Shown piece by piece: positions 1-35,124 of a DNA stretch of 35,124 nucleotides. The stretch is taken from NCBI GenBank assembly GCA_020536535.1, contig JAHLWZ010000142.1, positions 1-35,124 of the forward strand, written 5' to 3'. This stretch comes from Pelomyxa schiedti (taxonomy: Eukaryota > Protista > Evosea). The notes under the pieces were generated by a model. The model was not told the origin of the DNA and did not search any database. It saw nothing but the letters and a program-made list of their open reading frames with translations. The position numbers were made by a program, and so were the translations under genes. Within the stretch, counting starts at the first letter, position 1; each line of letters opens with the position of its first letter.

Positions 1-610
1 GTCATCAAGTTGGGTTCTTTCTTCAGAAGAAAAATTGCTCCCTCAGTCAAAAAGCGGAGTTGTTCAAGAGTCGGAGCGGGAGGGAGATCACTCTCTTGCA
101 CAGCGCACGTGCGACTGTTCGTCTCACCAGAGGCAGGCATCCCATAATTTGGTGACATAAGCCGAGAGTGCTGAGCAAGTATCGACCTGGCAGTGCCCCT
201 GGCTTTCCTCAGTGGCCCCCTCATGTTTTCCAGGAATCTCTCCCTCCACGTAGCCGCCCCCCCATGCTCCCCTCCCTCTGTAGTAGAAGCAGCGCATTGA
301 ATAAACCAACCACACCAAGCACACAAGCAAACACACCTCGAGGGAACCAAGAGACATCGCCCCCGGTGGCCACAAACAGCGGCCTCCACACCACCGTGTC
401 CACGTCCGTGGCGCCGTGCCGAGAGGCCAAGTTCGCCGCATCCTCGTCGTGCTGTGGCCCAGGGGGCCGCCCGCCGGGGCTCCCCCCCCCTCGTGTGGCT
501 CGCCACAGGCAGGGCCACGCCACGAGCATGCGCCAGCTGCTCACGCCGTCGTCGATTGCAGCGAGCTCCACGCACAACCTCACAACTACCTCCAACGGCA
601 GTAGCTCCAT
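1..610 (-). CDS. F-box-like + PPP-family (PP2A/PP4/PP6-like) phosphatase, copy A; 5' part only, continues off the left edge
   Basis: ATG at 610: [31 protein letters not shown] (F-box-like). Intron 278-336 (GT-AG) joins in frame to [10 protein letters not shown]...[11 protein letters not shown]. Near-identical to 21903-22514 (copy C), which continues into GDIHG. Confidence 0.8.
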
Positions 611-1577
611 GCTCAGCTTCTTTACCGTTGAAGTTCGAGGAAAAAAGAACTGGGTGGTTCGAATAGATTAACCAACACCGGAACGCTGTAAATCACGTAG
701 TCTCGGCGGTCTGGTGTTTCTTTTATTCGGCCAATTGCCTAGCTGTGACAAGGGTATTCTGGAGATGTGAAGTTGGTGGTGGGGTTGCCAACTTTGAAGC
801 GGTTGATGTAGCAGCAGTGCCCAGCAGAACTTCTGCTTATAGTGATTCTGCTCATGTTGGCGGTTGTGCCTCCACTTCTCAATTTGCGTTTCTTCATCGC
901 CCTTTGTGACTCCAACTCTGGCTCCCCTGTACTGTGCCACCAGTGTCACTGTCGCCAGTGCTTCCTTTCCTCCTTAAATACTGGAACATGTTGGCTTGGA
1001 TTTATTCCCCTGTGACAGGTATGTGTTAGCCTTCACAGTTACAAGTTACACTAAAAAATTGGTACTCACGAAGGTGTGCATTAGCAATATTCTCACCACT
1101 CCTCCTAGTGTGTCATACAACAAATGGAAACCTATTGATGTTGAAAACATCTTCCAGGTTTTTTTTTCCATCTTTTTGTTTCTTTTTTTTCCGCAGCTGC
1201 AGCTTGGAACCATCAACAACAAGGCCAAGCTCCTTCCAATTCCCTCAATGCACTCTCTCTGCTATCATCCCCAGTGGAGATGTGTCCAGCTTGTGCACTA
1301 TGGGTCACACCTTACCTGAGGATATACTCCACATTCCAGTAAAGGAATCTTTCGTCCAATGCCTCTGCTGCATTTTGCAATTGTTACAACAATGAGCTCA
1401 TTCGTGAATAGAATTTTTTTTCATTTGGGAATGGGTTGGTGTGCACGACTCTGTGTGGTCTCCCTTCCTTGTGGGCCTGCGATCTCGTCACAACTCGAGG
1501 ACCAGACACCACTATTTGGGCCAGCTAAATCCAAAAGAACAGATTTTTCCCATCCATCAAAAGGAGATTTTTTTTCT

Positions 1578-2210
1578 CTAGAGATAGTATTCTGTCTGTT
1601 GGTGCGGATGTGGATACGAAGGCAAGTTTGACCAGGTGAATTCCCTCATGAGGATTGTGCCATCTGCCACAATCCTCACATTAGGCACTGCTGTAGTACT
1701 GTTGCCGCAGGGGGCTGTGTGTTCCTCCATCACCACGGTGGCTCCTTGGTTGCCACAGTGGTAGCCGTAACTGCTGCGGCTGTCTATCGTGCACACAAGG
1801 TTGTCCAATTCCCAGGATATTCCATTCATCACCAGCTGGTGGCTTCTGACAATGAACTGCAGGTTGTTTCTGCTGAGGAACGACTTGCATGCACGGCGCC
1901 CATAGAGACCTGCACCCAATAAGCATTAACCAAGAATATGATAATTAACGCTGTAACCCCAAAAATGTTGAGGTTTTACATACACCCCGCTCCTCGAGGG
2001 GATGCAGACCAGTCTTCAGTGTGAGTGTCAGGGTCTGACCATAGGAAGTCGGTAATCTATCAGTGCAAATACTCATGTTACTTGAAATCAAAAAAAAACA
2101 ACGTTTACAATGCCTGCGTCAACTGGTGCTGAGTCAACGAATCTATCAAGTTTCAGGATATCACTTATCTCAGGCAGCTCTAACTTGTGTTTAGTTGAAG
2201 CGGTTCAATT
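1578..2210 (-). CDS. PPP-family phosphatase, copy B; 3' part only, truncated by the assembly gap
   Basis: Spliced reading LDRFVDS..GI|[16 protein letters not shown]|[46 protein letters not shown]. It matches PP2A-type DLLWSDP, SPRGAG, RAHQLVMEG and YRCGNQAA. Paralogous to 20628-21292. Confidence 0.8.
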
Positions 2211-2310
2211 NNNNNNNNNNNNNNNNNNNNNNNNNNNNNNNNNNNNNNNNNNNNNNNNNNNNNNNNNNNNNNNNNNNNNNNNNNNNNNNNNNNNNNNNNN
2301 NNNNNNNNNN
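2211..2310. other. Scaffold gap (100 N)
   Basis: Exactly 100 N, which is typical of an unsized gap. Confidence 0.99.
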
Positions 2311-2677
2311 GTATTATTATTATAAGTTGAAAAAGAACATAACCAAAACAAACGTGGGAGAGTCAGAGCCCGCTCGTGTCACCAGAGAGTCCAGCAAAAC
2401 CCCCAACACACACACCCCCAAACCCAAACCCCCCAGCCTCGTCCACTCCCAGACTCACACGCAGCACCAGGGCGTCGTATCTCGCGCGCAAAAAAGGGGA
2501 CCTGCACGGGGGAAAAAAAACCCACAAAAACAGCAAGGAAAAAACCCACAAAACACAACACGACACCACAACCGAGACAAAGAAAAAAAAAAACAACGAG
2601 ACAAAAAAAAAAACCAAGAGGGAATACGTGAGATCTCTCTTCGAGCGAGCTGCGCACCACACGAGCCGGTCACTCAT
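2311..2677 (-). CDS. Possible 5' exons of an unknown gene running into the gap
   Basis: ATG at 2677: MSDRLVWCAARSKRDLT, then a T-rich GT..GCAG intron, then SPFLRARYDALVLR and further GT donors. CpG-rich like other gene starts. No family recognised. Confidence 0.35.
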
Positions 2678-4755
2678 CACGGACACACACCTACCCCCGC
2701 ACGCACGCACTTGACTGTTTTAATTTTTTTTGAAAAAAAAAAAAGGAGAGATTCTTCCTTTTCCCGAGTTAAAAGGGCTCCAAATTATTTTTATGGAATC
2801 TTCTGGGGGCGGGAACTTCAATCTTTTTCTCACCTATTCTTGGGGCCTGAAAAGCACTCTGTCCGTCTTGCTCAGGTGTGCCTGAAGCAACCGGTTGGAG
2901 AGCCCGGGCACAGGGGTTAATCTACTGTAGGGGGTGAGTGTGGCACTACGAACCGATCGTACGTAAGGAGAAGGGATTCTCTTCATTCTCGTTATGTTCT
3001 GTCTGTGTGTGCTTCGTGCTTGGAGTGATGGTGATTTCTGTGCTGCTGTGTCCGGTTCCAGGTTGGGGTGAAATTGACTGTGATTGGTCACTGGGTGGGA
3101 CCCCACAGAGTGATGGTGACATCAGTGCTGTTGTGTGTGTGTGATGAGATCAGAGTACCCTGCGACTGGTGCCATGATGGGGCAGTGTGTCGGGGAGAGG
3201 GCCGGCATGTCGTTGCATATGGGGAGTGTGGTAGTGCACTCTCTGTATGTATGATCCACTGAGCAACCGCGCTGTGCTTTTGGTGCAATTCGGGACTGGC
3301 GGGAAATGGGCTGCGTGCGTTCCACTCTGGGTACACAATGGTTCTGTGGCCAGCTGATGTGCGAGCTTGTCCCGTGGTTCCATAAAATGCCAGATACGCT
3401 GCCTCTCTATTTCCACCCATAAGCGAGACACATGGCTGCTCGCTCCTTTTTGTTGGACCGGACCCCAGTCTCTCCGCCGGATCTTATAAGTCTGCTCTGG
3501 TTCCCGTTCGCACCCTACGTATCTAGTCATATTCCCGCGCCGATCCAATGGCGCCACTCTGATGGCTGTTTGGTGCCTGTGCCGGTGCTCGCTCCGACAA
3601 CTGAAATTCTCAGTGTTCTTCTTGTCCAGAAGGGTTGGACAAAGGGCCTACAAACAGCCCAAAGAGACTCAGAACTACAAAGGCACAAAAAGAAAAGTTC
3701 TGGTTAAGATACAATGGGAGGGAAGGAAAAAAAATTTTCTAAGCCACGAAGTTGTGTCACATTGGCAAACAAAAGGTGCCTTTTCAAACTGATTTTTTTA
3801 GTTTGTTGGTGGAGGACACTGGTAAGACAGTGGGCTCAAACAAATATCAAACTTTTATCAGCAGTGCTTATCAAACAACTACGATCAGAAATGAGGGAAG
3901 GAAAGCGTTTTGGGAGTGTTGATGGTGATCCCTTTGCCCATGATAAATTTACTGCCATGGAATCTAATTGTGAACTTCAACAGAACACAAGGAGGGATAC
4001 ACACTGGTATTTTTTGATACGCTATATTTGCCTGAAGTGTTTAACTGCATGCGCATAGACTCCGGCTCTCCCTAGTAAGTAGTTGGCTGTTTCAGCAAAT
4101 TCAATTTCACTAATTCAAAACTCTATGATCAAACACCTCATTTCCAGTGTACAATGAATAGGCAAAGGTGCCATTTTCTGCCCATAATAGCATTCGATTA
4201 GGTGTGCAACAACGCTACTACAACAAGCAAACGGGAACTAACTGTTGAACACCAGATGTTCCTCACTTATTCTCAAACCAGAGATTCCTGCCGCGGCGGC
4301 CATGTGTACTACACAACTTGAGTTCTCAGTGTGGTTTCATTCCCCAATCCAAATCCGAATTGAATATATAGCAGTCAAAACACACACCACCAGATGCATC
4401 TCTCAGAATGTATTCTTCCCCGTACTGCAATGGGGACGTGCTAGTGGCCATTTCCTTCCTTCCTTTTTGATTCAAAAGGTTTCACCTAAGTCATCAGACC
4501 CAAGAGCTCGATCAACGGTCGGTCTCTCCTCGCCGGTTCAAATTGGAAACTGTGCGAAACAGCGGGTACACCGGTGGGTTCAGTTTTGACAAGGAGCCGG
4601 CAGTTCGGAGCAAAACGTGATTAGAAGAAAAAAGGTGGCACTTTCCAAAGAAAAAGGGACAGCCATCCATCATCAGGAGATCTTGTATGTCATTGGGTGG
4701 TGGTAAGTGACCGACTGAACGAACCAACCAACCACTGCGTATCTTCTCAAAGACG

Positions 4756-7700
4756 ATGACAGATCCAAGTGCTAGCACTGCATCCATCTCTGACTCGTGT
4801 GGTGTAGCCACCGGCGATTTTCCGCCCCTCCCTAACCACACCCCCCCAACGGCCTGCAGCGGCGAAAACGCCGACGCAAATTCTTCGCACGGCAGATCGC
4901 GGCACTCGTCGTCATCTACGACGCCACACCATCACAAGCACAAAGACGAAAAATCGCAAGACGGCAGCGGCGGCACGACGAAACCCGAAAAAGAGCGATC
5001 TCACTCTGCTTCTTCCCACCACAGAGGATCCTCACACAAGTCGTCCTCATCGTCGAAGCACTCGTCCCATGCACTGTATGCGCTTTCTTCATTTTCATTC
5101 CTATATCTCTTTTTTTTCCCCCCCTGGTACAAATCGTCATTATGGTTCTCTTTTCAGGGCGAAGGATAGTGATGAGGAGGAAGAACCTCCACCTCCACCG
5201 CCTCCTCCAGTATCTGAAATGGAACCACCTCCTCCAGATGAGCAACGCACAAGTGGTGAAAGTCACTCACCCATTTCTATTTCACCTTCACCAGATGCAG
5301 CACAGTCACTTCAATCTTCTCCTCCTCTGCAAAACTCCCCAACAAAAGACACACCTCTACCTGCTTCATCACCACCACCATCACTTTCACGGTCACCCAC
5401 ACCTACTACATTATCAGCCACAAGCCTCCTGCATAGTACATCACCCGCAAATCAAAGACCAGCCCCTCCAACATCACCCATTGCTCCCCCACCTATAAGC
5501 AGCCCTGCTGTAACCACTGTAATAAAATCACTAACACCAACTTTAGTGAAACCACCACCTCTTATCACACCCCCTGTATTATCTATCCCAGCAGTTAAGC
5601 CTCTTAATCCCATTTTGAAAGTGGCATCTGCGCCTATACTAGTATCCCCTCCGGTTTCTACATCGACACCTCCTTCACCAAGCATCTCATCTCCACGTAC
5701 TAGCAATCGCTCCTGTACTACACCCCTTCAACCAATCCCCCCTCAGCTCCCACCAGCCTCCCCTCAATCCACAGTACCACTCAGATCTCTATCATCACAA
5801 CCTCTTAGTACCTCAAGCCCTCTTATTCCAAGCACAAGTCCTACACTCCTTCCAGCTGCAGCAGTTCCCCCTAGTCCGGGTAGGCCTACACCTCCTACCA
5901 ATGTACCTTCTCCCACAGCTACCAAATCTCCTCCTGTTTTGTCACAAGCCTCGACTCCTCTTAGGGGAAGGGTATCTAACGCTCTTTCTTCTTCTTCACC
6001 TTCCTTGAATGTTACTCGACTTGCTTCATCATCGCCACTCTCTGTGAAGGGGTATTGCGTTTTTTTTTCTCACAAGCCACCCTGACCTGCAGTAGGTCCA
6101 CCGATGATACAGGCTCCAAGCCTCCTTTACCTCCTCCCCGTCGGCCGCTTCCTTCTGCACCAATTCACTCACGTGAGAACTCTACCACAGGCTCAACCAC
6201 GACCACAGGTGGTGCCTCTCCCTCAAAGTTTGGTACACCCCCTGGGCATACACCTCCTTTCCGCACATCATCAGGTTTTTTTTTGAAACCATTACTATGA
6301 AGAAAGTAAACGCTAGGATCAGAGTCAAACTTGGCAAACACTGGAAAAGATGATGATAAGAAAAGGCTTGAAGATTTGGCAGTCCCTGAGATTGCTATTG
6401 CAGTTATATCCATTGTCACCTGAAAAGAGCCTCTCACATCACTGCAGGAATTAGAGACACTCAGCAGTTCAGTTTCTTCCTTCTACAGTGGCACAAATTC
6501 ACAGAGAACTGCACAACAAGGTTTGAGAGGCTATTACCCACCATGTTTGAATTATATGCCACTGATTGTATTGTAATTGAGAATGAGTGAATGAAGGTGG
6601 AAGATAAAACCTCACCAAGAAATGAATTACAGATTCCATTGAAAAGGGTTCTAATGCTGCCAGTGCTCTTCATGAGCTGGCCTCTGTTATAGATCATAAT
6701 CAATGCTTCAAAATATCTGAGACTCTTCGTCAGTGTTCTTCTATCTCCATCTTCAAAATTTGCTCAAACACTCAAAGGAGAGAACTTCTTGAAAGCAGCT
6801 GCTGTGTATCGTACTTTTAATGCCAAATACTACCCAGCACTGGTACCAAACCCACTTGTTCTTCTCAAGTCCTCATAGTGGCCTAGCATATACCTCCATC
6901 TGAACTCACTGCAGCCTTAACTCAAGCAGAAAAGCAAGTCCAATCAAATAAAGTATACTAACCTCATTTATTTACTCTGCCTAACACCTACAGTTGCTTT
7001 GGGACACAGTCCAAGTAAGCAGGGACAATTGCGATGCGGCCACTCAAAAGTTTTCTGCAGCACAAAAGAGGACCAAAAATGTTGACCTTATCAAATTGGC
7101 TGAGGCAATTTTCTCCCTTTGAATTTTCTTTTTTTTTTTTTTTTTGATAATAAGCTCTGTGAAGGCCCAACAAGAACGCGATTCTTTATTTTCCCTTTGT
7201 AAGAAAAACACTGATGAGGCTACCGCCCTTGGAACCAAAATTTACACACAGTATCTCACTTCCTTAATTATTTTTTTCCCCCAACCACATGCAGGTGTTT
7301 ACTTTCCTCTATGCTGTCTGTATGCGACAATTTTATAGATATGAAAACATCCATTGACAAGTACCCATTATTTTCTTTGTTTTATTTTAGTGTAATTACA
7401 GATTTTTATAAACCACTTCATTAACTGTTTCTTAATTTTCTCAGCTGCATGGGATTTCTTGAGGAACTACAATCAGACATTCAAGCATGGAAACGCTTTG
7501 CGACAGAGGTACCTTTATCAACATTTATGATTATTATTAAAGATATTTGTTGTAGGAATTAAAGGCAATCAACAGTCAGCAAAAGAGCGAACTAGAAACT
7601 CGACTCGAGAAGTGTGACCCCATCGTGCAACGATTAGTCAATAAAGAAACAGAATTCCTCACAACACTAAACACTTTATCTCATGTATGCTTTTTGCCTC

Positions 7701-10289
7701 GGGAAATGATGACTGCTAACATTATATACAACAGGTTTTCTTGGCAGGAATTCTAAAAGATGGTTCCCTGTTTGGGGAAATCACGAAAGAGCAAGTTGGG
7801 TGCATCTTCTACAACATTCAGCCTCTCCTCGAATTCCACACAACTCTTCACAAATCATTATCAACATCGTTGGACCCACAATCCATTTTTGCGGAAACAA
7901 TGGTTTGCATATTATAAGCCTCTTTGGTTCTCATTGTTTGAAAACAAGCAACCTTTGTGTGACCTCTACTCAAAGTACATCGCCAATTACACACATGCAC
8001 AGCATGCTCTTATAGTTTGCAAGGAGAAATCTCCCGCATTCTTGAAATTGTTAAAAGTATCTTTTTGCACCCCTACAATTTCCTTGTAACTCATGATCCC
8101 ATTAGATGTGTGAAGCTGAAGTGGGAAAAATTGACTTGTCAACTCTTTTAGCATCCCCTCTGCAGAGATTAAAGGAATATCTTCAATTCTTTGAGGTATT
8201 TACTTTAGGTAAATAATAATATTCTGATTATAATAGGGGGTCATTGCCTCTGGAGAACCAAATGTTTGCCCAACTCTTAAATACTTTGAAAGAAACTTTT
8301 CCTACAGACATCTCTTCACGTTACTGAGGCGTTGAGAGAGCTTTGTGAACTTGCTGAAGAAGCGAAGCTAGATCATCAAGTTTGCCACTGCTATCTCTCT
8401 GGTTGTTTTTGTCCCTCAGTTTTCTCATTTCTTCACCAGACTGCACTCGTGTCATGTGGCATTACCGGGTGGCGGGATTGTTTCCCTGTACCTCCTGGTA
8501 GACAATTCATAACACAGGGCACTTTCAACTCACGTGAACATGGGCTCATACGCATATTACTTTTCAGGTCTGATTATCTGGGAATTACCTTTGTTAAATT
8601 ATTTATCCTACAGTGACATTTTGGTACTAGCCAAGTGTAAAAGTAAGACTCTACAACCCCAATTTTTGGCGGCAATGGGATTGCATACATTTGGAATCAA
8701 GGAAGTACCAGATATTTCTCCAAGTTAGATGCAGATTTTCTCCCCATTTATTGTAACTCTTTGCAGCAATGAAATTTTGTGTTCAAATTGCCGATCCCCA
8801 CATGATAGTCTCATTCTCTGCAGAGAACGATAGCATACGAAAGGAATGGATAGAGCACACAAATAATGCGATTTCAAGGGTAATGCAACGCAAAGGTTTA
8901 TATATTTCACACTTGAAATAACACTGAGAGTGCCCAGTTTTCCACGTTGAGTTGAGAGAGCTTCTGGCCACAGGCAGAGAACAAGGGAGGGATGTTCCAT
9001 CCCTTGTGGAATCAGCTGTAGCCTTTCTAGAAAACTCAGGTTCCCAACCTGGATTGTTTGACCTTTTTTCCAACCAAAACCAAAAAAAAGTTGACAGTGA
9101 AGGTCTCTTCCGTATTTCGGGGAATGCAACTCAAATAGAAGAGCTAGTTACCAAAATCGAAGAAACTGGTATAGTTCTCCTTGGGAACTTAAATCTGAAA
9201 TGCACCAGACAGTGCTTTCGAGTTTCCAGAAAGTTCTGATCCAAATGTTGTTGCCGGAGTTCTAAAACGATTCCTGCGCAATCTCCCTGTACCTCTTATA
9301 CCATTTGCCTCCCAGTCGGAGTTTCTGAAATGCGCTGGTGTGTCATTCTTCCTGTACTTTGCATTTTTCTTTAATTACTTTCAGAGGAGAGGGATTACGC
9401 GCGGCGGGCAGTAATGCTACGTGATAACATTAATAGATTAAGTCCTGAACACCGGAATACACTGCAGTGTATTGTCAAACTCTTCTCTCAGCTAGCTGCA
9501 CATGAAGCACACTCAAAAATGAGTTCACGAAATATCTCAATTGTATTCGCGCCGCACTTCTTGCGCTCCAAAGTATACACCCATCTTTTATGGACTGATT
9601 TTTTACTTCGTAAAGGCGGCTGAAGACTTTACCAACCTTAGCAGTGGCCCCTTTGACGTTGTTACCTCAATGATAGATGACTATGAAACCATCTTTGGGG
9701 CATGCCTTCTCCTTTCTACTTCTTATTAACCTTTCCAGGAAATTGAGGCCAGTCGAGTAGCAAAGAAAGAAGCAGTGAGAACTACTTCTTCCTACTCAAT
9801 TACCAAAATGTTTCCCAACCCGCCATTTTCTTTTTTTTTTTTTTTTAGTATACTAACTGAAAATTGCACAGTAAAGCACCAGACTCTTCCGACCTGCACG
9901 AGACGTTTGGAGGAGTGCAAGGACTGGAGGAGTCTGGTATTTTCTAGTACTCCTGTTGTGTACCTCCTAATTACATGCCAATAGGAGGACTCACTCTCTC
10001 CCTTGCTGAAATTGTAAAGCAAGGAAACCTGACAATGAAAAGCACCTATAACTGGCCCACGAGGTGGCTCGCTCTTAAGAAGAACTACCTCTACTCTTTC
10101 AAAACCCCCAAAGACAAGACTCCCAAGAAAGTGATATCCCTTCAAGGAGCGGAGTTGCATGCTGAAGCCAAGAGGGAGTTTGGCTTCTCCATCACCACAA
10201 GCACAGGCACAACATACTCCTTCACAGCCAAAAATGAGGAGGACTTCAATGCCTGGTTTTCTGCCATAACCTCTTGTTGTTCCCCATAG
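4756..10289 (+). CDS. Large Rho regulator: Ser/Pro-rich N-terminus, BAR-like helical region, DH (RhoGEF), PH, RhoGAP, C-terminal PH; many introns
   Basis: Introns 5076-5157 and 6052-6095 keep frame. DH motifs: LVNKETEFLTTLNTL, IFYNIQPLLEFH, YSKYIANYTHA, LSTLLASPLQRLKEY. PH: LLFSDILVLAK..ERKEW. RhoGAP: VPSLVESAVAFLE, EGLFRISGN (Arg finger), VAGVLKRFLRNLPVPL, KMSSRNISIVFAP. Terminal PH: VKQGNL..RWLALK..EEDFNAWFSAI. Stop at 10287-10289. Confidence 0.9.
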
Positions 10290-10394
10290 AAACACTGCAA
10301 TGTATTCCACAACATAAACTAACATGTAGAGAGAATAGTTCAACAAAAAAATTTTTTTTCTACTTTAAAATAAGCCTTCTTCGGCACATAAAAA

Positions 10395-13221
10395 CTAAGA
10401 AGACAATGCAGACTGTTTAAGGGATTCAGGAATAGAAGTAGGCAGATCATTGTGGTGATGCAAGCAGCTGTGATTACAAGTAAGTTGTGAGGAGGTACAA
10501 GAAAGGATCCGTACTTATAAACCAAGTGCATTGCAACAGCGAATTCGGCGGAGCTCAGCTTATTATCACCGTCGAAATCGGCCATTCTCCTGTTAGTAAT
10601 TAATCGGCTTGATCTCGGGCAGGAAAGCATACCAAATACTACCCAGCAGTTCAAAAGGTAATTTAGACTTGGCAAAGAATGCTTTGCCTTCCATGCCTGT
10701 TTTTACCGTTAGGAACAATAGAGCAAAAAAAGGAGATAAGAACCGCTAAGGAATCCATCCTTGTCGGCATCGGCCTTTAAGAATAACGAGGCATATTGTT
10801 GTTTCTGCTCGGCAGTCATAACAGCGACATTAAAACCTGGCAAAGTTGAGAGGTAGGCACCAGAAGATAAGAAATGAACCTCCGCTAGGGGCAGCTCCTG
10901 GCTTAGGTGGTCTAGGAGGTGCTGTGTCAATTGGTTGTGGACTGGGTGACGAGGGCGTTGGTGGTAGTGGTTGTATGGGTGCTGATGTTGTTAGTGCGGG
11001 AGATGAGACGTGAGTCACTTCAGGAGATTCAGACTAGTGGAGTCAGGTTAGTTTAAGTTTAAGTGAGATGAGTGTGTTTACCACGGCGGGTTTGGGTGGT
11101 GGCACAGGCAATTTCTTTGCCGGAGCACCAGAATTAGGCGCTGCAATTGATACAGACACTGTCGGGGTAGGAGGTGAGGGTGTTCTTGCTGGAGTAGGAT
11201 TCGGGAGTGGAGGCAGCACAGAAACGGAAAAAGCAGGCTTATTTGGGGGTGTGGGTAATTTGGGTTCATGTGTCTGAGCAGTAATTAGAAACGATAATAT
11301 GATTACCGGATACAAACTGTTACTTGTGGGGACATTGCGGGTTTGGGCGGTAATGAAATAGACACTTCACTGGAGCTCAATCCTCCACTTACACTTATAT
11401 TACCTGTTAGAGCGCCAGTGGCAATGCGCTCCTTAAGAAGTTGCCTATCTCTATCCTCCTTATCTCTTCTTTCACGCTCCTCTTGTTCCTGCCTCTCTAG
11501 TTGTTCCTGTTCCCGACGCACGCGGTCCAGTTGTTCTCTGGTATTGAATGTTTTTTTTTGGATTATTACACAAGCAGAAAAACCTTCGCTTCCGGTCTGC
11601 TGCATCTCGTTCTGCCCTCTCTTTAGCTTCAATTCGTTCTATGTCCTCTTGCTGTCGCCGCACTCTCTCCCGGAGTTCCATTCGTTCTATGTCTTCTCTG
11701 TCTCTTTTCACTTTATCAACCTGTTCTGCCCATTCAAGATCTGCTTTATCTCGCGCTTTTTTTAGAGCCAGGGCATCATTGCTTTCTTTTTCCTCCACCT
11801 CACGTCGGTGATTGAGGATAACGTTCTTAGCTTTTTCGTGTTCTGAAGCCTTTTCATTTGATTCCATCCTTTCTGTTTCATCAAATTGCCTCTGCCTAGC
11901 AGACGCTTCTGATGCCACCCGTTCAAGTTCACTACGACGGGCACTGGCAAATTTATCTTCAAGCTTCTTATCTTCTTCTTGTCTTGCACGGCGTAAAGCC
12001 TGGAGAGTATTAAAGGATGTCTAAATAATATCCACCTACTTCAAGTTCTTGGGCTTCACGGTCTTCTTGGGCTTTGAGCCTCGCTTCATGCTCACGACGC
12101 ATGCGATCTTCTTCCTCTCTCCTCCATTGGTCTGCTCGCTCTTTGCGCTCTCTGTCTTCATTCTGACGCCTGTGCTCTACTTGGGTTCTTTCAGCACCCT
12201 CAGCGACGTCACATTCATGGTGCTTGGAAGTAACCATTTGTTTAACACGCTCAGTCTCTCTTAACTTAATTTCCTGCTGTTTTCGTTCTTCACAAGTTTA
12301 GGGAAATTCACAGTGAATTTGTTTTCAGACCTCTTTCGCGGGCTTCCTGTTCAGCATTTTGTTGTAGTTTCTTGAGTTTATCATCAACTTCATGCAAAAT
12401 GTGTTCAAATTCTGCCCTACAGTTTCCATCATTTCTCGAGTTTCATTTGATTTGGACTGTACTTTCTTTTCCTATCTTCAGCTTCGCGTCGCATCACCTC
12501 CATTTTATGCTCATTTTCAAGTTCATCAGCCTTTCTTTTCAGCATTGCTTTTTGTTCTGCACGACGTCTATTGTGGTGGAAGATTGAGAACACACAAAAA
12601 AGGGTAGCCTCATACAAGTCATCTTCATAACGCTTTCGAAGAATGGCTACAGTCTCTGCATCCATGTCAGGAGTAATAGTAGGTTCAGGAACTATCACTC
12701 TAACGCTTTCCTGTCTACTCAACTGAGGCTGTGAGGGAGACATTCCTGCAACACCCAATCAGATTTCAACCGTTTCGTCATAATAACAGCATACCGTGGT
12801 GCTGGTCAGGATAAGATGGGGGTGGTGGCATTCCCATCATTGGGCCACCTGGAGGCAGCCCAGTTGGTGGGGGAGGCATCATTCCCATGTTCACAGTCAA
12901 ACCAACAGGTTTTGGTGGTGGAGGTGGGGGATTTGAAGAACCCCCAGATGATGATGCCAGTGACACTGATTTCACTGTAATAGAAACTGAAAGTGGAGTT
13001 AAAAAACAAAAAACAAAAACAAAAACTCAAGGAAAACCACCACCCAGTGCTCACAAAATTGGACTACAAAATGAGGAACACCACCCAAAAACAAAACACA
13101 ACTCTTGTGGAACACAGACGCAACTATTTTCATCCTCGTGATGATGGGATTTGCCACCAGTGGGTATTGCTGCCCCAAATTTACTGGCCTGCGCTACTGC
13201 TTGGGAAAAGAACTTGCTCAT
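10395..13221 (-). CDS. Pro-rich / long charged coiled-coil protein with a C-terminal EH (Eps15-homology) domain
   Basis: ATG at 13221: MSKFFSQAVAQ. Pro-rich exons and E/R/K-rich coiled-coil exons span about 11400-12650. EH motifs: MTAEQKQQYASLFLKADADKDGFLSG, FFAKSKLPFELLGSIW, ADFDGDNKLSSAEFAVAMHLV, LPTSIPESL. Stop TAG at 10395. Confidence 0.85.
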
Positions 13222-13480
13222 TCTGTATTGTGGGTCACGCACCTGCTCCCTCGATTCCGGGTCGATGAGTTTTTGTTGTTTTTTGTTTCGTTTGATCTCG
13301 GTTTTTTTTGTTCCTTTTCTTTGTTTGTGGGTGCTTTTTTAGGGCACGATTTTCTTTGATGAAATTTTGTTTAGAACGACAGAGTGTGCTGTGTGCATGA
13401 TTTTTGTTGAGTTGAGCTCTATGATGATACTCAATGATGGTCCCATGAGTTATTTGTGTGGGTTCTCTGAGCGGGCGGGT

Positions 13481-14479
13481 TTAGGCCTTCTTGACTTTGG
13501 CAGCGGGACCGGGACGGTAAAATCGTGGGCAATTCTGATTGAAGAGAAGTGAAACTAGCCAAGTGAGGGACAGCCCAATAGAACACACGGCAGAGACTTC
13601 AAGTGGGTCCAGGGTGTTGAGAATGGGGTATGGGTACTCCCTGTCATATTCCGCGTGGCGGTAAACCATACGGGTGATGTACATGGTGCCGGTGCAAATC
13701 TGCCACAACACGTAAGTGCTGAAAACTTAATAGTAATTCTTCATACGAGGAAGCCGGCATCAAGGAAAAGCGATGAGCAATAGAGCTCTAGTGCTGCGTG
13801 GTTCAATAGAATGTTCTCAAGTATCACATGAATTGGGCTCAGCACATTCACAGCCAGTACGACCCACAGTATGTTGTTTTCGAATTGATCCACACCCATA
13901 AAGAATTGAACCTAATATGAAAATTTTTTTAATGACAGGGAAAGATACTTGGTAGGTCATACCACAAAAACGACAAGAGTAGCAATGGAAAAGGAAGTTG
14001 CAGTACGCAAGAATAATTCGTGAAGCCATCCCCTCGACTGAATGAAATTGGGTAAAAACAACTTTGGTACCAGGTTACATATTAAGCCCAAGCCAAACGT
14101 AAGAGTTTGGGCCCATGTAGCCCAATACGATCTACCAGAAATAAGGCATAATAAAAAGAAATCCAAGTTATATCTTAAAAAAAAAAACGTACACGACAGT
14201 ACTGTTGTACGCGAAACTTGCGCGTCTGTTCGATATTTCTAAAGTTGCGCAGCTCAACGCGAGACAAGCAGCGTGAAACACGATGGAAAACAACCAAAAC
14301 AACCAGCCCTCTTTCTTCACCACCAACTGCTCTTTCCCATGTTTTTTAATCTGTGCTCTCTCTTTAACATTGTCTTTCTTCGTTGGTGCCTCCTTCTTGG
14401 TAGATCCCTTCTTTCCCTTTTGCTCCGTCGTGTCCTCCGCCGTAGTCTTCTTTTTAATAGACGCCGTCGACTTCTTCAT
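13481..14479 (-). CDS. FAR-17a/AIG1/ADTRP-like multi-pass membrane protein
   Basis: Lys-rich N-terminus and about 6 hydrophobic segments. GRSYWATW resembles GSWKFLTF; SPIHVILENILLNH resembles LPFILIEMRTSHH; ICTGTMYI..EYPYPIL resembles ICTFSVGYI..WVYPFL. Ends in KVKKA (KxKxx ER-retrieval type). Confidence 0.65.
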
Positions 14480-14598
14480 TTTATTCTATTTTTTTTTTGT
14501 TGTTTGTTTCCGTATCCGCGAAATCTCGTTCTCTTTTCTCGTTGTTTTGATGACACGCGTTGCCGGTTGTGGAACTTGCAACGTCGTTGCGAGTCTGT

Positions 14599-16482
14599 CT
14601 ATGGGTGGGAATCGGAAATGGCCAGGCAACTTGCCAACTTCTTGTGGTCCACGTAGCGCATGGAGCACAGTTGGTGTGCTGTGCACTCTGCTAGTGTGCC
14701 CTCATATCCCAGGCCGGTGTATAGTGATGCGTACTTGCGGCAGTAGCGGAGCAAGTCCCTGTCACTTCTGGATGCATTCAGCCAAACTTCGTACATGGAC
14801 TGGGCAGTTATGGCCGGCGCATGGTATTCCACCTCTGGCAGTGTTGGTTAGGCTTGTAGTCGATTATGGCCGTGCAATTCATACTTGCCGAGTACTCTAG
14901 GGAGTACTCTACACGCTCTAGAAAGTTGGACTTGTCTATGTCACAATAGTAGGTCTCAAAGGTATCTAGCTGAACAGTGTCACTGTCGAAACGGTACACA
15001 CGATATGCCGGGTTATGCGGGCTGCCACTCGGTGCCACACTTGGTCCAATCAGAGCCACTCCACATGGGGCACTGTCATTCTCACTAGAAGGATCTCAGC
15101 ATTCAATGTACATTACACTCTTATACTTGAATACAAGACGAAAGGAATCAAGGTGTTTGTGTCCAAAAATACTGGGCAGAAGAATGTGGCTCCAACGTTG
15201 GAATATCCTAACAAAAATCTCATTGAACCTGCAAAATAGTTATGATACAGTAGATTCACATTTCAGCTTACTTCTCTCTCAAATCATGACCCGGAGGAAC
15301 ATGCCCGATAAGCAGAACTTTTTCATGACTCCTTTCAGCAAGACCTAGTGTTCTAATTGTAATTTAATAAAATTCACTGGAATACTTCAACATACTGCTC
15401 AAGCCATTCAAATTGGCCAGCTGGATCAGTCATAGGATAAGAAATCTAGGGAGTTTTAGAACGTTTTACTGTCTCTCACTTGAAAGTAGTTACATGCCAA
15501 ATTTTCTTCGTACCACAAGGCAGTGTTAAGGACTATCAAGCGTATATGAACTAAGGCACCTGAGAGCACTTGAGTGTAGTATCCACCCTTTCTGTATGCA
15601 AACCTCTTAGACATAACATATCTCTCTTTCCAGAGATACCTGAATGTCGCAAAGGCACTTGAGGGTAGCCACTGTGCCCACATTTCAGAGAGGTGATTGT
15701 ACAGCCAATAACCCGGACCAATATTTACTTGATGCCCTGGTACCTTTTGTTTTTTGTTCCGAATTTAACATTTTAAATGGAAGAAAAATCAGGGATGAAA
15801 AGAATCATACAACATCTATGGTGGATACGTTAGATAAAGTTATGTTATACTTTATTTACCGTGATTTCCAACAATAGGAAAAACAGGTGTTCGAGGAAAA
15901 TATCTAGCAAATAACTCAGTGATATTGGCGATATGATTGAGCACAGTTCTGTGTGGCGCAAGAGGGTTTTGAAGCCATCGTATGGTATCCTTTCAAAGAT
16001 TTGCTTACAAAATTTCAAAAAGAAACTTACCCCCATCCACAAAATTGCATTGGCGTCTTGATGTTCTTGACTGATAGAATACAGAGTTGCATTTATCAGA
16101 GCAAGGGGGGAGGAGCAAAAAACGTCACCAAACCTGGCCCATAAGCAGAAGAGGTCAGGTGTGTACTTGACCGTTGAAGAAAAGACATAAGACGGTACAG
16201 TTTGTGCTGCCCCCATCCCTTCCGGCAAAACAAGTAAGAGGAGGAGTCTGTTTTGTATTCCTGCATTATAAACTAGATGTAAGTAACTCCAATTCCACAT
16301 CGATTGGCAATAATGTGGCCTCATTCTAACCATACAGCAACTGATAAAAAAAAAAAAAAAAACACAGAGGTGATCTCGACCCAATCCCAGTGCAAATCCG
16401 AAACTTGAACAATAGGAACCACAGCGCACGTAGCACCGCAGATCACCGTCACAGTCACAACCCACCAGCCCCAACACGCCAT
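14599..16482 (-). CDS. Acid sphingomyelinase-like phosphodiesterase (SMPD1/SMPDL3-type metallophosphoesterase), secreted or lysosomal
   Basis: Signal peptide MACWGWWVVTVTVICGATCA. Metal-binding motifs VSDLHWD, LWMG|DT, PIVGNHD, IGHVPPG, IFGHKHLDSF, then PSVAP..HNPAYRVY and a Cys-containing C-terminal region. No saposin domain seen. Confidence 0.9.
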
Positions 16483-16698
16483 CACCGTTTTTTTTTAAAA
16501 TAAAAATACTCGTAGTACTGGGAAAATGCCTTGTTTCAGATGTCAATGTGCCAAGCCGTATACAACCCTGATTCCAACGACGACCTCGGAGCAGGGAACT
16601 ACCGCCAAAGTTCTGGGACGAAACAATAGATGGTGATGACATTTCCATCGCAACCATATTTCCCCAAAAACCCTAGAAAAGCCGGCGGGTGTGGAGGG
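16483..16698. promoter_or_regulatory. Putative short bidirectional promoter
   Basis: About 215 bp (about 150 bp if ATG 16630 is used) between the divergent starts of the phosphodiesterase and F-box-like genes. Confidence 0.5.
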
Positions 16699-17931
16699 AT
16701 GCTGTGCGATCTACCCAACGAGGTGTTGTGCTGCATAATAGACCACTGTAGACCTAGATGGTGGAGATCTAACTTGATTCCCAAACTACCTGTGGGCGAC
16801 AGTGACGCCCAACACTCACCTTCGACAATCCCCGAGATCGAATCAGCAGCGAAACAGACGTATTCGGTTGTTACAGTTTGCAAGGCTACCTCTCTGGCCG
16901 ACGACGAGCGGAGACAAACGTACGGGAGTATGCTGGCGGGCGGGCCTCCCACGATCGCCGGGGGAGACCCAGAAGCTGTTTTGTGCTGCGGAGGAATTTT
17001 CCGTGACGATTGGCCGTTTGCCTCCGTGGAAAGCCTCGGGATGACGTGCCGAAGAATGGCCACACTTCTAGCTGAATGTGATGCTAGGTTGTTCAAGCAT
17101 ACTGCCACTGTCTTGTTCGGGCTGGATGAAAATAAGGTTCCCTTTATGCTCCTTTTGTTTGTGAGTCATTGAGGATTGCAGCCTGGATTTATAACGTGGC
17201 TGGAGGCATGCCGACAATGTTGGATGAGGAGTATTGCTGATAACTACCGTACTGTATCTGTAGTGTTACACCACGATGTGACACTGGAAAACCCTGTTGT
17301 ATATTCCTGGATGCTAGTCATTGAAGTTGCCAAAAATGTTAGTTTCTTCTTTCCTGCTGTTTTAAAGTCTTACACATATACTCAGAGCGGAAATATGAGT
17401 GGCGGTGCTTTGTACCCAGAGCAACGAGATCTCAACAGAGATTATGGTGCAGCTCTCCAGGCAGACCTGAACTATGGGAGTGTTTTGCCATACTACCCAA
17501 AGGTTAACGTCACATGGAAGCCCATTGACAGTCACAGCGAACTATTTGACATGAGATTCACACCTTTTTTCGACACCTCCACAAGCAACAAGCACCGATG
17601 TGTGAGGTGGAGGTTGGATGGGCTGTTTTCCAATCCAACAGAGGACAGATATGGAGAAGTGCATGCAGTGGCTTTAGGCAAACCGCACACTTTAGCACAG
17701 TCACCTGATGATGCTTATCAATTTTTCAATGATACTCATCTCTTCTGGCAACCTCTCATTCCCATTGGAACCGTTTGTGCAATTAAAGTAGAGGTTAGTC
17801 CAAAACTCGAAAACAAGTTCTTATGTATTCATATTCAGTTTGATGACTGGGTTATGATCAAGGGGCAAGACCCTGAGGAGGATCATGTCTTGTCCAGGTG
17901 GGTACCCAAGCTGGCCTTGGATAAAATATGA
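16699..17931 (+). CDS. F-box-like protein with unknown C-terminal domain
   Basis: MLCDLPNEVLCCIIDH (F-box start) and, further on, SLGMTCRRMATL. Introns 17137-17181 and probably 17338-17385 (in frame). An upstream in-frame ATG exists at 16630. Confidence 0.7.
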
Positions 17932-18008
17932 TGAAAAGGCTTTGCAAAATACAAGAGTGTTTCTTTTAAAAACTTGTTTCTCTATTAAAAGTGGGTGCAA
18001 ATACCACC

Positions 18009-20488
18009 TCAGCCAGAAACGATATTGTACACAATAGCAGCCAAACAGACTCCACAAAACAATATGCCAGAAACAACCAGCAGAACCGACAGAATTCTGG
18101 TGGCATTCCACCCAGGACCAGACAGCCGGCTGTAACACAAACCTGGCATCACGTAGCATATTATGGTGCTTGCCGTTCCGCCTGTAATTCCCAAAACCTT
18201 GTTGGTTCTTGTTGTTATTCGGAAATTTTGCTATGGAACGAAGAAAAACAAAACGAGTTCAAAAAAAAAATAGAGCGAACCTTGTCAAGGTCATCGACAA
18301 AGAAGGCAATGATGAAGCTAGCAATAACAAGTAAAAGTGTCTCACAAGCATGCCTTAGCAAAGGCCTCCATTCGGGCCAGCGGGCAAATGCTAGGGAGTC
18401 AAGTCTTCCGGTTTGTTTATTGACATTAATATATTTCGATATATTTGGGAGTAATACGATGCCCTGGCAGGGTGCAGAAGCACAGGGTAACTGAATATTA
18501 CTAAAATTGCCTGCAGCACGCGTGCTATGATGACAGATATAGCATCGGCAGGCACTATGGGTGTCAGGGCAAACTTTCATCCAGGAAACAAAGGCATACA
18601 GGCACTCAGAATATTTGGTTGAATCTCGGTTCCGCTACTAATATAGCCACAAATTCCTAGCCCTTGATAGCATACAAAAGCAATAGCACATGAAATCCAT
18701 ACAACAACCTTTGAGATAAATTAATTTTAATTTGATCCAGTAATGGGTCATTTACTCTCATATTCCGGTTTCTGTTGTGTTTTTTCATTTCATTCCATAC
18801 TCCAAAGAACTGTAAGAAGATTGGCTATGAATGAACAAAGGAGCACAATAGTACATTAGGATGGCAGCAGTATGCAAACACCACAATTGGAATTGCACCT
18901 AAAGTTTCCCTTTCGTGGGTGTCACAATTCATTGAACCAGTGTCAGCACATACGTTGTGAGTGAAAACCATACAATATTTCCGTCAAGTTTTGGCTTCCA
19001 GATAGCAAAAACAGTAACAAGGGAAAAAATATAAAATGCACAAACAAGAGCAAAGAGGCTTGAAAGGAGTAAGTAGCGATTCACATGAGGTAAATGTGCC
19101 AACCTGGTGTAGCGAAGTGAATCCAATTTTTTTGGAAAACTGAGTGCGCCAAGTACGAGCAGAACAACAGGAAGAACAATTTGTTTGCTTACAACTTGCT
19201 CAGTTGAAGGAAAAATTGCTATGATGATATCGGGAATCAATTGACCCAGAACGAGCATATATGCTGTGATGATCCCAAAGCAGCAGCCAATGATTGAGGC
19301 ATCCACTATAATATTCCCCCATGCAATTGACTGTTAAGATGGTGTTTCAAGTTGGGTACATACTCCTATTGTTGTATGGGTGTGTTTGTAGATTTGCGTA
19401 GTTTTTTTTTCTTTTCGGTGGAGCGATTTAGTACCCGTTTAGCAACAGTTTGATAGGTGATCATCTGGGTATGAAGAGTATTCCCATCGCTATGTTCCAC
19501 GAGAGGTGACTTCACTTCTAGTATCGTGCAGCAGGAGTGCAAAAGCTCCAGAGAAAAAACGGAAATGGCACCAAAGAGTAAGATTAGACTGTGTAATACA
19601 GGATTGAGATAAAAGAAAAGGGATCCAATAGGCAACTGCACTACCATGGACCAAGTATCAAGCCTGCCTTCGCCACGGCCCAGCCAAGCCCCAACATTCC
19701 TAAGAATCCAGTCAGTTGTCATTTCAAAAAAAAAAAAAAAAAACGAATTACAGTCACACAGATTTAAAAAAAAAAAAGATACATAACAACAAATAAGGAA
19801 AGAAACGAACAAAGTATGAAAACATGAACAGGAACAAACCGCAGCCCAAGAGAGTATTCGATATGTTTGATATCCCGGATATTACCGATGCGCCCTTTTT
19901 GTCATCGCCATCACCGGCGCCCTCAATCTCGACCTCTCCTTCATCGTTGCCCTGCCTTGACTCTTTCCCATCACCTTCTCCATCGTGATTCACATTTGTT
20001 ATGCGTGGTGACAAAGACGAGGACGATTGCAGCGTCTCGTCGCCAGGATCGAACGAGTTTTGGTCTGACGACGTGATCACGATGGCGCCGGCGCAGCGAC
20101 CGTGCCCCCCGTCCAGTCCCATAAGTGTCTCTGGTGCCGCTTGTGCTTGGGTGGCAGTCGCCGAAGTGATCGTCGACATCTTCACCGCCGCGGCGCCGGT
20201 CCGCGAAAAAGGAGACGAGTCGGGGGCCGCGGTGCCCTTGATCAGCGGAATCGCGGCGTTGCGCCCAAGGTACTCCCCGTCGTCGCCCGGGGTCTGTGAT
20301 CCGCGATTGTGGGAGCCGCCGCCGCCGCCGCCGCCACGGCGAGAGTGCGATGAGTACGACGACGGAGACGAAGAGGGCGAGGAGTCGTACGACGCGCGAC
20401 GCGGCCGGTGGGTAACCACGATGGAACCAAAGTCCAACGACGATCTACTGCTGGTGTGAAAGGAGGTAGGTTCAACGTCGTCTGCCAT
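18009..20488 (-). CDS. Amino-acid transporter, Aa_trans (AVT/SLC38-like) family, with a long Ser/Gly-rich N-tail
   Basis: ASVISGISNISNTLLGCG, CFGIITAYMLVLGQLIP, LSFPKKLDSLRYT, FVDDLDKV, GITGGTASTIICYVMPGLCY; multiple TM exons. Confidence 0.9.
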
Positions 20489-20627
20489 CCGATCCGCCCA
20501 ACAGCCACCGAAACGCTTTCACCTAACTGGAAATAGGAGTGGTGCACCGTGCCTGTGCTTCCTTTCATTCTACTTTCAGATGTCAGTTAAAATATACAAC
20601 AAAGGAAAGGGGAAAAAGGCGCTTCTC

Positions 20628-22514
20628 TTAGAGATCGTCTTCACGGTGTTGTTGTGGATATGGATACGAAGGCAATTTTGACCAGGTGAATTCCCTCATG
20701 AGGATTGTGCCGTCTGCCACAATCTTCACATCAGGCACTGTTGTAGTACTCGCAGCAGCACTTCCACTGCTGTTGCCTCCGGGTGTGCTTCCCACTGCTG
20801 TGCACTCCTCCATAACCACGGCGGCTCCTTGGTTGCCGCAGCGGTAGCCGTAGTTGCAGCAGCTGTATATCGTGCACACAAGGTTGTCCAGTTCCCAGAA
20901 TATTCCATCCATCACCAGCTGGTGGCTTCTGACGATGAACTGCAGGTTGTTTCTGCTGAGGAACGACTTGCATGCACGGCGCCCATATAGGACTGCACAC
21001 AAATAGGCAAGTAAGTTGATAACTCGAGACTGAAAGCCCCCAAAAATGTTGAGGTTTTACATACACCCCGCTCCTCGAGGGGATGCAGACCAATCTTCAG
21101 TGCGAGTGTCAGGGTCTGACCATAGGAAGTCGGTAATCTTTATATTGCGGTACCCATGTTACTTGAAATAAAAAAAAAAACAACGTTTACAATGCCTGCG
21201 TCAACTGGTGCTGAGTCAACGAATCTATCAAGTTTCAGGATATCACTTATCTCAGGCAGCTCTAACTTGTGTTTAGTTGAAGCGGTTCAATTTGGGTCAA
21301 TCAACCTTGACTTGGACCACCATGAACAGCAAATACTTTGTTACCTATGGTGGCAGCCTTGCTCTTTGAGTTCTTTTTTCAACTTTCATTTGGTGTGCAT
21401 ACCAATGGAAGACAGTCAAAAACGTCACACAGCCATTCCCAGGATGCCAGTTCTTTATATGCGACTCTGCAATTCTCATACAAACCGTAAACCCGCGTCA
21501 TCTGCCTGCTTTCGTGGTTCCCTCTTTGATTTTGTTTGTTTGGATAAACGCAAATGTAGTGAGGGACTTTTCACCTGAGCAAAGTGACTGAAGAAGGGAA
21601 AAGGAGTTTCAATGCCAGCAAAAGGCTGATGCACTGGAGAGAGTGATGCCTGTCGAAAGGGCTGAGAACACACAGGGTTACTTAAAATTGGCAGAATACC
21701 CCAAATCCACATAATCACCCAAGAAAAGGAAAGAACGGTGCTGAGGAGATCCCAAGAGCTTGAAAACAGTGTGCAAGTCTTCCAGCTGCCCGTGGATATC
21801 TCCCACAATCGCAATCTTTTTGAGATCGGAGAACACTCACATCAGCCCCAAGGTGCCGATTGGAAAATTAAAGTTGGGAATAACCGCACGGGAAACTGCA
21901 GGGTCATCAAGTTGGGTTCTTTCTTCAGAAGAAAAATTGCTCCCTCAGTCAAAAAGCGGAGTTGTTCAAGAGTCGGAGCGGGAGGGAGATCACTCTCTTG
22001 CACAGCGCACGTGCGACTGTTCGCCTCACCAGAGGCAGGCATCCCATAATTTGGTGACATAAGCCGAGAGTGCTGAGCAAGTATCGACCTGGCAGTGCCC
22101 CTGGCTTTCCTCAGTGGCCCCCTCATGTTTTCCAGAAATCTCTCCCTCCACGTAGTCGCCCCACCCTCCCCTGGAGGCAGTGCATTGAATAAACCAACCC
22201 CCTCATCTAACAATAAAGCGCCACCACGCACAGTGACACACAAGCAAACAAGTAAACACACCTCGCGGAAACCACGATCTCTCACCCCCGGTGGCCACAA
22301 ACAGCGGCCTCCACACCACCGTGTCCACGTCCGTGGCGCCGTGCCGAGGAGTCCCTTCCTCCACCTGGTGCTGTGGCCCAGGGGGCGTCCCCCCTCGTGT
22401 GGCTCGCCACAGGCAGGGCCACGCCACGAGCATGCGCCAGCTGCTCACGCCGTCGTCGGTTGCGGCGAGCTCCACGCACAACCTCACAACTACCTCCAAC
22501 GGCAGTAGCTCCAT
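20628..22514 (-). CDS. F-box-like + PP2A/PP4/PP6-family phosphatase, copy C (complete, about 8 exons)
   Basis: F-box-like N-terminus, then FP|[19 protein letters not shown]|[17 protein letters not shown]|[67 protein letters not shown], ending HREDDL*. All junctions are GT-AG and in frame; the first intron has two possible in-frame acceptors. Confidence 0.88.
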
Positions 22515-22756
22515 CAGGCCAACGTTCCAGGAACGCAACCAAATTGAGAATTCGGTGCGAGGCATCGGCGTGAGGGTGGGCCATCGTAGCGGGGTTCCCA
22601 CTCGACGCCCTCACAACAACCAATGGCGCCAGGTAGCTTGGTGCATTGACACGTGAATAGGTAATATAGGTAATATGCCTGTGGTTCGCCAGCCTATCCA
22701 GCCAAAAGATGTGTCCAAAGTATTTTGCTCTATCTCATCTTACTGAAAGGCCGTCG

Positions 22757-23488
22757 AGATACTGATGATGTAGAAGCAGTATTCCAGACACCATTGGGAT
22801 GTGGAGTATTGATAGCATCCTGTAGATTCCCAGTGATTGGGATTGTTGGAATATTGTGGGGGGTCACCACTTCCCTTTGCATTTCATCAAGATATCAAGA
22901 AATAATCTTTGAAACTCTGGGTTCATTTGAACAAGGTGTTCTGTTTGCCAACACACCCAGAGTTTCAAAGATTGTTTCTTTGGTGTATTGGCAAACACCA
23001 ATGGAATGGAATAGTGATTGGTGGTCAAGCAGCTTGACTTGTCATTGCAGAAGGTGCAAAGGTGTGTTTACCCATGAGAAGTTGGTTTTTTTTTAAGCAT
23101 GATCATCATCACAGATGTTTAAGCATCTGTAGTACATGGAACAGTTGGTGTCTATCCCATTGGAGAAACAAGGAGTTACTGGTTGGCACATAAGCCAAGT
23201 GCCACAGCATCAACAAGATCAATGTGTAAAATGTGTATACATCTTGAACAACATAATCTGAATTCTTTTCCAAGCTGCAAGAACCATGATGGGTTTGTCC
23301 CACCAGCCAATTACCATCAAATCACTGTTGCATGTATTGTTGCTCCAGGTGTCAAGCAACCCACCTCCTTCCCCAGCTCCCTTAACTCTTTCCACAAACA
23401 CAACCTCATGCACCATCAAAGAAATGACAATACAGAAGATGCTTGATGCAGCACAGCCAAAGGAATCTGCCCATCAGTGACACACCAA
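22757..23488. pseudogene. CpG-free intergenic relic (decayed gene or repeat)
   Basis: No CG dinucleotide found by manual scan over about 730 bp; TG/CA-rich. Only short broken ORFs and no consistent gene model. Confidence 0.35.
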
Positions 23489-23828
23489 CGAACACAAAAA
23501 GGGTTTCCCCCTTTGTGGAAAACCACCCCGATTCCTGCTCAACTTGAGTGAATTTTTTCCTTCCAAGACAAGGAGGAGCGCCAATTTTGGGGGTCAAACT
23601 AAGTGTGCCGAAAATCGTATCAAAATTCGTTTTCTTGGTGTCCCAACCTCAGCCCAACCTCAGACTCCAGGCAACCTTTCACAAGTATTGTCACAACAAT
23701 TTATGGCACCATAGAAAAAGTCCCTTTTTTTTGTTAGTACAACCAAAACTCTAACATGTTATATACAAAAAACATATCCAACACAAAAACAGTAAAAAAC
23801 GAATTGACTATTAGGTCTAACAGTTCCT

Positions 23829-23908
23829 CAACGCTCCGCCGCAGCTAAAACCAACTTTTCCTGAGGAAAGACTGAGAAAAAGTTGGTTTTGATCACGGAG
23901 GAGGGTTG
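23829..23908. repeat. Imperfect inverted repeat (about 80-nt hairpin)
   Basis: AAAACCAACTTTT (23847-23859) pairs perfectly with AAAAGTTGGTTTT (23878-23890). Outer arms CAACGCTCCGCCG / CGGAGGAGGGTTG pair at 11 of 13 positions. Confidence 0.85.
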
Positions 23909-24097
23909 CTGTTTCAAAATACAGTGAATCGCTTTTTCTTTCCGTCTATCCGGTTCCTTATCCTTCGGAACAGATTCCAGAAAAAGTACAATCTGTTGCG
24001 TTGTCGACAGTTAAAGTACGATTTTTGGTGGTGTCGACAAAAAAAAGGAAATTAGAGTTATTTGACCCCCAAATAATTTGTTATTTTGTGGCTCGGA

Positions 24098-26873
24098 TCA
24101 ATGTGATTCCGAGGGTGTTGCGGAATCTATCTGTGGCACAGAACCACAGGAAATGCCAGTGCACTCAATGATTCCTGACATGGTGGCTAAGTTGCTTGGA
24201 ACTTCGAATTTGACACCACACAACAGCTCGGAGAAATGAATGGCGGTTTTGAGATGCTCACTTGATATGCTGGTCTTGTAAGGGCAGAGGATTCTCGACG
24301 TGCCGCGAGCCAGTGCCATGAATATAACCAACTGGTCCATTGTGTATTCACAGACACAGCCTCCGGCATTGTAGATTTCCACAAGTCGTTTTACAGCTTT
24401 TTCAGCAACCTAGTTGAGGGTAAAAAGTTAGTTGAACTCTGGTGTATTTTTTATGGGTCTCACTTCTTGTGGGGATATCTCCGTTTTGCTTTCAAATAGA
24501 CTGTCAGCGGCAATTAGGCAGCCGGTTGATGTTTCCAGTACAAGTTGCACACCAGCAACTCCACTGGTTTTTTTCCTGGCTTCTTCATTCAGGGCTCTTC
24601 TTTCCTTGAAGGTCAGTCCACCGGTTTCCTCTGCAGAACCGGGAGTTTCAGTTCGGACTTGCTTAGCCTTATTTTTCCTGGCCTGCTTTGCTGCGGTATC
24701 GTCCTCAGCACTTCCGTCATCTTCGGGTGCAGGTATGATTGTAATGTCTTCTATACCAAAGCGGTCATGAATCATTGCCCTCACAATTGAAATCACGGAG
24801 CGCGGTAGGCGTGTTCGGCATGTGCCACCGCCGTAGGCTACACCTCTGACAGATATCGGAACTCCGCGGTCGGTTATGGTTGCAGCTGAGATGCCCCCAA
24901 TAACTGGTGTGATACACACTTCAACTTCACCTTTTCCCCATGGGTAGAAGCCACGCTTGTGAATATTCAGCTTCAAATTTTGCTCAGGTACTCCAAAAAA
25001 TCTGTGCAACAAAGGGAATAGTACCATCCTGAATTGCCAGTGAACATCTTTATGGTGGATGTAGGTGTTACCTGATATAATCGATTGGGGGGCTCCCCAC
25101 AACATTTGTACCGCCTCGCAAAGTCATAGTTACAGGCTGTTCATGTGCACCAAGCAAAGCACAAGGCAATGCTGCCTGTAGAAGAAGGGTTATTGCCCCA
25201 GCTGTGTGTGTATCTGGGAAAAAGTGGGTAGTGTGGTGTGATGAAGAGGTTAGCACCTGCATGAAAGGCTCCTCCGCGCAGTCCTTTCACACCTGGCCAT
25301 AAAAATAACTCTCCTGCACCTTCACAGTGCCCACCATACTAACAAATAATAGGCACTACAAATTAAAAAGGTTTTGTCATGCAAACCTGTATGGGTTCTG
25401 GTCGCACCAGCCCGTCACATAGGTCAGTGACTAATTTAGCCCCGGTGGAGTGCTGATGTCCCAGTCCTGGCTTTGGCCTACCTGCTCGTATGGAATGAAT
25501 GTGCAATGGTCGCCCTAGTAGTGCACCAAATGCAAGAGCCACACGGAGTACTTGTCCTCCCCCCTAAGTGAGTAAGATGTTTAAAAAACTTCACGCAGGA
25601 AAGTCAAGGTACCTCAAGAATGGATCCATCTACAAGAGGCAGTGGCGGTACACCAGAGCTCACAACATCTCTCTCTGAGGCAGAAGTGCTTGTTGTGACT
25701 GACGTGGTTGCTGACGTGGTTTCACGTACAGGCTCAATCACAGGAATAAATGACTGCAATATTGTAGCTTTTGGACCAGTGTGCTTCATGGAAACAAAGG
25801 GAAACACAGGGCCTCTAAGCACCCCTCTCCAACTGATGACACTTGTCCCGTTCAAGAAAAACTGCAAGTCACCACTCCCAAGATCAACAGACACACCAAT
25901 GATGTCCCCATCAGAATACTGGGGTTGATTTCTCATTTTCTCACCATGTACACGAAGAGTCCCTGGTCTGTTTGACTGTACACTGCCACCAGACCTACAG
26001 GAGGAATAGGTAAGAGCATCCACAAATGGAATCAATTTACCAAATGATACATTTGGTGTTATGCTTAGGGGATTCATCCACCCAAACGTCGGAATATGCC
26101 ACCTACAAATTGAAACCTACTGTGAGCGTGAAAGAAGAACAACAAGAAAATGGGTACCCCAATCCAATAAGCATCATCAATTGGATCTGATGCCCTTACA
26201 ACAAAAGTATGGATACCAGTACTGAACAGTTCCAACCCAACAACACCTATAAAGATAAATTCTTAGTATGTTCTATGTTTATTCCTCTGTACATAAAAAA
26301 AAAAAAAAAAAAAAGGAACAATAACAAACAGGTTTAGAATAAAAAAATAAACCAACCTCCCCAATCATCAGTTGTCTGAGAGACTGTCATTTTATCAGCC
26401 GAAAAAGCCATAGAGCGAGTGGCCTGCGCGTCATTCCACCCAATGTCACTACTCCGTCCCATAAACGCAGCAGAGCCCTTGCTCCCACCAAGCACCTTCT
26501 CGGCCGCCCCAGCCACAAACGGGCTCATCTCGCCACACGTCGACGTAGCGGTAGAGCTAGAGGCCGACGCGGCGGAGGCGGTACTCTTGGTTGAGCCTGT
26601 GGAGCGAGCTGCCGCGGTCGCACTTATGGGTGTCTGCTGGGACTTCCCCCGCCCCCTGGCGCTCGCCGCCTGGGTTGTTGCTCCCCCGCGTGCAGTTGCA
26701 TTTGCACTTGCATTTGCATTGGCATTTGCCCTGCCTCGCCCACGGTCACCACCTCCACCGCCTCGTTGATTGTTGTTATGAGGCTGCGGTTGTGTGTGCT
26801 GCTGTTGGGCGGCTGATTGCAGTATCCGAGTGAGGTCTGTTATAGACTTATCTGTGGTGTTGGTAGCCGACAT
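24098..26873 (-). CDS. RTCA: RNA 3'-terminal phosphate cyclase fused to an N-terminal RG/low-complexity region and a SPRY domain
   Basis: SPRY: FSADKMTV, FSTGIHTF, YSDGDIIGVSVDLGSGDLQFFLNG, GPVFPFVSM. The same exon runs into VDGSILE|GGGQVLR, then IRAGRPKPGLGHQH, TAGAITLLLQAALP, GGTNVVGSPPIDY, RGFYPWGKGEV, EYTMDQL and SEHLKTAIH (adenylated His equivalent present). Confidence 0.9.
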
Positions 26874-26956
26874 GAGACTGGCCTCTCGAAAACAAAAAAA
26901 AAAAGTTTTTGTTTGTTCATGAAATTTTTTCGGCAAACAAAAACGGGGTGTTGTTT

Positions 26957-29620
26957 TCAGTAGTCGGAAGGGTCAGCTTTGAGAAGAGAATCCAGTGCCT
27001 GTGAGGCCGACATTCTTTGATCACATGATGGTAGCAGCATGGCTCTCAGTGTTCTTTCCATTGCACCCCCGGAGAGTTCCGGCCTCAGTGGGGGGAGTTT
27101 GTCAGGATTAAATGTGGATTGTGAGGTGTTGGTGAGCGCCTGTGGGTCGGCACACATAAGCTGCCAGAAAACGAGCGCAATTGCAAATGAGTCCGCGTTC
27201 TTGTATGGAACCTTCACTATGTTGCTGTTGCTGCGCAGTCCTCTGTTGGCTGAAAGTGTGAGTGCGGCTATATTTGGGGGGTAGGTGAAGCTGTTTCCCC
27301 ATGGGCTGTCTCGGTTCAGGTCAATTGGGTATGTCATTTGCTCATTGAACTTGGTAACTATGGCCAATCCAAAGTCAATAACATAGATACGGTGGCCCTG
27401 AGAGGTTGATTTTATGAGCAAGTTGTCACCCTTTACCAAGTTCTGTGAGTTTCCTTTTGAGAAGCAGTTCTACTAACTTTTATGTCACGATGCACTGTGA
27501 AGTTATTTGCCAAATGGCAGGTGGCAGAGAGGGCTTGTTGCAGCAATAAAAGCACATCCTTTTTTGATGAAACTACAGTGCTGAATACTTTGTCAAACGG
27601 TACACCTAGCAAGCCGGGGTTAGGAATAATAATGATTACTGCAGCTGCCTACCACCGTGTGGCATCATAATCATCACTGATCGCTGTATTGACCACTCAG
27701 CATAAACAGGGTATCCTGTTGATCCAAGTTATTTTGGGATTGCAGGGTTAAGGAAGCAAATACTGGCAGCAATTTGTTGCACCCAGGAATCGGGAAGGGT
27801 TGCAAAAAACGTGCAAATGGGATGCAGAATGTTTGGATGAGAGGGAAGAATGGACAGACACTGTACTTCATTTCGGTAACTGAGGAAAAGTTCCTTATTT
27901 AATTTAGATAAAGCAGCTTGGGAACCTGTTTCTGAGTAGTGTTGGGGAGGGATTTATAGTAGCATTAACATCCATCATGAACTTGAGACAGAGTGGAATT
28001 TGTATTCTTGGGTGTCGGGCAAAGAACACAGCACCAAATGAGCCACAGGACAATAAACTCGGATCGATGAAATCATTTACATCCAATAGGAGGCAAGAGC
28101 GAGAAATAGACTCTAATTCCTCCTTTTCGCTTCTATATGGTTATGAGACCCAAAATCAAAGTTGGATGCAAAGCCTTAAAATTGCATTTTCTGCTTTTAA
28201 CACAGAGGATTGCTGCTCAAGATCGAGACATCTATTCCTAAGAAAGGAATTTTGGTTGTGCAGAGAGTAATAAAAAGGTACTGGTAGGATGCTATTTCGT
28301 TTTTCATCTCGGTTTTCGTGTAAGTACAAGCAATTTGAAATATGTGTCAAATACTGCCGGAATGTTTAGTCTCATCTCTGGCCTTTCTGGTGGATAGGCA
28401 TCATGGCGGATAACAATAAACCTGGGTTCTCCCTCATTAACCTTTTGGTCCTCCAGGCACTCAATCCCCTCTATCTAACAACCATAATTTAAAAAAAGAT
28501 AAACTCATGACTATACAGTTAAAATTGCTAATGCTTCTGGATCCACTCCAATTCTCCGTGATACTAAAGTACGAATGTCCTGGCAGCGTGTATTCTCAGG
28601 AAGGCGATATTTGAACAGTTTTCCTTCGTGCCCAACCTCGATAACGAGAAGCTTTGTTGGTATGGGAGGGGGATGAACACTCAGATAGATCTCCGTATTG
28701 CATACAACCGAATGCAATATCTGCAGTGCCAGCATTTCGGTTTCAGGGTTTTGAATATGGTTATCGATGGAGAAAATTCTCTCCGAGCGATAAGTGGATT
28801 CAAGGAAACTCCTCAGGTGCTCTTGCCTCTCTTTGGGGACAGTGTCAATGTGCGTTATCACCACTGTCGATCTAATTCCGTGATGTAAGGTCCACTCCAC
28901 CATCCGCTGAACAAAGAAACGAGGGTTCATTTCTGATCGGGGATCAGATGCAGAAATAACCCAAATCATTGAAGGTGCACGAGCAGAACAGTCTCCAAGC
29001 ATGTCAGATGTGTCCTTTCTCAGGTGAGACACAAGTGTTAAGAGTGTTTGTCATACTGTATCATTGTTGTGGCTTTGATTAGGTGATGATCCGCGAAGAA
29101 AGGAGCCGGACTTCACGGCTCCTGACAATATCTCTTGGGCTCTCTTTACTTCCTCTGAAGAATCCGCAAAGAAACCGGGAGAATCCACAAGAGTAATAGA
29201 GGGAGTGACAGAAATATCCTCAAGGAGAAAGGTGCCTTGGGACCCACAATCGTACTCGGTTGCAATCGGCAACTTACCTATTTTGGGTCCTTGGTGTCAC
29301 TTCGCGCCAAACAAATGCCAAAGCACAAAAAATCCGGGGATATTACCCATCGCTCTCAGTATCGTGTTTATCACCGACGAAATGCCGGAACCGCAGCGGC
29401 CCATAAGTGGTATACGAACGCAACTAATTCTCTGCGAGTGGCCGTGCTGCACGTACAACTGCGTCGCGGGCGTCCATGTCAAAAGCTGGTGCCTCAGTGT
29501 GGCTGCATCACCAGTCCCAACTGTGGGTACCCTGCTATTTGGTGACCCACCTGTGGCGCTCCCACAAGTTGCTGTGCTTCCATTGGTTTCAGCTACGTGA
29601 CTGTTACCAGTAACGTCCAT
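26957..29620 (-). CDS. Multidomain protein: IFI44-like P-loop domain, ubiquitin-like domain, coiled coil, PINK1-like Ser/Thr kinase
   Basis: IFI44-like: VRIPLMGRCGSGISSVINT, LVDSPG, EILSG, GIRSTVVITHID, EMLALQIL. Beta-grasp: GKLFKYRLPENTRCQDIRTLVSRRIGVDPE. Coiled coil: CLDLEQQSSVLKAENAILR. Kinase: CGSFGAV, LCLK, HPNI, HRDIK|GDN, DFG, WGNSFTYPPN, PYKNADSFA, LPPL, QRMSA. Exons join in frame through short introns. Confidence 0.78.
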
Positions 29621-29716
29621 GAACGAATGGCGAAAAAAAAAAAAAAAAAAAAAACAAAGGGCCCTTCGACGAAACCCCTTTTTGATCGATGTCCCAAGTA
29701 AATCTAATCCCCGAGA
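29621..29716. promoter_or_regulatory. Putative 96-bp bidirectional promoter with poly(dA) tract
   Basis: Lies between divergent ATGs at 29620 (-) and 29717 (+); contains a run of about 22 A. Confidence 0.55.
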
Positions 29717-31158
29717 ATGAGCAGCGAAGCCCCCGCTGTCGCCAACACGCCGAGTCCGTCGACGCATTCCAGCAACAACACTGCGTCGTCGGAACAGCAC
29801 GCTCAAGCTCCGACGATGGCGGCGACGAGCGCGGTACTCGATCCGTCGTCGTCCGCAACGCCCACGACCAACACAACCGCCGCTACTAGTACGAGTGCTG
29901 CTAGTAGCGGGGCCGTCGGGGCCAAAGCCAAGGCCAAGGCGAAGGCCAAAGCTAAAGCCAAAGCTAAATCCAAGGCAAAGGGGAATAAAAAGGGGGGAAA
30001 GACAGCGAATACGCCACCAGGACAACAAGAACAACCAATCACGCCGCCTACTATTACTAGTACTAATACTTCAACGACGGCGGCCGTGGTTGAGAAACCT
30101 ATGTCGGCAGCAAGAGCAAAGAAAGAAGCCAGAAGAAAAGTATGGGTTTTTTTCCCCCCTTCCCCCGGGTTTTTTTCCTTAATTAATGCTCATTGCATAG
30201 AAAATTCAAGAAGAAAACGAGCGAGAGGCCTTCGTGCGCCAATTAAACTCGGTTCCAAACTTTTTCGAGAAATTCCATGCATTCAAGACTTACAAATCCA
30301 ACGGGTTTGAAACGATGCCACGTTGTGGCTACAACAACAGTTGGTGAATGACCCCTTCTCCCGCCCAGGCTTGACTTGGAGCTGGAATACATTCATTCCG
30401 GTGATATAACAAAAGAACTGCAGAAATGGGTGTTCAGTCTACTCGAAGATAACATGAAGAATTAGTAAGTGCATCCGTGTCTGCCTTTGAGTCACTTTAA
30501 CATACTGCAGTTATGAGGGTTCCTGGGGTTGGAATCCAACCCAGACTCGCAGTGAAATGACAAACACCAACACTCGCTACATTGTAAGGTTTTATTCTCT
30601 TCATTGTAGTTTCACTACATCCCAAAAAAGATTTGTCGTGAGAGGGTGTCAAGGCAACCCGTTGCCTTTTCATATTTCACGTTTGAAACGGAAGATATGC
30701 CTGTTGGTTGCAGTCTTTATCTGTGCGAGTTCAGACTTTTCTTTTTTTTTTTTAGTGTCCATCCTTCCAAACCACCAACTCCTCTAGGTATGAGTTACAG
30801 CTGCACCCTTCTGTCAGAGGGAAAGGTCTAGGAACATTCCTTATGCAGGTTTTAAATTGTTAATTTTCCACAAAAATAAATCAACTGCAGATTACTGAAT
30901 TAATTGCTCGGTCAAGCAAAGTTGATTGCATTCGGCTGACATGTTTCACTGGTATTCTTACCTCCAACACCACAGGAAGTGCCAATTTGACACCCTATTT
31001 AAGATAATTCTGAGGCTGTTCAGTTCTATGAAAAGCACGGCTTTGTTCTCGATCCGCTCACACCCAAAGTAACATTTGAGGACGCTCTGTCTTCGACATA
31101 CAGAATCATGTGCAAATCCTACTCCCCCAACGGCCTCCTACGAAAAGGTCTCCTGTGA
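29717..31158 (+). CDS. NAA40: N-alpha-acetyltransferase 40 (NatD; histone H4/H2A N-terminal acetyltransferase), GNAT fold
   Basis: Spliced reading FKTYKSNG|LDLELE..KWVFSLLEDNMKNY|YEGSWGW..SEMTNTNTRYIV, PVAFSYFTFE, YELQLHPSVRGKGLGTFLMQ, LTCF, NSEAVQFY, YRIMCK. Confidence 0.88.
29921..29980 (+). repeat. Degenerate coding hexamer repeat (GCC AAG)n encoding AKAKAKAKAKAKAKAKSKAK
   Basis: Directly visible; synonymous variation between units. Confidence 0.9.
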
Positions 31159-31419
31159 ACCCTAGTTAAATGATGAATCTGAGAAAAACCATTTTCTTTT
31201 CCTTTGGGGGTGCCATCTTTGGCTCCGTTCAATTGAATTTGGCTCAAAACCCGGGCCCAGGCTCACCCACCGTCACCCAACGACGGCATTCAATGAATTT
31301 GTTGAGAAGTAGCCATACGTGAAATCGCCGGGGTTGTCACTCAGATACGGCGAGCCCTTCGCATGCAGCAGTGTCAGACACTCCCTGCCTTCACAGAAAA
31401 ATCTTTTGTTCGGAACACC

Positions 31420-33743
31420 ATGCCGAAAGGCAAAAGACCGCGGCAGCCCAATGGGGCGGGGACGCCCTCAGGGGAACAAGCACAAGAGACGGCAGCCAAG
31501 ACCACGAGCAGCAGCGGGAAGGGCAAGAAGGCCTCGGGGCTCACCAGCGCCCTCTCCAGCCTCTTCACCCGCTCGCAGACCCACTACGCCGCCACCTCCT
31601 ACTCCCCCGGCGGCGGCCTGCTCCCCGTCCTCGTCTACGGCTCCCCCGAGACCTGCCCCCAGTCCACCATGCACACCGTGCGCTGCCCCGAGTCCGCCTG
31701 CCCCGCCGCCAGGTTCTGGGCCAGCGAGGCGGAGCTCCAGCAGGCCCGCCGCGAGGCCCAGGCCAACAAGAAAAAGGCCGCCGCTGCTGCTGCTGCGGAC
31801 GTGAGCGGGTGGAACTGCTTGTACACGCACACCAACTGGAAGACCATGGAGCTGGTGATAGTCAACTTTGTGCCCGAGGTTCCGAGGGTGGCTCTCGAGG
31901 GCGGGTGGTGGTTGACCGAGAGGGGTGTGTAAGTGTGCTTTTTCATTTTGATTTATGTTAGATGTTTGCCATTGTATGTTCGATTGGGTGGGGGAGGGGC
32001 GGTAGCTTTGGAGTTTCTAGTGTAATGATAATCGAATGTTAAATTTATATAATTTATTAGTTATATTGTGGCATTGTATTGCAAATGTATTTACAGTGGT
32101 GTGGTTTTTACAGCCAGAAGCATTGAAATGAGGAACGGGCATCCAAGGAAGATCGCACTGGGCAACTGTGACAAGAAGTTCACTGATGTCAGATGTGCTG
32201 TCATTATTTGTGATCCCTCTGGCACAAGTTGCACTCAGACTTCCGTGAATTTGAGTGAGAATTATTTGTTGCATTTCTCACCCTTACACTTCTATAGAGT
32301 TAGCTCCTATTTTCCCAAACAGCCCTCCCATTCACACTGCATCCCCACTGCCATCCTTATTCGAAGGTGTGTGTCCTGTACCACAAATCATCGAACAGCC
32401 CTTTGCGCTTCACTTGGACCAAAAGTTTGCCGATGAGCAGGCCGGAATAATCAACAGATGGTCTAATAATGCATGCAAAATAAGATCGCTGCCAGCCCTC
32501 TTTACGTGGAGCCAAGCCGTGCAAGTGTTTCAAGAGAACTTCAATGTAGACGTTTCAGCACTACAAGCCCAGGGTAATGATAATTTTACGTAACTTCGAC
32601 CTGACTTAGAAGGCACTCCAATTGAGTTTGCGGAACAAAGTCTCCCGATACAGAGATTGACCGTCTACGCTGGAATGCTTTTGCTCACCACATGTTAGTT
32701 GTAAATTCTCTTCAAAACCCCATTATCGAAGTTGACAAGGTAAGACAAACACTCTGACCCTCTCAAATTTCCAACACCCTTCTTAGTATTGCCTTGAATT
32801 TTGGCAGACAAGACAGTAACCCGATGATACCCAACTCCTCTCACACAATCAGGTGGTTCCATGGATTCATAACACGGCAAGAGGCCGAGCAAATATTGCA
32901 GTCATATGCCCTCCCATGTGCCCTATTACGATGTGGCCAAAGTGATCCTTGCCTCTTAACCTTGTCCCAAAAATTACCCACAGGTTTCTCCAGTCACAGA
33001 GATGTTAAAGGCAACCTCTCAGCTTGATATTAACATGAATAGGTATATATCACCAGAATATTGCGAAGACAGTTGGAGTGCAAGTAGTGCCCCAAATTCG
33101 ACAGCCGAGCCCAAACACCAATGCCCAGTACTCACCTTACTCTTGTTCTGTGTCATCATCCTCAGCATCACCATCCCCCTCACAGAACGGCACCCCACTC
33201 CTCCCAATATCACAACAAGAATACACAGTTCCCCAGCAGCAACACCCAGAGGCACTGATACCCTCCAACACGTACGGTCCATATGGGGTTTTGGGTACCA
33301 GCAATGATTCCTCACAATTGCTACAGCCACTCCCACTCTCCTATCAACCAGAATCCACCTCCACAAACACAACACAAGCATCACAACAATCAGCAACAGC
33401 AGCACCACCCCCACCGTGTACTGTACCACCTCCATCACAGAATAACAACACAAATAGACTGGGGCCAGTACCTCCCCCACCATTGCCAATCTACCTTCCG
33501 GGCGACAATGGCATGCCATCAGCGGCAGCAACAGCCACAGTCACAGCAACTGCCGCATTTATTGTATACAATGTGGTTGGGAGAGACCAACCACAGCAGC
33601 AGGTGTATGACACAACAATAGAGGGGGTGGTCTGCAGGCTGCTGAACAGGGCTCTTTTTGGAGAGGTCAGGCTGGTTGGCCGTGCCCTACACACCTTGAC
33701 TGAGGCTTGCCTCTTTGCCCACCACAACGCCTCCTTGTTGTGA
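31420..33743 (+). CDS. STAT-type linker-SH2 domain protein with Pro/Gln/Ser-rich C-terminal region
   Basis: Spliced reading TWSQAVQVFQENF..IDRLRWNAF..IIEVDK|YCLEFWQTRQ|WFHGFITRQEAEQIL..ALLRCGQSDPCLLTLS..|GIYHQ. Compare STAT [31 protein letters not shown]. Basic N-terminus MPKGKRPR is NLS-like. Confidence 0.75.
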
Positions 33744-34588
33744 GCTCATTGCAACGAGGTAGTAACTTAAAACAACAAAGCTTTGCTTTTACAGTGGGTG
33801 TGCCGAGGTAGATTGGGTTTGGATAGTGACCACCACACTGTGAGGTGTGCTGGGGTGTTGATGGTTGTTGTTTTACTTGTGTAGAAAGGGAGAAAGAAGC
33901 CCGAATACAAACACAAGAGTTTATTGTTTATTACTTAAGTTTTTGCTTGGGTAACTACTATGGTGTTGTTCCCGCCTTATCAAGGCGCTAGAATCAGTTC
34001 TAGGTGTCGCCTGAATCTCCCTCAGGGTCCCAACAGATTCGCGGTAGTTTTCCCAGAAATCCATCAGTGAGTAGAACCATACTTAGAACTACAGCGACGC
34101 GAAGTCACCTCGCCACAGTGGGGCACTTTTCTTTCCTTGGAATAAAAAAAAACACCAGACCGGAGTGATAACTGCGATAATGTCATTGTCTTATTCAACC
34201 ATTTGGACAGTTCGTTTTGTTTTTACAAGGTAATGTCCTCTTGGTAATTTGATTTGTTTGCCCTCAACTCCAAAGCAAGTCAGTGCAAGTCAGCACAGCA
34301 TATCCCAAGGTCGCGAATCATTTCCTTGTGTGCACCAACATGGCCTCACATCACAGCATAAATAAACTGCGTGTGGGAAGCTCTCATTACTCCGTTCCGA
34401 CATCGTCAAACTTGTACACTCATCCCAGTTCCTCTGCCATTCCCTCCTGAATAACTCATTCGTTAGTTTTTTGGTGAGTGAAAAAACCGTTCCATTTCCA
34501 TGAGAGTTTAGTTTCGAGACAGAACGCAAACTCCCAACTGATGCACGGCGGCGCGGCTCCCCGTGGGCTGCGGGCACGCACCGAGACG

Positions 34589-35124
34589 TCAACGGCTTCG
34601 AATCAACACTTCATATTGGGCACTCCAGCCATGATCCCACGCAAGTTGCTGTTGGGCGCCTTGTTGTTGCCTTGGCGCCTGAACTCGTGCACCGGACAGC
34701 ACCGGACAGTCCACTGGAAAGACGTTACAAGAAACTCTGCTGATGGGCCAGATCAGGCCTAGCTCAGGAGCTGGGTTATCGGGGAGGGAGCAGACGACTC
34801 CAGTACTCCTAGGCTTGGCCAAGCCTCGGAGTACTGTATACAAACAGCCATCACCGACCAAGTTCCCCTGTAGAGTAACTTGCGAAGTGGTGTTTCTTAT
34901 TTTTATAGCACAAATTTGGGCGCGGGTCTTTTTAAACGAAGTTTGCTTATTATTCTCTTATTATTAAATAAAACATTCAAAACTTCGTTCAGCTGAATGG
35001 CTGGTGCAACAGTCACAGTGGCGCCGAAAAGCGAGTTGGGGGAGTGGTGTGAGAACCTTCGTTTGGCCCCTCCTGAGCTATCCTCCCAAGTGCTCAGTGC
35101 TCTTGAAGCCAATGCAGTGGACAG
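34589..35124 (-). CDS. Possible 3' end of an unknown gene entering from the right edge
   Basis: Open frame ..APAIQLNE, a plausible AT-rich GT-AG intron, then an open frame to the stop at 34589. No recognisable domain. Confidence 0.25.
34801..34836. repeat. 36-bp near-perfect palindrome
   Basis: CAGTACTCC-T-AGGCTTGG|CCAAGCCT-C-GGAGTACTG; 17 of 18 pairs, no spacer. Confidence 0.95.

What the first reader, a model, noticed from the sequence alone, without database searches (positions are those of the whole stretch)
20628..22514. F-box-like domain fused to a PP2A-family catalytic domain lacking the phosphate-binding Arg; three copies in 22 kb
Seen: F-box-like N-terminus plus a full PPP domain with metal ligands intact (GDIHG, GDYVD, GNHE, HGG, RSHQ), but GDYVDRG reads GDYVDLG (TTG at 21702-21704). 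Paralogs lie at 1-610 and 1578-2210. Knowledge: this Arg (PP1 R96 / PP2A R89) binds substrate phosphate, and PP2A/4/6 catalytic subunits are normally stand-alone and extremely conserved. Inference: a weak or dead phosphatase repurposed as the substrate receptor of an SCF ligase, trapping phosphoproteins or PP2A regulators for ubiquitination. This may be an undescribed expanded family.
Basis: partly seen in the sequence, partly recalled or inferred. Interest (0 to 1): 0.8.

Follow-up and report, generated by a model that had tools for sequence, protein, structure and literature searches.

The report
F-box-like PP2A-type phosphatase gene family
The anaerobic amoeba Pelomyxa schiedti has a small, species-restricted family of very divergent PP2A-like phosphatases with a degenerate F-box-like N-terminus, and the window copy has Leu in place of one of the two phosphate-clamping arginines. 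This domain combination has apparently not been described, and Skp1 binding and loss of activity are both unproven.

Summary
Window 20628-22514 (minus strand) is a 9-exon gene of Pelomyxa schiedti. Seven of its eight introns are confirmed by spliced RNA contigs. It encodes a PP2A-like PPP domain with all metal and acid motifs intact but GDYVDLG instead of GDYVDRG. The TTG codon is present in DNA and RNA contigs.

The ~178-aa N-terminal extension starts with an LPxE…SW…LW motif.
- Pfam does not call it an F-box.
- It matches a profile of this genome's own F-boxes weakly (P 0.004).
- It is homologous (P 6e-6) to the N-termini of two more distant paralogs, which match that profile well (P 4e-6, probability 87%).

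The "three copies" are one complete gene plus two fragments, one cut by the contig end and one by a 100-N gap. Genome-wide there are at least 6 loci with this architecture.

The Arg loss is not a family trait. The position is Leu in A (and probably B), Lys in C792, and Arg in C831, C876, C941 and C241.

No relatives of the N-terminus were found in 1.84 billion protein representatives.

Skp1 binding is untested: the complex job gave no verdict. Splicing of intron 1, which is what fuses the F-box-like exon to the phosphatase in this copy, is inferred rather than seen.

First-stage readers of this scan flagged the same architecture on three other pieces of this genome.

Verdict: a new variant of a known kind, of moderate interest.

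The parts
20628..22514 (-). Gene A: 9-exon F-box-like / PP2A-like phosphatase gene. My model gives 468 aa. The public annotation P0006 is 369 aa and starts in exon 2.
22262..22514 (-). Exon 1. The ATG at 22514 is shared as the start by four copies. It encodes the F-box-like motif, a low-complexity insert and a conserved VWRPLF..GG..WFP block.
   Evidence: dN/dS of the N-terminal part is 0.28-0.38.
22401..22508 (-). F-box-like core (residues 3-38): an LPxE helix 1, then SW..L....LW.
   Evidence: hhalign vs own-genome F-box profile: P 0.0044-0.00077. No Pfam hit.
22171..22261 (-). Predicted intron 1 (91 nt, GT..AG, phase 1). It is needed to join exon 1 in frame to exon 2. It is not confirmed by RNA.
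   Evidence: the position is shared with copy B and C792, and the region is absent from intronless C831; it is spliced in the annotated C792 protein; it is retained in one B-type RNA contig.
21890..22170 (-). Exon 2: conserved [18 protein letters not shown] helix, linker, and the first helices of the PPP domain.
   Evidence: The joint 21815/21890 is seen in RNA.
21700..21815 (-). Exon 3: GDIHG and GDYVDLG.
   Evidence: Pfam Metallophos 3.9e-7. Joints on both sides are seen in RNA.
21702..21704 (-). Leu codon (TTG) at the position of PP1 Arg96 / PP2A Arg89.
21575..21649 (-). Exon 4.
   Evidence: joints 21649/21700 and 21523/21575.
21403..21523 (-). Exon 5: GNHE.
21306..21357 (-). Exon 6: VHGG.
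21191..21261 (-). Exon 7.
21065..21137 (-). Exon 8: LWSDP and SPRGAG. The second clamp Arg is kept.
20628..20992 (-). Exon 9: [15 protein letters not shown], a family-specific C-terminal region, and a tail ending ..EDDL instead of TPDYFL. Stop codon at 20628-20630.
1..610 (-). Copy B: exons 1-2 only. It runs off the end of contig C142.
   Evidence: 93% aa identity to A over 164 codons.
1578..2210 (-). Copy C: exons 7-9 only. Its 5' part is lost in the gap. It carries further changes in the SAPNY/YRCGN region.
2211..2310 (.). 100-N assembly gap that truncates copy C.

Best explanation
Gene A belongs to a Pelomyxa schiedti-specific family of long-branch PP2A-like (type-2A PPP) catalytic subunits. 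The family has at least 6 loci plus fragments. Instead of being stand-alone ~310-aa subunits with a TPDYFL tail, its members carry an N-terminal module, then a variable linker, then the catalytic domain. The module consists of an F-box or F-box-derived motif followed by a conserved WRE(R/K) helix.

Most likely mechanism (inferred): the N-terminal module tethers the phosphatase to Skp1-containing complexes, either SCF or non-SCF. This would replace the canonical targeting by A/B subunits and the methylated tail, and would place a phosphatase fold where F-box proteins normally carry their substrate-binding domain.

The ancestral enzyme was probably active: most members keep every catalytic residue. 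In the young tandem A/B lineage the motif-2 arginine of the '2-arginine clamp' is Leu. All metal ligands, the His proton donor and the second clamp Arg are kept. Gene A is therefore most likely a strongly attenuated, phosphate-binding-impaired paralog evolving under relaxed constraint, not the founding logic of the family.

Shown: gene structure, transcription, motifs, the Leu codon, the paralog census, purifying selection, and lack of relatives elsewhere.
Inferred: F-box function, Skp1 binding, reduced activity, and splicing of intron 1 in this copy.
For: Organism and annotation.

Gene structure and expression:
- Introns 2-8 are seen as GT..AG joints in RNA contigs.
- A spliced C792 transcript is also seen (X4 record 18 loose end).

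PPP identity:
- Metallophos hit.
- The best PDB match is PP2A C-alpha at 236 bits, against 205 for PP1.
- The YRCGN signature is present.

Fusion is real at family level:
- In C831 the N-terminal domain and the first PPP helices lie in one uninterrupted exon. That gene is annotated as the 496-aa protein P0001.
- The C792 protein P0003 is annotated with intron 1 spliced.

F-box evidence:
- C941+C876 N-termini vs a 16-sequence F-box profile from this genome: probability 87.5%, P 3.6e-6 over 44 columns, 0/150 column shuffles.
- A subfamily vs C941/C876: P 5.7e-6.
- A subfamily vs F-box profile: P 0.0044; all six together: P 0.00077.
- Weak PF12937 hit for C941, E 0.14, covering profile positions 4-42.
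- The language-model neighbours of the C831 N-terminus are F-box clusters.

Genome context: at least 148 F-box-like matches and 5 Skp1 loci.

Selection:
- dN/dS of the N-terminal part is 0.28-0.38 and of the catalytic part 0.12-0.21 against C831/C792.
- It is 0.73 and 0.49 against the recent copies B and C.
- The A branch is longer than the C792 branch.

Arg position: L / K / R across copies. Its role in the 2-arginine clamp is described in PMC8249667.
Against: - No Pfam F-box model reports the N-terminus of A, B, C792 or C831 even at E 10.
- The A subfamily lacks part of helix 2 and has an insert.
- ESMFold2 complex with Physarum Skp1: score 0.02, no verdict.
- AF2 of the N-terminus: pLDDT 57, with no fold match.
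- Intron 1 of this copy was not seen spliced. A B-type RNA contig retains it, another RNA contig ends at 22107 with a template-switch oligo, and the public model P0006 starts at the Met in exon 2.
- The RNA contigs carry the B-type base at 22024, so expression of A itself, as opposed to its near-identical neighbour B, is not separately proven.
- I did not test monophyly of all six catalytic domains on full-length sequences. It rests only on similarity ranking of two exons.
Confidence: 0.55

Rival explanations
1. The N-terminal module is not a working F-box. It is a lineage-specific helical extension, possibly an F-box relic, with another role such as autoinhibition, localisation or dimerisation. 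The proteins would then be ordinary but divergent PP2A-like enzymes.
For: - No Pfam F-box hit for the A subfamily.
- Helix 2 is shortened and a low-complexity insert lies within the motif.
- The complex test and the fold search were uninformative.
- The A exon 1 has no language-model neighbours.
Against: - Canonical-length paralogs match the F-box profile at P 3.6e-6 and are homologous to the A-type N-terminus.
- The LPxE...W...LW order is kept.
- The N-terminal part is under purifying selection.
Confidence: 0.27
2. One reading: the phosphatase fold is a catalytically weak or dead phosphoprotein trap that serves as the substrate receptor of an SCF ubiquitin ligase.
For: - The architecture copies that of F-box proteins: an F-box at the N-terminus and a binding domain at the C-terminus.
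- Motif 2 is altered in three lineages: Leu in A/B, Lys in C792, and Asp->Asn in C241.
- Human SCF-FBXO42 acts on PP2A/PP4 catalytic subunits in trans, so a link between SCF and type-2A phosphatases exists (PMC13233325, PMC13458699).
Against: - Three of the six loci (C831, C876, C941) keep an intact GDxVDRG motif, and the motifs recovered in the distant paralogs are canonical.
- Lys and a neutral residue at these positions occur in ApaH-like PPPs, which PMC2175518 treats as a class apart from its pseudophosphatases.
- Skp1 binding is not shown.
Confidence: 0.15
3. In gene A and copy B, exon 1 is not part of the phosphatase protein. It would be an upstream ORF or 5' leader, and the phosphatase would start at the Met in exon 2, as in the public annotation (369 aa).
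For: - P0006 starts at MRGPLRK.
- A B-type RNA contig is colinear with the genome through intron 1, which puts a stop after exon 1. Another RNA contig has its 5' end at 22107.
Against: - Intron 1 has GT..AG ends, a polypyrimidine tract and the right phase in A, B and C792.
- Coding conservation continues on both sides of it.
- C831 has the same sequence as one open exon.
- C792 is annotated as spliced.
- Single-cell random-primed RNA often holds unspliced molecules.
Confidence: 0.13
4. A, B and C are decaying tandem duplicates on the way to becoming pseudogenes, and the Leu is one symptom of this.
For: - dN/dS is 0.73 (A vs B) and 0.49 (A vs C).
- Copy C has further changes in the SAPNY/YRCGN region.
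- The A branch is about 1.8 times the length of the C792 branch.
Against: - All 9 exons of A are open, with intact splice sites.
- Transcripts are spliced.
- All metal ligands are kept.
- The recent-copy dN/dS values rest on few changes.
Confidence: 0.2

Closest known systems
PP2A catalytic subunit (PPP2CA; e.g. PDB 2IE4, 2NYL) and the PP4/PP6 sister enzymes
   Same: Same fold and the same catalytic motifs: GDxHG, GDxVDxG, GNHE, HGG, RG, RxHQ and YRCGN. PP2A is the best PDB sequence match.
   Different: - About 178 aa of N-terminal extension.
- Arg89 equivalent is Leu.
- No TPDYFL tail (A ends ..EDDL).
- Very long branch outside the sampled PP2A+PP4+PP6 group.
- About 45% identity only.
F-box proteins (Skp2, Fbxw7, etc.; Pfam PF00646 / PF12937)
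   Same: An N-terminal LPxE..L...W...LW motif is followed by a C-terminal domain that could bind targets. The distant paralogs C941 and C876 match an F-box profile.
   Different: - The C-terminal domain is a PPP phosphatase rather than WD40, LRR or Kelch.
- The A-subfamily motif is shortened and interrupted.
- Pfam thresholds are not met.
- Skp1 binding is untested.
PPP enzymes with fused N-terminal targeting domains: PP5 (TPR-PPP), PPKL/BSU1 (Kelch-PPP), PPEF/RdgC
   Same: The principle is the same: a PPP catalytic domain is directed by a domain fused in cis rather than by separate subunits. All three appear among the PDB hits.
   Different: The fused domain here is F-box-like and the catalytic domain is of the PP2A type. 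To my knowledge this combination has not been described. The literature searches found none.
PPP-type pseudophosphatases: Plasmodium PfPPP8 (PMC10317984) and kinetoplastid kPPPs (PMC2175518)
   Same: Lineage-specific long-branch PPPs with substitutions at catalytic motif positions.
   Different: Gene A loses only the clamp Arg and keeps all metal ligands. Its inactivity is not shown.
SCF-FBXO42 control of PP2A/PP4 catalytic subunits (PMC13233325, PMC12909836, PMC13458699)
   Same: These papers link F-box/SCF machinery with type-2A catalytic subunits.
   Different: There the F-box protein acts in trans and targets the phosphatase for ubiquitination. Here the F-box-like motif is on the same polypeptide.

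Membership tests
PPP phosphatases (Metallophos, PF00149) | Motifs GDxHG, GDxVDRG and GNHE, plus HGG, the RG loop and the RxHQ histidine | tested here: met
   All are present in exons 3, 5, 6, 8 and 9. The Pfam hit on exon 3 is 3.9e-7. The only deviation is Arg->Leu in motif 2.
PPP phosphatases (Metallophos, PF00149) | '2-arginine clamp' (PP1 Arg96 + Arg221) for phosphate binding (PMC8249667) | tested here: not met
   The first Arg is Leu (TTG at 21702-21704) and the second is kept (SPRGAG).
PP2A/PP4/PP6 (type-2A) catalytic subunits | Closest sequence similarity to PP2A-type enzymes, and a YRCGN signature after SAPNY | tested here: met
   PP2A C-alpha scores 236 bits against 205 for PP1. The sequence [11 protein letters not shown] is present.
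PP2A/PP4/PP6 (type-2A) catalytic subunits | Conserved C-terminal TPDYFL tail (methylated Leu, Tyr307) | tested here: not met
   The tails are ..HREDDL (A)..TEYYL (C)..HKYFI (C792) and ..EPDRH (C831).
PP2A/PP4/PP6 (type-2A) catalytic subunits | Nests inside the PP2A, PP4 or PP6 clade in a tree | tested here: inconclusive
   The three P. schiedti proteins form a 100%-supported long-branch clade outside the sampled PP2A+PP4+PP6 rows. The tree has no outgroup and is midpoint-rooted.
F-box domain (PF00646 / PF12937) | Match to the curated Pfam model at its threshold | tested here: not met
   No hit at E<=10 for A, B, C792 or C831. C941 gives only E 0.14. None of the four loci is among the 148 genome matches, although only 150 of 405 candidates were scored.
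F-box domain (PF00646 / PF12937) | Profile-profile similarity to bona fide F-boxes | tested here: inconclusive
   A subfamily: P 0.0044, probability 8%, 2/150 shuffles. Paralogs C941+C876: P 3.6e-6, probability 87.5%, 0/150 shuffles. A subfamily vs those paralogs: P 5.7e-6 over helix 1.
F-box domain (PF00646 / PF12937) | Three-helix fold | tested here: inconclusive
   AF2 predicts helices at 6-17, 22-38 and 43-50 of the C831 N-terminus, but mean pLDDT is 57. Foldseek finds nothing at E<=0.001.
F-box domain (PF00646 / PF12937) | Binds Skp1 | tested here: inconclusive
   Complex prediction with Physarum Skp1 (P0240), whose C-terminal half is nearly identical to the P. schiedti Skp1 exons, scored 0.02. 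The tool's verdict was 'no answer'.
Pseudophosphatase | Lacks catalytic activity | not testable with these tools
   Only one substrate-binding residue is changed, so an enzyme assay is needed.

The most novel reading that the evidence does not exclude
P. schiedti has invented a class of SCF substrate receptors in which a PP2A-type phosphatase fold reads phospho-Ser/Thr degrons. Active members would erase the degrons. Clamp- or metal-site variants (Leu in A/B, Lys in C792, Asn in C241) would hold them for ubiquitination. One polypeptide family would then couple dephosphorylation and ubiquitination decisions.
Probability: 0.12. Interest if true: 0.8.

Novelty: new variant of a known kind. Interest (0 to 1): 0.55.

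Why it matters
PP2A-type catalytic subunits are among the most conserved eukaryotic proteins and are normally directed by separate scaffold and regulatory subunits. A family that drops the regulatory tail and carries an F-box-type adaptor motif in cis would be a new way of targeting a type-2A phosphatase. It would also physically link phosphatase and Skp1/SCF machinery, a link that in humans has been reported only in trans (FBXO42). The natural Arg / Lys / Leu series at the clamp position within one family is a ready-made set for testing what that residue contributes. If the motif proves not to bind Skp1, this is simply a divergent, lineage-specific PP2A-like expansion with an N-terminal extension.

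Tried and rejected
- Complex prediction: complex prediction of A exon 1 (84 aa) with Physarum Skp1 scored 0.02, 'no answer'. The tool used ESMFold2 and ignored my alignments. This is not evidence either way.
- Fold of the N-terminus: AF2 of the C831 N-terminus (7-sequence alignment) gave pLDDT 56.8. Foldseek against PDB found nothing meaningful; the top row was PA28 at E 2.
- Pfam on every exon and on all four A-type N-termini gave no F-box.
- Language-model atlas on A exon 1 gave no usable hit. For the C831 N-terminus the nearest clusters were F-box-containing, at scores of 0.90-0.92. I treat that as a lead only.
- Relatives elsewhere: a profile search of 1.84 billion representatives with the N-terminal module found only the C831 protein itself plus one spurious repeat protein. 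The word-based search with P0001 found no longer PP2A relatives with an F-box. The long hits I inspected are fungal-type PP2As with low-complexity N-termini or tandem mis-predictions.
- Literature searches for F-box/PPP fusions found none. The P. schiedti genome paper and the Entamoeba phosphatome paper do not mention one.
- Native Skp1: the P. schiedti Skp1 genes are split over 4 exons, so I could not hand in a native Skp1 chain unaltered.
Exons were searched one by one by reference. Full-length work used the database proteins P0001, P0003 and P0006 by id. As a result, full-length phylogeny of the three distant paralogs was not done.

Full report
**What is at the coordinates.**
The window is contig C142:1-35124 of a 52.4-Mb, 5337-contig assembly. 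A paralog's protein is recorded as KAH3756162.1 of Pelomyxa schiedti. The genome paper gives exactly these assembly figures and about 7.4 introns per gene (PMC8887013).

On the minus strand between 22514 and 20628 I read a 9-exon gene. RNA contigs from single-cell RNA-seq runs of the same study show GT..AG joints at 21815/21890, 21649/21700, 21523/21575, 21357/21403, 21261/21306, 21137/21191 and 20992/21065. These are exactly my introns 2-8.

The encoded catalytic domain carries GDIHG, GDYVDLG, GNHE, VHGG, LWSDP, SPRGAG, RSHQ and [11 protein letters not shown]. Pfam Metallophos hits exon 3. Its best solved relative is PP2A C-alpha at 236 bits, against 205 for PP1.

Exons were searched by reference. 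For full-length work I used the database proteins that the searches returned:
- P0006: this gene as publicly annotated, 369 aa.
- P0003: the C792 paralog, 485 aa.
- P0001: the C831 paralog, 496 aa.

**The Leu.**
The codon at 21704-21702 is TTG. Neither the two DNA contig sets nor the two RNA contig sets show any other letter there. The paralogs use AGG, CGA and AGA (Arg) and AAA (Lys). Leu is therefore at least two substitutions away from any of these and is not a sequencing slip.

[quoted passage not shown] The second clamp Arg, all metal ligands and the proton-donor His are kept.

**The copies.**
Copy B at 610-1 has only exons 1-2, because the contig ends there. Copy C at 2177-1578 has only exons 7-9, because a 100-N gap at 2211-2310 cuts it. 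Their order on the strand shows they are parts of two different tandem copies. A 586-bp contig (C4540) holds another exon-9 fragment. This looks like a tandem array that the short-read assembly partly collapsed.

Genome-wide, the A-type N-terminus occurs four times: A, B, C792 and C831. Complete genes with identical exon structure lie on C792 and C831.

Three further PP2A-like genes (C876, C941, C241) are the next-closest matches to both exon 3 and exon 9. Upstream on the same strand they carry an ME(R)L(P)LE..R(V)C start, a WREKC helix and a long low-complexity linker. Whether each upstream exon belongs to the same transcript as the phosphatase exons was not checked.

At the clamp position the census is:
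- Leu in A, and by the RNA contig that links B-type exon 2 to exon 3, probably also in B.
- Lys in C792.
- Arg in C831, C876, C941 and C241.
- Arg in all ten other PPP genes found.

C241 instead has GDYVNRG. So the Arg loss is a recent event in one sub-lineage. The tree puts C831 (Arg) outside C792+A.

**Is the N-terminus fused to the phosphatase?**
In C831 the whole N-terminal module and the first PPP helices form one uninterrupted exon, annotated as such in P0001.

In A, B and C792 a short insertion relative to C831 sits after ..WFPR. It has GT..AG ends, a pyrimidine tract and phase 1. P0003 is annotated with it spliced out. In A it is 22261-22171 (91 nt), which gives a 468-aa protein.

I could not confirm this splice in A. 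One RNA contig, B-type by its differences, runs colinear with the genome through it while having introns 2-5 removed. Another ends at 22107 next to a SMART template-switch oligo. The public model for A starts at the Met in exon 2.

The N-terminal part is under purifying selection: dN/dS is 0.38 against C792 and 0.28 against C831. The catalytic part gives 0.21 and 0.12. I put the fused product in A at about 85%.

**Is it an F-box?**
Pfam says no for the A subfamily. It gives only E 0.14 for C941, though that match spans profile positions 4-42.

I built a profile from 16 clear F-boxes of this genome. The genome has at least 148 F-box-like matches and 5 Skp1 loci. The hhalign results are:

| Comparison | Result |
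|---|---|
| C941+C876 N-termini vs own-genome F-box profile | probability 87.5%, P 3.6e-6, 44 columns; 0/150 column shuffles |
| A-subfamily N-termini vs C941+C876 | P 5.7e-6 (helix 1); 0/100 shuffles |
| A-subfamily N-termini vs F-box profile | P 0.0044; 2/150 shuffles |
| All six N-termini together vs F-box profile | P 0.00077 |

The alignments indicate that the A subfamily kept LPxE-helix 1 and the SW..L....LW end. It lost about 4-8 residues of helix 2 and gained a variable Gly/Pro-rich insert before a second VWRPLF block.

A hmmsearch with the same own-genome profile puts each copy in the right register, but at weak per-sequence P values of 0.0008 to 0.25.

My reading is that the family's N-terminus derives from an F-box (about 70%). 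Whether the A-type version still binds Skp1 is open (about 40-50%). The complex job, the AF2 model and the fold search were uninformative.

**Distribution and novelty.**
A profile of the N-terminal module, searched exhaustively against 1.84 billion representatives, found only the C831 protein. The word search with P0001 found only P. schiedti proteins with full-length coverage. The long PP2A hits from other organisms that I inspected have no F-box.

Paper searches found no F-box/PPP fusion. They did show that human SCF-FBXO42 regulates PP2A and PP4 catalytic subunits in trans. Lineage-specific PPPs with altered catalytic motifs are known in Plasmodium and kinetoplastids. That same kinetoplastid paper notes that Lys at the Arg position and a neutral residue at the second Asp are typical of ApaH-like PPPs, which it treats as a class separate from the pseudophosphatases. 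The C792 and C241 variants therefore need not be dead.

The family lacks the TPDYFL tail. It sits on a very long branch outside the sampled PP2A/PP4/PP6 rows.

First-stage readers of this scan flagged 'F-box-like + PP2A-type phosphatase' on three other pieces of this genome. I take those to be the paralogs described here. They are not independent evidence.

**Verdict.**
This is a real, expressed, species-restricted family that combines an F-box-derived N-terminus with a divergent PP2A-like domain. The architecture, rather than the Leu, is the notable feature. The Leu marks a young, fast-evolving tandem sub-lineage that is probably attenuated. An SCF-receptor or phosphoprotein-trap role remains speculation.

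Noticed in passing
window 16630-17172 (+): An ORF beginning ..LCDLPNEVLCCIIDHC.. gives weak F-box and F-box-like_2 Pfam hits (E 0.08). It is probably another F-box gene 3.5 kb from gene A.
   Followed up: partly
G000 genome-wide: There are at least 148 matches to PF12937 (405 first-look candidates, 150 scored) and 5 Skp1 loci. P. schiedti therefore has a large F-box/Skp1 repertoire.
   Followed up: partly
L021 (G000:C241:32267-35377), minus strand: The paralog has GDYVNRG (the second, metal-binding Asp of motif 2 is Asn). A roughly 70-aa Thr/Ser/Ala-rich insert lies inside its F-box-like motif.
   Followed up: partly
L019 (G000:C876) and L020 (G000:C941), minus strand: These are PP2A-like genes with canonical-length F-box N-termini, a WREKC helix and very long Gln/Pro-rich (C876) or Pro/Ser/Thr-rich (C941) linkers before the catalytic domain. 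An earlier scan note mentions a C-terminal membrane anchor on one such gene. I did not check that.
   Followed up: partly
window 22107 and 22171-22261: One RNA contig ends at 22107 next to a SMART template-switch oligo sequence. Another retains intron 1 while having later introns removed. These may reflect an alternative 5' end or intron retention that yields a phosphatase without the F-box-like exon.
   Followed up: no
window 20628-22126 vs 22262-22514: The public gene model (P0006, 369 aa) omits exon 1, whereas the models of the C792 and C831 paralogs include the N-terminal module. This is probably an annotation gap.
   Followed up: yes
window 1-2310 and contig C4540: The contig end, a 100-N gap and a 586-bp orphan contig all fall inside copies of this gene. 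This is the signature of a collapsed tandem array.
   Followed up: partly
window 20692: T>C difference in exon 9. It is seen in part of the DNA contigs of X1, in the contig of X2 and in RNA contig X3. It is an allelic or paralog variant.
   Followed up: no
window 19754-20488 (-): A 244-aa ATG-started ORF immediately downstream of gene A. It is Ser-rich with a Gly run and a hydrophobic C-terminus. I did not examine it.
   Followed up: no
window 24098-33743: Other first-reader notes on this window describe SPRY+RNA 3'-phosphate cyclase, an IFI44-like NTPase/kinase, and a STAT-like protein. I did not examine these.
   Followed up: no

Follow-up and report, generated by a model that had tools for sequence, protein, structure and literature searches.

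To our knowledge, the biochemistry of IFI44-type domains is poorly known even in mammals. For PINK1, the inserts Ins2 and Ins3 and the C-terminal extension have been defined as features of the kinase, and Ins3 and Ser205 are required for phosphorylation of ubiquitin and of the ubiquitin-like domain (Ubl) (PMC5679756). Analysis of DNA from the anaerobic amoeba Pelomyxa schiedti revealed a predicted gene, Pelo_1672, that apparently combines relatives of both proteins. A first reading of the sequence, made without database searches (the sequence-only reading), had considered such an architecture as not previously described. Consistent with this, no publication was found on Pelo_1672 or a GTPase-Ubl-kinase architecture, on IFI44-like GTPases in amoebae, or on PINK1-like kinases in Pelomyxa in the literature searched, the coverage of which was incomplete.

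The predicted gene and its transcripts

The window, that is the whole stretch of DNA analysed, comprises 35,124 nucleotides. On its minus strand, a frame leading from an ATG at 29620 to a stop codon ending at 26957 is composed of 11 exons and specifies 733 amino acids, with no internal stops in the spliced model (Table 1). The public model KAH3766473.1, annotated as "hypothetical protein", has 729 amino acids and differs solely at the acceptor of intron 1, which is 57 nt long in our model (29346-29290, according to the length in a paralogue) and 69 nt long in the public one (29346-29278). For searches and folds of the joined protein, the public sequence was used. As genes of P. schiedti were predicted by Augustus and then improved by PASA/EVM (PMC8887013), the public model is not proof of every junction.

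RNA contigs were derived from two single-cell libraries of one sample. Six introns are spliced in these contigs, all in the part encoding the coiled coil and the kinase. RNA depth, which is 9 at the 3' end, is down to 2.3 at 28330; coverage stops at 28332, leaving none over 28333-29620. Introns 1 to 3, located upstream of the RNA coverage, match a paralogue model encoding GTPase, Ubl, and PARP (KAH3744315.1) in position and phase (1, 0, 0) and are therefore credible. The four modules joined in frame by short introns, as described in the sequence-only reading, are thus in agreement with a 733-aa open frame and six introns confirmed by RNA, but the intron joining the two halves, intron 4, is not confirmed by RNA. 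Regarding the protein ends, a presequence or transmembrane segment is not evident, as had been stated before: the maximal hydropathy over 19 residues is 1.25, and the first 40 amino acids include one Arg and three acidic residues. An exon-by-exon Pfam search of the gene was nearly blank.

Downstream of the gene, the X1 and X3 contigs carry a 4-nt insertion at 26952, just past the stop codon, representing an allele of the 3' UTR. The next open reading frame on the same strand after 26952 opens with an ATG at about 26874; over 26540-26850, 11 substitutions are present in X3.

Table 1. Features of Pelo_1672 and Parkin-like genes of P. schiedti
Feature	Position	Strand	Remarks
Whole predicted gene Pelo_1672 (Pelomyxa schiedti, KAH3766473.1)	26957..29620	minus	11 exons
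IFI44-related TRAFAC-type GTPase fold, about aa 42-283	28673..29497	minus	Probably catalytically dead; AF2, fold and sequence homologues, tree
Degenerate P-loop GRCGSGIS	29378..29401	minus	Lys replaced by Ile
Intron 2 (within GTPase)	29056-29015	minus	
Ubl (beta-grasp), aa 289-359	28403..28657	minus	Split by intron 3; profiles and predicted secondary structure
Intron 3 (within Ubl)	28516-28475	minus	
Putative joining intron 4, GT..GAG, 47 nt	28354-28308	minus	Not confirmed by RNA
Coiled-coil helix, aa 376-about 417	28096..28307	minus	Heptad repeat; two RNA-confirmed introns
Intron in coiled coil	28281-28238	minus	RNA-confirmed
GC-AG intron in coiled coil	28174-28133	minus	RNA-confirmed
PINK1-like Ser/Thr kinase domain	26980..28080	minus	Four RNA-confirmed introns
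Four kinase introns	27925-27880, 27763-27716, 27652-27606, 27477-27431	minus	RNA-confirmed
Ins3-like insertion after HPNI, 32 residues	27684..27827	minus	Alignment to PINK1 structures
Parkin-like gene, contig C451	50000-54500		Ubl with EST aligned to ubiquitin E64-S65-T66 (Ser65 equivalent)
Parkin-like gene, contig C194	500-4500		Ubl with Ser/Thr within the Ser65 stretch
Parkin-like gene, contig C291	67000-72500		Ubl without Ser/Thr in the Ser65 stretch

Domains of the predicted protein

The AlphaFold2 model of the N-terminal part (aa 38-372) is confident, with a pLDDT of 84. Its fold matches in the PDB are TRAFAC-type GTPases, and its neighbours in the atlas include IFI44-named clusters with TM scores of 0.59-0.60 as well as unnamed mollusc and chordate clusters reaching 0.65. 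The pairwise comparison with a fish IFI44-like domain yielded an E value of 8e-4. Sequence homologues constitute a subfamily detected in amoebae, cnidarians, amphioxus, and hemichordates, which is separate from the fish IFI44-like proteins in the tree. Classification as a generic AIG1/septin GTPase was rejected, since sequence homologues and atlas neighbours are IFI44-like, though the PDB matches are generic TRAFAC GTPases with no IFI44 structure among them. The assignment of this module to the IFI44/IFI44L type can thus be upheld for fold, motif order, and homologues, but the subfamily is distant from vertebrate IFI44.

The P-loop had been quoted with the motif GxGKSS, which is absent. It reads GRCGSGISS, the conserved Lys being replaced by Ile (ATT, codon 29383-29381). 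Of 50 scored proteins, 49 have this Lys and Pelo_1672 alone has Ile; in an alignment, Lys is likewise found in all 22 homologues. DNA run X3 spans the Ile codon, and no differences are listed there. Besides Lys, the Arg of DTRG, one invariant His, and one invariant Gly are lost; 28 of 42 conserved positions are retained, and the G2 Thr and the motifs DxxG and THxD are also kept. In a quick tree calculated with other long rows left out, the domain falls within the Ubl-PARP clade with an SH-aLRT support of 98, and its branch measures 3.07, compared to 0.28-1.06 in its relatives; in a quick tree of 67 rows, still including them, it grouped with the other long branches. As P-loop GTPases without the P-loop Lys usually do not bind nucleotides, the domain is probably a pseudo-GTPase whose fold is still being maintained.

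For the adjoining ubiquitin-like module, which had also been recognized in the sequence-only reading, profile matches are weak (ubiquilin UBL, E=0.0055; also ubiquitin and Atg8 folds), and the AF2 model displays the beta-grasp order of secondary structure elements. With consistent secondary structure, though weak sequence scores, the assignment as a beta-grasp Ubl can be upheld. The stretch preceding the last strand, NEGEPRF (EPRF at 28429-28418), contains no Ser or Thr; the last such residue is located 18 residues before the last strand, and none is present in the final 23 residues of the domain. With the register taken from predicted secondary structure and not from residue-level superposition, the Ubl appears to have no equivalent of Ser65. 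The proposal that the kinase phosphorylates its own Ubl is therefore not supported, as no Ser or Thr is found at the position of ubiquitin's Ser65. In addition, the Ubl was inherited from the GTPase-Ubl-PARP family described below; it was thus present before the kinase and is not necessarily phosphorylated by it.

In the C-terminal half, the coiled coil takes the place of the N-terminal helix of PINK1 in the structural alignment. The catalytic residues of the kinase are intact, namely Lys in LKFMM, Glu of alphaC in YRNEV, HRDIKGDN, and DFG, and 46 of 54 family invariants are retained. The APE position is PPN, most paralogues having PPE or PPD, and Asn in place of the APE Glu may result in lower kinase activity. 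Overall, the kinase is expressed and looks active.

When a profile of Pelomyxa paralogues was compared to the PDB, the top 12 matches were PINK1 sequences, aligned over the whole domain with an E value of 3e-16; PIM1 was matched locally (2e-8). With the predicted kinase model (pLDDT 72), the top 24 rows in Foldseek were PINK1, and in VIA the top two rows contained PINK1 with Z scores of 21.3 (rmsd 5.9, 311 aligned) and 20.7, followed by the next non-PINK1 structure at 19.6. The margins are modest at an identity of about 20%, and in single-sequence phmmer searches CaMK1G and CDPKs ranked equal to PINK1 or higher, with matches that were short and local, PINK1 being separated only by profile and fold searches. 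The C-lobe exon alone produced no match in the PDB. The kinase had been assigned to the PINK1 type before, and the rank of PINK1 in profile and fold searches as well as the insert after HPNI and the GN before the APE position are in line with that assignment. Judged by its features, it is a relative of PINK1 and not an orthologue, the placement being a ranking by similarity. The Ins3-like insert comprises 32 amino acids versus 35 in louse PINK1 and is alike in its proximal half, but its distal half, which contains PEG in PINK1, is not conserved. Ins2, located between alphaC and HPNI, is absent, alphaC leading straight to LPSHPNI where louse PINK1 is about 15 residues longer. Likewise, there is no C-terminal extension, since the model ends at human 514 / Tribolium 488, where that of PINK1 begins. 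The Ser of NPSPT pairs with the second Ser of ESNST in PINK1, with an uncertainty in register of one to two residues, and the first Ser of ESNST, which we take to be the regulatory Ser ahead of alphaC (Tc205/human 228), has no Ser partner.

These features bear on the self-contained, ROCO-like switch proposed in the sequence-only reading. In such a protein, the kinase would be controlled by GTP binding and would in turn modify the Ubl of the same chain, just as PINK1 phosphorylates that of Parkin. The domain order GTPase-linker-kinase is as expected for such a switch, but the GTPase is not of the Roc type: no match to Roc or COR was obtained, and the GTPase is followed by the Ubl. Although the G2 Thr, DxxG, and THxD are retained, the P-loop Lys is lost and the Ubl lacks a Ser65-type acceptor. 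PINK1 is the nearest solved kinase and an Ins3-like insert is present, but the features of PINK1 for ubiquitin binding are only partly kept: the distal half of Ins3 and the position of the regulatory Ser are not those of PINK1, which depends on Ins3 and Ser205 to phosphorylate ubiquitin and Ubl (PMC5679756). A switch of this kind is considered very unlikely.

The junction between the GTPase-Ubl and kinase halves

The claim of a single polypeptide depends entirely on intron 4, which decides whether one protein exists. This intron is of typical length, brings the two frames together, and is located within about 10 nt of an intron in a paralogue. Its GAG acceptor was detected neither in 37 other introns of five annotated models nor in 30 conserved kinase introns. 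In the sole RNA contig at this site (X1 record 2), the 25 nt from 28332 to 28308 are unspliced, yet the next two introns are spliced; the extent of the contig was derived from the joint and depth tables. It consists of one 151-nt record with a depth of 2.3 from a single-cell library, and a Nextera adapter detected at 26940 indicates that the ends of RNA contigs are tagmentation points. The unspliced contig is compatible with a weakly spliced transcript that retains the intron as well as with a kinase that is transcribed separately.

If intron 4 is retained, the GTPase-Ubl frame ends at TGA 28306-28304, which overlaps ATG 28307-28305 of the kinase frame. The coiled coil begins precisely with this ATG, and there is no intergenic space between the two halves. 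No indel is present at the junction in DNA or RNA contigs, and the junction DNA is single-copy in the genome. A fragment spanning the junction (residues 290-480 of KAH3766473.1) was not obtained from any other sample, and homologue searches did not reveal the GTPase-Ubl-kinase fusion in a second organism or transcript. Three alternative joins were rejected: the acceptor at 28292 runs into a stop codon, the donor at 28354 combined with 28238 is out of frame, and the GC donor at 28331 combined with 28238 is in frame, but contradicted by the RNA contig.

From these data, two abutting genes, or one locus with mainly separate products, could be envisaged, the fusion being either a join made by gene prediction or a minor isoform. 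A stand-alone pseudo-GTPase-Ubl protein would end at TGA 28306-28304, and a coiled-coil/PINK1-like kinase would start at ATG 28307, preceded by a 5' UTR extending to at least 28332. Stand-alone GTPase-Ubl proteins are known in the GTPase subfamily (P0012, P0021, and the C76 locus), and the unspliced stretch ahead of two spliced introns, the otherwise unseen acceptor, and the position of the ATG precisely at the coiled coil would be accounted for. However, two genes would require that the upstream coding exon harbours a promoter and that the stop codon of the first gene overlaps the start of the second, an arrangement uncommon among eukaryotic genes on the same strand, and retention in one or two molecules explains a single record of such low depth with tagmented ends. 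Two genes are regarded as a tentative and less probable solution. Since they need a promoter in a coding exon without intergenic space, and since both halves have their closest relatives in multidomain fusions, one polypeptide is favoured, at somewhat better than even chances. The public model KAH3766473.1 likewise joins both halves.

Origin, possible function, and comparison with known systems

The genome of P. schiedti (52.4 Mb, 5337 contigs) was searched for relatives of both halves. Three paralogues, on contigs C1057, C571, and C927, encode the GTPase-Ubl cassette with an intact GxxGxGKTS followed by a PARP catalytic domain. The same layout is found in Mastigella eilhardi (EP01105 P018729) and in two environmental assemblies: P0003 is encoded on an intronless JGI contig of the metatranscriptome type, and for P0005, from an ENA assembly, a PARP gene call directly follows GTPase-Ubl. 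Among 108 matches to the cassette, Pelo_1672 alone has a PINK1-like kinase. Because of its wider spread, GTPase-Ubl-PARP is likelier to be the older state, from which Pelo_1672 would be derived. On the kinase side, about 90 matches to the C-lobe were detected in the genome, and the N-termini of this family are varied. The closest paralogue, Pelo_11758, is 55% identical over the kinase and has ankyrins ahead of the coiled coil; four kinase introns are common to both genes, with identical positions and phases (2, 1, 1, 0). Shared intron positions and the tree indicate that Pelo_1672 is a lineage-specific chimera. The GTPase-Ubl cassette would have replaced the ankyrin-type N-terminal module of a coiled-coil/PINK1-like kinase gene, with recombination probably at or near the intron just after the Ubl.

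Such a chimera could also be decaying and functionless, left behind by gene shuffling in a genome rich in repeats. The long GTPase branch, the loss of catalytic residues, the weak joining splice site, the single copy, and the low expression might be interpreted in this way, but about 375 upstream codons are open and intron ends canonical despite roughly 3 changes per site, residues of the fold core are retained, and the kinase half is spliced and intact. Decay is therefore regarded as quite unlikely.

Additional members of the GTPase subfamily were encountered. On C1057, at about 500-2100, a second IFI44-like GTPase gene (KAH3742710.1) with a Cys-rich N-terminus and a Ubl-like tail is arranged head-to-head with the GTPase-Ubl-PARP gene, and on C571 the start of the GTPase-Ubl-PARP gene is preceded, at a distance of about 300 nt, by the end of a separate PARP-like frame (L022:1700-1790). 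Two further members, C277:16570-17900 and C76:87100-88600, have no evident PARP or kinase, the latter having a Ubl-like tail. In public models, the subfamily is also combined with TIR (P0009, Branchiostoma belcheri) and with an SH3-SH2-Tec-type kinase (P0023, Ptychodera flava), which could be real convergent fusions or model joins.

Taken as a whole, the best explanation, to which we assign about even chances, is one gene encoding a lineage-specific chimera with a pseudo-GTPase docking module and a kinase acting in trans. The GTPase would now be a nucleotide-independent docking module; its target may be that of the active GTPase-Ubl-PARP paralogues, or it may form pairs with these proteins. 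By docking of GTPase-Ubl on a partner or surface, coiled coils would be clustered or dimerised, and the kinase would be activated by trans-autophosphorylation, as in PINK1. It would then phosphorylate substrates in trans, leading candidates being ubiquitin or the Ser65-type Ubl of Parkin-like ligases, and not its own Ubl. Partner binding, activation of the dimer, and substrates are inferred. The likely setting would be cytosolic stress or microbe surveillance rather than control of mitochondrial import, a context of defence being suggested only by association with the PARP fusion and with the TIR and Tec-kinase fusions of the same GTPase subfamily in deuterostomes.

At least three Parkin-like genes, defined by Pfam matches to RING0 or RING1 and an internal Ubl, are present in the genome (Table 1) and are candidate targets of the Pelo_1672 kinase. 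That the fused protein is real and at the same time one receptor of a non-animal phospho-ubiquitin pathway, in which the many PINK1-like kinases of Pelomyxa, equipped with swappable sensors such as the IFI44-type pseudo-GTPase-Ubl taken from the PARP-linked family, phosphorylate ubiquitin or Parkin-like ligases at Ser65, appears unlikely. If true, PINK1-Parkin chemistry would act in cytosolic defence or in the control of symbionts, and this in an amoeba that has no ordinary mitochondria.

New at the Pelo_1672 locus are the swapped effector, a dead P-loop, a Ubl in which Ser65 is missing, and a junction that is weak. In several organisms, the GTPase-Ubl cassette is attached to PARP; in Pelo_1672, a PINK1-like kinase apparently takes this place, and the GTPase is disabled. 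This natural effector swap supports the view of IFI44-type domains as modular targeting units. The active GTPase of GTPase-Ubl-PARP and the dead one of Pelo_1672 constitute a matched pair for testing, and the Parkin-like ligases of the same genome offer a direct test of ubiquitin-Ser65 signalling outside animals and away from mitochondria. The weight of these considerations is moderate for a single-copy chimera of a single species with a junction unconfirmed by RNA.

Compared to known systems, Pelo_1672 resembles ROCO/LRRK2 and DSTYK in that a single chain carries a domain with a GTPase fold ahead of a protein kinase, and DSTYK clusters were the top whole-protein matches by language-model features (0.93), which is a lead only. 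Roc-COR is absent, and as GTPase and kinase subfamilies are unrelated, the likeness is one of layout. IFI44/IFI44L and invertebrate IFI44-like GTPases have the same fold and the same arrangement of motifs (a helix preceding G1, DxxG, THxD, and a C-terminal helix), but Pelo_1672 belongs to a separate subfamily outside the vertebrate clade, has no TLDc, has lost the P-loop Lys, and continues with a Ubl. PINK1 (human, Tribolium, Pediculus; 9eih, 7mp8, 7t4k, 6eqi) is the nearest solved kinase by profile and fold and shares the Ins3-like insert, the GN before the APE position, and a helix ahead of the N-lobe. In contrast to PINK1, the Pelo_1672 kinase has no Ins2, C-terminal extension, presequence, or TM helix, its distal Ins3 is different, and PPN replaces APE. 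Pelo_11758 carries ankyrin repeats at the N-terminus in place of GTPase-Ubl, followed as in Pelo_1672 by coiled coil and PINK1-like kinase. The archamoebal GTPase-Ubl-PARP proteins (KAH3744315.1; Mastigella eilhardi EP01105 P018729) keep the P-loop Lys and end in PARP, whereas Pelo_1672 has a coiled coil and a kinase, but they share with it the GTPase-Ubl cassette and, in KAH3744315.1, the first three intron positions, and represent the direct parent family.
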